Positions 1 through 64,000 of a DNA stretch of 64,000 bases are shown piece after piece (position 1 is the stretch's first letter; every line of letters starts with the position of its first letter). A program made the position numbers and the translations under genes. Origin of the DNA: an uncultured Methanomicrobiaceae archaeon (lineage in GTDB: Archaea > Halobacteriota > Methanomicrobia > Methanomicrobiales > Methanoculleaceae); contig CAWGXH010000004.1 of NCBI GenBank assembly GCA_963826525.1, positions 1,376,001 to 1,440,000 of the forward strand, in the 5' to 3' direction. Below the pieces are notes generated by a model. That model did not search any database. It was given only the letters and a program-made list of their open reading frames with translations, and was not told where the DNA came from.

Positions 1-366
1 CCGCTCCCGGATCGACGTCGGGAGCCGCTCTTCCGGGATCGGCACCCAGCCGAAGGTTCCATAGAACGGGATCAGGATGAGCGTCGAGTGGATGAAGATT
101 GTCTCGTGGCCGCATGCGTCGAGCAGCGCCCGGACGGCGACCCGTGCAAGCCCCCTGCCCCGGTAGTCGTCCAGCGTAAAGACGCAGTCCATCTCGTTTC
201 CGTCCGGGTGTCTGGTGAACCGGGCGGTCGCAGCGAGGTTGCCGTCCTCGAAGACGCCGAAGATGTGTTCGAGGCCTGGGTCGGCCTTCTGGCCCCGGTA
301 CTTCTTCCAGACCTTCTCGGCGAGCGGGAACTCGGCAGGTGATAATTCACGGGCAGTCTCTGTCAT
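1..366 (-). CDS. GNAT family N-acetyltransferase (3' end outside window)
   Basis: Manual translation MTETARELSPAEFPLAEKVW...MDCVFTLDDYRGRGLAR...IPFYGTFGW shows the acetyl-CoA motif RGRGLA. Missed by the ORF track because it runs off the edge. Confidence 0.8.
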   Translation of the reverse strand, partial: MTETARELSPAEFPLAEKVWKKYRGQKADPGLEHIFGVFEDGNLAATARFTRHPDGNEMDCVFTLDDYRGRGLARVAVRALLDACGHETIFIHSTLILIPFYGTFGWVPIPEERLPTSIRER

Positions 367-688
367 TTGATGGGTATACTGCATCGCCGCTTCTAAATAT
401 ATCGGAGCGGCAGCCGCTCGAAACGATCTTCGCCAGTGCCGCCAGCGTTCTCCTCCCACAAAGGGGTTCGATCATCTCGCGGGAGCTCCTGGCCCTGCTC
501 ATGGTCAAAGTCGCGTACAACCTACTCGGGAGCACAACTCCGGCGTGGGGAACGCCTCACCCGGGCGATGATACCCGGACGGCGGGCAGAAATGGAGCGA
601 ATTGCGATACGCGTTTCTTCCCGTGTGTGAAGAATCCTCGAAAAAAGACTGCGTGATATCCGGCAGCAGCCGGAGACGTTCCGCCGGG

Positions 689-1549
689 TTACCGCGTCCC
701 GCAGCAGGAGCACCCGGTCGGTTTTTGGGCGCTGACCTTGATGCTCACGACGCTCTCGAGGAGTGCTTTCCGCCCGGCTTCGTCGAGGGAGAGGCCGTCG
801 AGAGTCTTTGCAAGCACCGGTTCGCTGACGATATGGTCGAGCGGGAAGACTGCCTCCCCGGCGACCGCAACCCTGTCGAACCCTGCACCGGCAATCTGCC
901 CGAGGTAGTCTTCCTTCTGCAGCGCTCCGGAGACGCAGCTCGTATAGAAGAGCTCCGACTCGCGGATGGGTGCCGGGAGGGGCATCGTCAGCACGATGTC
1001 GGAGACCATGAGCCTGCCTCCCGGGCGGAGCACCCGGAAAGCCTCCGCAAAGACCCGGGCCTTGTCGGGCGAGAGATTGATGACGCAGTTTGAGATGATC
1101 ACGTCGACCGCGTTGTCCGCCACCGGGAGGTGCTCGATCTCGCCGAGCCGGAATTCCACGTTGGTGTACCCGGCTTTTCGTGCATTCTCCCGCGCCCGTT
1201 CGAGCATATCGGGGGTCATGTCGACACCGATCACCCGTCCTGTCTCCCCGACCCGCTCGGCCGCGAGGAAGCAGTCAAAGCCACCCCCTGATCCGAGATC
1301 GAGGACGGTCTCGCCTTCCCGAAGGGATGCAAGCGCCACGGGATTCCCGCACCCGAGCCCGAGGTTCGCGCCTTCCGGAGCCTGTCCGATCTCCTCTGCC
1401 GAGTAGCCAAGACCGAGACTCACCGACTCGACCGCCCGGCCGGTACTGCAGCATCCGCCGCCGCATCCGCAGCCCGACTCTTCCTGCCGGGCTACCTGCC
1501 CGTATCTGCTTCGCACCTGTTTGCGAACGTCATCTTCCTTCATCATCAA
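689..1549 (-). CDS. arsM: Arsenite S-adenosylmethionine methyltransferase
   Basis: LGLGCGNP, VLDLGSGGGFD SAM motif, ISNCVINL and SCVSGA conserved cysteines, Cys-rich termini. Confidence 0.9.
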   Translation of the reverse strand: MMMKEDDVRKQVRSRYGQVARQEESGCGCGGGCCSTGRAVESVSLGLGYSAEEIGQAPEGANLGLGCGNPVALASLREGETVLDLGSGGGFDCFLAAERVGETGRVIGVDMTPDMLERARENARKAGYTNVEFRLGEIEHLPVADNAVDVIISNCVINLSPDKARVFAEAFRVLRPGGRLMVSDIVLTMPLPAPIRESELFYTSCVSGALQKEDYLGQIAGAGFDRVAVAGEAVFPLDHIVSEPVLAKTLDGLSLDEAGRKALLESVVSIKVSAQKPTGCSCCGTR

Positions 1550-1565
1550 AACTCCGTATGGTGTC

Positions 1566-1835
1566 TTATTCCCTGCCGCTCGCGATATCTTCCATCATGG
1601 GGGAGAGGAGGCTCGTTACCATCCTGTTGAAATGATCTGCCTTGATCAGCGTGATGCAGCAGACGTCACCCTCGTTCTCCCAGAACACGACCGCAAGTCG
1701 GTCGCCGGGAGCGATGTTTGCCCTTTCGCGGATATCTTTTGGAAGCACCATCTGCCCTCGCGCGTCGATGTTCACGACCGCCTCGATGGAGCAGGAACAG
1801 GGGGTAATACGATCATCTCTCCGGACGTTTGCCAT
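1566..1835 (-). CDS. AbrB/MazE/SpoVT-family DNA-binding protein resembling HgcAB-associated HgcC
   Basis: IDARGQMVLPKDIRERANIAPGD swapped-hairpin motif with CSC and VCCITLIKA. Confidence 0.75.
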   Translation of the reverse strand: MANVRRDDRITPCSCSIEAVVNIDARGQMVLPKDIRERANIAPGDRLAVVFWENEGDVCCITLIKADHFNRMVTSLLSPMMEDIASGRE

Positions 1836-1992
1836 GCAGGTTCACCACAGGATAGTGGTTGGGCACGGTATATCTATATTCCGAATATTCCCATTTATCA
1901 GAAATTTCAGTGAACTCCTGTCCGGGAAGCGTCATCGCAGGAGTTACGGAAAAGTCCGGGCGCTCCTCGAGGCGGAACGCCTGCCGCCTGCC

Positions 1993-3138
1993 TCAGGCGA
2001 TCAGGGGCGGCACCTGCCTGGCATCCTCCTCGGCCTTGGCGACCCTGCTCTCCCGCACGACACCGGTATAGTCGTCGAACCATACCGCCTCCGGGCATCT
2101 CCGGTAGACCATGAACTTCCCGATATCCTCGCGTCTCGCCGCCTGGTGATATTTAAAATAAACATGCTCGTCGTCGAGCCCGACGACGGCGATCTTCCCG
2201 GTGCGGTGCGACATGGCGAAGACCGACCGCCTGGCAAGCCCGGAGCAGCGGCTTTTGGCCTGCTCATAGATGCGATAGCTCTCCTCCAGCGGCACGACGA
2301 AGTGCCGGTTGCCCAGCGTCGGGCGGCACTGGAAGAGGTAGTAGGGAGCGGCGCCGACAAACGAGAGGTTCCGGAAGAGATCCGCGAGAACCGCCGGGTC
2401 GTCGTTGATCCCCCGGAGGAGGGGCGTCTGGTTCGCGAGCACCGCACCGGCGCTCTGCAGGATATCGAGCGCCCGGAGAGCAGGATCGGTCATCTCTCTT
2501 GAGTGATTGAACTGGGTCATGATGTAGATCCTTTTCTCCGGCGTGCTGTAGCGCCGGATCATCCCGGGAAGATCAGGGTCGTCGATGATGCGGTAGGGAT
2601 TGAACGCTGGGACCTTGGTGCCGATCCGGATGATCTTCACGTGCTCGATCTCCCTGACTTGCCTGACGATCCGCTCAAGCCGGGATGTCGCGAGAAACAG
2701 GGGGTCGCCGCCGGAGATAAGGACATTGGATATCTCGGAGTGCCGGCTGATGTAGGCGATATCGGCCGAGATATCCCTCGCCACCTCATCGGTGTGATGC
2801 ATGAAGAGCCTTTTCCTGAAGCAGTAGCGGCAGTATCCCGCACAGAGATCGCTCACCAGCAGGAGGGCGGTCTGGCCGTATTTGTGCTCCATCCCGGGTG
2901 CCACCACATAAGCGCTCTCTCCGGACGCATCGAGGCTCCCCCACTCCACAAGCTCCTCGGGATCGGGGATGGCGATCTTCCTGATAGGATCGTCAGGGTC
3001 GTCCCAGTCAATGAGGGAGAGGTAGTAGTCGTTCGAGCGGAACGCGAATTTGCGCGCTACGTCGGCGAGCCGTTCCCGCTCGTCCGCGGGGATCTGCAGA
3101 ACCTTCCTGATATCGGTGCTATACTTCGGTCCAGCCAT
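1993..3138 (-). CDS. KamA-family radical SAM protein (lysine 2,3-aminomutase-like)
   Basis: EHKY...CAGYCRYCFRKR, SGGDPL, IRIGTKVP, NQTPLLRGIND, PYYLFQC, TGKI. Confidence 0.85.
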   Translation of the reverse strand: MAGPKYSTDIRKVLQIPADERERLADVARKFAFRSNDYYLSLIDWDDPDDPIRKIAIPDPEELVEWGSLDASGESAYVVAPGMEHKYGQTALLLVSDLCAGYCRYCFRKRLFMHHTDEVARDISADIAYISRHSEISNVLISGGDPLFLATSRLERIVRQVREIEHVKIIRIGTKVPAFNPYRIIDDPDLPGMIRRYSTPEKRIYIMTQFNHSREMTDPALRALDILQSAGAVLANQTPLLRGINDDPAVLADLFRNLSFVGAAPYYLFQCRPTLGNRHFVVPLEESYRIYEQAKSRCSGLARRSVFAMSHRTGKIAVVGLDDEHVYFKYHQAARREDIGKFMVYRRCPEAVWFDDYTGVVRESRVAKAEEDARQVPPLIA

Positions 3139-3304
3139 TCTGGTTCCCGAATACTATTCTCAAATATTTATACAAATCGGAGAATGCATGCTCCGGAGAA
3201 CTCCTCTTCCGGGAGTGATCGGGAGACGGGTCACGAGACCAAGCCTGGAGGAGGTGCATCACACAGCAGGCTTGAGGAACCGGAAATTCTCCGAGGAGTA
3301 GGTG

Positions 3305-3649
3305 CTACTCCTGATCTATAATCTCTTTGAGCACCACCGCATTGTTGTGCCTCTCATCCTTCGCCGCATACACGAGCGTCACCAATCTCTCGCTCTCTTT
3401 TTTGCGGATCTTGCCGATCAGATCGCTCTTCTCACCGAGTTCCTTCCGGTACCGCTCCCGGAAAGCATCCCACCGCTCCGGGTCGTGACCGAACCACTTC
3501 CTCAGGCCGTTACTGGGGGCGATCTCCTTGCACCAGGAGTCAATCTTTGCCCTCTCTCGTGAGACCCCGCGAGGCCAGAGTCGATCCACCAGAATTCGGT
3601 AGCCGTCGTCGGCGGACGGTTCGTCATAGGCACGTTTGAATCGGATCAT
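3305..3649 (-). CDS. DUF488 (YeaO-like) protein
   Basis: KRAYD...[15 protein letters not shown]...[11 protein letters not shown]...HNNAVVL. Confidence 0.9.
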
Positions 3650-4080
3650 TGCTATCCTTGCCGATGCTGAGGATTTGCATGTGATAAAATGTTCGGCTGC
3701 TCCGGAAGAACTTCCAGTTCATCTCCTTCGGAGCATCCAGAGCGTCAGCAAGGCAGGACCCGGTGGGTACATACGGTAGACCCCGCACTTTTCTCCACCT
3801 GAAGGGGACATGCGTGGATGAACGCAGGAAGGAATCGGTTGTTGATATCCTCTTCTCCCGGAGCATCGGGGTATGTCATGTTCCTGTGGTTTCCGGCGCA
3901 CCTGAACACCACCGTCGGACTGCTCACTCTCATGTGCGGTGCTCCCTCTTCTCAAGGAACTCTTCGGCACGCTCCCGCCGACTCGTAACCTGCCCGGACA
4001 TGTCTTCTCAGCGGCCGGTGCGGCTGGCATCTCCGCAGGCGCCGGGTGCTTCGACGAGCCCTGGGACTGGGACATGTTCG

Positions 4081-5061
4081 TCAAACAGAGTGACGTCTTA
4101 AAGGAACTTTGATCGACGCACCCTGCCGGACTGCCAGCATTCGCTCGATCGCTGTCCGCGCCCGGGCGGCGACGTCTTCCGGGACTGTCACCCGAGGTTC
4201 AAGCCGTTCAAGGGCAGCAAGCACCTCTGCAAGCCCGGTCTTCTTCATGTTGGCGCAGACCGCCCGGCTTGAGAGGGGGAAGAAGATCTTCTCCGGGCAC
4301 TGCTTTTCGAGCTGGTGCAGGAGCCCGACCTCGGTGCCGATGACGAACTCCCGGGCGGTGCTCGTGCAGGCGTGCCGGACCATCCCCGACGTCGAGAAGA
4401 CGTAGTCGGCGAGATCGATCACCTCGGGCCGGCACTCGGGGTGGACGAGCACCTCGGCATCCGGGTGGGAATGGCGGGCGGCCGTCACCTCATCGGCCGT
4501 CATCCGCTCGTGGACGATGCAGTAGCCCTCCCAGGGGAGGATCTCCTTTTTGGTGAACCGGGCGACGTAGCGGGCGAGGTTTCTGTCGGGGAGGAATATC
4601 ACCTGCTCCGCGGCGAGGGACTCGACGACCGCGACGGCGTTTGCGGAGGTGCAGCAGATGTCGCTCTCCGCCTTGACCTCCGCGGAGGTGTTGACGTAGG
4701 CGACGACGGCGGCGGCGGGGAACCGCTCGCACAGCACCCGCACCTCTCCGGCGGTGACCATCGCGGCCATGGGGCAGCAGGCATCCGCGGCGGGCAGGAT
4801 GACCGTCTTCTCCGGCGAGAGGATCGCCGCCGTCTCGGCCATAAAGTCGACGCCGCAGAAGACGATGACGCCGCTATCGAGGGTTGCGGCCGCCCGTGCG
4901 AGTTCGAGCGAGTCCCCGACGAGATCGGCGATATCCTGCACCTCGGGAGCCTGGTAGTTATGCGCGAGAATTGTCGCATCACGCTCGGCCTTGAGCGTGG
5001 CGATCCGCCGGGATATGGATGCCGTGTCTTTGGTTTTGTCCGGAATGGGGATGATAATCAC
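4081..5061 (-). CDS. nadA: Quinolinate synthase A (4Fe-4S)
   Basis: LAHNYQ, FCGVDFMAE, CPMA, YVNTSA, CIVH, HPEC, STSGM motifs. Confidence 0.95.
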   Translation of the reverse strand: MIIIPIPDKTKDTASISRRIATLKAERDATILAHNYQAPEVQDIADLVGDSLELARAAATLDSGVIVFCGVDFMAETAAILSPEKTVILPAADACCPMAAMVTAGEVRVLCERFPAAAVVAYVNTSAEVKAESDICCTSANAVAVVESLAAEQVIFLPDRNLARYVARFTKKEILPWEGYCIVHERMTADEVTAARHSHPDAEVLVHPECRPEVIDLADYVFSTSGMVRHACTSTAREFVIGTEVGLLHQLEKQCPEKIFFPLSSRAVCANMKKTGLAEVLAALERLEPRVTVPEDVAARARTAIERMLAVRQGASIKVPLRRHSV

Positions 5062-5096
5062 AACCTATTTGCGCAGGTAATTGGTACTATTGGGCG

Positions 5097-5112
5097 AATC
5101 ACAATTGTGAAT
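5097..5112. promoter_or_regulatory. Palindromic operator candidate AATCACAATTGTGAAT
   Basis: 15/16 match to the perfect palindrome at 8422-8437; lies between the divergent nadA and 5158 ORF starts. Confidence 0.65.
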
Positions 5113-5157
5113 GTTTCGGCCTGCCTCCCGCCGGCGGTGCCGACCGAAGTGATCCGA

Positions 5158-5535
5158 ATGCCACGAATTCTGAATGCATTGGATCTCGCGATCCTGAAAA
5201 AAGTTGCCCCCGAATCGTCGGGGACGATCTGCACTGGTTCCGGGAGTCCCTACCGCTCGATCCTCCCGCCGCTGGCGAACCGCCACGCGACGGATGCTGG
5301 GGACTTTCTCGAGCGGATGGAGCGGCTCGACGACTCCGATCTCCGCTATCTTGCCGGGCTGATGTGCGACGGGAGCGAGAGCCTCGGGTGTGTCCCGGTT
5401 GAGTATATCGAACTCTTTCTGGCTTTCGTAGCAGATCGGCTCGGGCGGGATACCGCTCTTTCGCTCCTACAGCACCTTGAGGGTGAGGGTGGCTGCATAC
5501 GCTGTTCGTCCCGTCTGCCGTATCGTACGTCCTAG
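5158..5535 (+). CDS. Hypothetical Cys-containing protein
   Basis: ATG at 5158, protein-like 125-aa sequence MPRILNALDLAILKK...SESLGCVP; divergent from nadA. Confidence 0.65.
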   Translation: MPRILNALDLAILKKVAPESSGTICTGSGSPYRSILPPLANRHATDAGDFLERMERLDDSDLRYLAGLMCDGSESLGCVPVEYIELFLAFVADRLGRDTALSLLQHLEGEGGCIRCSSRLPYRTS

Positions 5536-5675
5536 AAAACGGTGAGAATGCATCCATTGCAGGGGAGGCAGTTCGTCCTTGCCCGTCGTCGGGAGGAGAT
5601 TTGCACCGATCCGATATCGATGAGGTATGCATGCTCTCGTCTCTCTCCGCGGTTCAATATGGTACACGACTGTCG

Positions 5676-5691
5676 TTTCGCAATTGTGGAT
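5676..5691. promoter_or_regulatory. Degenerate palindromic operator candidate TTTCGCAATTGTGGAT
   Basis: 13/16 match to ATTCACAATTGTGAAT, about 140 bp upstream of the SAMP-ncsA genes. Confidence 0.4.
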
Positions 5692-5829
5692 TGATCTGCA
5701 GCGATCATCGACGATCCATGCGTGGCTTCCCATTGCAGGTGTATCTGTCGCATCGGGTGGCTTTGCCTGCACTCCGGCTGCTCCTGCAGGAGGTTTATGG
5801 GGTGGTGGGATCAACCCTCTGATACATCC

Positions 5830-6024
5830 ATGCAGATCATCCTCCCGGATAAAAGCGTGCGGACGGTTCCCGCCACCTCCGCTCCGATAGAAGCGATCCT
5901 CCTTGAGCTCGGGATCAACCCGACAACCGTGATCGTCGTGAAGAACGGCAAAGTCGTCCCTGAGGATGTGACGGCGGACGACAGCGACGAGATCCGGATC
6001 CTCCGGGTCTCGCACGGCGGGTGA
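5830..6024 (+). CDS. MoaD/ThiS-family ubiquitin-like sulfur carrier (SAMP2-like)
   Basis: 64 aa beta-grasp pattern (VIVVKNGKVVPED) ending in C-terminal SHGG. Confidence 0.9.
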   Translation: MQIILPDKSVRTVPATSAPIEAILLELGINPTTVIVVKNGKVVPEDVTADDSDEIRILRVSHGG

Positions 6025-6028
6025 GCGT

Positions 6029-6946
6029 ATGTCCACTGGAGAGAACCGGTGCTCCCGCTGCCGCGAATCTGCGGTCATCCGTCTCACCGGCCCGGAGCGG
6101 CGGTTGTGCGTCGGCCACTTCATCGAGGACGTCGAGGCGCGTGTTCTCGCCACCCTCGAACGTGACCGTATGGTTTCGCCGGCCGACCGGATCGCCGTCG
6201 GCCTGAGTGGGGGAAAAGACAGCACCGCCCTGCTCCTGCTGCTCCACCGCCTCCTCCCAACGCCGGAAGCGAGCCTCGTCGCGGTCACCGTCGACGAAGG
6301 CATCGCGGGCTACCGCGAGGAGACGGTCGCGGCCGCGGAAGACCTGACGAACGAGCTCGGCGTCGAGCACCGGATCGTCACGTTCGCCGATCTCTTCGGG
6401 GACGATCTCGACAGGATACTTGCCGGGAGAGAGGCGCAGGCCTGCACCGTCTGCGGCGTGCTGCGCAGGCGGGCGCTCGTCGAGGCGGCGAAGCGGATCG
6501 GTGCGACGAAACTTGCCACCGGCCATAACCTCGACGACGAGGCGCAGTCGGTCCTTATGAACGTGCTCCGCGGGGACCTCCCTCACCTCCTCCACGATAC
6601 CTCGTCCGGGCAACCCGGGCACTTCGTTCCGCGGATAAAACCGCTCAGTGCACTCTCCGAGAAGGAGATCACGACGTACCTGCTCCTCCGGGAGTACTAT
6701 CGCGACCTGCCTGAGTGCCCGTACGCCGGCACCGCGCTTCGATCGGAGGTGCGCTCGATGCTCGCCGCGATGGAGCATCGCCATCCGGGCACGATGGGCC
6801 GCCTCATGCAGTTCCGCGACGAGGTCAGGCGCTCGGCCGGTTCTGCCGACCGGAAAGGGCTGCTTCGCACCTGCCGTATCTGCGGCGAACTTGCGAGCGG
6901 CGAGATCTGCCAGGTCTGCAGGCTGCTCGGACGGGAAGAGCGGTAG
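6029..6946 (+). CDS. ncsA: tRNA 2-thiolation protein NcsA/TtuA (TIGR00269 family)
   Basis: PP-loop SGGKDS, CTVCGVLRR, TGHNLDD, ECPY, terminal Zn-finger CxxC motifs. Confidence 0.85.
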   Translation: MSTGENRCSRCRESAVIRLTGPERRLCVGHFIEDVEARVLATLERDRMVSPADRIAVGLSGGKDSTALLLLLHRLLPTPEASLVAVTVDEGIAGYREETVAAAEDLTNELGVEHRIVTFADLFGDDLDRILAGREAQACTVCGVLRRRALVEAAKRIGATKLATGHNLDDEAQSVLMNVLRGDLPHLLHDTSSGQPGHFVPRIKPLSALSEKEITTYLLLREYYRDLPECPYAGTALRSEVRSMLAAMEHRHPGTMGRLMQFRDEVRRSAGSADRKGLLRTCRICGELASGEICQVCRLLGREER

Positions 6947-7025
6947 AGCCTGCACGCCCGGATCACGAGGCATATCTGCCTGCAGAAAAAGAGGTATAAA
7001 GAGCATTCTTCGAGGGAGATACGTC

Positions 7026-7886
7026 ATGGCACCGGATACGGACGAGCATATCATCGAAGCGATAGGAAAGACCAGGGTCGTCGTCAGGAACGGAAAGGTC
7101 GTGGAGGTCGGCGAGGCAATCATCACCGACTGCCCGCTCGCAAAAAGGTTCGCATGCCCGGTTCGCGAGATCTCGGCAGAAGCGGTCAGGGAGAATATCG
7201 AGCACCGGATTCTGGCGTTCGGGATGTGCACGCCCGACCGGGAGGTCTACGACACCCGGGAGTTCGTCGGTTTCGGGGCGTCCGAGCTGCTCAGTTTCGG
7301 CATGAAGGCCGGTATGTTCGACGCCGCGGTTCTCGCCTGCGACGGCGCCGGCACGGTCGTCGTGACCGACCCTGCTATGTTGCAGGGCATCGGCGGCAGG
7401 ATGTCGGGACTTGTCCGGACGACGCCGTACCCGTCGGTCATGGACCGGATCGAAGAGGGTGGCGGCACCGTCCTCGACCGCGAGAGTGCGGCGATCGACC
7501 AGGTGGCAGGCGTCGCGCTCGCGAAGGCCGAAGGCTACCACAGCGTCGCTGTCACGGTCGCCCTACCTGTTGATGTGGCGGAGATTCGCCGGGTGCACCC
7601 CGATGCCTTTATCGTCGCGGTGCATGTCACCGGCCTTACGCAGGATGAGGCGGCGGTTATCGCCGCGGCCGCCGATCTCGTGACGGCCTGTGCATCGGGG
7701 ACAGTCAGGGAGGTGGCCGGCTCACGGGCGCTCGTCCAAGCCGGAGTCTCGGTGCCGGTCTACGCGATGACCGAACGGGGCAAAGACCTCATCATCGAGA
7801 AGATATGCCGGTCGGACGAGCCGGTGCTGATCAAACCTACTCGTCTCCCGGTCGCCGGAGACCGGCAGCCCGATCCCCTGGTGTGA
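7026..7886 (+). CDS. Methanogenesis marker 8 protein (DUF2099)
   Basis: EHIIEAIGKTRVVVRNGKVVEVGE..CPL, FGMCT, GFGASE, ACDGAGTV, GIGGRMSGL. Confidence 0.85.
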   Translation: MAPDTDEHIIEAIGKTRVVVRNGKVVEVGEAIITDCPLAKRFACPVREISAEAVRENIEHRILAFGMCTPDREVYDTREFVGFGASELLSFGMKAGMFDAAVLACDGAGTVVVTDPAMLQGIGGRMSGLVRTTPYPSVMDRIEEGGGTVLDRESAAIDQVAGVALAKAEGYHSVAVTVALPVDVAEIRRVHPDAFIVAVHVTGLTQDEAAVIAAAADLVTACASGTVREVAGSRALVQAGVSVPVYAMTERGKDLIIEKICRSDEPVLIKPTRLPVAGDRQPDPLV

Positions 7887-8022
7887 AAGTCACTTCGGAC
7901 ATGCCCTGACGCGGAGGCCGTAGCACAGCCCTTTGAGTGTGTGGCGCATATACTCGGTGCACTGCACCCGCTCCGCTCCAGGCGTCTCGACGGCTAGGAG
8001 CGACTCTCTCGCCGCGAGCACG

Positions 8023-8376
8023 TCAGTCAGGCGTCCCCGGGCTTGTACCGGTCTTCCCCTCCTCGTTACACCTGCCGAACCCAGGGTCTTCTTCCCGGAG
8101 CTGTACGCAGATGGCGCAGATCCGTGCGGCGAGGTCGTCCACCCTCCCTTCGCGGAGGTCCCGGGCGAGTCCTGCGATTGATGCCTTCACGTCGTTCTCA
8201 AAGACGATTCGATAGCCTCGCTTTCCGGAGAGGTACTGCGAGATCGCCGACGGCGCCATCCCGAGGAGCCGTGCGGCCTCCTGCTGGGAGACATCGCACC
8301 GGATCAGTTCTTCGGCGATAGCCGCCCGGATTGCGGGCAGCACGTCCCAGACAATAGCCTGACAGGGCAACTTCAT
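8023..8376 (-). CDS. Cys-rich XRE-type HTH transcriptional regulator (COG2522-like)
   Basis: KLPCQ..VLPAIRA, HTH SQQEAARLLGMAPSAISQYLSGKRG, C-terminal CAIC...C. Confidence 0.85.
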   Translation of the reverse strand: MKLPCQAIVWDVLPAIRAAIAEELIRCDVSQQEAARLLGMAPSAISQYLSGKRGYRIVFENDVKASIAGLARDLREGRVDDLAARICAICVQLREEDPGFGRCNEEGKTGTSPGTPD

Positions 8377-8421
8377 GATATCACAACGCTTAAAGGATTG
8401 TGAATAGCACATTTAATGGAA

Positions 8422-8437
8422 ATTCACAATTGTGAAT
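8422..8437. promoter_or_regulatory. Perfect palindromic operator candidate ATTCACAATTGTGAAT
   Basis: Perfect 16-bp inverted repeat in the regulator/iscS divergent spacer, with extra half-sites near 8381, 8397 and 8448. Confidence 0.7.
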
Positions 8438-8496
8438 GGGCAGGAACTCACAAATATCTTTCCCCGTCACCCTGCCCACACCGGAAGTGGACGTTC

Positions 8497-9678
8497 ATGG
8501 CTATGAAACAGGTGTATATGGATCACGCGGCGACCACGCCGACCCACCCGGAGGTCGTCACGGCAATGCTCCCGTACTTCTCGGAGCGGTTCGGGAATCC
8601 CTCCTCGCTCTACAGCAGGGCGCGGGAGGCGCGGAAAGCCGTGGAAGAAGCCCGCGTGAAGGTAGCGACTGTGCTCGGGGCTACCCCCGAGGAGATCTTC
8701 TTCACTTCCGGCGGGACGGAGTCGGACAACTGGGCGATAAAGGGAACTGCCGTCGCCCATCGGAAGAAGGGAAACCATATCATCACCTCGTCGATCGAGC
8801 ACCATGCGGTCATCCATCCCTGCGAATACCTCGAGAAGCAGGGTTTTTCGGTGACCTACCTCCCCGTCGACGAGTACGGCAGGGTCGACCCTGCGGCGGT
8901 CGAGGCCGCCATCACTCCCGGGACGATCCTCATCTCGGTGATGACCGCGAACAACGAGATCGGCACCATCCAGCCGGTCGCCGAGATCGGGAATATCGCC
9001 CGCGAGCATGGCGTCCTCTTCCACACCGATGCCGTGCAGGCGATCGGTGCGATACCTATCGACGTAAATGCACTGAACGTCGATCTCCTCTCGCTCTCCG
9101 CTCACAAGTTCTACGGCCCAAAAGGGATCGGGGCGCTCTACATCAGAAAGGGCACCAGGGCAGAGACGCTCATCCACGGCGGCGGCCAGGAGCGGCGGCG
9201 ACGGGCGGGCACCGAGAATGTTCCCGGGATCGTGGGGCTCGGGAAAGCGATCGAGCGTGCCGCCACCGATCTCGAGGGGCGCACCCGGCGTATCGCCGCG
9301 ATGCGCGACCGCCTGATCGCGGGCATCTTCGATACGATACCGGATACCCGGTTGAACGGCCATCCGACACTGCGGCTGGCGAACAACGTCAACATCGCGT
9401 TCCGCTATGTGGAGGGCGAGTCGATCCTGCTGATGCTCGACCACTTCGGCATCGCCGCCTCGACGGGGAGCGCCTGCACCTCGGCGACCCTCGACCCCTC
9501 GCACGTCCTCCTCGCCTGCGGCCTCCCACCTGAACACGCCCATGGCTCGCTCCGGCTCACCCTCGGGGAGGAGAACTCCGACGAGGATCTCGACTACGTC
9601 CTCGAGGTGCTCCCCGGCGTCATCGAACGGCTCCGGAGCATGTCGCCGCTGACGCCGCCGGCAGAGGGAGGAAGATGA
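8497..9678 (+). CDS. iscS: Cysteine desulfurase
   Basis: [34 protein letters not shown] (PLP Lys), STGSACTS (catalytic Cys). Confidence 0.95.
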
Positions 9679-10106
9679 TGACAGAATACAGCGATACCGT
9701 CATGGACCATTTCATGAACCCCCGGAATATGGGGGAGATCGTGGATGCGGACGGCGTTGGCGAGGTCGGGAACCCGGCCTGCGGCGATATCATGAAGATC
9801 TCCATCCGGGTCGCCGACGACCGGATCATGGACGCGAAGTTCAAGACCTTCGGGTGCGGGGCGGCGATCGCCTCGAGTTCCATGGCTACGGAGATGATCG
9901 TCGGAAAGACGCTTAAAGAGGCCTGGGAGATCACGAACCGGGCGGTCACCGAGGCGCTCGAAGGTCTCCCGCCGCAGAAACTGCACTGCTCGGTGCTTGC
10001 GGAGGAGGGCATCCATGCAGCGATTAACGACTACCGCGTGCGTAGCGGCCTCGCTCTGTGGGAGGAGCGCCCTTCCCGCGCCCACCATTCGGGGGAACCG
10101 GAGTGA
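9675..10106 (+). CDS. iscU: Fe-S cluster scaffold protein
   Basis: [32 protein letters not shown]. Confidence 0.95.
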
Positions 10107-10849
10107 CCGGCATTCTTGACGAGCGCGAGTTCTCGCGGTACGGCAGGCAGATCCTCCTCTTCGGCGAGGAGGGGCAGGAACGGCTGAAGGCAGCGAAAGT
10201 CTTCATAGCCGGTGCCGGCGGGCTTGGCTGCCCGGCCGCCCTCTACCTTGCCGCGGCGGGGATCGGTGAGATCCTGCTTGCGGACTGCGATGTCGTCGAC
10301 CGCACCAACTTAAACCGGCAGGTTCTCCACTGGGAGCGGGACGTCGGCCGCAGGAAGACCGACTCCGCTACGGAAAAACTCCGTGCACTGAATCCGGATA
10401 TCAGGGTGACGGATCTTCCGGTCACCATCGACGAGGCGAATGCGGCGGCGCTCGTCGGCGATGCCGACCTGATCGTCGACGCCATGGACAACTTCGAGAC
10501 CCGCTACCTCTTAAACCGGGTCGCCCTCCGGAAGGACATCCCATTCATCCACGGCGCCATTCGGGGGTTCGATGGTCAGGCGACAACCATTATCCCGGGA
10601 AAGACCGCGTGCCTCCGGTGCATCTTCCCGAGAGCCCCTCCGGCAGAGGTCTTCCCGGTCGTCGGCGTCACGGCCGGGATCATCGGGATGATCCAGGCGA
10701 ACGAGGCGATCAAGTTCCTCCTCGGGATGGACGGCCTGCTCGCCGGCAGGCTCCTCATCTGGAGCGGGGTTACAACAGAGACGGAAACTCTGCAGGTGGA
10801 GCGGCACCCGGGCTGCGAGGATTGCGGCGAGGGATGCATGATCGCGTAA
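10103..10849 (+). CDS. ThiF/MoeB/UbaA-family E1-like adenylyltransferase
   Basis: RYGRQI, GAGGLG, TNLNRQ, CLRC, C-terminal CEDC; GTG start overlaps the iscU stop. Confidence 0.9.
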   Translation: MTGILDEREFSRYGRQILLFGEEGQERLKAAKVFIAGAGGLGCPAALYLAAAGIGEILLADCDVVDRTNLNRQVLHWERDVGRRKTDSATEKLRALNPDIRVTDLPVTIDEANAAALVGDADLIVDAMDNFETRYLLNRVALRKDIPFIHGAIRGFDGQATTIIPGKTACLRCIFPRAPPAEVFPVVGVTAGIIGMIQANEAIKFLLGMDGLLAGRLLIWSGVTTETETLQVERHPGCEDCGEGCMIA

Positions 10850-10881
10850 AGGTGCGTCTCCGGGCATTCGCCCGGTTCCGG
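10834..10881 (+). pseudogene. 5' remnant of a MoaD/SAMP1-like gene
   Basis: MHDRVKVRLRAFARFR resembles a MoaD N-terminus and overlaps the E1 gene end; the sequence then diverges and has no C-terminal GG. Confidence 0.45.
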
Positions 10882-11235
10882 TTCCCGCCGCCCATCCCCC
10901 TTCTTGAGCCTTCCGTTCTGCCCTTCCGCATGACCGTGATTTTCCACTTGTTTCGGTGCCCCTAAGTGGTAAGCGCCGGGAAAACAGAGTCTCAACCCTG
11001 ATCCCGCATCGTATCCCCGAGGAGGCGAGAAGACGGGTGACGGAGCGAGCGGGCAGTTTGCCGGAGAGGCAGGCCACCGGATTCTTTTGGGCATCCGTAT
11101 GCTGCCCGTGTCCCGCATCATCTCTGCCCGATGAATCGCACGGAAGTGGGTCAGGCACGGGAACATTTATGTGAGCGGGAGCGTGTAGGAGACCTGCAGT
11201 CGAGGCTGCATGACGATGGAACAGGAGTTGTGGAT

Positions 11236-11958
11236 ATGGTAGAGAATGAATCACCGGGCGGGCTCCGGAGTGATATTGATACGGTGATATCCGAGATGCA
11301 CAGGCGGCTCCACGAGATGGTTGCGGGGGCCGGAAGAGCCGGGCAGCAGATGATGCCCGCGATCCGCGGAGAGATGCCGGTCGATCTCCGGGAGCTCGAG
11401 GATGAAGTTGTGGTCGTCGCCGATCTCCCGGGGCTGAAGAGTAGTGATGTCACGGTACGGCTCCTCAGCCCGGGAACACTGCGGATCACCGCTCGGCGCG
11501 AAGGGGCGGCAGAGGAAGCACGGGAAGGCTACGTTATCAGGGAGAGGATGTTCGGTGAGCTGAGCAGGACCGTGAACCTTCATGCAGACGTCACGGACGA
11601 AGGTGCATCAGCCACCTTCAAGAACGGTGTGCTGGCGGTGCGGCTGAAGAAGATTCCCGAGGCGCAGGGGATCGAGATCGCGGTCAGTGAAGAAGGAGAG
11701 CAGGCCGGCACTGCACAGGCCCGGTCCGCCGAAGAGGCTGCAGCAGAGCACCGGGAGATGGTCGAGGAGCAGTACAGGGAAGACCGGGAGAAGGTAGAGC
11801 CGTCCGGCTACATGAGTTCCGAGGAGCTCGAGCGGGAAGCGAAGCAGATCGAACTCGAAGAGAAAGGGAGCCCCGAAGAGGTTGCGAAGGCAGCCGAACT
11901 CCGAAAACAGAAAGAACAGGAGTACGAGGAAGCGAAGAAGAAGCTCGGCGGTCAGTAG
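11236..11958 (+). CDS. Hsp20/alpha-crystallin small heat shock protein with charged C-terminal extension
   Basis: PVDLRE..VVVVADLPG, RER.FGELSRTV, ATFKNGVL.V.LKK, IEI motif. Confidence 0.85.
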   Translation: MVENESPGGLRSDIDTVISEMHRRLHEMVAGAGRAGQQMMPAIRGEMPVDLRELEDEVVVVADLPGLKSSDVTVRLLSPGTLRITARREGAAEEAREGYVIRERMFGELSRTVNLHADVTDEGASATFKNGVLAVRLKKIPEAQGIEIAVSEEGEQAGTAQARSAEEAAAEHREMVEEQYREDREKVEPSGYMSSEELEREAKQIELEEKGSPEEVAKAAELRKQKEQEYEEAKKKLGGQ

Positions 11959-12182
11959 GTGCCCGCAGGCTTATCGACGGTGCGGCCGGGAACCTGCGTG
12001 AATGACCGGGCGGACGCTTCCGTCTCTCCCTTCTTCGCTGAAGAGACGGAATCTACTCATCTCCCGGATTTTCCGTGCAGACCGATCCCGACCGACCGTG
12101 TGGTAAGGCCGTAGGAGCGAGACTTCGAAAAAGATCGTCGTTAACGCTGGATATAACTATTCGGTGCGCCGTATAGCAGAGC

Positions 12183-13470
12183 ATGAACCGAACCATGATC
12201 GGCATGCTGGTCCTGGCATCCTTCATCGCACTCGGCAGTATCGCTGCAGGGTGCACCGAACTGCCGGGAGCGACGCCGGTAGAGCCTGCCCCTCCCGTAG
12301 GGCAGGAGACGGTGGCGGATGCCGTCGGCAGCGTCGCCGCGGGAAACAACGAGTTCGCCTGTAATCTCTACCGGTCCCTCGCGAACGATTCGGCATCGGA
12401 CAATCTCTTCTTCTCACCCTTCAGCATCTCATCGGCCCTTGCGATCACCTACGAGGGCGCCCGCGGCACGACCGCCGACGAGATACGGGTCCGTTCTGCA
12501 CGTCCCGGAGAACGATACCCTCCGGCGAGAGGGGTTTGCCGGGATCAATGCCGGCCTGAACAGCGGCGATGCCAACTACACCCTGCGGACGGCGAACGCA
12601 CTCTGGGCGGAGGAGACGTATCCGTTCCTGCCGGAGTACATTGAGACGGCGGAGCGCTACTACGCCGCGAACGCGACGAACCTCGACTTTATCACCAGCC
12701 CCGACGAGTCCCGCGAGACGATCAACCGGTGGGTCGAGGCGCAGACCGAGGATAAAATCCGGGATCTGCTGCCGGTAGGCTCGATCACCCCACTGACCAG
12801 GCTCGTTATCACGAACGCGATCTACTTCAAGGGAACGTGGACGCTGCAGTTCGACGAGAACGAGACAGAGGACGCCGGCTTCCATGTTTCAGAAAACGAG
12901 ACTGTCCGCGTCCCGATGATGCAGCGGACCGGCGAGGATGCCGTCTACCCGTATACGGAAACCGATACGCTTCAGGTGCTTGCAATGCCGTATGCGAACG
13001 AGAACGGACGAGAACTCTCGATGTTTGTCATGCTCCCGAAGGACGGGAACCTGACGGCTGCCGAGAAGGCGCTCGATCCGGAGAACCTCTTGGAACTGCG
13101 CCGGTCGCTCGAATCGCAGCGTGTCGATGTCTATTTCCCGAAGTTCACGCTCGAGACGGAGTACAGCCTCCCGGGAACGCTCGCGGCGATGGGGATGCCG
13201 ACGGCGTTCACCGGTGCGGCCGATTTCTCGGGGATGGACGGCACGAATAACCTGTTCGTCAGCGAGGTTGTCCATAAGGCGTTCGTCGACGTGAACGAGG
13301 AGGGCACCGAGGCCGCAGCGGCGACCGGGGTCGTCGTAGGAGGGACCGCCGTCCGGGAAGATGAGACGCCCGTATTCAGGGCGGATCATCCGTTCGTCTT
13401 CCTGATCCAGGAGGAGGAGACCGGCACGATTCTCTTCATGGGGCGGGTTGTCCGGCCGGAGGCGGCCTGA
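12183..13470 (+). CDS. Lipoprotein serpin (frameshift near 12488)
   Basis: Lipobox IAAGC, NLFFSPFSI, NAIYFKGTW, VNEEGTEAAAAT hinge, FRADHPF; one extra G joins the two ORFs. Confidence 0.9.
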
Positions 13471-13904
13471 CCTCCCTCCCTTCGGGATATCCTCCGCGGT
13501 GGCGAGGTACTCTTTCGGGAACGCGAGGTCTTCGAGTTCGCCTTCGTCCCGGATCGGTTCCACGGTCTGGCGGCCTCCCCGCTGGAGCATAGGCGTGTAT
13601 CTGTGTTCTGCCGCATGCCGCACCTGAATGACCATCTCCGCTGGGCGGGGCGCAATCGTGGTACTGCTGTTCGAGCGGCGTTGGATCGGCTTCCGGCACG
13701 ATCCAAACAGATGGCAGCAAGGGGACAGCCTGCTGCAAAGCGAACGGCTATCAGGCCGGCAGACGTCGTCGGTGATGCGGGGAAAGGGGCAGTACCCCTG
13801 CTACGCCCACCAAAGAGGGCGAAGAAGCAGGGGGCGGCCAAACCGCTGAATGTCTTCTCCAGAGCCGCTTGCGGGTGCAAAAAAGGTATACGGCTGCAGT
13901 GATC

Positions 13905-14433
13905 TTACCCCCGCCACCGCGGGAGCGTCGCGAGGTACTGCGCCACCATGCCCTCCGCCTTCCCGACCGGCATGCCGAGCTGTGCCGCCATCATCGGGGC
14001 GTACTTCCGGACCGCCTCCTCTCTCGTGAGATCGGGCTCGGTGAACGTCCCGTCCTTGTAGCAGTGGATGCAGTACGTCGTGCTCCGTGACCCGTCCGCC
14101 TCCGTCCCGGCGTCCTCATCCCGTGCAAGGGGCATGCCGCAGCTCTCGCAGGATGCAACCTCCCGCCCTGCCCACCGCTTCAGGCAGGTGAGTCTGCTCT
14201 CTGCAGAAGTTCTTCGCGTTTTCGACGGGGATCTCGAAGAGCTGTGCGAGGATAGCGCCGCCTTTCTCCGCCATTTCATCGATGGTGATACCGGGGTCGG
14301 TGAAGGCACCGTTCCGGTAGCAGTGCGTGCAGTAGTCCTTCGACAGTGCGCCGTCCGCCTCCGTACCGAAATCGCCCTCTTTCCGCATCGGCATTCCGCA
14401 GCTCTGGCATGCTTTCATAGATAGTTCGTCCAT
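13905..14433 (-). CDS. Tandem zinc-ribbon domain protein (frameshift near 14192)
   Basis: Two repeats C(Q/E)SCGMP...GTEADG...YCxHCY..G.FT...L.RW; 529 nt = 528+1. Confidence 0.8.
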
Positions 14434-14784
14434 ACCGTCTCCTCCTGTTGATCGGTCACTTGTGCAGCACTGAAATGCTCTCAATCAAAGAATGGAGCAG
14501 ACTACCGATAAAGATTCTGCAACGGCTCCGGAGAAGACGCGGTCGCGCTCGGGCTCTGTCGGGCGATCCGACTCTCCGGGTGGTGCCGGGGTCACGCACC
14601 GTCGGGCGGCCGACCTGTATTCGGGGGTTCCCGGGATCGGGAGAGATGCAGGAAAAGACCGGCACCACCCGTCCGCTGCCACGCCGCCACCTCCGGAGAG
14701 ATCGTTCCTTTCTCGTTGTTCCCTTTTGAGTGCAGACTGCCCGGTTCTATGACTTTAAATCGGCAGAGTACCAATATCTCCGGA

Positions 14785-15573
14785 ATGGAGTTGACCATCC
14801 TCGCCAGCGGAAGCAAAGGAAACTCTGCCTATCTGAACGGCGAGAGCGGTGCGCTGCTCATAGACGCCGGGCTGAGTGCGCGCGAACTCGTTCGCCGGCT
14901 CGCCCGCGCCGGCGGGGATGAACAGCGAATCGAAGCGATTCTCATCACCCACGAGCATTCGGATCACCTGCGCGGCGCCGATGTCCTCGCCCGGAGGCTC
15001 GGCGTTCCCATCATCGCCACGGAAGGAACGCTTGCGGCGTTTTTCAATAAATTCGGAGACCGGGGATGCGTCAAGGCGGAGCGGTGCGTCACCGGAGAGT
15101 CTCTCTGTCTTGGTGACTTCACCATAGAACCGTTTGCAACATCCCACGACGCCCGGGAACCCTGCGGGTTCTGTATCGGCGAGCGGGATCTCCGGATCGG
15201 CTGCTGCACCGATACCGGCGTCGTCACCGACGGGATGATGGAGCGGCTCGCCGCCTGCGACGCGGTTCTCCTCGAGAGCAATCACTGCCCCGAGATGCTC
15301 GAAAACGGCCCCTATCCTGTATACCTGAAGCAACGGATCCGGTCGAAACGCGGCCACCTCTCGAATACCGCGGCATCCCTCTGCTTGCAGACGCTGGCCG
15401 GCCGGGTGGACTCGGTTCTCCTTGCGCACCTCTCCGAAGTGAACAATACCCATGAAAAAGCGCTGACGACCGCTCTTTGCGGTCTCGGCCTCTACGCCGA
15501 CCGGATGCAGATCTCCGTCGCCCCCCAGCACCCGGGGGAGGATCATCCCGCCGGCTGCGGTTTCCGCCTGTAA
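14785..15573 (+). CDS. MBL-fold metallo-hydrolase (YycJ/WalJ-like)
   Basis: LASGSKGNS, THEHSDH, SHDA, LESNH, GHLSN, LAHLSE. Confidence 0.9.
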   Translation: MELTILASGSKGNSAYLNGESGALLIDAGLSARELVRRLARAGGDEQRIEAILITHEHSDHLRGADVLARRLGVPIIATEGTLAAFFNKFGDRGCVKAERCVTGESLCLGDFTIEPFATSHDAREPCGFCIGERDLRIGCCTDTGVVTDGMMERLAACDAVLLESNHCPEMLENGPYPVYLKQRIRSKRGHLSNTAASLCLQTLAGRVDSVLLAHLSEVNNTHEKALTTALCGLGLYADRMQISVAPQHPGEDHPAGCGFRL

Positions 15574-15584
15574 GACGGTCTTTT

Positions 15585-16961
15585 CTACTCGTTCTCCCGG
15601 TCGTGCGGCGCATCAAGGCTGATACTGTCGAGTTCGGCAAACATATCGTCCCCGAACTCTGCGGGATCTCCCGGATGTGCGAGCGACTCCTCAGCAGCCC
15701 GCCGCTCGGTGATCTCGATATCGTGAAGCAGGCGCCGGAGCTGCTGGTTCGCCTCGTCGAGCTCGAGCGTGCGCTCTTCCACCAGGTCCTCGAGGCGCTC
15801 CCGGTACCGCCGGAGTTCTTCCTCGGCGCATCTCCGCTCGGTGATGTCGCGGAGGATCACCATCAGCTGCCGCTCCCGGAGCGGCACGATCCGCGCCTCG
15901 AAACACCGCCGCCCCTCGGGGAGGTGGAGCGAGAACTCCTGCGACGTTGTCGTCTCTCCCTCGAGTGCCCGTGCAATGGCTTCGAGGAAGGCCTGTCCGT
16001 CCTTCTGTGGGAGAATCTCCCGGAGCTTCCTGCCGAGCAGTGCCTGCGGGGAGAACGAGAGATCCGCCTTTTTTCCCGCCCTGAACTCGAGAATGGTGCT
16101 GTCGAAGTTCACCCGCACGTACAGGTCGGGGAACGCATCGATCACCGCCTCGAGCTCGCCCGTCGCCTGTTTGAGCTGCTCCTCGACGGCGCTGCGTTCG
16201 GTGACATCGAGCATGGCAAGGAGGGTTGCGCCGTCGTCGAGGCCCGTCGACCGGATCTCAACCTCTCTGACCCTGCCGTCTCCGCAGACGACACTAAACA
16301 CACCGGGTCTTCTGTTCCTGATGATCTGCTCGTTCCAGGTATCGAGCACCTTTGCCCTGTACATCGGATTCGGGTGCACCCGTGTAAACCAGGTCGCAAG
16401 ATCCGGAATATCCTCTGCTGAGTAGATCGTAATCGCGGTGAACGTGCGGTTTGCATAGGCACTTCTGCCGTCCGCATCGAGAAGGAGGATGCCGTAGGGA
16501 GCGCTCTCGAGGACACCGATGAGGGTGCTCTTATCGATCCTGGGCGACTTCTGCGCATTCCGCTGCCCGATCCTGCGGTAGGTATCGATCCGCTCGCCGC
16601 ATGCAGGACCGTCCCTGACGACGACACTCGTGTATTCGACCTCGCAGAGGGCACCCGTATCGTCGGTGAGCCTGAACGTCGCCGTCGGAACATCAAGGTC
16701 GAATCGGATCGCCTCTGCAATGGTATCCCGGTGCACCGCCTCGTATGCAAGATGCGGGGCGACATAGCGGCCGAAGAACTCGCCGGCCTGCATCCCGAGG
16801 ACGCTCTCACGACGGATACCGAGCAACGCCTCCGCTGAACGGTTCAGATACCTGATCGTCCGTTCACCGTCGGTGTGGACGATTGCGTAGGGCAGTTCGT
16901 CGATGAGATGCGGTGTCGCGTTCAATACTGAACTGTTGCGTCTTTCCCTAGATATAGGCAT
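15585..16961 (-). CDS. Multi-PAS sensor protein without recognisable output domain
   Basis: Three PAS/PAC-like repeats (YLNRSAE.LLG, YANRTF, LDVTER, RDITER) followed by coiled coil LEDLVEERT. Confidence 0.75.
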   Translation of the reverse strand: MPISRERRNSSVLNATPHLIDELPYAIVHTDGERTIRYLNRSAEALLGIRRESVLGMQAGEFFGRYVAPHLAYEAVHRDTIAEAIRFDLDVPTATFRLTDDTGALCEVEYTSVVVRDGPACGERIDTYRRIGQRNAQKSPRIDKSTLIGVLESAPYGILLLDADGRSAYANRTFTAITIYSAEDIPDLATWFTRVHPNPMYRAKVLDTWNEQIIRNRRPGVFSVVCGDGRVREVEIRSTGLDDGATLLAMLDVTERSAVEEQLKQATGELEAVIDAFPDLYVRVNFDSTILEFRAGKKADLSFSPQALLGRKLREILPQKDGQAFLEAIARALEGETTTSQEFSLHLPEGRRCFEARIVPLRERQLMVILRDITERRCAEEELRRYRERLEDLVEERTLELDEANQQLRRLLHDIEITERRAAEESLAHPGDPAEFGDDMFAELDSISLDAPHDRENE

Positions 16962-17130
16962 CGCTCTGCTATCCCGTGTTATCTTGCATTTGGGGGACTT
17001 CTGGAGAACGAGCGGTCTATTTTCAAAAAACAGGGCTCCCCGGGGTTTTCTCTGGTGAACGGATGAAAAGCGCCTGAGCTCCCCCGGAGCAGCCTTCACG
17101 CTATGCAGATTACGGACAGAGGGTATCTCT

Positions 17131-18321
17131 TCAGTCCTGCCTGATACCGAGCGCCTGCAGGCAGAACTGATCGACGGCGGTAATGAGGGTGGCCTTCGCC
17201 CGTTTTGCCCGCTCAGTATCATCCTGGTGTGCGTCGCGGAAGATATACTCAAGCGCGGTCGTGAAGTGGTTTCTCTTTCCAAACGCCTTCTTCGCCTCCT
17301 GAAAACAGAGGTATGCTTCGTTCTGCCTGCTGCACATCAGCTCGAACGCAATATCGAGCAGCAGGAGCAGGTGGGTGGGGAACTCTTTGAGGAGTGCTAA
17401 CTTTCGGAAACTGTAGTAAGACGACGGCTGCGCCCCGAAGACGGCGAGTTTCAGCCCGAAATAGATCGGTTCGTGATCGTCCGGGTACTGCTGCATCATC
17501 TGCTTGACGATGGCTGCGGCCGCGTTTCCGTTTCGCTGCTCGATCTGAAGCGTATATGCCTCCGCTAGGAAGTACTTGTCGTCTTGGAACCGTTCGGTGG
17601 CGAGCGTGACGAGGCGTTGCCTCCGCGGGGTATCCTCGTCAAGCCTGGCCTTCCGGATACCGAGACGGAGAAATCCCGGCTCGCTCGGAAACCATTCGAC
17701 CGCCCGGTCCTGCATAAACCAGAAGATCCGGTCGATCTGTGAATCTTTCTGGTTGAAGAGCATGAGGCGGTTTTGCGGGGGATTTGCCTTGATGAGCGTG
17801 ATCATCTCCTCGCGGGCGTGCAGTTCCATATTCCCCGGGCGAAACGGGGTCAGCGGCTGTGCGCCCGGCTTCTGCTGCTGACCGAGCCGGTAGAAGCAGT
17901 AGGCAACGGCAGTGTTGATGCGGGCGTCGGCGTTCCGGTGTTTTATCAGGTAATCGAGTGCCTGGCTGAAGTTCCCGCTGTTCATCAGCTTCAGTCCGGC
18001 GATGACGTCGAGGGTTGCCCTGCCCTTCCGCCGTCGTTTGTTGCCCATCGCGTGGCGGAGCACCTTTTCGAGAAAGTCCACGTCCGGCTGGTGCCGGGTG
18101 GTGTTGAGGAGTTTTAAGGTGACGGAGTCGATGAACTCGTCGTACTCCCTGTCGGGCAGCGACGGGAACGATCTGTCGAGGGATGCGGCGACGTGGCCGA
18201 AGAATATCGGAAGATTAACCTCGATCGTATCGATGTTCTTCTCGACATACTCGTACATGGAAGCCTCCAGCTGGTCGAGTCTCCGGCCCTGGACGGCGTC
18301 GGGTTGCCACGGCTCCTCCAT
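17131..18321 (-). CDS. Hypothetical alpha-helical (TPR-like) protein
   Basis: 396-aa ORF with protein-like helical composition. Confidence 0.65.
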   Translation of the reverse strand: MEEPWQPDAVQGRRLDQLEASMYEYVEKNIDTIEVNLPIFFGHVAASLDRSFPSLPDREYDEFIDSVTLKLLNTTRHQPDVDFLEKVLRHAMGNKRRRKGRATLDVIAGLKLMNSGNFSQALDYLIKHRNADARINTAVAYCFYRLGQQQKPGAQPLTPFRPGNMELHAREEMITLIKANPPQNRLMLFNQKDSQIDRIFWFMQDRAVEWFPSEPGFLRLGIRKARLDEDTPRRQRLVTLATERFQDDKYFLAEAYTLQIEQRNGNAAAAIVKQMMQQYPDDHEPIYFGLKLAVFGAQPSSYYSFRKLALLKEFPTHLLLLLDIAFELMCSRQNEAYLCFQEAKKAFGKRNHFTTALEYIFRDAHQDDTERAKRAKATLITAVDQFCLQALGIRQD

Positions 18322-18449
18322 ACTATCTAAATGGTTGGGCGATGAAGGGATATTTGTTATTATTCACATGCCCGCCGTGGTCGAGCGCCGTTCCCTGAAA
18401 CACAAGGTTATTATCCCCCCCGAAACCTTGATTGATCTGAGATCCGTTT

Positions 18450-20102
18450 ATGCGATTTATGGAGTTTTCTCAATATTGCGAGCAGCTTGAGGGTATATCC
18501 GGCCGCCTTGAGATGATCGACATCGTGAGCGGAATTCTTCCTTCACTCACCGATGAGGAGCTCCCGATATTCGTTCGCTTCATCATGGGGCGGGTCTTCG
18601 CCGACTGGAGCCCGCTGAAACTCGGGGTCGGCCCGAATCTCCTCTACGAGGCCGTGGCCTACGTCGCCGGGACGAAGAAGGAGGCCGTGCGGGAGACGAT
18701 CAATATGCTCGGGGATGCCGGTCTCGCCGTCGAGCAGCTCCTCGCCACCAAAGAGCAGACGGCGTTCTTCATCGAAGAACTCGATCTGATCGAGGTCTAC
18801 CGCGACCTCGAGCGGATGGCGATCGCCGAGGGGCACGGTTCGCAGCGGGAGAAGACCCGGGTGGCGGGAAGACTCTTCGCGAACGCCCGCCCGCTCGAAG
18901 GGCGGTATCTCGCCCGCCTGATGCTGGAGGAGCTCCGGATCGGTATGGGTGAGGGGAACGTCCGCGACGCGATCGCGAAGGCCTTCACAGTCGACGTTGC
19001 CCTCGTCGAGCATGCCCACCAGGCGATCAACGATCTCGGTGAGGTAGCGCTTCTTGCCCGCCGGGGGTCTGATGCCCTGCAGGAGGTGAAGATCGAGCTC
19101 TTCCGCCCCGTGAAGATGATGCTCGCCCAGCAGGGAACGATTGCCGAGCGGATCGAGGAGTACGGGGACGTGGCGGTTGAGTACAAATACGACGGGAGCA
19201 GGTTCCAGTTCCACAAACAGGGCGACACCTGCCGGATCTACTCCCGGAGGCTCGAGGATGTGACGGTCGGGCTCCCCGATATCGCCCGGCTTCTTATGGC
19301 CGCTACGGACCGTGACGTGATCCTCGACGGCGAGGCGATCGCGATAAAGGACGGCCGGCCGATGCCGTTCCAGTACGTCATCAGGCGGTTCCGGCGAAAG
19401 CACAGAATCGATGCGATGATGGAAGAGATCATGCTTGTCCCGCGGGTCTTTGATATTCTCTACCTTGATGGCGAGACGCTGATCGATCTCCCCCTATCTG
19501 AGCGGCGCACAAAACTCGAGGAGGCGCTCTCCGAGCACGTCGCCCCGCAGGTTCGGACGGCTGACGTCACCGCAGCGGAAGAGATCTACGCCGCGGCGCT
19601 CGATCTGGGCCACGAGGGCGTGATGGTCAAAGTGCTCGCATCACGCTACCTGCCCGGGATCCGGGGGCGGCAGTGGGTGAAGGTGAAACCCGGCGTCGAT
19701 ACAATAGATCTCGTCGTCGTCGGTGCTGAGTGGGGCGAAGGGCGCCGTACCGGGGTCTTCGGATCGTTCCTCCTCGCCTGCCTGGATGAGGGGAAGTTCC
19801 TCACCGTCGGGAAGGTGGCGACGGGTATTTCGGACGAGATGCTTGCCGAACTCTATGCGCTCCTGAAGGATCGTGTCATCGCTCAGTCGGGAAAAGAGGT
19901 GACCCTCGAGCCTGAGTTCGTCTTTGAGGTCGGGTACTCGGAGATCCAGACGAGCCCGAACTACAGCAGCGGATACGCCCTCCGGTTCCCGCGGTTCGTC
20001 CGGCTCCGCGAGGATAAGGCCGCGGACGATGTCGAGACGCTCGATGCTGTCCGGGAACGCTACCGGCAGCAGAAGAACGGGGGCGGAGCCCCCTCTTCTT
20101 AG
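18450..20102 (+). CDS. lig: ATP-dependent DNA ligase
   Basis: EYKYDG adenylation motif, [36 protein letters not shown]. Confidence 0.95.
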
Positions 20103-21243
20103 AAGTCGAAGAGGGTTCTCTGCGTCTTCAGCTCCGGGACAAGCCTGCTCTCCGGAAGCCAGCGGGCATGTCCGAGGAGGCGGGAGGCGGCGGCAACCGC
20201 CTCGTCGAGGGTGGCGCAGGTGGCGATCTCGTTCTTCATGGCAGCCCGGGCAGCCTCCCTGACCACCCAGGTGCCGAGGGGCGCCCAGGTACTCGCTCGA
20301 GACGTTGCGGAGCACGATGACGCGTGCCGAACGCCGGATGCTCTCGAGATACTCCGTCACTGCCAGACGGGCGGAGTAGTAAGCGCCTGCGAGGGGCGAG
20401 TAACCTGCCTTTTTCAGCCCCTCGCCGTCGACCGCTATCGTCTCCGTTTCCCCAGACCAGAGGGACTGGCGCCCCCAGATCTCGATCATCTCGTACTTCC
20501 AGTCGCCCGGAGCGAGGATGCAGACGATATGGTTCCCGTAGAGCGCGCCGTCGAAGAGCCGGTAGCCCTCGATCGACGGGTAACGGCCGGTATTCTTCTT
20601 GAGCCTGGTTCGAGACCATGTCGTCGACCGCCGTGATCGCCCAGCGGGTGGGGACGATGCGGCGCTTCTTCCCGAGGAGGCCGGTCGTGAGGATCTCCGT
20701 GATGCGGTAGACGTCGATCGACGACTCGTGGAGAAGGCTGCAGGCGTCCACCGCTCCGAGGTCGGTGTCGGAGGTGATCTTGTCCACCGCCCGCTCGACC
20801 CGGGCGTTGTCGATGACGTCCATCTTCCTGATGGCGCCGGAGAGGCCGACCGGCGCGACCGTGCCGTCGAACCTGACGTCGACCGCGACGGGCTTTGTAA
20901 ACCGCACCTCGACGTCGAGCGGTCTGCTCGAGAGCGCGATCTCCTGCATGTTGTCGACGACCCGCGCTACCGCGGAGGTCCCGCGGATTGTCCGGGCTCG
21001 CAGTCCGACGATATCGTCGATCGAGAGGCCGCGGTCGACCCATGTCGGGGGTGTGTCGGGGTCGTTGATCAGAAGCGGCCCGCCGCTGACGTTCGGGTAG
21101 CCGTAGCTTCCGACGAAGACCGACGGTGCACCGCCCATGTAGTGGTCGGAGGGTTTCATGGTGAGCTGGGCGTGGAACCGGCTGATGACCGGGCAGCGTT
21201 CGAGCCCGCAGAGTCCCTTCCCCTTGCACTCAGCGCACCGCAT
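20099..21243 (-). CDS. nreA: Nre-family DNA repair protein (2 frameshifts)
   Basis: [47 protein letters not shown]-terminal PIP-like QRTLFDF. Confidence 0.85.
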
Positions 21244-22307
21244 CAGTATTTCCCCGCCGATCGACGGCGACCCGAACCCGTCCGCCGAGACGCTTGAGCG
21301 TCCCTGCGACCCAGTCCTCCCAGGATACAGGCTCCTGACTCGAGCGATGCGGCGATCTCGCACCCGAGATCGTCGTCGCGCTCCCCGACTGCCTCGACCA
21401 CGACCGAGCCGGGCGCATACCCTGCCGTAATGATGTCGTCGGCGTCGCCGTCGATGACGCCGAAGACGGGGATGCCGTAGTGGACGCAGATATGCCCACA
21501 GACGGCGGTGGTGTCGTCGCCGATGCAGAGGACGCCGGATACGCCCTCCTCTATCTCGCGGTAGAGCGTATGGCCGGCGTGATCGATCACCGCGATCCGT
21601 CCGGTCTCGCGAGCCCGTCCGGCATGCCGGGGTGCCACCGACCGAACAGGGCCGCTCTTGCACCAGGCGGCGGCAAGATCAGGGGCTCCTCCCCGGAGCA
21701 GCTTCTCGACGCCGTGCTGCTTGAGGTCGATTCCTGCGACCGCTTCGATGGTTCCGGCTCCTGCTGCCAGCACCACCGTATCCGCGGTCGCCGTTCCGAT
21801 CACGATTCCGTCGACGAAGACTGCTTCACCCGGGATGCATCCCCGGATGGTTCGGCCGGTCACTCCGGTCGCGGCACGCCCTTCCGCCTCCACGACCGGA
21901 AACCCGGTCAGGCCGGCGAGGTCTCCGGCAAGCCTGCGGTCGCCTTCGTTCCAGACGAAGATCATCCTGCTCGAGCACTCGAGGTGCACGAGGCCGCGTC
22001 CCTCTGGCAGGCGACCTGCCACAATCTCGCCGAATATCCGGCCGGACGCCGGCGTCTTCCCGCGGTTGACGAGGAACGCCCGCCCGCTCCCGGCAGCGAG
22101 CACGACGCTCGGCCGCATATCGGTGCAGCGGACGGGGAGACCCGAGGCCTCCGCCGCACACCGTCCCATCACCCCGGCGACAAGTATCTCCCGTGGCCGT
22201 ATCCGGTCGGCGAGCCGTCCGGCGTCGCCGCTGTCGAAAGCCTCCGGGCCATGCACTACCATGACGGCGTCCGATGCCGGTGTCCCTTCGGTCTTCTGCC
22301 GGTTCAT
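21230..22307 (-). CDS. DUF2117-family protein (frameshift near 21335)
   Basis: VVHGPEAFDSG, NRGKT..SGRIFG, PGEAVFVDGIVIG, IGDDTT, GVIDGD. Confidence 0.75.
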
Positions 22308-22318
22308 TCCGGGCAGCG

Positions 22319-23008
22319 TCACCGTCCTGAGGTGTCGGGCCTCGGGAGATAGGGCACCAGTGCGGCGGCGAGTTTCGCGAGGTCCATCGACTGCAGGATG
22401 ACCTTCCCGGGGCCGGTCAGCGTGGTCAAGAACAGCCCTTCTCCACCGAAGAGGACGGTCGACACGCCGCCGGCCATGGCGATGCTGTAATCGACGGTCT
22501 TCTCGAACCCCACGACGAGCCCGGTCTCCACCTTCACGACCTCGCCCGGGGCGAGCGTCATCTCGATGATATCGCCGCAGCAGTGGAGAAACGCCGACCC
22601 CGTCCCGGAGAGGCGCTGGAGAACGAACCCTTCGCCGCCGAAGAATCCCGATCGAAGTTTCTTGGTGAACGCGATATCGAGATCGATCCCGTGCTCCGCG
22701 CAGAGGAAGGCGTCTTTCTGGGCGATGAACTCCCCCTCCTTCAGGTCGACCGGGAAGATCTTGCCGGGAATATTGCCGGCGAAGGAGACGAAGCCTTCGC
22801 CGCCCTGCGGGGTGAACTCGGTCATGAAGAGGCTCTCGCCGCTGACCATGCGTTTCAGCCCCTTGAAGAGTCCGCCCTTCATGTTGGTCGTAAGCTGCAT
22901 GTTCCCGCTCATATTGACCATGGCGCCCGCCTCGGCGTAGATGCTCTCGGCCGCTCCGAGGTGAAGCGTGACCATCTGGAGATTGTCTCCCGTTATCTCG
23001 TAGCGCAT
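22319..23008 (-). CDS. TIGR00266/AIM24-family protein
   Basis: AEAGAMV, SGESLF, GFFGGEG, LFGGEGLF..L.GPG.V.LQS. Confidence 0.9.
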   Translation of the reverse strand: MRYEITGDNLQMVTLHLGAAESIYAEAGAMVNMSGNMQLTTNMKGGLFKGLKRMVSGESLFMTEFTPQGGEGFVSFAGNIPGKIFPVDLKEGEFIAQKDAFLCAEHGIDLDIAFTKKLRSGFFGGEGFVLQRLSGTGSAFLHCCGDIIEMTLAPGEVVKVETGLVVGFEKTVDYSIAMAGGVSTVLFGGEGLFLTTLTGPGKVILQSMDLAKLAAALVPYLPRPDTSGR

Positions 23009-23195
23009 AGTATATCCTCTGGTATCTGTTCGCTATAATTGGTTTCCCCCGGCGATAATTCCGACGGATTGGCCGGAATGGCCGGAATCCTGCTCCGAGG
23101 CCCATCGATCGCCGTTTTCCCGATATACCACCTCCGTTCGAAAAAGGCAGATTTATAACGGCCCGAATGAATAGCCGGCCGTTCTCAACCTTTAA

Positions 23196-23520
23196 ATGGG
23201 TGAACGGGAGTATACCTCGCTGGTGAAATCGATTCTGCACGATCCCGATCCGCGGAGCGACCGGATAATCAGTACGTATATCACCGATAGCCGCTGTCCG
23301 GGAGATTCTCCGGAGGCAGGGATATCGCTGCGCCGCCTGCGGGACGGCGGTCGCGGCGGAAGGGACGCACTTCGATCATATCGTGCCCGTCATCTGGGGC
23401 GGGCGGCATACTGTCCAGAACATGCACGCTCTTTGCCCCCGCTGCCATCACCGGATGATGCGTCTTCAGCGGGAGTGGCTCGCCCGCCGGAGTGCCGGGC
23501 GCATCGCCGGAAAGGCATAA
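23196..23520 (+). CDS. HNH endonuclease (one-base insertion near 23283)
   Basis: Manual reading REILRRQGYRCAACG...HFDHIVPVIWGGRHTVQNMHALCPRCHH; removing one A joins it to ATG 23196. Confidence 0.8.
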
Positions 23521-23844
23521 GTACTTCAAAGCCTCACCGGTCACCAATGGCATGTGAAGAGCCCGATACGCCAACGCAGGAGTGGAACTCGATGACCATG
23601 AGCCTGCTTGACGGTGCGATAGCCCTGGTGACCGACCCCTGCCGTCCCGGTGCCGCTATCCCTGAGTGCTGTTCGCCCCGGCGGTCGGCGACCATGCAGA
23701 TGCTCGACTCCCTGCTTACCCCCGGGACGGTTCCGAACACCGTCGGTTCGCTCGCGGTGACGATCCTCATCATGCCGCGGGTGCCGGTGCCGTTCCGGCT
23801 GACCGCGACGGCGGCGGGTATGGCGTCCGGGATTGCGTCGAGTC

Positions 23845-25729
23845 TTATCCTCCGGCGGTAGGGTTTGTCAGCCGCCGCTCTATTCGTCTCTTCTTCCTGG
23901 CCGGGATGCCGTGCTGCTGCCGGTTCCGTCCGACGAGGCACGTCCAGCCGCTGCCGATGAGGTCATCCCGCCCGACCGAGCGGAGCCCTTCGCAGACGAG
24001 ACCGTAGTTCTCCGGGTCGCGGTACTGCAGGAGGGCTCGCTGAACCTGCTTCTCCCGCCCCTTCGGGACGTGGACGGGCTGCAGCGTGAAGGGATCGAGC
24101 CCCGTATGGTACATCGCGGTGGAGAGGCTCATCGGCGTCGGGGTGAAGTCCTGCACCTGCTCGGTGTAGAGGTTGGTCGTCCCGGATGTACTCGGCGAGC
24201 TCCACCATATCGGTGACGCTGCAGCCCGGGTGACCGGAGATGAAGTAGGGCACGAGGTACTGCCGCTTCTGTTTTCCCGCCTGCCGACTCTCAAAGCGTT
24301 CTCCGGAATGACTCGAAGACTTCCTTCGGCGGTTTCTGCATCAGTTCCGTCACCCCCTCTGCGACGTGCTCGGGTGCGACTTTCAGGTGGCCGGAGATGT
24401 GGTACTCGGAGAGTTCGTCGAGGAACGTATCGTCCAGAGGCGGGAGGAGGTCGTAGCGGATGCCCGACCCGATGAAGACCCGCTTTACCCCGGGGATCTC
24501 GCGGACACGCCTGAGCAGGTCCCGGTACCGGGCAGCGTCGGTTGCAAGCGTCGGGCAGGACGATTCGCAGCGGCGGCCTTCGCATGCTCCCTGCTCCTCC
24601 CAGCGGCTGCAGGCCATCCCGTACATATTGGCGGTGGGTCCCCCGACGTCCTGCACGATCCCCTTAAAGCCCCGCATCTTCGTCATCCGTTCGACCTCGC
24701 GGACGACGGACTCGACACTCCTGCTCTGGACGATCCTGCCCTGGTGATGGGTGAGGGCACAGAACGAGCAGGAGCCGAAACATCCGCGGTGACTGGTCAC
24801 CGACCATCTGACCGGTTCGAGTGCCGGCACGGGTTCGGTGTAGGAGGGGTGTGCCTCCCGGGTATACGGGAGCTCGTAGATATGGTCGAGTTCCTCCGTG
24901 GTGAGCGGCAGTGCCGGCGGGTTCTGGATGACCACGGTCTTCGGGTGCGGCTGTGCGACCGGCCGGCCGCGGACTGGGTCCTGCTCCCGGTAGTGGGCGG
25001 CGAACGCCCGTGCATAGGCGTACCTGTCCTCTTTCACCTCCGTGTATCCCGGCAGGACGACGAACGGCTCGTGGTCGGTCTCCCGCCACGCCCGGACCTC
25101 CGTCCGGTAGGCGGTGCCGCGGATGTCCGTGAGGCTCGGAGATTGCCTCTCCGGCACGAAGGCGGCGGGCGATCTCCGTTACCTGCCGCTCGCCCATCCC
25201 GTAGACGAGGAGGTCTGCGGGAGCGTCGGCGAGGATCGCCTGCCGGACGGAGTCGGACCAGTAGTCGTAGTGGGCGAACCGGCGGAGGCTCGCCTCGATA
25301 CCGCCGATAACGATCGGGGTCTTCGGGAAGAGGGCGTGGAGCCGGTTGGTATAGACGATCGTCGCCCGGTCGGGCCGCCGCGGCTTCCCGCCCGGCGAGT
25401 AGACGTCGCCGCTCCGCCGTTTCAGGTTCGGGGTGAAATGGTTCACCATCGAGTCGACGTTCCCGGCCGAGACGGCGAAGAAGAGGCGGGGTCTCCCGAG
25501 CCTCGAAAAGTCGCTCTCCCCGGTCCAGTCGGGCTGCGCGATGATCCCGACCGAGTAGCCGGCGTCTTTTAGCACTCTCGCCGAGGAGTGCGGCTCCGAA
25601 CGAGGGGTGATCGACGTAGGCGTCTCCGGAGACGATGATGACGTCGAACTCATCGATACCGGGTGCGCCTCGCTCCTTCACCGACATGGGAAGGTGGCGC
25701 GGCTGAACATTGCTGGAAGCGGTCGTCAC
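23845..25729 (-). CDS. YgiQ-family radical SAM protein (at least 4 frameshifts)
   Basis: [75 protein letters not shown] across frames. Confidence 0.85.
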
Positions 25730-26211
25730 CGCTGCTCTGCTCCGGGCTCTTTTGGCATCTCCGGTTCGAGTGTCCGCTCGAAGACCGGCAGGGAAACCCC
25801 GGTCTTCTCGTCATGGAGCCGTATCGCCTGTATGCCGATGAACTCGGTGAGGATCGCCTCCACCACCAGGTATACCTCGGCCTTGTTCCGAAGACACCCG
25901 GTCAGCGACGTCATGCCTTTCCCGGCAGCCGCATGGAGGTGGATTGAAGGCCCTTCCGACCCCGGGTAGACGGTTCCGAACCCGAGGAGTTCCCACCCGC
26001 CGTAGATATTCTCATGGTGCGGCACCGGTGGAATGACCGGCTCTTTCGGCCCCGTGACGAGCTGCCCTTCCCGGAGTGCACCGAGGATCTGGATAGTCCC
26101 TGTCTGCACGTCCACCGCCCGGACGAAGCGCCGGAGCTCGGTGAGCAGTTCCTCTCCGTCGTCGAACCGGATTGTAAAGACCCTGCCTATACGGCCCTGC
26201 GAGTACTGCAT
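25726..26211 (-). CDS. DUF296/PPC-domain protein
   Basis: [27 protein letters not shown]....GCL. Confidence 0.85.
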
Positions 26212-26323
26212 ACGAATCGTCCTTATCGCTGTTAGATGAACGCTCTGTGGTATTAACATTCGTGGCTCCCCGGCAGCGCACCCGGGATCACCTTCATTAC
26301 CTCCCGTGCAGATCCGTGATGAT

Positions 26324-27521
26324 ATGCCTGCCGGAGGAGCCGTGCCCGGGACAGCACGGATCGGGGAGCTTGAATACCTGCGGGGGTTTGCGATACTGGC
26401 GGTCGTCGCCGTCCACGTCTCGGTCTTCTTCACGGAAGCGGCACGGTTCGATACCCTTGCGGCCGTGAACCTCGCCGTCTATATCGGCACACACTTTGCG
26501 GTTCCGCTCTTCCTCTTCGTATCCGGTGTTGCCCTCACCTACCGGTACTCGGGTCGCTACCCGCTTCGGCTCTTCTACCGGAGACGGTTTCTGACTATCG
26601 GGCCGCCCTACCTCCTCTTCTCCGGCCTCTACCTGCTCCTGCCGGCGGCGGGTCTCCTCTTCCTCACCGGCGCGACAGGCCTGCCCTCTTCGGATGCGGC
26701 CGTGACCGCTTTTCTCACCGGCACGGCGCACTACCACCTCTGGTTCTTCATCCTGATAGCCCAGTTCTACCTGCTCTTCCCGCTCATCATGCGGGGATAT
26801 GCCGCCGCTGAGCGTTCTGGAGCGGTGCCTTTCCTGCTTCTTACGCTGCTCTTTTTCCAGGTCCTCTGGAATGTCGGCGCACACATTATCGGGGCGTATG
26901 CCGGGACGGTCTGGTACTCGGTGCTGATACGGGTCTTTATCTCGCACCTCTTCTGGTTCGTCCTCGGCATAGCGGCGCTCCGGAACTACGACCGGTTCAC
27001 GAGCATCAAAAGCGCCCTTTCCTGGAAGGTGATGCTCGGCGTCGCCGTCGCCGTGACGGTTCTGCTCACCGCGAATGTGGTCGATCGGCATTGCCGAGTC
27101 AGGGAGTTTCAACGCCGTTTCACTGGCATACTTCTGTATCTATCGGATAGCAGAGCCGGTCATATACCTGCCGCTCTTTCTCGTTCTCTTCATCGCGGCG
27201 GAACGCCTGGCCGCCTCGGCATCCCGGAGTTCGGTCGCCCTCCGCAGCATCGGTGAACACTCTTACGGCATCTATCTCATCCATCCGCTCGTCATCGCGA
27301 TACTGCTCGGCGTCCTCGCAGAACTGAGCCTCGGCTCCTCCTCGTGGCTCTTCTACCCGCTACTTTTCGCCGCGACGGTTGCGATCACGTACGGCCTCGT
27401 GCGGGTGCTCGATCTCGTGCCGGGGAGCGGTCTCGCTCTCGGGGTGCGGCGAAGCGATCCGGCGGCCGCTGTGGCCGAAAAAAGGCGTGGCTCCGCCGGC
27501 GGTTCACCGGAGGATCCCTGA
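26324..27521 (+). CDS. Acyltransferase-3 family membrane protein (frameshift near 27080)
   Basis: LEYLRGFAILAVVAVH, FAVPLFLFVSG, YHLWF....QFYLLFP, SYGIYLIHP. Confidence 0.85.
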
Positions 27522-27550
27522 ACCCTTCGCCCCCCGTCCCGGGGAGGGTT

Positions 27551-27881
27551 TTACATCGGTCGTGCCATCTGCGGTTTCACGTCCGAGACGTTGGCCGAGT
27601 ATACCTGATACGTCGTAACCTCGGGCGAAGACGCGATGTACTCCGTAAGCTCGCGGGAGGCCTCCCGGAAGAGTCCCTGCATGGAGGACCTCGCCGCCTC
27701 TTCATTCTCCCAGAGACTGATGAGCGGTCATGGTATCCGGGTTCTCCTGCGGCATCAGGAAGAGGTGCCCCATAAAGCCGTCTGTTTTCCGTGCGCTTGC
27801 CTTAATCCGTTCGATAGTGTCGAAGGCGCTCTCACGCCGGCCGCTCTTGAACTTCCATACTGACATTCGTGCAACTACCAT
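27551..27881 (-). CDS. ABM-like dimeric alpha/beta-barrel protein (one-base insertion near 27726)
   Basis: Manual reading MVVARMSVWKFKSG...DGFMG...LISLWENEEAARSS...PEVTTYQV; 331 nt = 330+1. Confidence 0.65.
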
Positions 27882-28550
27882 GGTGATCGTGACCCCTCAG
27901 GGAGGACCTGTGTATTATGCTTTGCGCTCCCCAAAAAGTGGGATATCCTGCCGAGCGGGTTTGTGAATATGGGCGCGCTCCCGCCCTCTTTTACCGACAA
28001 TCGGATGGGTCGGATGCCCCGATGTTTTCAGGGAACTGCAGGGAATTTGGTTAAGCAATCCTTAAATGCCAGCAATCCCGCTGGAATCCTCCGGAATTTC
28101 GACCCTCACAGAAGCCCACAGACGGCCGATCTCAAGGCGAGACAGGGTATCCATCCTCCAAAAATTACTGGGGCTCATATCGCTGATATACCTCGAGGAT
28201 TATGCTCTTTTTCGTCATCAACGCGATATACGCCAGCGAATACGTTTGCCGAGATCCGGCCTCTGAAAACCACGGTAAATCATCAATCCTGGCCGCAACC
28301 CTGCACGCTCCGCCTTCCGGCTCATATGCCGCGACCTCCGGAGGTACAGTGATTCTTCTGATGCGTGGCTTTCCACTAAAAACCCCCGAAAAAGGTAAAC
28401 CGACCCTCCCCACTACGAAATCTTCGCTGCTGCGTTCTGCAAGTTCCGTGAGGAGATCACAGTCCGGGTCGGGTTCGATGGTGATGAACTTCCCGTAGAC
28501 GTCGCCGCACGAACGATGCTTCTCAAGGAGAAAGAACAACAAAAGAAAGA

Positions 28551-28624
28551 TGGGCTCGCTGAGATTCGAACTCAGGACCTCCGCCATGTCAAGGCGACGT
28601 CATAACCAGCTAGACCACGAGCCC
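28551..28624 (-). tRNA. tRNA-Val(GAC)
   Basis: GGGCTCGTGGTCTAGCTGG...TTGACAT...GTTCGAATC...GAGCCCA cloverleaf. Confidence 0.97.
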
Positions 28625-28748
28625 GGTGTGCCTTGTGCTCTATACCGTTGATCTCCCGGATATAAAATAATTCGCTTTTGCAGTGTCGCGGGGAGAGACG
28701 CCGCCCGCCGGTACGGCCGAAAAAAAGGGGGAATTGAATGATGACTCT

Positions 28749-30333
28749 CTAGATCTCCGCGTGCTTCGCGGTGTGAATGCCGCCGACCGCGCGGACCTCG
28801 TCCATGGCGCTCGGGGGGAACGGCGCTGTCGACGGTCAGCACCATCAGTGCCTCCTCGCCGGGCTTGTTCCTGCCGACCTGCATCCCCGCGATGTTCACA
28901 TTCACCCGTCCGAGGATGGTGGCGACCTTGCCGATCACGCCGGGTTTGTCGGTGTGGCGCGAGATGACGACGTGGCCGGTCGGCGTCAGATCGGTCATGT
29001 ACCCGCCGATGCTCACGATACGCGGTTTGTTCTGGCCGGAGAGGTTCCCGCTCACCGACTCGGTCATCCGGTCGGTCTTCACGGTGATCGTAATGATATT
29101 CTTAAACCCGTAGGCCTCTTCGGTCGTGGTCTCGCTCAGGCGGATCCCGCGCTCTTTCGTCACGAACTCGGCGTTGACAATATTGATCGGCACCTGCAGG
29201 ATCGGGTCGAGCAGCCCCTTCAAGGCAGTGCGGGTGATGTACTTCGTCTTCGGTATCCGGGCGATCTCGCCGCCGTAGATGATCTCGACCGTCTCGACCG
29301 GCCCTTCGACGAGCTGGATTAAGAGCCTGCCCATCTTCTCTGCAAGCCGTGCATAGGGCTCGACGATCTCCGCCTGCTCCGGCGGCACCATCGGTGCGTT
29401 GACCACGTACTTGGCAGCGCCGCCTTCGAGGACGCTGATGCACTGTCTTGCCACCGAGATGGCCACGTTCTTCTGCGCCTCGACGGTGCTCGCACCGAGG
29501 TGCGGCGTGACGATGACCCGGTCGATCTCGAGGAGCGGCGACGCCGTCGGCGGCTCCTCCTCAAAGACGTCGAGTGCCGCACCGGCGACCTTGCCGCTCC
29601 TTACCGCATTGGCAAGGGCGGCCTCGTCGATGATCCCACCGCGTGCGCAGTTGATGATCCGCACACCGTCCTTCATGGTGGCGATGCTCTTTTCGTTGAT
29701 GACATGGCGCGTCTCCTTAATCAGCGGCGTGTGCACCGTGATCACGTCGGCCACCCGGAAGAGCTCGTCGAGCGGCAGCAGCTCGACACCGAGCTGTGCG
29801 GCACGCTCCTTGCTGATGAAGGGGTCGTAGGCGACGCACTTCATCTCGAGTGCACGTGCACGCTTCGCCACTTCCTGGCCGATGCGACCGAACCCGACGA
29901 TCCCGAGCGTCTTGTCGTTCAGTTCGACGCCCATGAACTTCGACCGCTTCCACTCCTTCTTCTTTAAGGATGCGTTCGCCTGGGGAATGTTCCTCGCGAG
30001 GGAGAGCATCATCGCCATGGTGTGCTCCGTCGCCGCGAGTGTGTTCCCTTCGGGCGCGTTCGCCACGATGATTCCCCTGCGCGTTGCCGCATCCATATCG
30101 ATATTATCGACGCCGGCACCTGCACGGCCGATGAACCTGATCTTCGCCCCCGCGTCGATGACGCGTGCCGTAACTTCCGTACCGGAGCGCACGAGAAGTG
30201 CATCGTATTCTCCGATCGTCTCAACGAGCTGATCCTCGCTCAGATCGGTTCTGACATCCACATCGCAAAATTCCCGTAGAATGTCGAGCCCTTCATCTGC
30301 CAGCGGATCGCTGACCAGCACTCTGTAGCTCAC
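28749..30333 (-). CDS. serA: D-3-phosphoglycerate dehydrogenase (frameshift in G/C run near 28815)
   Basis: RAGAGVDNID, GFGRIG, NCARGG, TPHLGAST, C-terminal ACT domain (DKPGVIG); corrected end VPPSAMDEVR...HAEI. Confidence 0.95.
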
Positions 30334-30428
30334 AGTAATAACCCATACTCAATCTGCATCATCGGTATTCATGCTTTTTCTTCCGAAATGTTTTAACCGA
30401 TGATGAGAAGTATATGTGTGGTGCGAGC

Positions 30429-32712
30429 ATGAAACAAATGCCCAATGTTCTGTGGCTCGAAGAGATAAAGAAGGAAGATATCGTCTCTGTAGGGGGAAAA
30501 GGAGCCTCCCTGGGCGAAATGACCTCCATAGGTCTCCCGGTGCCGACGGCATTTGTGGTGACTGCCCAAGCATTCCGCAGGTTTCTGATTGAGTCGGGAA
30601 TCGAAGAAACGCTCTTCAGAAGGCTCGACCGCCTCGATGTCGACGACACGGATGCTCTTGAGGCCGTGGCGCGCGATGCGCAGGATCTCGTCCTGAACGT
30701 CGGGATTCCGGAGCATATCCGGGATGACATCACCGGCGCGTACTCACGGATGGGTGAGGGCGGCATGGTCGTTGCCGTGCGGTCGAGCGCGACCGCTGAA
30801 GACCTGCCGGAAGCAAGTTTTGCGGGTCAGCAGGAGACATTTCTGAATATCAAGGGAGACGCCGATCTGCTCGAGGCTGTCCAGAAGTGCTGGGCATCTC
30901 TCTACGGAGAGCGGGCGATCTACTACCGTTCAAAGCAGGGATTCGACGACCGGTCGGTCAATATCGCGGTGGTCGTCCAGCAGCTCATCCCGTCCGAGAA
31001 GGCCGGCGTCCTCTTCACGTCGCATCCGGTCACCGGTGAACCCCTGACGATCATCGAAGGATCGTGGGGCCTTGGCGAGGCTGTGGTATCGGGCAGCGTC
31101 TCGCCCGACAAATACGTCTTTGACCTGCGCACGGAGCGTGTCGTCGACCGCCTGATCGCGGAGAAAGAGATCGCCATCCTCGCGGACGGCGGGAAGGGGA
31201 CGAAGATCGTCGACCTGACGCCGGAGCAGCGCGTTGCAGCGGTACTCTCCGACGACGAAGTGGCACGCCTCTCCATGCTCGGGAAGATCGCAGAAGACCA
31301 CTACGGTATCCCGCAGGATATCGAGTGGGCGATTGTGGATACTGAATTCTTCATCCTGCAGTCCCGCCCGATAACGACCATCAAGCGTTCCGAGATAGCG
31401 CTCCCCGGCAAAGAGGAAGGCGGCGAACTCGGGGCGGTTCTGCTCGAAGGGCAGGGTGCCTCTCCCGGCATCGGCAGCGGCAGAGTGGCCATCGTCCGCG
31501 ACATGAAGGATGCGAGAGCAGTCAAGGACGGCGACATCCTCGTCGCCAAGATGACCAACCCCGATATGGTTCCTGCGATGCGGCGGGTCCGGGCGATCAT
31601 CACCGATGAGGGCGGTATGACCTGTCACGCGGCGATCGTCAGCAGAAGAGCTTGGAACCCCGGCGGTCGTCGGGACGAAGAAGGCGACGAAGCTGCTCAA
31701 GGCCGGGCAGATGGTCACCGTCGACGGCGAGAAAGGCCTCATCTACGAAGGTGCTATCGAGACGGCGAAGAAAGAGGTCGCCGCAGCACCGGTTGCCGTT
31801 CAGGCTGCGCCGGTCATCACCGGCACCCTCGTCAAGGTGAACGTATCGCTCCCCGAGGCGGCGCAGCGTGCTGCCGCAACGGGTGCGGACGGTGTCGGCC
31901 TGCTCAGAATCGAACACCTGATCCTCGGCCTCCAGAAGACCCCCGGCTGGTATATCAACGAGGGGAAAGAGGAGGAGTTCATCCAGTCGCTCTACGACGG
32001 CATCAAGGTTGTTCTCGACGCTTTCCCCGGAAAACCTGTCTGGGTGCGGACACTCGATGCCCCTACCGACGAGTTCAGGAACATGGAGGGCGGTGAGGAA
32101 GAGCCTGTCGAGCACAACCCCATGCTCGGGTGGCGCGGCATCCGGCGTGACCTCAATAGCCCCGAGCAGTTCCGGATGCAGGTCGAATCCTTCAAGCGCC
32201 TCTGGTCTGCAGGGTACGACAATCTCGGCGTGATGTTCCCGCTCGTGAATCACCCCGACGAGTTCAGCCAGGCGAAGGCAATGATGAAGCGCTGGGGCGT
32301 CGACGTGGAGAATGTGACCCTCGGCATCATGGTCGAGATCCCGAGCAGCGCTATCCTGATCGAGGAGTTCATCGAGGCCGGGATTAAATTCGCCTCCTTC
32401 GGGACGAACGACCTCGTGCAGTACACCCTCGCCATCGACCGGAACAACGAGAACGTCGCCGATATGTACAAGCCGAAGCACCCTGCGGTGCTCCGCCTCA
32501 TCGACCAGGCTATCAAAGCATGCCGTGCGCACGACGTCGAGTGCTCCATCTGCGGTCAGGCAGGCTCCGACCCGTCGATGGCGACATGGCTCGTCGAGCA
32601 CGGCATCTCCAGCGTCTCCGCGAACATCGACGCGGTGCCCCGGATACGCGAGGCCGTAGCCCGGAAAGAGAAACAGATGATACTTGACCTGGCGAGACGA
32701 AACAATGCGTGA
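30429..32712 (+). CDS. ppsA: Phosphoenolpyruvate synthase (frameshift near 31646)
   Basis: VGGKGASLGE, AVRSSATAED, GGMTCHAAIVSRE phospho-His, NPMLGWRG, SFGTNDL, SICGQ. Confidence 0.95.
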
Positions 32713-33802
32713 ACGCGGGTGCTCTGAGGAAGAACTTTTCTCCTTCCTCTCTTCGAAGAGGAGAGAGGATCTCGGGTATCACAATATCTTAAGTTCGATG
32801 TGCACCTCGCCGCACCCGGTGGCGGAACGGGTGCATGCGATGTTTCTCGAGACCAATCTCGGAGACCCGGGTCTTTTTCGGGGAACCGCGTCGCTTGAGG
32901 ATCTGCTGGTTCGGCGGATCGGCGAACTGATGCACCACCCCGATGCGGGTGGATATGCGACCTCGGGAGGTACCGAGTCGAATATCCAGGCGCTCAGGAT
33001 TGCCAAGAAGCGAAAACCGGTGGCATCTCCAAACGTCGTGGTGCCGGCGTCCGCTCACTTCTCGTTCGAGAAGGCATGCGACATGCTCTCGCTCGAGATG
33101 CGGACGGCGCCGGTCGATGCCCGGTACCGGCTGGACCTCGATGTACTGGACGGTATCGTCGATAAAAACACCGTCTGCATCGTCGGCATCGTCGGGACGA
33201 CGGAGTACGGCATGATCGATCCGATCGAACGCCTCTCCGAACTTGCAGAGGAGCGTGATACCTTCCTCCACGTCGATGCGGCCTTCGGGGGCATGGTGGT
33301 GCCCTTCCTCCCGAACCCCGCGCCCTTCGACTTTCTGCTGCCCGGTGTCGACAGCATCTCGGTCGATCCTCACAAGATGGGCATGAGCACGATCCCGGCG
33401 GGCTGCCTGCTCGTCCGGGATGCCCGGATGTTCACCTGCTTAAATGTTGACACCCCATATCTTACTGTCAAGCAGGAGTGCACGCTTGCCGGAACCAGAT
33501 CCGGTGCCTCGGTCGCTGCAGCGCTTGCCGTCCTCGAATACCTCGGGAAGGACGGGATGCGTGCAATCGTTGCAGGCTGCATGGAGAATACGCGCCGGCT
33601 CATCGAAGGGATGGAGACGCTCGGCTGCCCGCGTGCGGTGACGCCCGACGTCAACGTCGCGACCTTCGTCTGCGACGAATCGCCGCCCGGGTGGCGCGTC
33701 TCCAGAACCCGGAACGGGCATATGCGCATCGTCTGCATGCCGCACGTGCACCGCGACGTCGTCGAGGCATTCCTGCGTGACATGGGTGAACTGAATGCTT
33801 GA
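32705..33802 (+). CDS. mfnA: L-tyrosine/L-aspartate decarboxylase
   Basis: ILSSMCT, NLGDPGLF, SGGTESN, HVDAAFGG, DPHKMG, GTRSGA. Confidence 0.9.
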   Translation: MRERGCSEEELFSFLSSKRREDLGYHNILSSMCTSPHPVAERVHAMFLETNLGDPGLFRGTASLEDLLVRRIGELMHHPDAGGYATSGGTESNIQALRIAKKRKPVASPNVVVPASAHFSFEKACDMLSLEMRTAPVDARYRLDLDVLDGIVDKNTVCIVGIVGTTEYGMIDPIERLSELAEERDTFLHVDAAFGGMVVPFLPNPAPFDFLLPGVDSISVDPHKMGMSTIPAGCLLVRDARMFTCLNVDTPYLTVKQECTLAGTRSGASVAAALAVLEYLGKDGMRAIVAGCMENTRRLIEGMETLGCPRAVTPDVNVATFVCDESPPGWRVSRTRNGHMRIVCMPHVHRDVVEAFLRDMGELNA

Positions 33803-34346
33803 AAGGCTCGTTGAATCACTGGAAGCCTCCCCGATGGTGAAACGGGGAGAGTACAACTACTTTATCCACCCGATCACCGACGGCGTCCCGCTCTGCGAAC
33901 CGGAGCTCCTCCGCGAGGTCGGGTGTGCGATGGTGCGGGTACTCGATCTCGAAGGGGTCGATAAGATCGTGGTCGCCGAGGCGATGGGGATCCATATCGG
34001 GGTCACCCTCTCGCTGATGACCGATATCCCCCTCGTGATCGTGAGAAAGCGTCCGTACCAGCTCCCCGGCGAGGTGGCGATCCACCAGACGACCGGCTAC
34101 TCGAAGGGAGAACTCTACCTCAACGGGGTGGAGAAGGGCGACCGCGTCGTGGTCGTCGATGACGTCTGCAGCACGGGCGGCACCATGCGCGCCATCCTCA
34201 GCGCCCTCGATCAGATCGGTGCCGAGGTTGCGGATATCTGCGTCGTGATCACACGGGGCGACGAGGATATCGGCCGGCCGTTCAAGACCCTGGTCAAGGT
34301 GGCTGTCTCCGAGTCCGGAGTGCGTGTCGTTGATACCTACCGATGA
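33795..34346 (+). CDS. hpt: Hypoxanthine/guanine phosphoribosyltransferase
   Basis: YFIHPITDGVP, EAMGI, TGYSKG, VVDDVCSTGGT. Confidence 0.9.
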   Translation: MLERLVESLEASPMVKRGEYNYFIHPITDGVPLCEPELLREVGCAMVRVLDLEGVDKIVVAEAMGIHIGVTLSLMTDIPLVIVRKRPYQLPGEVAIHQTTGYSKGELYLNGVEKGDRVVVVDDVCSTGGTMRAILSALDQIGAEVADICVVITRGDEDIGRPFKTLVKVAVSESGVRVVDTYR

Positions 34347-35277
34347 TCTCATCCTGCGGCTCGAGCGCCGCGGTATCCGAAAGGTTGCCCTCCAGTTTCC
34401 GGCAGGGCTGAAGCGGGAGGCATGGCCCGTCGCCTCGGCGCTCCGCGAGGCGGGGTTCGAGGTGGTCGTCAGCGGCGATCCCTGTTACGGCGCCTGTGAC
34501 CTCGACCGTGACGCCCTCGCGCTCGCGGAGGTGCTGGTGCACTTCGGGCACGCCCCCGTCGAAGACCGGGAGAACGTGATCTACGAAACGGTTCGTTCCG
34601 TCATCGACGTCGGCGCCCTTGCGGCAGCCCTGCCGCTCCTCTCGGGGCGATCCCTCGGCCTCGTCACCACCGTCCAGCACGTCCACCAGATCGACGAGAT
34701 GGCGGCGTTTCTCGAGGAGCAGGGGTTTCGGGTCAGCGTGGCGCCGGGCGACGGGAGAGCGCCTCTCTGCGGTCAGGTGCTCGGGTGCAACTTCCAGGCG
34801 GCACGAGCGACCGGTGCGGAAGAGATCCTCTACGTCGGAACGGGTCTCTTCCACCCCATCGGCGTACAGCTGGCGACGAAAGCCCGGGTGATCGCGCTCG
34901 ACCCCTACACCGGAACGGCGCAGGAGGTGGACGCCTCCCGCCTGATCCGCCGGCGGTTTGCCGTGATGGAGAAAGCCCGCGATGCCGGAAGTATCGGCGT
35001 CATCGTCAGCACGAAGAGCGGGCAGCAGCGGCTCGACCTTGCCCGGCGGCTCGTCAGGCTCTCCGATCGTGCCGTCCTCGTCACGATGCGCGAAGTCTGC
35101 CCGGACGAGCTCTTAAACCTTGGGTTTGACTGCTACGTCAATACGGCATGCCCGCGGCTTGCCTACGACGATCAGATCCGGTTTCCGGTGCCGGTGCTGA
35201 GCCCCTCGGAGTTTGAGATCCTCTGCGGCGTGCGAAGCTTCGACGACTACATCATCGACGAGTTCCTCTCTGCATGA
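34324..35277 (+). CDS. dph2: Diphthamide biosynthesis enzyme Dph2
   Basis: LQFPAGL, CYGACD, HFGH, GQVLGC, NTACPRL. Confidence 0.92.
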   Translation: MSLIPTDDLILRLERRGIRKVALQFPAGLKREAWPVASALREAGFEVVVSGDPCYGACDLDRDALALAEVLVHFGHAPVEDRENVIYETVRSVIDVGALAAALPLLSGRSLGLVTTVQHVHQIDEMAAFLEEQGFRVSVAPGDGRAPLCGQVLGCNFQAARATGAEEILYVGTGLFHPIGVQLATKARVIALDPYTGTAQEVDASRLIRRRFAVMEKARDAGSIGVIVSTKSGQQRLDLARRLVRLSDRAVLVTMREVCPDELLNLGFDCYVNTACPRLAYDDQIRFPVPVLSPSEFEILCGVRSFDDYIIDEFLSA

Positions 35278-35885
35278 ACCTCCGACAGCTCGAGATCAAA
35301 CTCGCGCGCCTCGAGGGGTTCGCCCGCCCCGTCGCCAGACTCGAACAGTACCAGACGCCGGCTTCCGTCGCGGCGCGCCTTCTCTTTCACGCCTACATGC
35401 AGGGAGCGATCGAGGATAAACGTATCTGCGACCTCGGGTGCGGCACCGGTATTCTTGCATGCGGCGCCGCGATGCTCGGGGCATCCTCGGTCGTCGGGAT
35501 CGATATCGATCCGCTCGCCGTCGACCAGGCGCAGAGGAACGCCCGCCTGATCGGTGCGGAGATCGAGTTCGTCGTCGGCAACGTGGCGAGCAGGGATGTC
35601 GACTGGACGATGTTTGCCGCCGATACCGTCGTCATGAACCCCCCGTTCGGGGCGCAGAAGGTGCATGCCGACAGACCGTTCATCGATAGGAGCCTCGAGC
35701 TTGCCGGGGAGGTCTACGGTATATTCAACGCCGGTTCACGCCCCTTCGTGGAGGCGTATACCAAAGGGCGCGCCGTGATCGATGAGGTTATTGCATGCTC
35801 CTTCCCGATACCCCGCACATTCGCTCACCACCGGAAAGAGCGAGCAGATATCACCGTCGAGGTCATACACTTCCACCGTATCTGA
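35274..35885 (+). CDS. METTL5-family RNA methyltransferase
   Basis: LEQYQTP, DLGCGTG, MNPPFG, ADRPF. Confidence 0.88.
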   Translation: MNLRQLEIKLARLEGFARPVARLEQYQTPASVAARLLFHAYMQGAIEDKRICDLGCGTGILACGAAMLGASSVVGIDIDPLAVDQAQRNARLIGAEIEFVVGNVASRDVDWTMFAADTVVMNPPFGAQKVHADRPFIDRSLELAGEVYGIFNAGSRPFVEAYTKGRAVIDEVIACSFPIPRTFAHHRKERADITVEVIHFHRI

Positions 35886-35889
35886 TACC

Positions 35890-37062
35890 GTGACGTCGAA
35901 GGCTAAATCAGTCTGGGGGCTCTCCGCAGCTCACCTGGTGACCGATCTCTACTCGCCCGTTCTTCCGGCGATCATGCCGCTGCTCATCGCCCAGGAGGGC
36001 TACACCTACCTCCTGGCAGGCCTGATCATAACCGTCTACAACCTCACCTCCTCGCTCGTCCAGCCCCTTGTCGGGTGGGCATACGATACGAAGGGGCTCT
36101 CCATCCACGTCAGCATCAGCGTCCTCTTAAGTGCGGTATTCATCTCCATAATCGGGCTCGTCACCGACTATACCCTCGTCCTCGTCTGCGCCGGAATTGC
36201 GGCGCTCGGTCATGCCTTCTTCCACCCGAGTGCTCTTGGAGCGGTCAGCAGGCTGACGCAGGACGCAAGCAGGGGCAGGATCACTTCGTACTTCGTCGTC
36301 GGAGGGAACCTCGGGTTCGCCATCGGGCCTATCTGCGCCGGAGCGGTCGTCGCGCTCATGGGCCTGCCGGGGCTCGTGGTTCTCGTCATCCCCGGCCTTG
36401 TGATGGCCGTCGTTCTCAGGGCCGTTCTCCCCGCTCCCCGGCCACATGCACAGCATATCATCCCCGCCGCACCTCCGGGAGAGCCGGTACCCCGCCGGCC
36501 GATCGCCATCCTGGTGATCGCGTCCGCACTCCGTGCATGGGCGATATTCGCCTCCGTCGCGTTTCTTCCGACGTTCCTCACGCTGCGCGGCATCGATCTC
36601 GTGACGGCGAACCTGCTGGTATCCGGGATGCTGGTCGCCGGGGTGATCGGCCAGATCGTGGGAGGTACGCTCTCCGACCGCTACGGGCGCAAGGAGTACA
36701 CGCTCCTCGGCCTCGTCGCTGCGATACCGCTCTTTTACCTATTCCTCACGACTGCGGATTGGCTCTCGCTCATCATCCTGATGGTATTCGGGTTCACGCT
36801 CTGGTCGACGTTCTCGGTGACCATTGCGATGGCGCACGAACTGATGCCGAGGAACGTCGGCGTGATCTCCGGCCTGATGCTCGGGCTTGCGGTCGGAGCC
36901 GGCGGGATGGGAGTGGCCGCGACGGGATACATCGCCGATACGTTCTCGCTCGAGACCGCTCTCCTGACGATACCCCTGCCGGTTATCGCGTCGATTCTGC
37001 TCTTCAGTGTGGTTCCGTACCCCTGGAAAACCCTTGCACGCTTCCTTCCCGGTTACCGGTGA
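35890..37062 (+). CDS. MFS transporter (Fsr-like)
   Basis: H..TDLY, QPLVG, HAFFHP, GGNLGFAIGP, GG.LSDRYGRK; multiple hydrophobic segments. Confidence 0.88.
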   Translation: MTSKAKSVWGLSAAHLVTDLYSPVLPAIMPLLIAQEGYTYLLAGLIITVYNLTSSLVQPLVGWAYDTKGLSIHVSISVLLSAVFISIIGLVTDYTLVLVCAGIAALGHAFFHPSALGAVSRLTQDASRGRITSYFVVGGNLGFAIGPICAGAVVALMGLPGLVVLVIPGLVMAVVLRAVLPAPRPHAQHIIPAAPPGEPVPRRPIAILVIASALRAWAIFASVAFLPTFLTLRGIDLVTANLLVSGMLVAGVIGQIVGGTLSDRYGRKEYTLLGLVAAIPLFYLFLTTADWLSLIILMVFGFTLWSTFSVTIAMAHELMPRNVGVISGLMLGLAVGAGGMGVAATGYIADTFSLETALLTIPLPVIASILLFSVVPYPWKTLARFLPGYR

Positions 37063-37114
37063 TCGGCACGGCAGACGTACTCCTCAAGTACAGGAACTGC
37101 CGAAGAGGAGCACG

Positions 37115-38767
37115 ATGGTTACCCGGTTCCAGCGGTACGGGCAGATCGCCGATGTCCTGATCAAGTACGGGTTCGGCATCCTCGTCGAAGAGGTCTTTCC
37201 CGGCTCGGAGCGGCTGCGGGCATTTAAGCGGCGGGGGAAGAAGGAAGAACTCCCTACGTACGTGCGTGTCCGCCTTGCCATCGAAGAACTTGGGCCGACG
37301 TTCATTAAGTTCGGCCAGATCATGAGCACCCGGCGGGAATTGCTCCCGCCCGAACTGATCGTGGAGCTGCAGAAATTGCAGGATCAGGTGGCTCCCCTGC
37401 CGTACGAGGAGGTAAAGCCGGTCATCGAGGAGTACTGCCCCGACTTCGGCAGTTGCTTTGACCTCATCGAGGAAGAACCCTTCGCAGCAGCTTCGCTTTC
37501 GCAGGTGCATCGTGCCGTCCTGAAAGACCGATCCGTGGTCGCGCTCAAAATTCAGCGCCCGGGAATCGTCGACCTCATCGAGACGGATATCTTAATCCTC
37601 CAGTCGCTCGCCGACCGGGTCGAGAGCATGTACCCCGATCTCCGGGTCTACAGCCCCCGGGGTATGGTCGACGAGTTTGCCGTGCAGATCCGACGGGAAC
37701 TTGACTTTGTCCAGGACGGGCTGAACGCCGAGCGGATAGGCCACAACATGCGGGAGGTTCGTGGCGTTCGTGTTCCGAAGATCTACTGGAAGTACACCGG
37801 TACCCGCCTGCTCACCATGGAATACGTGGAGGGTGTCCGGATCGATGACATCCCGGCTATTAAGAGCATGGGGCTGCTCCCGAGGGAGATTGCGGAGCGA
37901 GGCTTTTCAGCCTATATAAAACAGATATTCGTCGACGGTTTCTTCCACGGCGACCCGCACCCCGGAAACCTTCTGGTGACGGAGAACGGTTTCATCGTCT
38001 TTCTCGACTTCGGGATCGTCGGCGTCCTGCGGCCCGAGAAGAAACGGCGTTTCATCGAGCTCCTCCTTGCCATCGTCAACGGCGATGTCAGTCGGGTTAT
38101 GAACGCATTAAGCAACCTCGGTGTCCACATAAGGCCCGAGGATCTCGACAACGTCGAGGATGAACTCTATGTCGTGCTCCTCGATTACCAGGATGCACAA
38201 ATCGGGCAGTTCGACTTCGGGCAGGCCCTGATCGGCCTGACCGATACCCTTCGCCGCTACCGGATCCGCGTCCCGCCGTCGCTCATGCTGATGATGAAGG
38301 TGATCATCATGGTGCTGGATGTCGGGACGGAGCTTGACCCGACATTCAACTTCGATAAACATGTCAGGCCCCATATCGCCGAGATAGCAGCCCGGGAGCG
38401 GTTCTCGCCGAAGAAGGTGCTCGATGCCGGGCGTGCGGTCACCGATGCTATCGAGAGCCTCGTAACGCTCCCCCGCTCCATCGCCGAGACCTTGCAAAAC
38501 GTTACCGAAGGCTCGATCGCGCTTGAGATGGAGAAGAACACCTTAAACCAGATACAGCTGATGTTCGATCACGTGACCGACAAAATCCTGGTCGGGCTCA
38601 TCGTCGCCGCCATCGTGGTCGGTTCATCGCTCGTCCTCCGGGTCTCGGACGTCACCCTCCCGAATTACATCGCGTGGCTCGCCATCGTCGGGTATACAGT
38701 TGCGGTGCTGGTTGGGTTCTATGCGATCTACCATGCTATCGTGTACGAGCCCGGGGGCAGAACCTGA
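37115..38767 (+). CDS. ABC1/UbiB-family atypical kinase
   Basis: ELGPTFIKFGQ, AAASLSQVH, KIQRP, FHGDPHPGN, LDFG; C-terminal TM helices. Confidence 0.9.
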   Translation: MVTRFQRYGQIADVLIKYGFGILVEEVFPGSERLRAFKRRGKKEELPTYVRVRLAIEELGPTFIKFGQIMSTRRELLPPELIVELQKLQDQVAPLPYEEVKPVIEEYCPDFGSCFDLIEEEPFAAASLSQVHRAVLKDRSVVALKIQRPGIVDLIETDILILQSLADRVESMYPDLRVYSPRGMVDEFAVQIRRELDFVQDGLNAERIGHNMREVRGVRVPKIYWKYTGTRLLTMEYVEGVRIDDIPAIKSMGLLPREIAERGFSAYIKQIFVDGFFHGDPHPGNLLVTENGFIVFLDFGIVGVLRPEKKRRFIELLLAIVNGDVSRVMNALSNLGVHIRPEDLDNVEDELYVVLLDYQDAQIGQFDFGQALIGLTDTLRRYRIRVPPSLMLMMKVIIMVLDVGTELDPTFNFDKHVRPHIAEIAARERFSPKKVLDAGRAVTDAIESLVTLPRSIAETLQNVTEGSIALEMEKNTLNQIQLMFDHVTDKILVGLIVAAIVVGSSLVLRVSDVTLPNYIAWLAIVGYTVAVLVGFYAIYHAIVYEPGGRT

Positions 38768-38839
38768 CCGCGGTCTGCCTGCAGAAGAAGGGAGGGATAG
38801 AGGATATCTTGACTTGGGATGCCTGGCGGGTATCGGCCG

Positions 38840-39124
38840 TCATTCGTCCTTTTTCTTAAAGTAGAGGCTGCAGTGGCATTTGCCCGTCTCTTCTATCTCT
38901 TTGTCGTGATAGATGCAGGGGCAGATGATGATCCGGTCTTTCTCGGGCTCGCCGCTCCGCAGACGGCAGGGGCAATACGGCTCGCCGAAACGCTCCTTAT
39001 TCCGCGTCAGCCCCCGAAGGACTGCGTTCAACTGCTTCTCGTCGGGATTGAGTACCCACCCCCGCTCCTTTGCGTATCGTTTCGCCCAGATTCGCGTCCC
39101 CTCAATCGGTTCTTCTTCTGTCAT
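38840..39124 (-). CDS. Ferredoxin:thioredoxin reductase catalytic-subunit-like protein
   Basis: YCPCR...ICPC...GKCHCSLY. Confidence 0.88.
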   Translation of the reverse strand: MTEEEPIEGTRIWAKRYAKERGWVLNPDEKQLNAVLRGLTRNKERFGEPYCPCRLRSGEPEKDRIIICPCIYHDKEIEETGKCHCSLYFKKKDE

Positions 39125-39154
39125 AGTCTACTCCTTGTATCGGGTATATCGGTA

Positions 39155-39856
39155 TTATTTCTGTTGTTCGATATGCGTGATCATCGAGGTGAAGATCTTA
39201 ATGCCGGCGTCGGATCCGAGCACCTGTTCCGATGCCCGCTCGGGGTGGGGCATCATGACCATCACGTTGCACGTATCGCCGCCGAGAACTCCGGTAATAT
39301 TCTCCGTCGAGCCGTTCGGGTTGCTCCCCGGCGTGACGGTGCCGTGCTCGTCGCAGAAACGGAATGCGATACGGCCTTCCCGGTTCAGCCGGTCGACCAC
39401 GTCGGGCGCGGCCACGTACCGCCCTTCCTTGTGAGCGATGGGGACCCGGATAACCTCGCCTTTCCGGTAGCACGCGGTGAACGGCGAGGTGTCGTTCTCT
39501 ACCTTCAGGTAGACATGGCGCGAGATGAACTTCGGGTAGGCGTTGAGCGTGAACGTCCCCGGGATCAGTCCCGCCTCGGAACCGATCTGTGCCCCGTTGC
39601 AGATGCCGAGGATAAGCCGCCCTTCGCGGGCATGCCGGAGAATATCCTGCATGACCGGGGTTCGTGCGGCGATCGCTCCTGCCCGGAGATAATCCCCGTA
39701 GGAGAATCCGCCGGGAAGAACGATTCCGTCATAGTTCCGCTGCAGTCCGTCCTTGTACCAGACGAGGTCGGTATCGACGCCGCAGACCTCTTCGAGGACG
39801 TAGAGCGTATCCCGATCGCAGTTGCTCCCGCCGAACTGGACGACTGCAAACCTCAT
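39155..39856 (-). CDS. purQ: FGAM synthase glutaminase subunit
   Basis: GSNCD, PGGFSYGDYLR, GICNG, NPNGS, MPHPER. Confidence 0.95.
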   Translation of the reverse strand: MRFAVVQFGGSNCDRDTLYVLEEVCGVDTDLVWYKDGLQRNYDGIVLPGGFSYGDYLRAGAIAARTPVMQDILRHAREGRLILGICNGAQIGSEAGLIPGTFTLNAYPKFISRHVYLKVENDTSPFTACYRKGEVIRVPIAHKEGRYVAAPDVVDRLNREGRIAFRFCDEHGTVTPGSNPNGSTENITGVLGGDTCNVMVMMPHPERASEQVLGSDAGIKIFTSMITHIEQQK

Positions 39857-40098
39857 TCTGCGACCTCAACGGTATAGTGGTGAATAACGGGGTTAGCGAG
39901 CAGGCGTTCGCACATCTTCTCTGCCTCTGCCGCTGCCTCTTCGGCGCTCGGTGCGTCCAGCGTGAGCTGGAAGAGCCGTGCAGTGCGGAGGCTTTCGGTC
40001 TCGAAACCGAGATTTGCGAGGGCATGCCGTATCGCACGCGCCTCGGGGTCGAGCATTCCTTCCTTGAGTGCAATGGTTATGGTTACATCATACTTCAT
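39853..40098 (-). CDS. purS: FGAM synthase subunit PurS
   Basis: LKEGMLDPE...MCERLLANPVI. Confidence 0.93.
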   Translation of the reverse strand: MKYDVTITIALKEGMLDPEARAIRHALANLGFETESLRTARLFQLTLDAPSAEEAAAEAEKMCERLLANPVIHHYTVEVAE

Positions 40099-40118
40099 GG
40101 CAATCTTCCCTCCTGTGA

Positions 40119-40822
40119 TCAAGAGATAATACGCTTCGCCACCTTTGCATATTCGGCCATAACGTCCCCTTTGTCAAACCGGTATACATCCTTGTCCATC
40201 GACTGCCGGGTCTCCTTATCCCAGAGCCGCATCGAGTCCATGCTGATCTCGTCACCGAGATAGATGACGCCGTCCCGGTGTCCGAACTCCATCTTGAAGT
40301 CGACAAGGGTGATGCCGCGTGCATCGAGGTGGTCTTTGAGCAGCTCGTTGATCGTCAGTGCATTCTCCTTGATCTGGTCGAGTTCTTCCCGGGTGGCGAT
40401 ACGGAGAGCCAGGATCAGGTCATCGTTGAGCATCGGGTCGTGCCGGGAATCATCTTTATAGTCGATCACGATCACGGGCGGGTCAAGGGGAGCTCCCTCG
40501 GTGAAGGGATACCGCCGCACAATGGAGCCGGCCGCAACGTTCCGGACGATGACTTCGAGCGGGATCATCTCAAGGTCCCGGACGACCATCGTGATCGGAT
40601 CGATCATGCCGAGGAAATGGGTCTTAATGCCGCGCTCCTCCAGGTACCGGAAGAAGAATGCGGAGACTTCGGCATTATATCGACCTTTTCCCCCAGTACG
40701 TCTTTCTTCCCGCCGTCAAACGCCGTGATGTCGTCCCGGAACTGCATGATCAGGTTACCCTGTTCGTCCGATCGGTAGACGGATTTTGCCTTGCCCTGAT
40801 ACATAAGGTCAAGCTGCTTCAT
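40119..40822 (-). CDS. purC: SAICAR synthase (frameshift near 40690)
   Basis: YQGKAK, FRDDITAF, IPLEVIVRN.AAGS, LVDFKMEFG, DKDVYR. Confidence 0.93.
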
Positions 40823-40853
40823 AGCCGGATCTCTCCTCTTTCTATAGGCCTTC

Positions 40854-41861
40854 TTATAGAATGATATTATGGTTCGCCGCCACGCTCGAAGGCATCAAGA
40901 CGGGCAGAAGCTTGTCCACCAGCGGCCTGAGCGCCGGGGATACCCACCCTTTCCCGATGAACCGGGGATAGATGCAGAGGCGCTCTTTCAGGACGGCGTC
41001 ACCCGCTACCCGGCGGAGTTCGTCTATCTGCGGCCAGGGGTGCTCCGGGTTGACGTAGTCGATGGTGAGGGGGGATACCCCGCCGAGGTCGTCCACGCCG
41101 CAGCCGATGAGGCGAGAAGCGTCGGCGAGGTTCGGGGGGATCTGCACCGCTACCTCCGGCGGGAGGATCTCCCGTGCAAGCGCGATGGTGGTGCAGAGTT
41201 CCTCGCTGCCCGGTACGCGGGCATGCTCCATCGGCGTCCCGACTTTCGGGCAGAAGTTCTGGACGATGACCTCCTGGATATGGTCGTAGCGCCGGTGGAG
41301 GTCCCGGATCACCCGGAGCGACTCTTCACGGTCGTCTTCGGTCTCGCCGATCCCGATGAGGATGCCGGTGGTGAACGGAATCCGAAGTTTCCCGGCATTC
41401 TCCATCATCTCGATGCGCACCGCCGGATCTTTTCCGGGCGATGCGGCATGCGCCGGAACGTCGGCCGTCGTCTCGAGCATCAGCCCCATGCTGGCGTTGA
41501 CCTCTGCCAGTCGCTCGAGCTCCGCGTATGACAGAATTCCGGCGTTGGTGTGCGGCAGCAGTCCCGCATCGATGCTCGCCCGGCAAAGGTCGTAGCAGTA
41601 GTCGAGGATATCGGTATACCCGAGGAGTGCGAGCCGTTCGGAGAACCCCGGAACTTTTCCCGGCCGCTCGCCGAACGTGAAAAGCGCCTCCGTGCACCCG
41701 AGGGCGGATCCACGCTCCAGTGTGGCGATGACCTCGCCCGGCTGCATGATGCATCCGTCCCCGACCGGTGTCTGAAAACAGCAGTAACTGCACCGGTTGA
41801 AGCAGACGCTCGTCAGTGGGAGGAACACGTTCTTCGAGAAGGTGATCTGCCGGTGGTGCAT
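40854..41861 (-). CDS. cofG: FO synthase subunit CofG
   Basis: TFSKNVFLPLT..CFNRCSYC, LPHTNAG, SMGLMLE, PFTTGILIGIGE, QIPPNL, DYVNPEHPWP. Confidence 0.93.
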   Translation of the reverse strand: MHHRQITFSKNVFLPLTSVCFNRCSYCCFQTPVGDGCIMQPGEVIATLERGSALGCTEALFTFGERPGKVPGFSERLALLGYTDILDYCYDLCRASIDAGLLPHTNAGILSYAELERLAEVNASMGLMLETTADVPAHAASPGKDPAVRIEMMENAGKLRIPFTTGILIGIGETEDDREESLRVIRDLHRRYDHIQEVIVQNFCPKVGTPMEHARVPGSEELCTTIALAREILPPEVAVQIPPNLADASRLIGCGVDDLGGVSPLTIDYVNPEHPWPQIDELRRVAGDAVLKERLCIYPRFIGKGWVSPALRPLVDKLLPVLMPSSVAANHNIIL

Positions 41862-42046
41862 GGTAGTACTTCGGCATATTTCCTCTTCAACCTTCGGACA
41901 GGCGGAGCAGCGTCCCGCGCCGCTCTTCCGCGCGACGCCCGCGGGCAGAAGTGCATCCGGGAATACACGGAGGGTTTTGCGTATCTCCGGTGTCGGTGCC
42001 GTATGGAGCGATGCCTTTTTGTTGATTACCCGACAACCGGATTTCA

Positions 42047-42688
42047 ATGTATTTTCATGCTCTCATCCCCTTCAAACCGGTCAACCCCAAGACACGACTC
42101 TCCTGCGTTCTCAGCCAGGAGGAGCGAGAGGCGTTCGCAAGGGCGATGCTCGACGATGTCATCGCCGCCGTGCTGAAATCCGGGTGCAGTGCAACGCTCC
42201 TCTGCACGAGTGCCTTCGAGCGTGACGACGCTTTGGTCGCCGTTCGCAAAGAACCACTCAACGAGGCTATCAACTGGGCGCTCGACCAGTTCCACTGCCC
42301 GGCGCTCATCATCATGTCCGATCTCCCGCTTGTCCGGGCAGGCGATATCCAGCGTCTCGTATCGACCGGGAAGGATATGGCCATCGTGCCGGGAAGGGGC
42401 GGGGGCACGAATGCGATCTTCTTAAAAAAGCCCCGCTGTTTCCACGCTGACTTCTACGGGGCGAGTTTCCTCGACCACATGCGGATCGCTGAGGAATGCG
42501 GGTTCACCGTGGATATCATCGATTCGTTCCGGATGTCGACGGATATGGATGAACGGGAGGATCTCGTGGAGATTCTCATCCACGGAAAAGGGAAGAGCAG
42601 GGAGTATCTAGAGGGGCTCGGTTTTTCCCTCTCGATCGAGAAGGGCAGGGTTAGCGTGAAGCGCAGTCCCCATGAAGAGACACTCTGA
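42047..42688 (+). CDS. cofC: 2-phospho-L-lactate/PEP guanylyltransferase
   Basis: IPFKPVNPKTRLS, MLDDV, MSDLP, PGRGGGTN, YGASF..H. Confidence 0.9.
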   Translation: MYFHALIPFKPVNPKTRLSCVLSQEEREAFARAMLDDVIAAVLKSGCSATLLCTSAFERDDALVAVRKEPLNEAINWALDQFHCPALIIMSDLPLVRAGDIQRLVSTGKDMAIVPGRGGGTNAIFLKKPRCFHADFYGASFLDHMRIAEECGFTVDIIDSFRMSTDMDEREDLVEILIHGKGKSREYLEGLGFSLSIEKGRVSVKRSPHEETL

Positions 42689-43420
42689 AGCATCGATCGT
42701 CGCTATCCCTGAATAGTCACCGATGGGGAGACCTGATCCGCGGACGACTGCGGCAGGGGCGCACTCATCCGCCTCTCCCATGACGAGTTCCGCCGCGGAT
42801 GCGATGCAGTCGGCGACGGCGCGCTTCGTGACGTGCAGTTCCCTGCCGAAGAGATCGGTTCTGCCGCACTCGTCGATCACCGACGGGAGTCCCGAGCACC
42901 CGATGGCGACACCGCTCGATCCGAGGCGCATCGCGTGTGTCCGACTGTCGGCCACGATGACTCCCGTATCGGCGCCGCACCGCTCCCGGATTCCTTCGCG
43001 TATCCTCGCCGCGCTCCGGTCGGAGTCGGCGGGGAGAAGGACGACCGAGCCTGGGGGGGCGTTCGATGCATCAATTCCTGCATTCGGGAGGAGCGTTCCG
43101 TTCTTCAGGCAGAGCAGGAATCCGTCGACTCCCCCGACCACCTTCTCGCTCTCGGAGAGGACGATCTCTGCGAGGCGGGGATCCATCCGGTGCCGTTCAC
43201 CGAGGACTTCTGCAAGTTCCGACGGCACTATCGAATCGAGACTGACGATCCTTCCCTCTGCTGTGGCGACCGGCGACTCGGCGACGACGATGATATCGCC
43301 GTCACGGAAGGCGCCGCACCCGGCATCACCGGACGCAGCGATGAGGTGGCCGACGATATCGTCGCCGGGATGTATGAGGCCGGTCTTGAGGCCGTATACG
43401 CAAAATGCATTATCTTTCAT
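42608..43420 (-). CDS. cofE: CofE-family gamma-glutamyl ligase (F420-0 ligase or FolC2-like)
   Basis: I.PGDD, ATAEGR, NAGIDASN, ADS.....R.G..GVAIG, DLFGREL, VMGEADE. Confidence 0.8.
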   Translation of the reverse strand: MKDNAFCVYGLKTGLIHPGDDIVGHLIAASGDAGCGAFRDGDIIVVAESPVATAEGRIVSLDSIVPSELAEVLGERHRMDPRLAEIVLSESEKVVGGVDGFLLCLKNGTLLPNAGIDASNAPPGSVVLLPADSDRSAARIREGIRERCGADTGVIVADSRTHAMRLGSSGVAIGCSGLPSVIDECGRTDLFGRELHVTKRAVADCIASAAELVMGEADECAPAAVVRGSGLPIGDYSGIATIDASECLFMGTALHANPALLDREGKTEPL

Positions 43421-44226
43421 GGTTTCATCATCTTCCGGTGCACGGCGAGCAGGTCTGCGGTCTCGGCGACGTCGTGAGACCTGACCACTGCCGCTCCGCG
43501 CTCGACAAGCATCATGGTGAGAGCGAGGGTGCCGGCGAGCCGCTCTTCGGGAGGTTTTCCGAGCAGATCCCCGAGGAGCGATTTTCGTGAGACCGCAGCA
43601 AGGAGCGGGCGCTCGAACGCAGAGAACTCGTGAAAGTGTCTGCAGAGTTCCCAGTCCTCCTCGCTTCCCCGCTCCGGAGTCCACCTCCCGACGCCGGGGT
43701 CGAGGACGAACTCCTCGATCCCGTACTCCTCGCAACGGCCGATGACCGCTATGAGCGCCTGCATGGTGGCGTCGAGGCCGACCGCGTCGCCGGGCCTGGA
43801 AAAACTCGCCATGGCGAAGACGGGGAGCCCTGAGTCGGCTGCAATCGCCGCATATTCCCTGTCTGCAAGCCCGCCGATATCGTTGATCGCGTGGATCTCG
43901 TGCTGTAAGCAGACGCGAAGCACCTCCGGGTGCATCGTGTCGACCGAGATGGCAAGACCACTCCCGTCGAGCTCGCCGAGTGCCGAATCGATCCGTTCCG
44001 CCTCTCCGGCCACGGTCAGGGGCGGCGAGCCGGGTGCGGTGCTTCGGGCGCCGATGTCGATCAGATCCGCCCCGCGGTCGTGCATGGAAAGAGCCCTGGC
44101 GCGAACCTCCTGTGCGGCAGTATACGATCCGCGGAAAAATGATTCGGGGCTGCAGTTGATCACGCCCATGAGGCGGACGGGGGCGCCGCCGCCTATCGGG
44201 ATCTGATTTACAGAACAGAGATGCAT
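43417..44226 (-). CDS. folP: Dihydropteroate synthase
   Basis: [41 protein letters not shown]. Confidence 0.9.
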
Positions 44227-45053
44227 GCCTTCCGCTCTGCAGCCTTGAAGGTCTGCTCCATGAGCGTTGCGATCGTCATCGGGCCGACGCCGCCCGGCAC
44301 CGGGGTGATGGCGCCTGCTCGATCCTGCACGGCTTCAAAGTCCACATCGCCGCAGAGCTTGCCGTTCTCGTCGTAGTTGATCCCGACGTCGATGACCGTT
44401 GCCCCTTCTTTCACCATCTCCGGTCCGACGAACCGTGCTTTTCCGACGGCACTGACGAGGATGTCGGCAGAACGCATCTCGTCTGCAAGGTTCCGGGTTT
44501 TGCTGTGGCAGATGGTCACCGTTGCGTCGGCGTTGAGGAGGAGGGCCGCCATCGGGCGGCCGACGTCGATGCTCCGCCCGACGACGACTGCGCGCTTCCC
44601 GGCGGTCTCGATCCCGTATTCGGCGAGGATGGTCATGATCCCCTGCGGGGTGCAGGGGGCATAGACGGGAGTTCCGGCGAGGAGGCGTCCGAGGTTATAG
44701 GGGTGGAATCCGTCGACATCCTTCTCCGGCGAGACCGCTTCGATCACGCGGGTGGTGTCGATCTGCTTCGGGAGGGGGAGCTGCACCAGGATGCCGTTGA
44801 TGTCGGGGTCGGCATTGAGGCGGGCGACCGTCTCGAGCACCCGCTCGGTGGTGGCGTCCTCGGGCAGTTCGATCCCGATGGATCCGATCCCCACCCGTTC
44901 GCAGGCCCGGTGCTTCATCCGGACGTAGAGCTTCGATCCGGGGTCTTCGCCGACGATGACGGTTGCGAGGCGGGGGTAGAGCCCGGACTCCTCGATCCGC
45001 TCCTTGAGTATCTCGAGCCTCTTCTCAGAGACTTTCTTGCCGTCGAGGATCAT
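44208..45053 (-). CDS. folD: Methylenetetrahydrofolate dehydrogenase/cyclohydrolase
   Basis: [37 protein letters not shown]. Confidence 0.95.
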
Positions 45054-46322
45054 ATCATTTCAGGATACAGGGGATACCTGCTTGCGAGGGCCGTGACTTC
45101 CGCCTTCACTTCGCCGATGGCCTTCTTTGAAGTCTTGTCCCGTGCGATGTCTTTGAGGACGCGGGCGATCCAGTATGCGATCTGCTTCATCTCCGCTTCT
45201 TTCATGCCGCGCGAGGTCACTGCCGGCGTTCCGACCCGGAGGCCGCTCGTGACGAAGGGGCTGAGCTGTTCGCGGGGGATGGTATTCTTGTTGACGGTGA
45301 TACCTGCTTCGCCGAGGGCGTTCTCAGCCGCAAGCCCGGTCAGGTGATCCCCGTTCGTGGAGAGGCCCGTCAGGTCGAGGAGGATCAGGTGGTTGTCGGT
45401 GCCGCCGGAGACGATATCGAGCCCTTCCTCGGCAAGAACCTCTGCCATCACTTTAGCGTTCCTGACGACCTGGCCGCAGTAGTCCTTGAACGACGGGTGC
45501 AAGGCCTCCTTGAAGCAGACTGCCTTTGCCGCGATGATGTGCATCAGCGGGCCGCCCTGCATACCCGGGAAGACTGATTTGTCGATGGCGGGAGCGTCCT
45601 CTTTTCTGCACATGATGGCACCGCCGCGAGGCCCGCGGAGGGTCTTATGCGTTGTGGTCGTCACGAAGTCGACCACGCCGACCGGTGAATTGTGGTATCC
45701 GGTTGCGCAGAGGCCCGCGATGTGGGCGATGTCGGCCATACAGTATGCATCGACGGAATCGGCGATCTCCTGGAATGCCTTGAAATCAATCTCCCGCGGG
45801 TAGGCGCTCGCGCCGCAGACGATCATGGCTGGCTTGACGATCCGCGCCATCGCTTCGAGGTTTGCGTAGTCGAGTGTCTCGGTCTCGGGATCGACACCGT
45901 ACTGGAAGATCGAGTAACCACTTGCCGCTGATATTGACGGGTGAACCGTGGGAGAGGTGGCCGCCCTGTGAGAGGCTCTGGCTCATTATCCTGTCCTTGT
46001 AGTTCAGGTATGCAAAGTATACTGCCTGGTTTGCCTGGCTCCCGGAGTGGGGCTGCACATTGGCGTGCTCTGCTCCGAAGAGTTTACACAGCCTGTCGCG
46101 CGCCAGATTTTCCACGACATCGTGAAACTCGCAACCGCCGTAGTATCGCTTGCCGGGGTACCCCTCCGCATATTTATTGGTCATTATTGACCCCATTGCC
46201 TCAAGGACGTTCTTACTGACGACGTTTTCGGAGGCAATAAGCTCCAATCCATTGAGCTGACGCAGACGCTCGCACTCGATGAGATCTGCAACTTCTGGAT
46301 CGAATTCAGCCAGACTAGACAT
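45050..46322 (-). CDS. glyA: Serine hydroxymethyltransferase (frameshift near 45917)
   Basis: [48 protein letters not shown]. Confidence 0.95.
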
Positions 46323-46422
46323 GTAAAAAAAGGTTGCCTTGAAGAGGTAATAGTCTTTCTTCCCCGGATTCAAATGAAATATTAATACGTTATCACCATC
46401 AAGGTTAATTTCGAGGGAAATA

Positions 46423-47103
46423 ATGGCACAGAAAGATGCGCGAATCCGGTTTCTTGAGCGGGAACTTGCAGAGCGAGAAGGGGAAATGGAAAGGTTAAAA
46501 GGGGTGGAACCGATGGAATTTTCAGACAATGATGACGAGCGCCTGCGCGGCGTTGAGCGGAAGATAAAGGAGATTGAAGCATTGATGAAGGGTCTGACCG
46601 AGGAGATGCTTGATATCAAATCGATCGTCATGAAGATGCAGCGTCAGGTCGAGGAGCGCGGGAAGGCCGTCCCTGCTGCAGTGCCGCGGAGCGTCGAGCC
46701 GGAGATCCGCAAGCCCGTCCGTTCGGCAGAGCCGGAGCGGGCAGCGCCGACACAGGATATCAGGCGTGTCAGCCGCTCCGACCCGCTGGTCAGGCCGACG
46801 GCGGTGCCGCGACAGAGTCTGGTGTCGCCCCAGGTACGCGCCGCCCCTCCCCGGCCTGAGCCGGAAAACGACGCCGATATGGAACTCATCATGCAGAACG
46901 ACGGAACGCTGAGGCCGGAGAAGAGGACGAGTTCCGAGTATATCGTTGCGAGCAACAAGTATCAGGATAAGGTTCTGGGTGGCAAGAGGAAGGGCTCGTC
47001 CGACCGTATCGTCGTCGCGGAGCCGGGACGGGCGAAGAAAGAAGTCGACAGCATTATTCATGCAGACGAAGACGATACTATCGAATTTGATTCGAAGAAG
47101 TAA
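46423..47103 (+). CDS. Hypothetical coiled-coil protein upstream of smc
   Basis: N-terminal heptad coiled coil, Pro/Arg-rich linker, acidic tail; 14 bp before smc. Confidence 0.75.
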
Positions 47104-47117
47104 GAGGAGCCTGATCC

Positions 47118-50100
47118 TTGTATATTACGCAGCTTGAGATCGACAACTTCAAGTCTTTCGGAAGAAAGACGAAAATCCCATTTCTTGAAGGTTTTACCGT
47201 CGTATCAGGCCCGAACGGTTCAGGGAAGAGCAATATCATCGACAGTGTCCTTTTTGTTCTCGCACTCTCCGGCGCTCGCGGCCTGCGAGCGGAGAAGCTG
47301 ACCGATCTGATCAACGTCAACACCGGCAAGAGCACCGCTGAGGTGATGATCACCTTCTCGGACGGCACCACGATACGGCGGAAGATCAAGCAGACGCCGA
47401 CCGGCTACTATAGTTATAATTATCTCAATAACCGGCTCTGCAAGCAGGGCGAGGTCATTGGGTTCCTGGCGAAGTTCGGTATCAAGCCGGAGGGCTACAA
47501 CGTCGTGATGCAGGGTGATATCACCCGCATCATGGAGATGAGCAATACCGAGCGGCGTAAGATCATCGATGAGATCGCCGGTGTTGCGGAGTTCGAGCAC
47601 AAGCGCGAGCAGTCGTTCTCGGAACTTGAGATCGTCCGGGAGCGGATCGAGCGCGAGGAGATCATTCTCCACGAACTTGCCGCGCGCCTTGACGAGCTGC
47701 AGCAGGAGCGTGAGCAGGCGCTCGAGTATCAGCGGTGGCAGGGCGAACTGGAACGGCTGGAGCGGTGTCGCGGAGCCGCTCTCGTCCGGCGCAAGGAGCA
47801 GGAGGTCGCGACGCTGCAGGAGCTCGTGCAGGGGCAGAACGCCTCGCTTCTCCGGACCGGCGAAGAGATCGAGGAGCGGAAGGCGGAACTCTCCGGGGCG
47901 CGCGTCGAGCTCGGGGATCTCGACCTTGAGATCGGCAGAAAGAGCGGCACCGAGTACCTGCAGATCGTAGCAAGGCTCGAAGAGGCGCGAAGCGGGATTA
48001 AGCTTGCTGAAAAGACGATAGAACGCTTGAAGCGCGAGAAGGAGGAGAACCTCGAGGCGGGCAAACGTATCTACATGGACAGCAGGCGGGCTGAGTCGCG
48101 GGTGAATGAGTGCGTGGATCAGATCCGCAGCCTGAGTATCGACCGGGCGAATCTCGCGATGGAGCTCTCCGCCAGCAGAGAGCGGATGAGCGAGGTCGAG
48201 GCGCGGATCGAGGCCGAAAGCAAGGAAGTCGAGGGGGTGAAGGATCAGCTCTTCGCCGGGATGGAGGCCCTCGAACGCGAAAAAGAGGTCCGGGCGAATC
48301 TGCTCCACGAGCAGGATATTATCATCGAAAAGAGCAGGATGCGCACCTCCGAGCGGGAACGCCTCGAAGGGCGCCTCCGGCAGATCGACGAGGAACTCGC
48401 AAGCAAGCACGCCCAGCTTGCGGAATACTCCGGGAGCATCGCGGATGCCGAGGCGGAGAAACGTCGGGTCGAGCGGGAGCTCTCCGATGCCGAGAGCTCG
48501 CTCTTTGCGAAACGTTCGACACTGGATCGCTTAAAGAAAGAGATCCGGGCGCACGAACAGGAGATCATCCGTTTCGAGGCGCAGCAACAGGCAGGCGGGG
48601 ATGCGGGCGGACGGGTGATGGAGGAGATCCTCGGTATGGAGGGGGTCTACGGAACCGTCGCGCAGCTCGGCCGCGCCCCCCCCGAGTACGCCACGGCACT
48701 CGACGTCGCGGCGAGCGGACGCCTCCGGTACGTCATCGTCGATGACGATGCGGTTGCCTCGGGGGCGATCCGGTTCCTGAAGGAGAACCGTCTCGGCCGG
48801 GTTACGTTCCTGCCGCTCAATAAACTTCGGCCGCCGATCATATCGCCGCTTGACGCCGACCCCGGCGTGATCGGGTACACGGTCGATCTTCTCGAGTACG
48901 ACCCCGAGTTCGATCGGGCCTTCAGGGTGGTCTTCGGCACGACGGTCGTGGTGGATACCCTCGAGCGCGCCCGGAGGATGATGGGCAGGTACAAGATGGT
49001 GACGCTCGAGGGGGAGGTCCTTGAGAAGGCCGGCGCGATGACCGGGGGCGCCCAGCAGAAGAAGATGAAGGGGTTCGGTGTCGCGGTCGAGGATGAGATC
49101 GCCCGCCTGCGGGCTCTTCTCGGAGAACTCGAGGCCGAGGCGGCGGAGGTCGATGCCGCTATCCGACGCTCCTCTTCATTTTCGGAGGATCTCAGGAGCA
49201 AAAGGACGAACCTTGACGAGCAGCTCTCCCGCTACCGGATGCTGGCGGAGGAGTATCGTAAGCGCGTCGATGTCCTCGGCAGCGAGAAGGAGGAGCTCGA
49301 GTCTGCGCTTGCCGAGATGCGCGACGGCACGAGGACCGGCGGGGCGGAGCTCGCACGGATCGAGAGCGAGCTTGCCGCTGCCAATGCCGGGATCGCCCGC
49401 ATCAGCGGGGAGATTGCAGATCTCAAGGCGAAGCTCGACGATACCGGGATCCCTGCGCTGACCGGGGACTACGAGCGCTACCGGAAAGAGGTCGACGAGA
49501 CCGAGAAAAGGCTCCGGAACAAGGATGCCGATATTGCGGATGCCAAGCGGGAGCGGCAGCATTTCGCAAACCGCTTCGAAGAACTCGCGGCCGACCGCGA
49601 ACGGATTGCGGCAAAGAACCGGGAGATCGATGGCGAGGTAACCGCATCCGGTGCCGAGATCGACGGGCACCGCCGGTCTATCGAGTCCCTTGAGGCCAGG
49701 CAGCAGGAGTTCTCGCAGGAACTTGCCGATCTCCGCATGAAGCGGGATCAGATCGTCGCCCGTATCCAGGAGTTTGAGAAAGGTATCGTCGGGCTCGAGG
49801 GTGCTGCAGAACGGATCCGGATGCAGATCGAGGCTTTTGCCGAACGTGAACGCTCGCTGTTGCAGGAGCTTTCGCATCTCCGTGAGCAGGCAGGAACTGT
49901 CGAGTCCGAGCTCGATCTCGCCGAGATCGATGCCGGTATCGATGCCGCCGAACGCGCACTCCGGAAGATCGGCGCGGTTAATATGCTGGCGATCGAGGAG
50001 TGCGACCGGGTGTCCAGGCGCGTCCTTGAGCGGACGGAGAAGAAAGAGGTTCTCTCCCGGGAACGGACGATGCTTCTTGAGCGTATCGAGCGGTTCGCGA

Positions 50101-50561
50101 AGATGAAGTACGATGCGTTCATGACTGCTTATACGGCGATAGATGCGAACTTCCGGGAGATCTTTGCGCGCCTGACGGATGGAACCGGACGGCTGGTTCT
50201 CGAGAATGAGGAGGATCCCTTCTCGGGAGGCATGACGTTTGCCGTTCAGCCGCGGGATAAGAAGGTCCACCTCCTCTCGTCTCTCTCGGGGGGGGAGAAG
50301 TCTCTGACGACCCTTGCGTTCATCTTCTCGATCCAGAAGTATATGCCCGCCCCGTTCTATGCCCTCGACGAGGTCGATATGTTCCTCGACGGGAATAATG
50401 TGGAGCGTATTGCCTCCCTGATCAAGGAACTCTCGTCACAGGCACAGTCGGTGATTGTCTCGCTCCGGAAGCCGATGATAGAGCGTGCTGATAGTATCGT
50501 CGGCGTGACCATCCGGCCGGACAAGAGCACGTACGTGACCGGTGTGAAGAACAATGGATGA
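47118..50561 (+). CDS. smc: Chromosome segregation protein SMC
   Basis: GPNGSGKS Walker A, hinge GRVTFLPL and GAMTGG, LSGGEKS signature, LDEVD Walker B. Confidence 0.97.
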   Translation: MYITQLEIDNFKSFGRKTKIPFLEGFTVVSGPNGSGKSNIIDSVLFVLALSGARGLRAEKLTDLINVNTGKSTAEVMITFSDGTTIRRKIKQTPTGYYSYNYLNNRLCKQGEVIGFLAKFGIKPEGYNVVMQGDITRIMEMSNTERRKIIDEIAGVAEFEHKREQSFSELEIVRERIEREEIILHELAARLDELQQEREQALEYQRWQGELERLERCRGAALVRRKEQEVATLQELVQGQNASLLRTGEEIEERKAELSGARVELGDLDLEIGRKSGTEYLQIVARLEEARSGIKLAEKTIERLKREKEENLEAGKRIYMDSRRAESRVNECVDQIRSLSIDRANLAMELSASRERMSEVEARIEAESKEVEGVKDQLFAGMEALEREKEVRANLLHEQDIIIEKSRMRTSERERLEGRLRQIDEELASKHAQLAEYSGSIADAEAEKRRVERELSDAESSLFAKRSTLDRLKKEIRAHEQEIIRFEAQQQAGGDAGGRVMEEILGMEGVYGTVAQLGRAPPEYATALDVAASGRLRYVIVDDDAVASGAIRFLKENRLGRVTFLPLNKLRPPIISPLDADPGVIGYTVDLLEYDPEFDRAFRVVFGTTVVVDTLERARRMMGRYKMVTLEGEVLEKAGAMTGGAQQKKMKGFGVAVEDEIARLRALLGELEAEAAEVDAAIRRSSSFSEDLRSKRTNLDEQLSRYRMLAEEYRKRVDVLGSEKEELESALAEMRDGTRTGGAELARIESELAAANAGIARISGEIADLKAKLDDTGIPALTGDYERYRKEVDETEKRLRNKDADIADAKRERQHFANRFEELAADRERIAAKNREIDGEVTASGAEIDGHRRSIESLEARQQEFSQELADLRMKRDQIVARIQEFEKGIVGLEGAAERIRMQIEAFAERERSLLQELSHLREQAGTVESELDLAEIDAGIDAAERALRKIGAVNMLAIEECDRVSRRVLERTEKKEVLSRERTMLLERIERFAKMKYDAFMTAYTAIDANFREIFARLTDGTGRLVLENEEDPFSGGMTFAVQPRDKKVHLLSSLSGGEKSLTTLAFIFSIQKYMPAPFYALDEVDMFLDGNNVERIASLIKELSSQAQSVIVSLRKPMIERADSIVGVTIRPDKSTYVTGVKNNG

Positions 50562-51279
50562 AGAACCGGTCGAGATCCTCGTCGGTATGGCCGAGCGGGG
50601 CGAGGTCGATCCGTGGAATATCGATATCGTCGATGTGACGGACCGGTTTCTCGCCGAGATGGAGCGGCGCAAAGAACTTGACCTCCGGATATCCGGGAGG
50701 ACACTCTTTTACGCTGCGACGCTCCTTCGCATGAAGTCGGAGTATCTGGACGAGACGGACGACGGGGAGGACGGAGAGTTCCTGCCCGAAGATGACCTAC
50801 TTGTCGATCTTGACTTTGATTTCGATCCGGGGCAGCGCGGCGAGCCGATGGATCGGCTTGAGCGGGAGATCCAGCGTCGGATAGGGCGGAAGAGTATCCG
50901 GAAGCGCCCGCCGGTCACCCTGTACGAACTCTTGAAGCAGCTCAAGACTGCCGAACGGGAGCAGCGGCGCAGGCAGCGAAGAAGAGCCCCGGCCATCAGG
51001 GAGCCCGAGTTTGAGATCGGGGCGGATGAGGTCGTTTCGCTTGCCCATGACGAAGGGTATCAGGTGGCGGTCTCGACGGTGCTTGAGGGGTACCTCCGCA
51101 CCGCCCATGGCGGTGTGCCCCAGACCCTCGGGAAACTCTCGTCGCAGATGGGGTGGACGACGCGCGATGTGTATATCCCGCTGCTCTTCCTGATGCTCGA
51201 AGGGAAGGTTGCTCTCTGGCAGGATGAGTTCTTCGGGGAGATCTACGTCGGTGAACACGGACCCGGGGAAGAGGGGTGA
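50554..51279 (+). CDS. scpA: Kleisin ScpA
   Basis: VDPWNIDIVDVTDRFL, AATLLRMKS, LLFL...GKV.L.Q.EFFG. Confidence 0.92.
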   Translation: MDEEPVEILVGMAERGEVDPWNIDIVDVTDRFLAEMERRKELDLRISGRTLFYAATLLRMKSEYLDETDDGEDGEFLPEDDLLVDLDFDFDPGQRGEPMDRLEREIQRRIGRKSIRKRPPVTLYELLKQLKTAEREQRRRQRRRAPAIREPEFEIGADEVVSLAHDEGYQVAVSTVLEGYLRTAHGGVPQTLGKLSSQMGWTTRDVYIPLLFLMLEGKVALWQDEFFGEIYVGEHGPGEEG

Positions 51280-51655
51280 TCCTCGCGTGGGTCATCCGCT
51301 GCCGGGCTGGCGGCGGCACTTGGTATGCGCGATCAGTGCCCGCCCGTAATCCTCGTTTGTAATTCCCGTATTTTCTGTTGATTCGGGTAATTTTTCGCAG
51401 ATTCTTCTATCGGGGCTACGCGCGTGGCAGATTTCTTGTCTCAAAGGTACTTGTATCGAAGGTTTTTTCGCCAATTCCTCTTCATTTCGGGTTTTTCTCC
51501 GGGGAAACATCTCTCTTCCTGGTTATGGGTGGCGGTTGCTCCCCTGATCTTCTCGTGATGGTCGGTTTCTGCGGTTTATGCAGGTTTTATCTTAAATCAA
51601 GGCATTTATGCCCGTTTGTTTGTCTCCGGTGGGCTGGTCTGATCAGGGCTAATGC

Positions 51656-52060
51656 TTATATGCTACTACCTCTAACATATGGAGGCTGCGTTGGTATGAA
51701 GCCCGGTCGTGCAGCCCTTCGGGGTGGTCTGGCCGCGGCGCTATCAGGGACGCAACTATGAGGGTCCGAGTCGTTCTGCTCGGATCTGATGCGGGAACAA
51801 CGTTTATATGGGAGCAAAACCAACATAGTTTCCTGCGCAGGCTCGCGCCGCGAACGAGAATCTCGACGATCCTCGGGACACGGGTCGAACGCTGCCGGGA
51901 ACAGTTGGTTTTGTCCCCGCATGCAGGGTTGTGCGAGACACAACCTTTATATGCGATGAACGACAAATACTGTTCCTCACACGATGAAGGCACGCATCCT
52001 GCGCCCGGAAGTATTCCGGGCGCAGGATGCAGAGCCTTAAATAACTGTAATACCAAATAT
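51656..52060 (+). promoter_or_regulatory. Four tandem archaeal promoter-like motifs upstream of the rRNA operon
   Basis: TTAWAT at 51656, 51804, 51947 and 52037, each followed after exactly 12 nt by AACATA or AAATA. Confidence 0.65.
51994..52030. repeat. Perfect 17-bp inverted repeat
   Basis: GCATCCTGCGCCCGGAA-GTA-TTCCGGGCGCAGGATGC. Confidence 0.85.
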
Positions 52061-52204
52061 TAGTTCTCTTCGATGGAGAATCAACGTGACCGTCATTGAG
52101 CGGGTTGATTCTGACGTTGGCATTGGCAATGCGGAAATTTGTTTAGTAACCGCTAATTCCACCCAAGTTATCAGTAAGTAAGTAGTGTGCGTATTTCGAG
52201 AAGA

Positions 52205-53672
<1,468 letters not shown>

Positions 53673-53744
53673 AATGACATTTCTTGGGTCTAAGCATGCG
53701 GTTGCTAAACAAAACGTAGAATTGCCGATGTCAACGGATATCTA

Positions 53745-53817
53745 GGGCTCATAGCTCAGTTGGAAGAGCGCGGCGTTTGCAACGCCGAGGCCGGGGGTTC
53801 AAATCCCCCTGAGTCCA
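53745..53817 (+). tRNA. tRNA-Ala(TGC)
   Basis: GGGCTCATAGCTCAGTTGG...TTTGCAA...GGTTCAAATCC...GAGTCCA in the 16S-23S spacer. Confidence 0.97.
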
Positions 53818-53928
53818 CTGTCAATGCACCCGGGAATGTGAGTCCCCGGGGAAGGGCTGAAGGTCTTTTGACCTGACGAAGCCGTGTATAGGTGTGTACT
53901 CTGGACGTTAAATGAGTTCAGCGGAACG

Positions 53929-56838
<2,910 letters not shown>

Positions 56839-56937
56839 CGCCGAACTCAGACGAAATCCAGAGTGCACACCAAACCGTTCAGCAGACAAAGGGTTTATAC
56901 CCGATGAACGCATGAACCTACCAAATACACACGGCTT

Positions 56938-57009
56938 GCCAAGGTGGCGGAGCGGCTACGCGGTTGACTGCAGATCAGCTACACCCCGGTTCAAGTCCGG
57001 GCCTTGGCT
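56938..57009 (+). tRNA. tRNA-Cys(GCA)
   Basis: GCCAAGGTGGCGGAGCGG...CTGCAGA...GGTTCAAGTCC...CCTTGGCT. Confidence 0.96.
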
Positions 57010-57011
57010 TT

Positions 57012-57138
57012 GGTAATAGCGGCCATAGCAGTGGGGAAACACCTGGACCCATTCCGAACCCAGCAGTGAAGCCCACTCACGTATCATGTTGTACTGAGGT
57101 ACGCGAGTCCTCGGGAAGCATGATTCGCTGCTATTACC
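57012..57138 (+). rRNA. rrf: 5S rRNA (ends approximate)
   Basis: GCGGCCATAGC...CCCATTCCGAACCC...GTGAAGCC; terminal helix GGTAATAGC/GCTATTACC. Confidence 0.96.
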
Positions 57139-57338
57139 TTCCTCTATCTTAGCACACGAATCACTTCTTCGCAACGTTTCTTTCCAGAGACACACCGCAC
57201 ACTTCTGCTTCCAACTATTCATCACAGAGCGTTAAGCCTTACGAAAAAGTATGGAACCTATTTCTCTTCTGCACTCATGCAACCCCGCGGATCAATTCCC
57301 GGGAGTGAGTCCGGTTGCCTCCCGGCCGATGCCGTCCC

Positions 57339-57773
57339 TTATCGCGTATACTGTGCCATAACGCCTTTTTCCATCTGGAACTGTTCGTACATCTCGTAGC
57401 GATCCACCTGCGAGAGCAGATCCGCCGCCCGCTTCAGAAGAAGATCCTCCTCTCCGTTGAAGTGGTCTTCGATGCTGCTTCGCAGCTCGCTGAGGTGCCG
57501 TGTCCACATCTCATTATCGAACGACGCCGTATCCAGTGTCCCGAGCAGGCGGCGCATTTGGTTATGCTCCTCGATCGAACGCTCGATAGTCTCCGGTATA
57601 TCCGTAAGGAGGCGCTGGTAGATCGTTGCCTCCTCCGCATGCATATGCATCTGGAGTTCCCGTTTCAACGTCACATATCGGATATCCCGTACATCGGGAT
57701 GGTTCTCCAGATCATCAAGCAGTCTTCGGATGAGTGAGTGATCTTCCCGTATCATTTCAATAACATCTGCCAT
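57339..57773 (-). CDS. Hemerythrin HHE domain protein
   Basis: EDH, HMHAEE, EEH, HFNGEE metal-ligand pattern. Confidence 0.85.
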   Translation of the reverse strand: MADVIEMIREDHSLIRRLLDDLENHPDVRDIRYVTLKRELQMHMHAEEATIYQRLLTDIPETIERSIEEHNQMRRLLGTLDTASFDNEMWTRHLSELRSSIEDHFNGEEDLLLKRAADLLSQVDRYEMYEQFQMEKGVMAQYTR

Positions 57774-57872
57774 GATTCTCTCCACCGGTATCGGCGGACA
57801 AAAGAGCATGTACAGGTATGTAAGGATTTCGCCGTCGGCACCGGAGTGCCGGATGCCGCTCGTCCTGCGACG

Positions 57873-58318
57873 TTACCCGTCCCGTCCCGAAGCCATCCTG
57901 ATCATCGCCCGTTTCGCCCGCTCGAAGTGATCTCCCATCTCGAACAGTTCCGCCTTCCCGATACCCGTAGCGCTCCTTCGAGGTTCGCCCCTTCACCACC
58001 GATATGGCGGTGCACGGCCTGCCGCAGCTCCACCAGATCCACAAGCCACGCCCCCTGTTCTATCGGAGTTCTGTCGAGCCGGCCGAAGATCTTCCGAAAA
58101 GAGTTATGCTCCTCGTTCGACGCTGCGATCCGCTCGTGCATCCTCCGCTCCATCCGCCGGTACAGCGTCGCCTCTTCACCGTGCATGTGGCCCTGCAGTT
58201 CATGCTTCATCGTCTTGCAGTCACACCTGCACCGGTCATCCCGTTCCTCGAGTGCCTTGAGCAGCTGCAGCACCAGGGCGTGGTCATGACGGATCATGTC
58301 GACGATATGCAGATTCAT
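57873..58318 (-). CDS. Hemerythrin HHE domain protein paralog (frameshift near 57960)
   Basis: HDH, HMHGEEATLY, EEH, HIGGE; alternate frame ends ELFEMGDHFERAKR. Confidence 0.7.
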
Positions 58319-58536
58319 ACCGATACCTTACCTGCGGGTGTATGACGATCGCAGGGAGAATAAAGTATCCGTGCTCTCTTTTTCGTTCCCACGGCCGGGC
58401 TACTGCCATCGACGGTTCCCCCCTCCGGAGTGCCATGTCCCGTACCTGCAGACGATATGCTCGCTTCCCCGGGGAATGCAAGATCGGGGGCTCCTGACTG
58501 ATATACATAAATGGGGGCTGTACCTATTCTGTTGCT

Positions 58537-59842
58537 ATGCAGGAGAAACGGCCGGAGATACTGCGGACGAAGGTGCCTCTCCGGCGGGAGCTCGGCCTTG
58601 TCGCGATCACCCTCTCCGGAGTCGGGATCATCCTCGGGGCAGGGATCTATGCGCTCCTCGGAGAGGCGACCGCGCTTGCCGGAAACGCCGTCTGGCTGAC
58701 ATTTGCGATCTCGGCGCTGATAGCCGGTTTCACCGCCCTCAGTTATGCCGAGCTCTCCTCGATGTATCCGCGGGCAAGCGCCGAGTACCGAGTACGTCTC
58801 GAACGCAATCGGCAGGAGAGTCGCCTTCGTCATCGGGTGGCTGATCATCCTCTCCGGCATCTTCGGTGTCGCAACCGTCTCGCTCGGGTTCGGGGGATAC
58901 TTCTCCGATCTCGTGGGCGTCCCTCTTCTCGCATCGGCAGTCGCTCTCGTCCTGGTTCTCTCGGCGATTCTTCTGTACGGCATCCGCGAGACGGCCACGG
59001 TCGCCATCATCCTGACGCTCATCGAGGCCGCCGGCATCGTAATGATCATTCTTATCGGTCTCCCGTACCTCGGCAGCGTCGATTACCTGGAGATGCCGTT
59101 CGGTTTTTCGGGCATCTTTCAGGCATCGGCGCTCGTCTTCTTCGCATATATGGGATTTGAGGAGATGGTCAAACTCTCGGAGGAAGTACATGACCCGGAG
59201 CGCACTATCCCGCTCGCACTGATCCTGGCACTCGGGATAACGATCGTCCTCTATATTCTCGTCTCGCTCGCAGCGGTCTCCGTCGTCGGGTGGGAACATC
59301 TCTCAGCCTCCCGCGCTCCCTTTGCCGACGTGGCGTACGTAGCGCTCGGGAGTCCCGCCTTTACCATCATCTCCGTTATCGCTCTCTTTGCTACCGCCAA
59401 CACTGCTCTTCTTATGCTGGTCGCCGCATCGAGGATTACTTATGGAATGGCGGAGTCGTACTCCCTGCCCCGCCTGCTGGCACGCGTCAGCCCCAAAACC
59501 CGTACTCCCTGGGTAGCAATCCTCGCTATCATGCTCCTTTCCATCGCCTTTATCTTCGCCGGGGAGATCTCCTTTGTCGCGAACGTCACGAACTTCATGC
59601 TCTTTCTGACGTTCATCGTCATCAACGCGGCCGTCATCCTGCTGCGCCTGCGGGCTCCCGGGCTTGAACGGCCTTTCAGGACTCCGGGAACGATCGGCCG
59701 GGTGCCGGTCCTTCCCGTGCTCGGCATCATCACCAGTTTCGCGTTGCTCACGCAGCTCGAACCCGCTGTCCTGCTCATCGGCGGTGCACTGACTATACTC
59801 GGGATGCTGCTCTCGATAATCGAACTCGGGCGTGAGCCATGA
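58537..59842 (+). CDS. APC-family amino acid permease (frameshift near 58788)
   Basis: LRRELG, G.ILGAGIY, SYAELSS.YP, FFAYMGFE, SRITYGMA, RPFRTPG. Confidence 0.9.
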
Positions 59843-59933
59843 TCCGGAAGTCCTATTGTCACTCTATTGATGTATTGTTGGCCTATATTTGGATATATTC
59901 TCATTCGAGAACTGATATATCTCTCTCCTGCCC

Positions 59934-60820
59934 ATGCTTTTGTGCATGAAACTTTCATCTCCACCTCGTAACGCTGGTGCGGCGCTGAGCGCGCTCGCTA
60001 TTCTTGTGATCGCTGCAACGCTCTTTGCCGGGTGTACCGGAACCGGCACCGAGCAGCAGCAGACTGCAGAACCGCAGACGATCTCGGTGACGGGATCGAC
60101 GACCGTGCTTCCCATCGCACAGGCCGCAGCGGATGCCTATATGAGCAAGGACTCCCTGGCCGACATTCAGGTCAGCGGTGGTGGGTCAGGCGTCGGTGTT
60201 CAGGCTGTCGGTGAAGGCACCGCCGATATCGGCATGTCCTCCCGCGATGTGAAGGCCGCCGAGAAAGAGAAGTACCCGAACCTTGTAGAGCAGGTCGTTG
60301 CCATCGACGGCATCGCCGTGATCGTCAACCCGAGCAACCAGGTCGCCAGCCTGACGCTCGACCAGGTGAGAGGCATCTACAACGGCACCTACACGAACTG
60401 GAATGCAGTCGGCGGCTCCGCCGGCGAGATTGTCGTCATCGGCCGTGACAGTGCTTCCGGCACCCGTGAATACTTCTCCGAATCGGTCATGCAGACGGAA
60501 GACTTCGTCCAGACACCAGCTCGAGAAGAACTCGAACGGTGCAGTGCAGCAGACCGATCGCCCAGACCCCCGGTGCCGTCGGGTATGTCGGTATCGGATA
60601 CCTTGACGCGACCGTGAAGGGTGTCCCGCTTGTGGTGAACGGCAAGACCGTGGCACCGACCCTCGAGACCGTCAAGAGCAATGAGTACCCGGTTTCCCGG
60701 TCGCTGTATATGCTCACGGTGGGCGAGCCGACCGGTCTTGCAAAGGATTACATCGACTTCATCCTCAGTGATGAAGGCCAGGCAATCGTTGAAGAGGAAG
60801 GATTCGTTCGCATCGACTGA
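59934..60820 (+). CDS. pstS: Phosphate ABC transporter substrate-binding lipoprotein (2 frameshifts)
   Basis: Lipobox FAGC, GSTTV, GGGSGVG, IGMSSR, RDSASGT, YPVSRSLY. Confidence 0.88.
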
Positions 60821-60957
60821 AGCAGCAGAGACCTGCTCACCTCCCCCTTTCTCTCTCTCGTATCTCCCCCTTTGGTTCTGTATGCCGGGTGCAGAGGCCG
60901 CACGACGATCGAAACGCCAAAATTTGCAAACTCCGGGCACCGTCCTTCCGGACGCAC

Positions 60958-62488
60958 CTATGATCCCGGCATCCGGCTCCCGGTGCCTGCCCGGTACTGC
61001 TCGATCTCGCCGTAGGCCTTCAGTTTTCTTCCTTCGAGGATGGAGACTGCTCCGTGGCCGCAGCAGATGATGCACGGCCTTTCGGAATGACGTAACGATG
61101 CATCCCGGCTGCCGACCAGCTCGAGCAGGGCTCTTCGCTCCATGCGGGCGCGGTCGCTGTCGACGTTGACCGACGTCACCAGAAAATCTGCGAGTGCATT
61201 ATACCTGCTCCGCCTCTCGTCGAGGCTGTCGAAGTTGATCAGAGTATCGCTGGTAAAGAGCAGGCCCTGCTCTCTGCAGTAGAGATAGAACAGGCCGTGG
61301 AGGTGCCCGCCGAGGCTCTCCAGAACCTCAAACTCCAGATCGCCGATAGTAACCCGGTCGAGGATCGGGAAGATCGACCGCTTCTCCTCCGACTCTGTAG
61401 GAAAGAGCACCAGATCTTCGGGCGGCCGGAACTCGGAGAAGAGGTTGATGACGGTGGTATAGACTTCTTCGAGGATGGAACTCTCGCTCCGCGAACCGTA
61501 CGCCCGGTTTGCCTCCCTGATGACCTCGATCGAGCCCGGATGCAGCAGCGACGGAGCCTGCAGGTATCCCGCCCCGCCGCAGTGGTCGGCATCCGCATGC
61601 GTGATGAAGACTCTCCCGGGCGCCCCCGTATCGCAGAGCCCGTAATGCCGCAGCATCGCTGCAATCTCCCGGTGGTAGATGCCGTAGCCGGTGTCGACCA
61701 TCACCGTCTCGTCGGGCGTCCGGAGGAGGTAGACGTTCCCACCGCAGGGCATCTGGAAACAGAAGAGATCGGTATCTCCGGTGACGGGTATCCGCTGTAC
61801 ATCGGCGTAGAAGTTTTCGCCGCGTGTGCTCTGCAGCGTCTTTCCGGTGAGAAGAATGGTCCTGAAGACTTCCGCGGGGTCGGTTCCGCGGCTCTGGAGC
61901 TCCTGGACGATGTGGTTGATGTCGTGGAGGAGCTGCAGGAGGAACTCGTCCTCCGCCTCGCCGATAAGTTCCCGAAGCTCCTGGGCGAACTTGACGTAGA
62001 AGACCGTATCGTCGAGGTGCTTTCCGGTCGTGTCGTACTCGATGATCTCGAGGCGGTATCGGGGTTTGAGCTCGATTAAGGAGGTGATTGACGACGGTGG
62101 TCTCCTCGACGTTCAGGCTCACTTTCAGCCGGTCTGGGTGTTTTCCACGATCGTCGAAGTTGATGTACGCGATGTTTGCCCGACTGGCCGTGATGTACTC
62201 GAGAAAATCAAAGAGGGCGCCGGACTGGTGCGGCAGGTAGACGTAAAACGTGAGAACCCCAAGCGTTGGAAGGGACTTCTGCAGATATCCGATGGCGTGC
62301 AGATCGTCCTTCATCGCCCGGTATATTTCCTCTGTTGTCGTCACTTCAAAGAAAACCGTGGCTGTGTCGATCCTTCGGTCGTAGTGAACCCGGTTGATAT
62401 TGCCGTCGTACTGCTTGACGATCTCGGCTGCTCTATGGAGAGCACCCGGCTTGTCAGGCATGTGAGCTATGAATGAATATCTCTTCAA
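60958..62488 (-). CDS. ACT-ACT-MBL-fold hydrolase fusion (frameshift near 62073)
   Basis: N-terminal PDKPGAL and PHQSGAL ACT motifs; C-terminal DTGYG, THADADH, GGH, CGHG. Confidence 0.8.
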
Positions 62489-62715
62489 CCTGCCTCTCCC
62501 TCGAAATTCGTGAATGGTACGTTTGTGTTTGTTCTATTTATCTCGTAGGGGTGACAGGGTGAAGCGGAACGACTTGGGAAAGCAGATGCGGAACATTCCG
62601 CGCCTATTTCGCGGATCGGGTTCATCTCTGCCGGCCCATGCTCCACGCCGCAGCGAAAGAGGGCCGGGGTGCGGCATTCAACGCCTGAATAAGTAGAAGC
62701 AACGGGCTTTCGGCG

Positions 62716-62921
62716 TTACTCTGACGGGAAGCGGCCGACGGTCTGCGGCTTTGCCTGCCGGACGGCCTGTTTCGTCCGTAGGAGCGCCCGAAGTCCGGTT
62801 GCGAAAGCTACGACCAGCACGATGCAGAAGCGGACTGCCGCATCCCGGAGAACGAGGGAAACCTTTCTCGGTATAGGGTCACTCCGGTCGATCTCTCTGC
62901 GGAAAACGGTTATTTGTATCA
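62716..62921 (-). CDS. Possible small membrane protein
   Basis: MIQITVFRRE...FCIVLVVAFATGL single hydrophobic segment in an otherwise empty 740-bp gap. Confidence 0.3.
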
Positions 62922-63228
62922 TGCGAGGAGATGCCTGCTTCTGGTATATCAACGTTGTGCGAAATGGCGGGGTGGAGCAGTCCTGCGAGTCTCGATTCCC
63001 ACACGTTTGCCCGCACCGATACGGAAAGCGAGTAGGGCCGTCCTTCCGGTCGGGTGCGGACGAGCAGGACGGAGAGGCAGTTTTAGTATAGGTCTCCCGC
63101 CCCGGTGCACGGGTCTGCAGGCGATCCCGTAGGCTGGAGAGGCGGTGTCCGTGTGAAAAGGTTTTTATGGTCGGAGAGATACTTCCTCACGTTTCGGCAG
63201 GCCCCACCGTCCCGGGAAGGCACCCTTC

Positions 63229-63729
63229 TTATCTGATTTTCTCGATGAGCCCTGACGCCCAGGTGTGGATCTCGTCCCAATTCCGGTAGTCGCCGCTTGG
63301 AGCCCGGATGAGGGTGATGATCGCCCGGTCGGGGAGTGACAGTCGGAAGGTTCCAGTCTTCCTGCGAAGAGTCCGATCTCGATCGGCTGCACAAGAAGCC
63401 TGACCTGATCCATCGAGGCTTCCGCCCGCCGGTAGCCGTCCTCGGTCTTATCGGCAACCGTCATACCGACAGCAAAGAAGGCGACCGGCATCCGGCGGAG
63501 TTCTGTCTGCCTCCGTTCGATAAAGAGTCTGTGCATCGGAGAGCCACTTGCCCATGTATATCGGGCTTCCGACGACCGCTGCCCGGTAACGGCCGAGATC
63601 GGTGACTTCCTCAACGGGCAGGAGATCGACGCTCTCCCCGCCGGAGCGGAGGGTATCGGCAATGGCACTGGCAATCTCTTTTGTGGAGCCGTACCGGGTT
63701 GCATAAGCAACCAGAATTGTATCGTCCAT
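63229..63729 (-). CDS. Flavodoxin-domain (HemG-like) protein (2 frameshifts)
   Basis: LVAYATRYGSTKEIA, VGSPIYMGKW, PVAFFAVG, FAGRL, DYRNWDEI..WA. Confidence 0.85.
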
Positions 63730-63861
63730 ACTGGTTCTCATTTTTATCCCGCAGGTATATATGCATACCTTCCGGTATCGGAGAGAGGAGCGAACCGTCA
63801 CGAATCTCCGCCCCGGGGGTATCGGTTAATGTTATTACATGCAAAACCCATGTCAGGGACG

Positions 63862-64000
63862 ATGGCAGGGAACTCTCAGGAAGCCAATACATGGTACAAC
63901 CGGGGCAGATATTTCAGCGATGCAGGAGCGTACGACCAGGCCGCCCTCTGTTTTGGCCGGGCACTGGAGTATAATCCGGGAGATGCCCGCGCCTGGCGAC
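63862..64000 (+). CDS. TPR-repeat protein (partial)
   Basis: MAGNSQEANTWYNRG...YDQAALCFGRALEYNPGDARAW. Confidence 0.75.
   Translation, partial: MAGNSQEANTWYNRGRYFSDAGAYDQAALCFGRALEYNPGDARAWR

Follow-up and report, generated by a model that had tools for sequence, protein, structure and literature searches.

A candidate XRE-type regulator of sulfur and Fe-S genes in methane-producing archaea and its conserved palindrome

Results

Three palindromes among sulfur and Fe-S genes

Within the 64-kb window (the whole stretch of DNA that we analyzed), searches against Pfam and NCBIfam show that the genes called as NadA, SAMP, NcsA/TtuA-like, methanogenesis marker 8, HTH, IscS, IscU, and E1 in the first-pass annotation were identified correctly. 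The stop and start codons of iscS, iscU, and E1 overlap, and therefore these three genes form a single operon, which is divergent from the regulator. The features are:

4081..5061, minus strand: nadA, quinolinate synthase (Pfam NadA, 2.6e-122)
5097..5112: predicted operator O2, between the oppositely directed nadA and orf5158
5158..5535, plus strand: orf5158, conserved helical protein of ~115 amino acids (no family match)
5676..5691: predicted weak operator O3, 139 nt upstream of the SAMP gene
5830..6024, plus strand: SAMP2/ThiS-like gene (Pfam SAMP2, 3.1e-8)
6029..6946, plus strand: ncsA/ttuA-like tRNA thiolase gene (Pfam PP-loop, 3.2e-14)
7026..7886, plus strand: methanogenesis marker 8 (Pfam DUF2099, 1.1e-103; TIGR03275, 1.9e-93)
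8023..8376, minus strand: regulator gene, 117 amino acids, XRE-type HTH (Pfam HTH_3, residues 21-53)
8381..8403: auxiliary inverted half-sites TCACAA-N11-TTGTGA (half-sites at 8381 on the plus strand and 8398 on the minus strand), immediately 5' of the regulator's ATG
8422..8437: predicted operator O1, upstream of two start codons (by 46-61 nt for the regulator and by 51-66 nt for iscS)
8448..8461, minus strand: half-site (8448-8453) and TATA-like element (from the window sequence and the half-site search)
8488..9678, plus strand: iscS (Pfam Aminotran_5, 4.5e-88)
9675..10106, plus strand: iscU (Pfam NifU_N, 1.3e-49)
10103..10849, plus strand: E1/ThiF-type adenylyltransferase (Pfam ThiF, 3.8e-73)

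By reading and searching the window sequence, we found ATTCACAATTGTGAAT at O1 (16/16 positions, 0 mismatches), AATCACAATTGTGAAT at O2 (15/16, 1 mismatch), and TTTCGCAATTGTGGAT at O3 (13/16, 3 mismatches), which are the three copies that had been reported before. It had also been claimed that the 64 kb holds no comparable copy elsewhere, and these are indeed the only matches in the window with at most 3 mismatches. Across 100 dinucleotide-preserving shuffles of the window, the average was 0.06 matches (versus 3 in the real sequence), and none of the 100 shuffles reached 3. The whole genome (3,064,097 bases, or 3.06 Mb) has six sites at this threshold, including the three in the window. The fourth (G000:C4:1074360) is 46-61 nt upstream of the ATG of a paralogue of the regulator, which is divergent from moaD-moaE-ycaO-tfuA; the other two are on contig C5, at 170662 (within a coding frame) and at 26141. 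With a weight matrix derived from the sites in other genomes, O3 scores a weak 12.4, as compared to 30.4 and 24.8 for the O1/O2 pair, but this still exceeds the 99th percentile of random 420-base windows (4.1).

The additional TCACAA/TTGTGA half-sites that had been described around the 8.4-kb copy are present as well: TCACAA or its complement occurs at 8381, 8398, and 8448 (beside O1) and at 5058 (beside O2). The window has no excess of the hexamer (15 occurrences versus 14.8 expected); eight of the 15 fall in the intergenic stretches that contain O1 and O2. The half-site pair at 8381-8403 overlaps a conserved element, TTAAAnGTTGTGrTAT, and most of the orthologous loci also have the TTAAA element and the right-hand half of the pair. 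The TATA-like element is AAAGATATTT (minus strand, 8461-8452); read in the direction of the regulator, it starts about 19-21 nt upstream of O1.

The protein encoded by orf5158 did not match any family in Pfam or NCBIfam, and a fold search found no neighbor for it. All 84 of its homologues are named "hypothetical," C78 and C113 are invariant, and it is 67% identical to an ORF that is divergent from nadA in G010. It is a predicted member of the regulon.

The palindrome is conserved upstream of the regulator's orthologues

The first-pass annotation had proposed that the motif should be conserved upstream of the regulator's orthologues, should be distributed nonrandomly and enriched at Fe-S/sulfur genes, and should co-occur with the regulator. 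We called orthologues of the regulator at E <= 4e-20, and 33 of 61 related genomes have one. We compared 29 loci from 28 other genomes, and 28 of these loci have kept the palindrome (with at most 4 mismatches) upstream of the regulator, at positions -57 to -62 in 24 loci and -33 to -52 in 4. In nearly all of these loci, the regulator is divergent from iscS-iscU, moaD(-moaE), or E1-moaD-moaE. The flanks beyond the 12-mer that was searched are also conserved (T at -6.5 in 91/108 and a purine at -7.5 in 91/108). In the 13 loci from genus g6, both half-sites are altered alike, to TTAACAATTGTTAA, and therefore the dyad symmetry is kept. We considered whether this C-to-A change reflects an altered specificity and rejected this, as TTCACAATTGTGAA is what these genomes have at other targets.

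Orthologues of the regulator are preceded by the motif in a locus with a record titled Methanolobus, too, and in genomes from another order, which represent a different family of the phylum. In one of these genomes (G071), the site lies between the regulator and a divergent iscS-iscU-ThiF, and there is a double site upstream of SepCysS and O-acetylhomoserine sulfhydrylase; in another (G131), the site is at -61. The site precedes paralogues of the regulator too, including a distant one (~43% identity) in G048. No canonical palindrome was found upstream in L047-L053 or L055 (records titled Methanomethylovorans or Methanosarcinales/Methanosarcinaceae), which have the same recognition helix, or in the upstream regions of L030 and L058.

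On one point the earlier interpretation is not borne out: of the three copies, the nearest relative (G001) retains just the site between the regulator and iscS. There, orf5158 and O3 are deleted and O2 has decayed.

Sites co-occur with the regulator and adjoin sulfur and Fe-S genes

Across the 61 genomes, the pattern TMRCAATTGYKA is far from randomly distributed: it has 151 sites, as compared to 32 for the reversed control, and they are clustered around the regulator. Each of the 33 genomes that encode the regulator has one or more sites, versus 10 of the 28 genomes without it (the other 18 have none). Part of this co-occurrence is trivial. In five of the five regulator-less g6 genomes that were tested, the regulator-linked copies of iscU and nadA are missing as well, and only paralogues are retained (~60% identity for iscU and 47% for nadA); thus the regulator, its sites, and its targets are gained and lost together. 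SepCysS is present in the regulator-less g6 genomes, without a site. The regulon belongs to an accessory gene module. If we define a working class of putative autoregulated palindrome-binding repressors without reference to homology, by an operator that is conserved in the protein's own promoter and by co-occurrence of motif and protein, then the regulator falls within it.

We examined the contexts of 50 sites from 11 genomes. Of these, 43 adjoin either the regulator (14 sites, in its own promoter) or genes for cysteine, sulfur relay, Fe-S, or cofactors (29 sites). The remaining sites adjoin a small wHTH gene (2) or a NuoD-like gene (1), or are unassigned or within an ORF (4). The adjoining genes across the genomes include iscSU, nadA (in G010, G028, G037, G042, G047, and G048), SepCysS, cysK (in G028, G047, and G048), E1, SAMP-ncsA (with a canonical site upstream of SAMP2-ncsA in G028), moaDE, pdxS, thiI, and sufB, as well as cysE, O-acetylhomoserine sulfhydrylase, thiN, and a radical SAM enzyme of the sulfur-insertion type. 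SepCysS usually has two sites, 26-32 bp apart and close to the start. Given that its members in other genomes are also SepCysS, cysK-cysE, O-acetylhomoserine sulfhydrylase, pdxS, thiI/thiN, and moaDE, the regulon resembles that of CymR as much as an Fe-S regulon.

In the window's own genome, we found no site at SepCysS, pdxS, sufB, the other iscS/iscU, thiI, or the second nadA (on contig C3; 47% identical to the nadA in the window); the top score was 2.1, versus 4.1 for the 99th percentile. So, in this genome, the regulon comprises just 3-4 promoters.

The regulator is a small HTH_3 protein with conserved cysteines

The regulator matches Pfam's HTH_3 (PF01381) with 27.1 bits (cut-off 23; E = 4.2e-6), which identifies it as an XRE/Cro-C1-type protein; no NCBIfam model matches it. 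We take the ATG at 8376 as its start because conservation begins at M1 of MKLPCQ. An alignment of 33 sequences has C87, C90, and C103 in every row and C5 in 32 rows, with no invariant histidine. The AlphaFold 2 model, which lacks any cofactor, has five helices (mean pLDDT 74), and the termini that bear C5 and C103 are disordered. Neither sequence nor fold searches of the PDB found a close solved relative: HigA was the top row by sequence (E = 0.45) and in Foldseek (E = 0.68, TM 0.34), and the highest Z in VIA-align, 5.3, was to unrelated helical proteins. Literature searches found no publication on the regulator.

Several known families were considered and rejected. The regulator does not belong to the Rrf2 family, as it matches HTH_3 and Rrf2 (PF02082) is absent from its six Pfam families at E <= 0.01; its C5, C87, C90, and C103 without an invariant histidine are not the ligand set of IscR; it has no match to Pfam families of the ArsR/HTH_5 type and its putative operator is RTTMACAATTGTKAAY, so it is not of the SurR type; and with just 117 amino acids and a match to HTH_3 alone, it is not a SufR. 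Elsewhere in its genome there is one marginal Rrf2 match (31.4 bits, cut-off 30), and therefore we cannot claim that methanogens have no Rrf2 regulator.

A proposed mechanism and its alternatives

What the genomes themselves show is the motif, where it lies, how it is conserved, and that it co-occurs with the protein. Conservation, distribution, and co-occurrence give good, though indirect, support to the earlier proposal that the regulator binds the box, autoregulates, and coordinates the cluster: judging from the sequences, binding is very likely, and autoregulation is likely. We propose that a dimeric XRE-type HTH factor (8023-8376, minus strand) recognizes RTTMACAATTGTKAAY and that O1 lies in a control region shared by the regulator gene and iscS-iscU-E1. 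With a TATA-like element that begins ~20 nt upstream of it in the direction of the regulator, O1 should cover the regulator's transcription start, which would make repression of both the regulator itself and the divergent operon likely, by keeping RNA polymerase off the promoter. O2 would place nadA and orf5158 under the same control and O3, more weakly, SAMP-ncsA-marker 8; the regulator's paralogue would control moaD-moaE-ycaO-tfuA likewise. In related genomes, the same pair of protein and operator would govern a larger set (SepCysS, cysK-cysE, E1, pdxS, thiI/thiN, sufB, etc.). C5, C87, C90, and C103 are the probable sensor: they would either coordinate an Fe-S cluster or react with persulfide or thiol, and sufficiency of sulfur or Fe-S would keep the repressor on the DNA. 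We lean towards this explanation as a whole, i.e., an HTH repressor of sulfur and Fe-S genes that acts via the palindrome. It would be the first regulator proposed for cysteine, sulfur, and Fe-S metabolism in methane-producing archaea.

The part of this explanation that we hold most tentatively is Fe-S or thiol sensing, to which we give a little less than an even chance. The cysteines could instead hold a structural zinc, and the signal could be cysteine, O-acetylserine, sulfide, or a partner protein (as with CysK and CymR), perhaps the co-regulated orf5158 protein or CysK. The paralogue and several of the orthologues carry two C-terminal CxxC pairs, in a pattern like that of a zinc ribbon; orf5158 is a conserved, cysteine-bearing member of the putative regulon; and cysK belongs to it in three genomes. 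However, most members of the family have one CxxC and two lone cysteines, with one at the far N-terminus, which is commoner in Fe-S ligand sets than in zinc ribbons, and the regulator and its site persist in G001 despite the loss of orf5158. We consider this alternative unlikely, though a real contender.

Repression is, in our view, fairly probable. A TATA-like element just upstream of the site is the usual geometry for archaeal repressors, and most loci have such an element at the regulator's own promoter, 19-23 nt upstream of the site. By eye, we counted purine-purine-TATTT at the same distance as at O1 in 18 of the 30 listed rows with canonical sites; the 13 g6 rows in this listing are near-duplicates. 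The paired sites by the start of SepCysS also resemble cooperative occlusion. It is improbable, but less so than the remaining alternatives, that the regulator activates sulfur genes, or that it is a dual regulator that represses its own gene and recruits TBP/TFB where the site is upstream of the promoter. Consistent with activation, site and start codon are anywhere from 0 to about 300 nt apart, depending on the target (from the ORF table), and an alternative TATA-like element, AAATATCTTT (8452-8461), is downstream of O1 at iscS; if it serves iscS, then O1 would be in an activator's position. When 54 sites are combined in a symmetrized A+T profile, there is no sharp TATA peak and hence no fixed TATA distance, and therefore the promoter geometry is supported solely for the regulator's own promoter.

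We think it very improbable that the palindrome is the site of another transcription factor and that the HTH gene is just a neighbor. The small wHTH gene that is in the regulon of G010 and G050 has a 49%-identical homologue in the window's genome, but that homologue has no site among the matrix matches above 12, and the palindrome is fixed before the regulator in all but one of the loci, precedes its paralogues, and occurs in every genome that has it. Finally, a repeat can mimic the signal, as IS66-family transposase gene copies carry the 12-mer 12 times in G039 (which has no orthologue and 14 sites; the other two are within transporter genes), but it is scarcely credible that the window's copies are chance or remnants of repeats or mobile elements: their flanks are unrelated to one another, with no shared repeat unit, and all are intergenic, near gene starts, and conserved in position among genera with just 45-70% protein identity.

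Discussion

The preferred reading, a cysteine-bearing HTH repressor, can be compared to five kinds of known regulators. Like XRE/Cro-type repressors (phage Cro/CI, SinR, and HigA), the regulator is a small HTH_3 protein with a putative palindromic operator, a predicted dimer, and predicted autoregulation. It differs in having an additional C-terminal part of two helices with conserved cysteines, a conserved N-terminal PCQ, a predicted metabolic regulon that two or more orders of methanogens share, and no close solved structure.

SurR, from Thermococcales, is an archaeal sulfur-response regulator with an N-terminal CxxC and two ArsR-type winged helices; it recognizes GTTn3AAC and controls genes for hydrogenase and sulfur reduction. 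Our regulator is also archaeal and has a CxxC motif, but it has no ArsR-type match in Pfam, and CAATTG forms the core of its putative operator, a 16-bp palindrome. SufR, from cyanobacteria and actinobacteria, is a cysteine-ligated, Fe-S-sensing repressor that is divergent from an Fe-S assembly operon, and this arrangement is also seen here; a homologue of SufR came up in the literature search (PMC6034842). However, SufR has about 200 or more amino acids, with four spaced cysteines after its DeoR-type wHTH, so that DNA-binding domain, size, and cysteine pattern all differ, and it targets suf rather than isc and sulfur-relay genes.

IscR, an Rrf2 protein from Escherichia coli and other bacteria, is a small autoregulated repressor with cysteine ligands that is encoded beside iscS-iscU and makes the expression of genes for Fe-S assembly depend on cluster status. 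Our regulator is comparable in where its gene lies, in the predicted autoregulatory site, and in its conserved cysteines. But IscR's ligands are three close cysteines and a histidine near residues 92-107, whereas the regulator is an HTH_3 protein with the spacing C5...C87-x2-C90-x12-C103; its gene is divergent from the isc operon instead of being its first gene; and its Fe-S cluster is putative. The earlier description of a non-Rrf2 analog of IscR is right about the family, but in other genomes the predicted regulon goes beyond that of IscR and reaches cysteine biosynthesis and sulfur carriers. In this respect it resembles, as much as an Fe-S regulon, that of CymR (Rrf2) from Bacillus subtilis, a master regulator of cysteine metabolism that lacks a cluster and needs CysK as a partner. 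Both regulons are centered on cysteine synthesis and the use of sulfur (here, cysK, cysE, SepCysS, and O-acetylhomoserine sulfhydrylase), although the protein families are unrelated. The regulator is a candidate functional counterpart of IscR or CymR from outside their family.

Predicted operators in the window and across the genome

The first-pass annotation proposed that a 117-amino-acid helix-turn-helix protein (hereafter, the regulator) binds a 16-bp palindrome shared by three promoter regions of iron-sulfur (Fe-S) and sulfur genes. The palindrome lies where it was first reported, with a perfect copy (16/16) at 8422-8437 and matches of 15/16 at 5097-5112 and 13/16 at 5676-5691. All of the accompanying gene assignments were confirmed with Pfam and NCBIfam, and a half-site search bore out the additional half-sites that flank the perfect copy. 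These three are the only matches in the window with at most three mismatches (0.06 expected), and none of 100 shuffled sequences gave three. The whole genome (G000; 3.06 Mb, 59.7% G+C, and carrying methanogenesis marker 8) contains six matches at this threshold.

We scored the sites in G000 with a weight matrix that was built from the sites of other genomes. The regulon appears to be small in this genome, as the matrix singles out four places:

Predicted operators in G000 (position, promoter region, matrix score)
8422-8437 (site 1), regulator / iscS, 30.4
5097-5112 (site 2), nadA / orf5158, 24.8
contig C4, 1074360 (outside the window), regulator paralogue / moaD, 21.2
5676-5691 (site 3), SAMP, 12.4

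The matrix scan found no site at the G000 copies of SepCysS, pdxS, sufB, thiI, and nadA2, or at the other copies of iscS and iscU. The core of the three-site proposal stands, but site 3 is weak: it scores just 12.4 and is deleted in G001, the nearest relative of G000. Over the 12 core positions, site 3 has one difference from the operator of the paralogue and two from site 1. We consider it a weak candidate operator.

The palindrome is conserved upstream of the regulator

We searched 60 related genomes with the regulator protein and kept the best 29 loci, which come from 28 other genomes. Phylogenetic footprinting, which had been suggested as a check, found the palindrome upstream of the regulator in 28 of these 29 loci; the exception, with no palindrome upstream of the regulator, is locus L030. 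The distance to the regulator's ATG is -57 to -62 in 24 loci and -33 to -52 in four. In nearly all 29 loci, the regulator is divergent from iscS-iscU, from moaD (with or without moaE), or from E1-moaD-moaE.

In 13 loci from one genus (g6), the palindrome is TTAACAATTGTTAA. Both half-sites are altered alike, as expected for a site that is read by a symmetric dimer. We also considered a change of specificity in this genus, with a recognition helix of MTPSAISQY.TG matched to TTAACAATTGTTAA, and rejected it because the 13 loci are a single clade and TTCACAATTGTGAA stands at other targets in these genomes.

Among 30 aligned rows with canonical sites (counted by eye, and with near-duplicate rows from g6), 18 have a TATA-like sequence (purine-purine-TATTT) whose beginning, read in the direction of the regulator gene, is 19-23 nt upstream of the 16-mer. 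Another ten have a different T/A-rich run there, and two paralogue-type rows have none. The spacing between the TATA-like sequence and the palindrome is constant even where the distance from the palindrome to the ATG shifts (L022 and L031). Since the centre of the TATA box is about 26 nt before the transcription start, the palindrome would cover the start of the regulator's transcript. Across all sites, we saw no sharp TATA peak at a fixed distance.

Sites co-occur with the regulator

A degenerate 12-mer, TMRCAATTGYKA, occurs 151 times in 61 genomes, versus 32 times for the pattern read backwards. We defined orthologues of the regulator by E <= 4e-20 (the next best hit has E of 2.7e-10). As the first-pass annotation would lead one to expect, motif and regulator go together, in counts to which related genomes contribute non-independently:

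Genomes with at least one site
With a regulator orthologue: 33 of 33
Without a regulator orthologue: 10 of 28

Nine of the 10 site-bearing genomes without an orthologue have one or two sites each, and most of those listed are variants in which the degenerate positions are G or C. The other genome, G039, has 14 sites. We rejected it as a counter-example because twelve of its sites lie inside copies of an IS66-family transposase gene and two lie inside the transporter genes MgtE and CorA. Each transposase copy (565 or 593 amino acids; L060, L062, and L064-L071) carries TTAACAATTGTTAA in the reading frame, with identical flanks, so that these copies mimic regulon sites in pattern counts.

Part of the co-occurrence signal is trivial. 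We tested five g6 genomes that lack the regulator. All five also lack the iscU and nadA copies linked to it, and their only matches are paralogues with identities of about 60% and 47%, respectively. SepCysS is present in the same five genomes (65-68% identity). No site was found in the loci around their iscU, SepCysS, and nadA matches (best matrix score of 1.6).

Genes next to the predicted sites

Sites are concentrated near the regulator, at distances of up to about 30 kb; for example, 10 of the 11 sites in G010 are within 29 kb of it. We tallied the contexts of 50 of the 151 sites, from 11 genomes (G000, G001, G002, G010, G028, G037, G042, G044, G047, G048, and G050, with seven of the nine sites in G050 and three of the four in G044):

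Context of the predicted sites (number of sites)
Promoter of the regulator itself: 14
Beside genes for cysteine, sulfur relay, Fe-S clusters, or cofactors: 29
Small winged-helix gene: 2
NuoD-like gene: 1
Not assigned, or located within an ORF: 4

SepCysS adjoins sites in G010 (two genes), G037, G042, G044, and G047, and these are mostly paired sites that are 26-32 bp apart. nadA adjoins sites in G000, G010, G028, G037, G042, G047, and G048. The other genes among the 29 metabolic sites are SAMP2-ncsA, ThiF/E1, a LipS2/BioB-like radical SAM enzyme, pdxS, thiN, thiI, cysK, cysK-cysE, a SufS-like desulfurase, a second IscS-like desulfurase, and sufB. Outside the tally, a double site precedes SepCysS in G005, and a double site in G054 is beside a 190-amino-acid protein of no family and an ACT-domain protein.

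The palindrome also precedes the gene for a small winged-helix protein (HTH_24, 68-84 amino acids) in two genera (G010, L033:8526-8780(+); G050, L038:4252-4458(+)), which suggests a regulatory cascade. The homologue in G000 (C4:674487-674681(-)) has no site.

In the regulon copies of SepCysS, the N-terminus is extended by about 60-100 amino acids; this piece contains the motif KTFEALFALED and is missing from the housekeeping copies without sites. It may be the SepCysSn extension known from the literature. The copies with the extension are:

L033:14951-16315(-)
L034:9424-10932(-)
L078:3751-5169(+)

In G028, the same extension is a separate 116-amino-acid ORF before cysK-cysE (L035:13102-13452(-)). 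Also in G028, a serine-acetyltransferase-like protein with hexapeptide repeats carries a fused FeS_assembly_P (DUF59) domain (L035:11051-12031(-)), and its gene is in the operon behind the double operator.

A paralogue of the regulator has its own palindrome

The fourth site in G000, GTTCGCAATTGTGAAC at C4:1074360, is 46-61 nt upstream of a gene for a paralogue of the regulator (107 amino acids, 69% identical, with two C-terminal CxxC pairs):

G000:C4:1071731-1074744 (L001 2728-5744), paralogue locus with its own palindrome

The paralogue's gene is divergent from a moaD-like gene, moaE, ycaO, and tfuA (named from reading their translations), all of which are sulfur-transfer genes. Because the pattern of regulator gene, palindrome, and sulfur genes repeats independently within the same genome, this locus was the first strong sign that the original idea is right. 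It also connects the methyl-coenzyme M reductase thioamidation genes with the same predicted control. G048 has a more distant paralogue (about 43% identical) with its own palindrome, which is divergent from fdhD, another sulfur-transfer gene.

The regulator protein

The regulator (8023-8376(-)) matches HTH_3 above the Pfam cut-off and matches no NCBIfam model. We found 734 homologues, which have only generic names in the sources; the nearest named proteins are from Methanoculleus, Methanofollis, and Methanoregula. All 33 aligned sequences share the candidate sensor cysteines C87, C90, and C103, and 32 of them also have C5; the recognition helix reads APSA(I/V)SQY.SGKRGY. The AlphaFold model has five helices, and both termini (with C5 and C103) are below a pLDDT of 50. 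This would fit a site that becomes ordered only when a metal or cluster is bound, and proves nothing. No solved relative was found by sequence (best E of 0.45 in the PDB) or by fold (best Foldseek E of 0.68), and the best Z from a wide VIA-align search, 5.3, is below the meaningful level for helical proteins.

orf5158 and methanogenesis marker 8

Two other genes of the window are next to sites or to sulfur genes:

5158-5535 (+), orf5158
7026-7886 (+), methanogenesis marker 8 (DUF2099)

orf5158 is a real, conserved gene (about 115 amino acids) with invariant C78 and C113 and near-invariant C25, and homologues are found at L034:1466-1813(-) and L035:9659-10093(-). It is unnamed and belongs to no family, and a Foldseek search gave no fold neighbour (best E of 0.8). 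The gene is divergent from the regulon copy of nadA, with the predicted operator in between. In G001, whose proteins are 80-90% identical to those of G000, all of orf5158 but its first codons is deleted, as is site 3; site 2 has decayed, and nadA and SAMP are directly divergent. This arrangement implies that site 2 may serve orf5158 at least as much as nadA. Marker 8 runs in the same direction as SAMP and ncsA, after short gaps, and its context places it in the sulfur-relay network.

Spread beyond the order

A profile of the regulator's family found members in 166 of 301 sampled genomes of the phylum (56 of 101 genera), including 37 of 37 genomes of one family (f7) and 0 of 19 of another (f13). 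We examined three genomes from f7. G071 has the regulator, the palindrome, and iscS-iscU-ThiF, as well as paired sites in front of SepCysS and O-acetylhomoserine sulfhydrylase. In G131 the site is at -61 and ThiF is divergent, and in G234 a site precedes O-acetylhomoserine sulfhydrylase and an alpha/beta-hydrolase-CBS protein.

A locus labelled as Methanolobus has the palindrome at -57. The loci labelled as Methanomethylovorans or Methanosarcinales/Methanosarcinaceae (L047-L053 and L055) have the same recognition helix and no canonical palindrome. They share another conserved upstream element near the ATG, CCACAAyGATTTAATCC then TACAAATTrTA, which may be a rearranged operator at the promoter for a leaderless transcript. 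Homologues named Methanolobus (P0009, P0019, and P0022) are 74-78% identical to the window's regulator, whereas some homologues in its own order (in G044 and G054) are only 45-50% identical, which hints at transfer of the module between orders.

Proposed function and comparison with known regulators

In the reading that the sequences support best, the regulator would be a dimeric repressor whose palindromic operator overlaps the promoter or directly follows it. It would regulate itself via the palindrome at its own promoter and would repress accessory genes that serve cysteine synthesis and sulfur mobilisation, with the four cysteines (Cys4) as the proposed sensor.

The iscS-iscU and nadA predicted to be regulated are additional copies, since the genome also has diverged paralogues of them that lack sites (nadA2 is 47% and iscU is 64% identical; on contigs C3 and C4 of G000). 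In g6, 13 of 30 genomes have the module, and the tested genomes without the regulator (loci L079-L093) have only the diverged copies. The whole gene set looks like an accessory module. A bolder and rather doubtful reading is that the regulator, operator, and targets form a self-contained, horizontally mobile module for a "cysteine-based sulfur economy," with its own IscS-IscU, NadA, N-terminally extended SepCysS, E1/SAMP, and MoaDE; that a new type of Cys4 XRE sensor of Fe-S clusters or persulfide switches these copies on when the sulfide-based route is insufficient; and that orf5158 and marker 8 are parts of the network. This reading draws on the patchy presence in g6 (13 of 30 genomes), the five of five genomes without the module that keep only diverged paralogues, and the identity to Methanolobus homologues (74-78%, versus 45-50% within the order).

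Fe-S proteins are essential to methanogens, and so is an unusual sulfur chemistry that includes tRNA-dependent cysteine synthesis, a SAMP/E1 sulfur relay, and thioamidation of methyl-coenzyme M reductase. With a candidate protein, its exact predicted operator, and its predicted target promoters listed for many species, the regulation of sulfur and Fe-S supply in methanogens is directly testable. The analysis also connects orf5158 and marker 8, both of unknown function, with a sulfur network, as it does the thioamidation genes ycaO-tfuA.

We found no publication on the regulator or the palindrome, nor on a regulator of these methanogen sulfur pathways, although Fig. S1 of PMC7585200 may already draw an HTH gene beside iscSU2. 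The relevant passages of PMC7585200 and PMC5112694 mention no regulator or operator; the latter identifies MA2716 as quinolinate synthase.

The first-pass annotation had called the regulator a functional analogue of IscR. The core of that interpretation is supported by the footprint and the co-occurrence, but the analogy to IscR is too narrow, as the predicted regulon includes cysteine synthesis. AmzR (bioRxiv 10.1101/2025.05.05.652248) belongs to a different family and lacks an HTH. SurR differs in both domain and operator. The regulator is proposed to work much as IscR, SufR, and CymR do. It is not a member of their families: it lacks an Rrf2 domain and has another cysteine pattern. Overall, our verdict is that it is probably a sulfur- and Fe-S-linked, autoregulated repressor with an unrelated fold. 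It is common among methanogens, has no name as yet, and would represent convergence with bacterial IscR, CymR, and SufR.
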